Assembly (NCBI GenBank): GCA_944351765.1
Contig: CALVPR010000001.1
Span: 1,591-65,590, forward strand
Direction of reading: 5' to 3'
Length of the DNA: 64,000 bases
Origin: an uncultured Bacilli bacterium
GTDB lineage: Bacteria; Bacillota_I; Bacilli_A; RF39; UBA660
A program made the translations under genes and the position numbers. Below, in pieces: positions 1 through 64,000 of the stretch. Position 1 is the first letter of the stretch. Each line of letters opens with the position of its first letter. The notes below the pieces were generated by a model, which was not told the origin of the DNA, did no database searches, and saw only the letters and a list, made by a program, of their open reading frames with translations.

Positions 1-58653: not shown

Positions 58654-59922
58654 TTATATTATTTCACCATAAACATTAAGTTTATCTATATCTGTTATTT
58701 TTACTTTTACTATTTCATTATTATCTACTTTACTATTAAGTATAACAGGAATAAAGTTAGAAGTATGTACTACTACTTTACCATCATGTCTTAATTCAGT
58801 AACACCTTCATATATCTTACCAATACTATTTTTATAATATTCTTCTTCCATTTTTTTAGATAATTCTATTACTTTTTTAACTCTTTCTTTCTTGATTTTT
58901 CCATCTACTTGATTATCCATAACTGCTGCCTTTGTTCCATCTCTTTTAGAATATGGAAAAGTATGAATATGCATAAAACCTATTTCTTTTAAAGTATCCA
59001 TTGTTTCATTAAATTCTTCTTCACCTTCATTTGGAAATCCTACTATTAAATCAGTAGTTATACTTATATCATCTCTTACTCTTCTTATTTCTTCTACTCT
59101 ATTAATGAAGTATTCTTTATTATATCTTCTATTCATAAGTTTTAGAATCTTATTACTTCCTGATTGAAGTGGTATATGTAAGTGAGATGCAATAATTTTA
59201 TTTTCTTTCATTAATTCAAGTATACCATCAGTTATTTCATTTATTTCAATTGAAGATAGTCTTATACGATATAATCCTTCTATCTTTACTATTTTTCTAA
59301 GTAAAGTTTCTAAATTACTATTTATATCCATACCATATTTACCTGTATGAATACCTGTTAAAACTATTTCTTTATAACCTTTATTAACTAAATTTGTAAT
59401 TTCACGAATAACATCTGCTTCTTTTTTACTTCTAATATTACCTCTTGCATAAGGAATAATACAATAAGCACAAAAAGCATTACACCCGTCTTGAATTTTT
59501 ACAAATGCTCTTGTATGTGTTTCAAATCCTAGAATTTCCATATCTTCAAAACTAACATTACTTAAATCATATACTCTTTTTATTTGTTTTTTATTTTCTA
59601 TATATTCATTAATAACATCTACAATTTTTGATTTATCTTTATTTCCTAATATTATATCTGCAGGTATTTCTTCTTTACCTATTTGACTATAACAGCCCAT
59701 TACTACAATTATGGCATTACTATTTTTTCTTCTTGCCTGATGAATAATCTTTCTACTCTTTCTATCACTTTCATTAGTAACAGTACAAGTATTAATTATA
59801 TATATATCTGCAATATCGTCAAAAGGCACTATTTCATAATTATTCTTTTTAAGCAAAGATATTACATATTCACTTTCATATATATTTACTTTACATCCTA
59901 AGGTATATATTGCTACTTTCAT
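58654..59922 (-). CDS. mtaB: MiaB-family radical SAM methylthiotransferase, MtaB-like (t6A37 tRNA methylthiotransferase)
   Basis: MKVAIYTLGCKVNIYESEYV...IINTCTVTNESDRKSRK collinear with MtaB/YqeV; radical SAM CxxxCxxC (CNAFCAYC); C-terminal TRAM. Confidence 0.7.
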   Translation of the reverse strand: MKVAIYTLGCKVNIYESEYVISLLKKNNYEIVPFDDIADIYIINTCTVTNESDRKSRKIIHQARRKNSNAIIVVMGCYSQIGKEEIPADIILGNKDKSKIVDVINEYIENKKQIKRVYDLSNVSFEDMEILGFETHTRAFVKIQDGCNAFCAYCIIPYARGNIRSKKEADVIREITNLVNKGYKEIVLTGIHTGKYGMDINSNLETLLRKIVKIEGLYRIRLSSIEINEITDGILELMKENKIIASHLHIPLQSGSNKILKLMNRRYNKEYFINRVEEIRRVRDDISITTDLIVGFPNEGEEEFNETMDTLKEIGFMHIHTFPYSKRDGTKAAVMDNQVDGKIKKERVKKVIELSKKMEEEYYKNSIGKIYEGVTELRHDGKVVVHTSNFIPVILNSKVDNNEIVKVKITDIDKLNVYGEII

Positions 59923-59938
59923 TTTTTATCACCTACTA

Positions 59939-60655
59939 CTATAATTTTCTAAATAATCTTTTTGCATTTTCATCTAATTGGCTTTCTAAATTTTCATGTG
60001 AATATCCCTTTAACTCTTTTATACGATTGAAAACTTGTTTACCATCATTTATAGGATTCATACTCATATATGGATAATCTAATTCTATTAAAATATTTTC
60101 AATAGGAGTTAATTTAATAACTTCTAAAGATTTTTTCGCATTTACCCTTGTAATCGGAGTTGCAAAAGATAAATATCCTCCTAATTTTACTATTTCTTTT
60201 GCTATATCTATATCCGGTTGAAAACAATGAAATACAAAACCATATAAAGGGTATACATATTTAAATATTTTTAGTACCCTTTCATTAGAATTTTTGGAAT
60301 GAATTATAATAGGTAATTCTAAGAAATTTGCAAGTTCTATTTGTTTAATGAATCTTTCTCTTTGTAAAAGGAAATCTCCATCTGTATCCAATCCAATTTC
60401 TCCAATTGCCACTACTTTATCAGTTATTCTTAATTTTAATAAATCTTCAATATTTCCATTATGCAAAGGATGAATTCCAATTGTTGCATAAAATTTAGGT
60501 TCCCTTTCACTTATTTCAATTGCCTCTTTACTAGTTTCATAATCTAAACCAATATTAATAACTTTATTTAAATGGTTAATATTATTAACTCTAATTATTT
60601 CATCTCTTAAATTCTTTAAATCTTTAGAATTAAAATGTGCATGAGTATCTATCAT
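59939..60655 (-). CDS. tatD: TatD family metal-dependent hydrolase/DNase
   Basis: MIDTHAHFN N-terminal metal-binding motif, TIM-barrel hydrolase length; GGGAGG SD. Confidence 0.8.
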   Translation of the reverse strand: MIDTHAHFNSKDLKNLRDEIIRVNNINHLNKVINIGLDYETSKEAIEISEREPKFYATIGIHPLHNGNIEDLLKLRITDKVVAIGEIGLDTDGDFLLQRERFIKQIELANFLELPIIIHSKNSNERVLKIFKYVYPLYGFVFHCFQPDIDIAKEIVKLGGYLSFATPITRVNAKKSLEVIKLTPIENILIELDYPYMSMNPINDGKQVFNRIKELKGYSHENLESQLDENAKRLFRKL

Positions 60656-60679
60656 ATTATGTCCTCCCTAAGTAATGTT

Positions 60680-60708
60680 ATTTTAACACGATTAAAAGCT
60701 TATATCAA
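60680..60708 (-). promoter_or_regulatory. tatD promoter TTGATA-17-TAAAAT
   Basis: Minus-strand reading; ~25 nt upstream of SD. Confidence 0.4.
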
Positions 60709-60727
60709 GTAATTATAAAATTACATT

Positions 60728-60866
60728 TTGACAAAATAATTATTTTATGGTAGTATGTATATAGATGGAGGAAACTTCATATAATAAAAGAGACATTGAT
60801 TAGGATTCAATGTTTACTCGTTTTTGTGTAAACACCGAATATTATTTCGGTGTTGTTTTTTATTTG
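60728..60866 (+). ncRNA. Candidate small RNA / orphan transcription unit: strong promoter (TTGACA-17-TGgTAGTAT) to intrinsic terminator
   Basis: -35 60728-60733, extended -10 60748-60756; hairpin 60794-60812 (CATTGA-N7-TCAATG); terminator AACACCGAA-TATTAT-TTCGGTGTT + T-run 60831-60866; no credible CDS. Confidence 0.35.
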
Positions 60867-61131
60867 GTTTTAATTGCGATAATAGTATATAGAATTACTA
60901 TTAAGACAAGAACTAATAGTTCCAACACAAACCTCCTGTATAAATATTTATGCGCATTAGAACCACCTCCCTATTGTGAATTAAGGAGTAAACACCGATA
61001 TCAATATCTCTGAAATAATAGTAACACATAATTAACAAAAAGTATGTAACACATTTGTTAACATTAAAAATATTAAATAGCAATAATTACATTTCTTAAA
61101 GTTTCAAATTAAGTGTTTTTTTCTATAAAAA

Positions 61132-61165
61132 TATTAAAGCAAAAAAAAGAGATAAATTACTTATC
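61132..61165 (-). terminator. Weak intrinsic terminator after pheT
   Basis: Short GATAA/TTATC hairpin overlapping stop followed by U8 on minus strand. Confidence 0.3.
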
Positions 61166-63535
61166 CCTTAATTCCGCTTTTAACTTAGTTTCTACTTCAC
61201 TAATTATCTTATTAAATACAACATTTACTTCTTCTTCGGTAAGAGTTTTATTATAATCTTCAAAAATAAGATTAAACGCTAATGATTTCTTATCTTTAGC
61301 TATATTATCTCCTTTATATAGATCAAATACATTTATATTAGTAAGAAGTCTTCCCCCTGCTTTTTTTATTGCTTTAGTAATATCTTCACTAGTAATATTT
61401 TCATCTACTATAAATGCTAAATCTTTATTTATCGTAGGATACTTATTTAGTTCTTTAAATTTTATTGCTCTTACTTTCTTACTATATAACTTATTTAAAG
61501 ATATTTCACATACATAAATATTATTTTTACTTGTACTTGGATGAATCTTACCAAAGTATCCAACTGCCTCATTATCAATAATAATTTCACTATTTACTTT
61601 AGGATGTATTTCTTTAGGCAATTTATCTGATAACTTAAACGTATATCTATTATTAAGTCCTAAATAGTCTAAAATATTTTCTACTAATCCTTTTACTAAA
61701 TAATAGTCTATTTGTATGTTGTTTTTATTCCATGAATTAGATATATAATTACCTGTTAATCCAAAACTAATTTTAGTATCTTCTTCATAACTATTATCAT
61801 AAGTATTAGCAATTTCATATAACATAACATCATTATTTTTTCTAGAAATATTATACTCTATCATTTTTAACATACTAGGCATTATACTTTGTCTAACAAT
61901 ACTCTTATCAATATTCATTGGTCTTAAAAGCTTTATTTCATCATTAAAATTATATCTAAACATATTATTTTCTTCTTCACTAATTAATGTATATGTTCTA
62001 ATTTCATTGAATCCTAGTGCTCTTAATCTTTTAGATATATCTTTTCTAAATTTAGTTTTTGGGGCATACTCTCCTTTTTTAGTTCTTACTACTGGTAAAG
62101 TTGCTTTAATATTATCATAACCGTATATTCTTCCTACTTCTTCAATGATATCAGCTTTATTTTCTTCAACATCTACTCTTCTATTAGGTATTGTAACAAT
62201 AAATTTATCTTTATCTATTTTATATGTAAATCCTAAACTATCAAGTGAACTAGTTACATCATTACTATTTAATTTCATTCCTAACATTAAATTAATTTCA
62301 TCAAGTGTTACTTCTACGACTTTTTCTTTCTTCGTAGTTGTATCATGTGTTAAAGTACCTTCTAATACAGTACCACCAGCATACTTTTCAAGCAAATGAC
62401 ATGCTCTTTCAATCGCTAAATTACAGTATTCATAATTAAGTCCTTTTTCATATCTAAGGGATGCTTCACTTCTTAAATCTAGTTTAATTGAAGTATATCT
62501 TACATTATAAGGATTAAATATAGCACTTTCTATTAAGATATTTTTAGTATCTTCTTCAACTTCTGTATTGAGTCCTCCCATAACTCCGGCAATACATACT
62601 ATTTTATCTCCATCAGTAATTACAATATCATCACTATTTAAGACTCTTTCTTTATTATCTAATGTAATTACTTTCTCATTATCATGAGCCATTCTAACTA
62701 GTATTTTATCTCCTAGAGTGTCTTTATCAAAGAAATGAAGTGGTTGCCCATATTCTAGCATTACATAGTTAGAGATATCTACAACATTATTAATACTTCT
62801 CATACCAGCATTTTCAAGTCTTTGTTTAATGAAATCAGGACTTGGGCCAACTTTTACATTAGTAACCATTTTAGCATTATACATAGAACAATTATCAGTA
62901 TCTACTTTTATTTCAAAATGATCTTTAATATTATCTTTTACTGGATTAGTATCTATACTAGGTAAAGTGACTTTAGTATTTAATACTGCTGCTACCTCAT
63001 AAGCAAAAGGTATATGATTATTACAATCAAATCTATTAGGATTCAAATCTAGTGTATAAATAGTATCATCAAGTCCTAAATATTTAATTGGATTTTCTCC
63101 AACTGGAGCACTACTATCAAGTTCATAAATTCCTTTATTATATGCCTCTTCTGTCTTTTCTTCTAATCCAAGTTCAAACAAAGCACATATCATTCCATTT
63201 GATTCTACTCCACGAATTTTACTTTTCTTTATTTCAAAGTTTCCAGGAAGAATTGCACCTGGTAAAGCCACTATTACTTTTAAATCTTTTCTTACGTTAG
63301 AAGCACCACATACTATTTGAGTGATTTCACTTCCAACATCAACTCTACATACATTTAAGTGATCAGAATCCGGATGTGCTGTTACTTCTAATACATGTCC
63401 AATTACTAAATTATCTATATTTCTACTTTCTACTTTTTCAATATTTATTCCTGTTTTAGTTATTTTATCTGCAAGTACTTTTAAATCCATATCTTTAGTA
63501 TCGACATAGTCTTTAACCCAATTCATGCTTATCAT
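61157..63535 (-). CDS. pheT: Phenylalanine--tRNA ligase beta subunit
   Basis: 792 aa; N-terminal tRNA-binding domain, B3/B4 and B5, C-terminal FDX-ACB; starts 1 nt inside pheS stop as typical. Confidence 0.9.
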   Translation of the reverse strand: MISMNWVKDYVDTKDMDLKVLADKITKTGINIEKVESRNIDNLVIGHVLEVTAHPDSDHLNVCRVDVGSEITQIVCGASNVRKDLKVIVALPGAILPGNFEIKKSKIRGVESNGMICALFELGLEEKTEEAYNKGIYELDSSAPVGENPIKYLGLDDTIYTLDLNPNRFDCNNHIPFAYEVAAVLNTKVTLPSIDTNPVKDNIKDHFEIKVDTDNCSMYNAKMVTNVKVGPSPDFIKQRLENAGMRSINNVVDISNYVMLEYGQPLHFFDKDTLGDKILVRMAHDNEKVITLDNKERVLNSDDIVITDGDKIVCIAGVMGGLNTEVEEDTKNILIESAIFNPYNVRYTSIKLDLRSEASLRYEKGLNYEYCNLAIERACHLLEKYAGGTVLEGTLTHDTTTKKEKVVEVTLDEINLMLGMKLNSNDVTSSLDSLGFTYKIDKDKFIVTIPNRRVDVEENKADIIEEVGRIYGYDNIKATLPVVRTKKGEYAPKTKFRKDISKRLRALGFNEIRTYTLISEEENNMFRYNFNDEIKLLRPMNIDKSIVRQSIMPSMLKMIEYNISRKNNDVMLYEIANTYDNSYEEDTKISFGLTGNYISNSWNKNNIQIDYYLVKGLVENILDYLGLNNRYTFKLSDKLPKEIHPKVNSEIIIDNEAVGYFGKIHPSTSKNNIYVCEISLNKLYSKKVRAIKFKELNKYPTINKDLAFIVDENITSEDITKAIKKAGGRLLTNINVFDLYKGDNIAKDKKSLAFNLIFEDYNKTLTEEEVNVVFNKIISEVETKLKAELRDK

Positions 63536-64000
63536 TATAACACATCCCTTCTATTAAATTGTTCTAGTATTCTAATGTCTTGTGGTGTATAGAATGTTCT
63601 AATATCAGTAATTCCATACTTAAGCATAGCAAGTCTTTCTATTCCAAATCCAAACGCAAAACCAGAATGAACTTTTGGATCATAACCACAATTAGATAGT
63701 ACTTTAGGATGTACCATTCCTGCTCCCCCTACTGTTATCCATCCAGTTCCTTTACAAATATTACATCCTTTTCCTTCACAGTTAAAACATGATATATCAA
63801 GTTCTACTGAAGGCTCTGTAAATGGATAAAATGATGGCCTAAATCTTGTCTCACGTTTTTCTCCAAATAAGTGTTTAGCAATTATATCAAATGTTCCTTT
63901 TAAGTCTGAAAGTGAAATATCTTTATCAATTAACAAACCTTCCATTTGGGTAAATTGATGTGAGTGAGTAGCATCATCATCATCTCTTCTATATGTTTTT
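63535..64000 (-). CDS. pheS: Phenylalanine--tRNA ligase alpha subunit, 3' portion (gene continues beyond window end)
   Basis: Class II motifs [12 protein letters not shown] and [18 protein letters not shown]; ORF stays open upstream to position 64000. Confidence 0.85.

What the first reader, a model, noticed from the sequence alone, without database searches (positions are those of the whole stretch)
60728..60866. Orphan strong promoter plus strong intrinsic terminator (~100-nt unit) in an unusually long 500-bp spacer: candidate small RNA
On the plus strand there is a consensus TTGACA -35, an exact 17-nt spacer and a TG-extended -10 (TGgTAGTAT).

About 70-105 nt downstream lies a 9-bp GC-containing hairpin (AACACCGAA-TATTAT-TTCGGTGTT) followed by GTTTTTTATTTGGTTTT. 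This is the strongest terminator-like structure in the window, yet no plus-strand gene lies upstream or downstream.

The only overlapping ORF (60810..61013, 67 aa) has no SD and contains the terminator in codons 8-16. Hairpin 60794-60812 and an 11-nt motif GTAAACACCGA repeated at 60828 and 60989 add structure.

The unit could be a trans-acting sRNA, a cis-antisense regulator of tatD or pheT, or the RNA antitoxin or toxin leader of a type I TA pair.
Basis: seen in the sequence. Interest (0 to 1): 0.55.

Follow-up and report, generated by a model that had tools for sequence, protein, structure and literature searches.

The report
New type I toxin–antitoxin RNA cassette
The "orphan" promoter-plus-terminator unit is a real, conserved ~100-nt structured small RNA that faces a tiny, overlooked 21-codon membrane-peptide gene on the other strand; together they look like an undescribed family of type I toxin–antitoxin cassettes common in uncultured gut and rumen Bacilli.

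Summary
The promoter (TTGACA-17-TGgTAGTAT, 60728-60756) and the terminator (60831-60854 plus U-tract) are there, and they bracket a ~100-nt plus-strand RNA.

A DNA pattern from its start retrieved about 60 distinct relatives from gut and rumen metagenomes. Their alignment supports three helices: a 5' hairpin P1, P2 and the terminator P3. 98% of cells are paired and 16 of 20 pairs show compensatory changes. G-U pairs outnumber A-C 61 to 5, which places the structure on the plus strand.

A convergent minus-strand ORF (60925..60860, AGGAGG, TTG, MELLVLVLIVILYTIIAIKTK) ends at the sRNA terminator. 52 of 63 relatives carry an equivalent 21-33-aa, very hydrophobic ORF.

Copy number is 0, 1 or 3 (tandem) at this same locus in near-identical genomes, and elsewhere the cassette sits in many contexts.

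The toxin leader carries covarying complementarity to the sRNA terminator arm and to its own 3' UTR, a fold-back lock like those of hok and aapA1.

Nothing matches Rfam, Pfam or NCBIfam, and the peptides are unannotated.

Verdict: a new family of a known kind (type I TA). Toxicity and transcripts are untested.

The parts
60718..61068 (.). Whole cassette, the unit that is duplicated in relatives
   Evidence: This stretch of the spacer occurs three times in tandem in L003 (6424-6847, 6851-7204, 7208-7622) and once in L002. It is absent from L004 and reduced to a remnant in L001. All four encode 95-97% identical PheT.
60728..60756 (+). sRNA promoter: -35 TTGACA, 17-nt spacer, TG-extended -10 TGgTAGTAT
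   Evidence: In 51 of 60 distinct relatives a -35 hexamer with at least 4/6 matches lies 16-18 nt upstream of the -10 box. The -10 box itself was part of the search pattern.
60761..60866 (+). Predicted antitoxin sRNA (~100 nt; start about 60762-60765, end within the U-tract 60855-60871)
   Evidence: The covariance model built from 43 relatives scores 85.5 bits on the + strand (60761-60862) against 31.8 bits on the - strand. MFE is -29.3 kcal/mol, z = -4.7. No Rfam family matches.
60765..60780 (+). P1, 5' hairpin AUGGAG-GAAA-CUUCAU
   Evidence: 6 pairs, 98% of cells paired, 2 pairs with compensatory changes.
60790..60819 (+). P2 hairpin (GAG/CUC base plus ACAUUGA/UCAAUGU)
   Evidence: all 6 modelled pairs show compensatory changes and 99.6% of cells are paired. 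Many U-G pairs mark the + strand as the folded one.
60831..60871 (+). P3, the intrinsic terminator (AACACCGAA/UUCGGUGUU) plus U-tract
   Evidence: All 8 pairs covary across the family.
60860..60925 (-). Candidate toxin ORF: TTG start, 21 aa (MELLVLVLIVILYTIIAIKTK), TAA stop
   Evidence: One search lists it from the GTG at 60928. In L002 that GTG is GCG, so TTG is the conserved start. Clade relatives differ mostly at codon positions 1 and 3. 52 of 63 family units carry an equivalent ORF.
60932..60937 (-). Shine-Dalgarno AGGAGG, 6 nt upstream of the TTG
   Evidence: Read directly from the sequence. Conserved in L002, L003, L050 and L090.
60913..60957 (-). Upstream 14-codon ORF (MRINIYTGGLCWNY) with its own SD GGGAGGTGG, overlapping the toxin SD and start; role uncertain
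   Evidence: Present in most clade copies. The start is lost in one L003 copy and the frame is altered in L090.
60988..60998 (-). Leader motif UCGGUGUUUAC, complementary to sRNA 60828-60838 (the 5' arm of P3 plus its flank)
   Evidence: One search shows only two copies in 64 kb. An equivalent 9-15-nt complementarity is found in 37 of 40 units (median z about -4) and covaries between subfamilies.
61000..61011 (-). 5' end of the toxin mRNA (AGAGAUAUUGAU). It copies the 5' arm of sRNA P2 and pairs with the mRNA's own 3' UTR (complement of 60789-60800)
61018..61026 (-). Toxin promoter, extended -10 TGtTACTAT; predicted start about 61011
   Evidence: Read from the sequence. An extended -10 at the equivalent position occurs in 38 of 45 distinct relatives.
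60776..61011 (-). Predicted toxin mRNA (~230 nt). It would end after the antisense-P2 hairpin and the U-tract that is the complement of the sRNA's A-rich linker
   Evidence: MFE is -66.1 kcal/mol, z = -7.15, with 5'-3' pairing. The ends are inferred, not measured.

Best explanation
The spacer holds a self-contained type I toxin-antitoxin-like cassette.

- **Toxin side.** The minus strand makes a ~230-nt mRNA (about 61011 to about 60780). It encodes a 21-aa, almost purely hydrophobic membrane peptide behind a consensus SD.
- **Antitoxin side.** The plus strand makes a convergent ~100-nt sRNA with three helices: P1, a 5' hairpin; P2; and P3, its terminator. Its last ~85 nt are perfectly complementary to the 3' UTR of the toxin mRNA.
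- **Leader elements.** The toxin leader carries two further elements that copy arms of the sRNA helices. Its very 5' end pairs with the mRNA's own 3' UTR. This fold-back lock resembles those of hok and aapA1 and should keep the primary transcript closed. An 11-nt motif in the leader pairs with the 5' arm of sRNA P3.
- **Proposed action.** The fold-back limits translation of the full-length message. The abundant sRNA forms a long duplex with the 3' UTR, and contacts the leader, so that the message is degraded (RNase III-type cleavage) or stays untranslated. If the cassette or sRNA synthesis is lost, the peptide is made and damages the membrane.

**Shown:** the sequences, the conserved helices, the conserved ORF, the covarying complementarities and the copy-number variation.

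**Inferred:** transcript ends, toxicity, nuclease involvement and the direction of regulation.
For: - **sRNA.**
  - The promoter and terminator are present.
  - Across 43 distinct homologues the three helices are 98% paired. 16 of 20 pairs have compensatory changes, with 139 double-change cells against 36 in shuffles (0 of 500 shuffles reach this). Controls with slid partners pair at only 29-46%.
  - G-U outnumbers A-C 61 to 5.
  - The covariance model scores 85.5 bits on the + strand against 31.8 on the - strand.
- **ORF.**
  - An ORF with an SD and a strongly hydrophobic 21-33-aa product ends at the sRNA terminator in 46 of 63 units by strict criteria and 52 of 63 by relaxed ones. The background rate is 0.005 per equivalent window.
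  - Variable sites by codon position are 26:10:32 in the homogeneous groups.
  - The ORF is kept across subfamilies whose nucleotide sequences cannot be aligned.
- **Toxin promoter.** An extended -10 lies just upstream of the leader in 38 of 45 units.
- **Covarying RNA-RNA contacts.**
  - The leader is complementary to the sRNA P3 arm in 37 of 40 units.
  - The leader 5' end is complementary to its own 3' UTR in 36 of 41 units.
  - All 35 predicted toxin mRNAs fold with 5'-3' pairing.
  - Fold z-scores are -7.15 and -6.25.
- **Cassette behaviour.**
  - Genomes with 95-97% identical PheT hold 0 copies, 1 copy, 3 tandem copies or only a remnant.
  - Tandem or paired copies occur on five metagenome contigs.
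  - Chromosomal neighbours are diverse.
- **Organisation.** The layout matches what the T1TAdb paper describes for Gram-positive type I families. The antisense RNA lies on the 3' side, and in Fst and SprA1 the interaction lies outside the overlap.
Against: - No transcript data exist. The ends of both RNAs are predictions.
- Toxicity of the peptide is untested. The window's peptide lacks the charged N-terminal stretch that most family members have.
- The peptides match no known type I toxin family, and the RNA matches no Rfam antitoxin.
- Whether the leader motif pairs with the sRNA or with the mRNA's own 3' hairpin is only weakly resolved (24 against 15 units, p = 0.007).
- In the largest subfamily the U-tract after antisense P2 is poor, so where the toxin mRNA ends is uncertain.
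- 11 of 63 units lack an intact ORF.
- The family was collected with a pattern that fixes the -10 box and the RNA start, so conservation there is by construction.
Confidence: 0.72

Rival explanations
1. The pair is real, but the peptide is a benign small membrane protein (a regulator or subunit) whose expression is tuned by a cis-antisense RNA. It would not be a toxin-antitoxin addiction or defence module.
For: The conserved ORF and sRNA fit this equally well. The cassettes lie in chromosomal, mostly housekeeping contexts. There are no hits in phage, plasmid or viral collections.
Against: - Presence or absence and tandem amplification vary between near-identical genomes.
- Some contigs carry several divergent copies.
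- Decayed and orphan copies exist.
- The peptide sequences diverge strongly while keeping only charge and hydrophobicity.
- The elaborate fold-back lock is typical of selfish type I modules rather than of a housekeeping subunit.
Confidence: 0.15
2. The repeat is a non-coding mobile or repetitive element (MITE- or REP-like) rich in hairpins, and the promoter, terminator and ORF are incidental.
For: It is multi-copy, occurs in tandem, sits in varied intergenic insertion sites, and some copies directly follow a tRNA-like 3' end.
Against: - Two promoters are conserved in register.
- The SD, the start codon and a hydrophobic reading frame are kept across unalignable subfamilies, against a background rate of 0.005.
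- The second codon position is the least variable.
- The G-U asymmetry shows selection on one transcribed strand.
- Terminal inverted repeats and target-site duplications were not looked for and did not stand out in the sequences read.
Confidence: 0.05
3. It is a free-standing trans-acting sRNA, or a cis-antisense regulator of tatD or pheT, and the small ORF is irrelevant.
For: The RNA is well structured, with an exposed A-rich linker. In the window it lies back to back with the tatD promoter.
Against: - The RNA overlaps neither tatD nor pheT.
- Homologues sit beside unrelated genes.
- 52 of 63 copies keep the convergent ORF.
- The leader of that ORF covaries with the sRNA.
Confidence: 0.05

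Closest known systems
Fst/RNAII (par of Enterococcus pAD1) and SprA1/SprA1AS (Staphylococcus aureus)
   Same: - These are Gram-positive type I systems.
- The two RNAs are transcribed convergently and overlap at their 3' ends.
- The overlap does not cover the coding sequence.
- Additional complementarity outside the overlap, in the toxin 5' region, comes from short repeated DNA motifs (organisation as summarised in the T1TAdb paper; the family analogue here is).
- The toxins are small hydrophobic peptides.
   Different: - There is no sequence relationship. The peptides hit no Fst-type family in Pfam or NCBIfam, and the RNA hits no Rfam family.
- The peptides are shorter (21-33 aa), and most lack the charged C-terminal tail.
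- The leader target lies 22-63 nt upstream of the start codon rather than over the ribosome-binding site.
- There are two staggered terminators (P3 for the sRNA, antisense P2 for the mRNA) instead of one shared bidirectional terminator.
- The sRNA has three helices.
hok/Sok (plasmid R1) and aapA1/IsoA1 (Helicobacter pylori)
   Same: The toxin primary transcript is predicted to be closed by pairing of its very 5' end with its 3' end. In aapA1 that folding impedes translation until 3' processing (abstract of PMC5416894). Here all 35 predicted mRNAs show such pairing. The window clade also has an overlapping upstream ORF reminiscent of mok.
   Different: In those systems the antisense RNA targets the 5' part of the mRNA, and they occur in Gram-negative bacteria. 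Here the antisense gene lies at the 3' end. The peptides are unrelated (HokA E = 0.12, far below the cut-off).
bsrG/SR4 and txpA/RatA (Bacillus subtilis)
   Same: They have a convergent 3'-overlapping antisense RNA of about 100-200 nt. From established knowledge of these systems, the duplex triggers RNase III-dependent decay of the toxin mRNA, and SR4 also alters folding around the ribosome-binding site.
   Different: Neither the RNA nor the peptide is homologous. Those toxins are longer (38-59 aa) and sit in prophage-like regions. Here no phage association was found.
Ibs/Sib (Escherichia coli)
   Same: The toxins are tiny (18-19 aa), almost entirely hydrophobic and multi-copy, and the loci were first noticed as repeats.
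   Different: Sib is antisense to the whole ORF. It occurs in Proteobacteria and shows no sequence similarity.

Membership tests
Type I toxin-antitoxin systems (the class) | A small (<60 aa) hydrophobic protein gene with translation signals | tested here: met
   The 21-aa ORF at 60925..60860 has an AGGAGG SD. Equivalents are present in 52 of 63 units, and the coding pattern supports translation.
Type I toxin-antitoxin systems (the class) | An adjacent or overlapping gene for a non-coding RNA that is complementary to the toxin mRNA | tested here: met
   The sRNA is structured and covarying. No ORF on it is conserved. It is convergent, with about 85 nt of predicted overlap plus leader complementarity. 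The overlap depends on predicted transcript ends.
Type I toxin-antitoxin systems (the class) | The protein is toxic when expressed, and the RNA neutralises it | not testable with these tools
   This needs expression experiments.
Fst/RNAII-SprA1 group | The toxin belongs to the Fst-type peptide family | tested here: not met
   Eight family peptides gave no type I toxin family hit in Pfam or NCBIfam at E up to 10, apart from HokA at E = 0.12 (12 bits, cut-off 89).
Fst/RNAII-SprA1 group | The antitoxin RNA matches the curated RNA family | tested here: not met
   An Rfam 15 scan of the spacer at E up to 10 gave only four chance-level sRNA hits over the unit, all far below their thresholds. The whole window gave no gathering-level hit.
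Fst/RNAII-SprA1 group | Convergent RNAs, with interaction outside the 3' overlap through repeated motifs in the toxin 5' region | tested here: met
   The 11-nt repeat at 60828/60988, and its family-wide covarying equivalent.
Hok/Sok, AapA/IsoA | The antisense RNA is encoded opposite the 5' part of the toxin mRNA | tested here: not met
   The sRNA gene lies at the 3' end of the ORF.
Hok/Sok, AapA/IsoA | A 5'-3' long-distance pairing locks the primary transcript | tested here: met
   This is predicted only: (35 of 35 predicted mRNAs). There is no probing data.

The most novel reading that the evidence does not exclude
The family uses a three-way RNA logic not described for other type I systems. 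The toxin leader is a paralogous copy of the antitoxin's own helices P2 and P3. Leader and antitoxin would then compete for the same partner, the toxin 3' UTR. The antitoxin would act by displacing a fold-back lock while holding the freed leader through its terminator arm. On this reading it is a widespread, previously unseen TA family of uncultured, reduced-genome gut Bacilli, with some of the shortest toxins known (21 aa).
Probability: 0.25. Interest if true: 0.7.

Novelty: new member of a known kind. Interest (0 to 1): 0.58.

Why it matters
- **A gap in what is known.** Type I TA systems are hard to find because both genes are tiny and escape annotation. Reported families come from few phyla, according to the abstract of PMC12390103. 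None of the nine family peptides tested is in a 15-billion-protein collection.
- **What this adds.** It gives a well-supported RNA family, with a covariance model and about 60 loci, and a toxin family for uncultured gut and rumen Bacilli. These organisms have no genetics and almost no known regulatory RNAs.
- **A comparative data set.** The covarying leader/3'-UTR/sRNA contacts form a natural data set for how fold-back locks and 3'-overlapping antisense RNAs combine in Gram-positive lineages.
- **Practical use.** The cassette is a marker of strain-level variation, with 0 to 3 copies at one locus. It also supplies candidates for very short membrane-active peptides.

Tried and rejected
- **Rfam.** Scans of the spacer (E up to 10) and of the whole window (gathering thresholds) found no known RNA family.
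- **Plasmids, phages, viral contigs.** blastn of the cassette against plasmids and phages, and a P1-based pattern against viral contigs, found nothing. No link to a mobile element was established.
Rejected: it is 6-67 aa long in clade relatives and absent from the protein collection.
- **A leaderless micro-ORF from the AUG in P1.** Rejected: its length ranges from 5 to 71 codons across the family.
- **A cis-regulatory leader or attenuator of a downstream plus-strand gene.** I considered this when the first metagenome hits appeared. I rejected it because what follows the terminator is the reverse complement of the hydrophobic ORF.
- **Global duplex prediction between the whole leader and the whole sRNA.** Uninformative (mean z about -1). 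Targeted tests were used instead.
- **Leader motif partner.** A test of whether it prefers the sRNA or the mRNA's own hairpin was only weakly discriminating.
- **False positives.** About 15 pattern hits were an unrelated LexA promoter, and L084, L125 and L140 were further chance matches; all were discarded.
- **Literature.** Searches found no description of a type I system in these lineages.

Full report
**Setting.**
- The window is AT-rich DNA from an uncultured gut bacterium. The closest public records are metagenome-assembled genomes (MAGs) labelled "uncultured Bacilli bacterium".
- The finding lies in the 501-bp spacer (60656-61156) between the stop of pheT (minus strand) and the start of tatD (minus strand). 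Both identities were confirmed with Pfam.

**Check of the observation.**
- The consensus scan finds the plus-strand promoter TTGACA-17-TAGTAT with an upstream TG (60728-60756). It finds a single terminator-like site in 3 kb, AACACCGAA-TATTAT-TTCGGTGTT followed by GTTTTTTATT, where 0.3 are expected.
- In my own crude scan of the whole window this terminator ranks second.
- The 11-mer GTAAACACCGA occurs only at 60828 and 60988 in 64 kb, with none expected.
- The predicted RNA (60761-60866) folds to -29.3 kcal/mol, z = -4.7.
- No Rfam family matches, either at E up to 10 in the spacer or at gathering thresholds in the whole window.

- On the minus strand an AGGAGG (60937-60932) is followed 6 nt later by TTG (60925). 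The ORF reads MELLVLVLIVILYTIIAIKTK, and its TAA (60862-60860) lies inside the sRNA's U-tract.
- The two units are therefore convergent and abut at the terminator.

**Relatives at the same locus.**
- I fetched loci anchored on PheT, which gave four genomes with 95-97% identical PheT.
- The cassette (about 60718-61068) is present once in L002 and three times in tandem in L003. It is absent from L004 and reduced to a promoter remnant in L001.
- In L002 the GTG at the position of 60928 is GCG, which fixes TTG as the start. The differences in the ORF are mostly synonymous or Leu/Ile/Val exchanges.
- A distant genome (L027, 55% PheT identity) has a decayed copy at another site.

**A family.**
- I scanned metagenome contigs with a pattern covering the -10 box and the first bases of the RNA. 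It returned 99 stretches.
- After removing an unrelated LexA promoter, about 60 distinct units remain from human gut, rumen and other animal gut samples.
- An alignment of 43 distinct RNAs (A1) gives a consensus of three helices: P1 (a 5' hairpin), P2 and P3 (the terminator).
- 16 of 20 pairs show compensatory changes.
- On the named structure 98.0% of cells pair, against 83.7% in shuffles. There are 139 double-change cells against 36 (0 of 500 shuffles reach this). Sliding the partners gives 29-46% pairing.
- G-U or U-G cells number 61 against 5 A-C or C-A cells.
- A covariance model scores the window at 85.5 bits on the plus strand and 31.8 on the minus strand.
- The plus-strand RNA is therefore the folded, selected molecule. 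The window holds one copy.

**The partner ORF is a family feature.**
- 46 of 63 distinct units meet strict criteria: an SD, a canonical start, 18-45 aa, mean hydropathy above 1, and a stop 95-160 nt from the sRNA promoter. 52 of 63 meet relaxed criteria.
- The same strict criteria give 0.005 hits per equivalent window across 2.1 Mb of the fetched loci.
- Typical products are MNKKDFLILSLVIIIFLLLFLLFIVLI, MKKRTFIVKVLRLIAIILLLLTLLVIAIKI and MKYINREKILFTLIFLLLVIIILLIILLIVR.
- Subfamilies cannot be aligned at the DNA level. They all keep the SD, the start, a short charged N-terminus, about 20 hydrophobic residues and a stop at the terminator.
- In the three homogeneous groups the variable sites by codon position are 26:10:32.
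- The peptides hit no type I toxin family in Pfam or NCBIfam. None is in the 15-billion-sequence protein collection.

**Signals for the toxin transcript.**
- An extended -10 (TGnTATAAT type; TGtTACTAT at 61026-61018 in the window) lies 6-8 nt upstream of a conserved leader start in 38 of 45 distinct units.
- The A-rich linker between P1 and P2 of the sRNA is, on the other strand, a U-tract that follows the antisense-P2 hairpin. This is a plausible terminator for the toxin mRNA (an inference).
- With these ends the mRNA is 230-283 nt. That lies within the 150-400 nt the T1TAdb paper quotes for toxin mRNAs.

**Covarying long-range contacts.**
- (i) The toxin leader holds a 9-15-nt segment complementary to the 5' arm of sRNA P3 plus its flank. 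In the window this is UCGGUGUUUAC at 60998-60988 against GUAAACACCGA at 60828-60838.
  - It is present in 37 of 40 units, with a median z of about -4.
  - The sequences differ between subfamilies: UUGGGUGGAG/UUCCACCUAA, UCAGAUGC/GCAUCUGA, GAGUGUC/GACACUC.
- (ii) The very 5' end of the leader copies the 5' arm of sRNA P2, so it is complementary to the mRNA's own 3' UTR. This holds in 36 of 41 units, with a median z of -3.5.
- Whole-mRNA folds show this 5'-3' closure in the window (-66.1 kcal/mol, z = -7.15), in L072 (z = -6.25) and in all 35 predicted mRNAs.
- Whether element (i) prefers the sRNA or the mRNA's own hairpin is only weakly resolved in favour of the sRNA: 24 units against 15, p = 0.007. 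The preference is clear in the window clade, -17.3 against -11.8 kcal/mol.

**Genomic behaviour.**
- Five metagenome contigs carry two copies, three of them in tandem.
- Neighbouring genes differ from locus to locus: topA, rnc, typA, a response regulator, an M50 peptidase, a ToxN toxin, an ISL3 transposase and a DUF4143 ATPase.
- No copies were found in the phage, plasmid or viral collections.

**Interpretation.**
- The anatomy is that of a Gram-positive type I toxin-antitoxin module. It has a tiny hydrophobic peptide, a convergent 3'-overlapping antisense RNA, extra complementarity outside the overlap as in Fst/RNAII and SprA1, and a fold-back lock as in hok and aapA1.
- It is not a member of any of those families by sequence.
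- Shown here: the conserved structures, the ORF, the complementarities and the copy-number variation.
- Inferred: the transcript ends, the toxicity and the mode of repression, which could be duplex-triggered decay, a translation block, or both.
- I file it as a new family of a known kind, with confidence of about 0.7 that it works as a type I TA pair.

Noticed in passing
window 60913-60957 (-): A 14-codon upstream ORF (MRINIYTGGLCWNY) with a strong SD (GGGAGGTGG) overlaps the toxin's SD and start, an arrangement reminiscent of mok/hok coupling. It is present in most clade copies. The start is ATT in one L003 copy and the frame differs in L090, so its role is unclear.
   Followed up: partly
window 60680-60708 (-) and 60728-60756 (+): The tatD promoter candidate (TTGATA-17-TAAAAT with TG) lies back to back with the sRNA promoter, about 20 bp apart. 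No clear minus-strand terminator separates the cassette from tatD, so toxin-strand read-through into tatD is possible.
   Followed up: no
window 60814-60828 (+): P2 of the sRNA is itself followed by GUUUUUGUG. Early termination could therefore give a ~60-nt short form. UGUUUAC (60811-60817) can also pair with GUAAACA (60828-60834), in competition with P2 and P3.
   Followed up: no
window 61043-61063 (-); L003 6854-6876 and 7211-7233; L001 ~3180-3200: A palindrome ATGTAAC-N7-GTTACAT (imperfect in the window) lies just upstream of the toxin promoter and at the junctions of the tandem copies. It is all that remains of the cassette in L001. It could be an operator or a recombination site.
   Followed up: no
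L004 6400-7680; L001 3200-4450: In two genomes with 95-97% identical PheT the region downstream of pheT differs. L004 lacks both the cassette and tatD and has an ATPase-like gene instead. L001 has unrelated reverse-strand genes. The pheT 3' flank is a variable region.
   Followed up: partly
L059 2726-4311 and L111 10773-12365: Here the cassette sits between rnc (RNase III) and a gene for a ToxN-family toxin (type III TA). In L101 it is flanked by a DUF4143 ATPase and an ISL3 transposase.
   Followed up: partly
L027 300-460: This copy is decayed. Compared with the L089 homologue (MRDLKKREYSIKLLRYISLILLLLTLLVLVIKK), the peptide frame is broken by an A-run one base shorter. The sRNA terminator is also weak (37.6 bits).
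   Followed up: partly
L043, L097, L099 (just upstream of the sRNA promoter): In these loci the cassette begins directly after a tRNA-like 3' end (GTCCCTTGGCTGGTACCA). In many others a hairpin ACGACTTGCAAAAAAGTCGT plus a T-run encloses the sRNA -35 box and looks like a bidirectional terminator.
   Followed up: no
L044, L046, L056, L058, L068, L074, L100, L126, L136, L139: The search pattern also hit a promoter upstream of a LexA-like gene (MSQGKITDKQREILEYIKE...) in an unrelated, higher-GC organism. This is a chance match and not part of the family.
   Followed up: yes
L071, L052, L069, L080, L086, L117, L138: These sRNA copies have no intact partner ORF. They may be orphan antitoxins or degraded cassettes.
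   Followed up: partly
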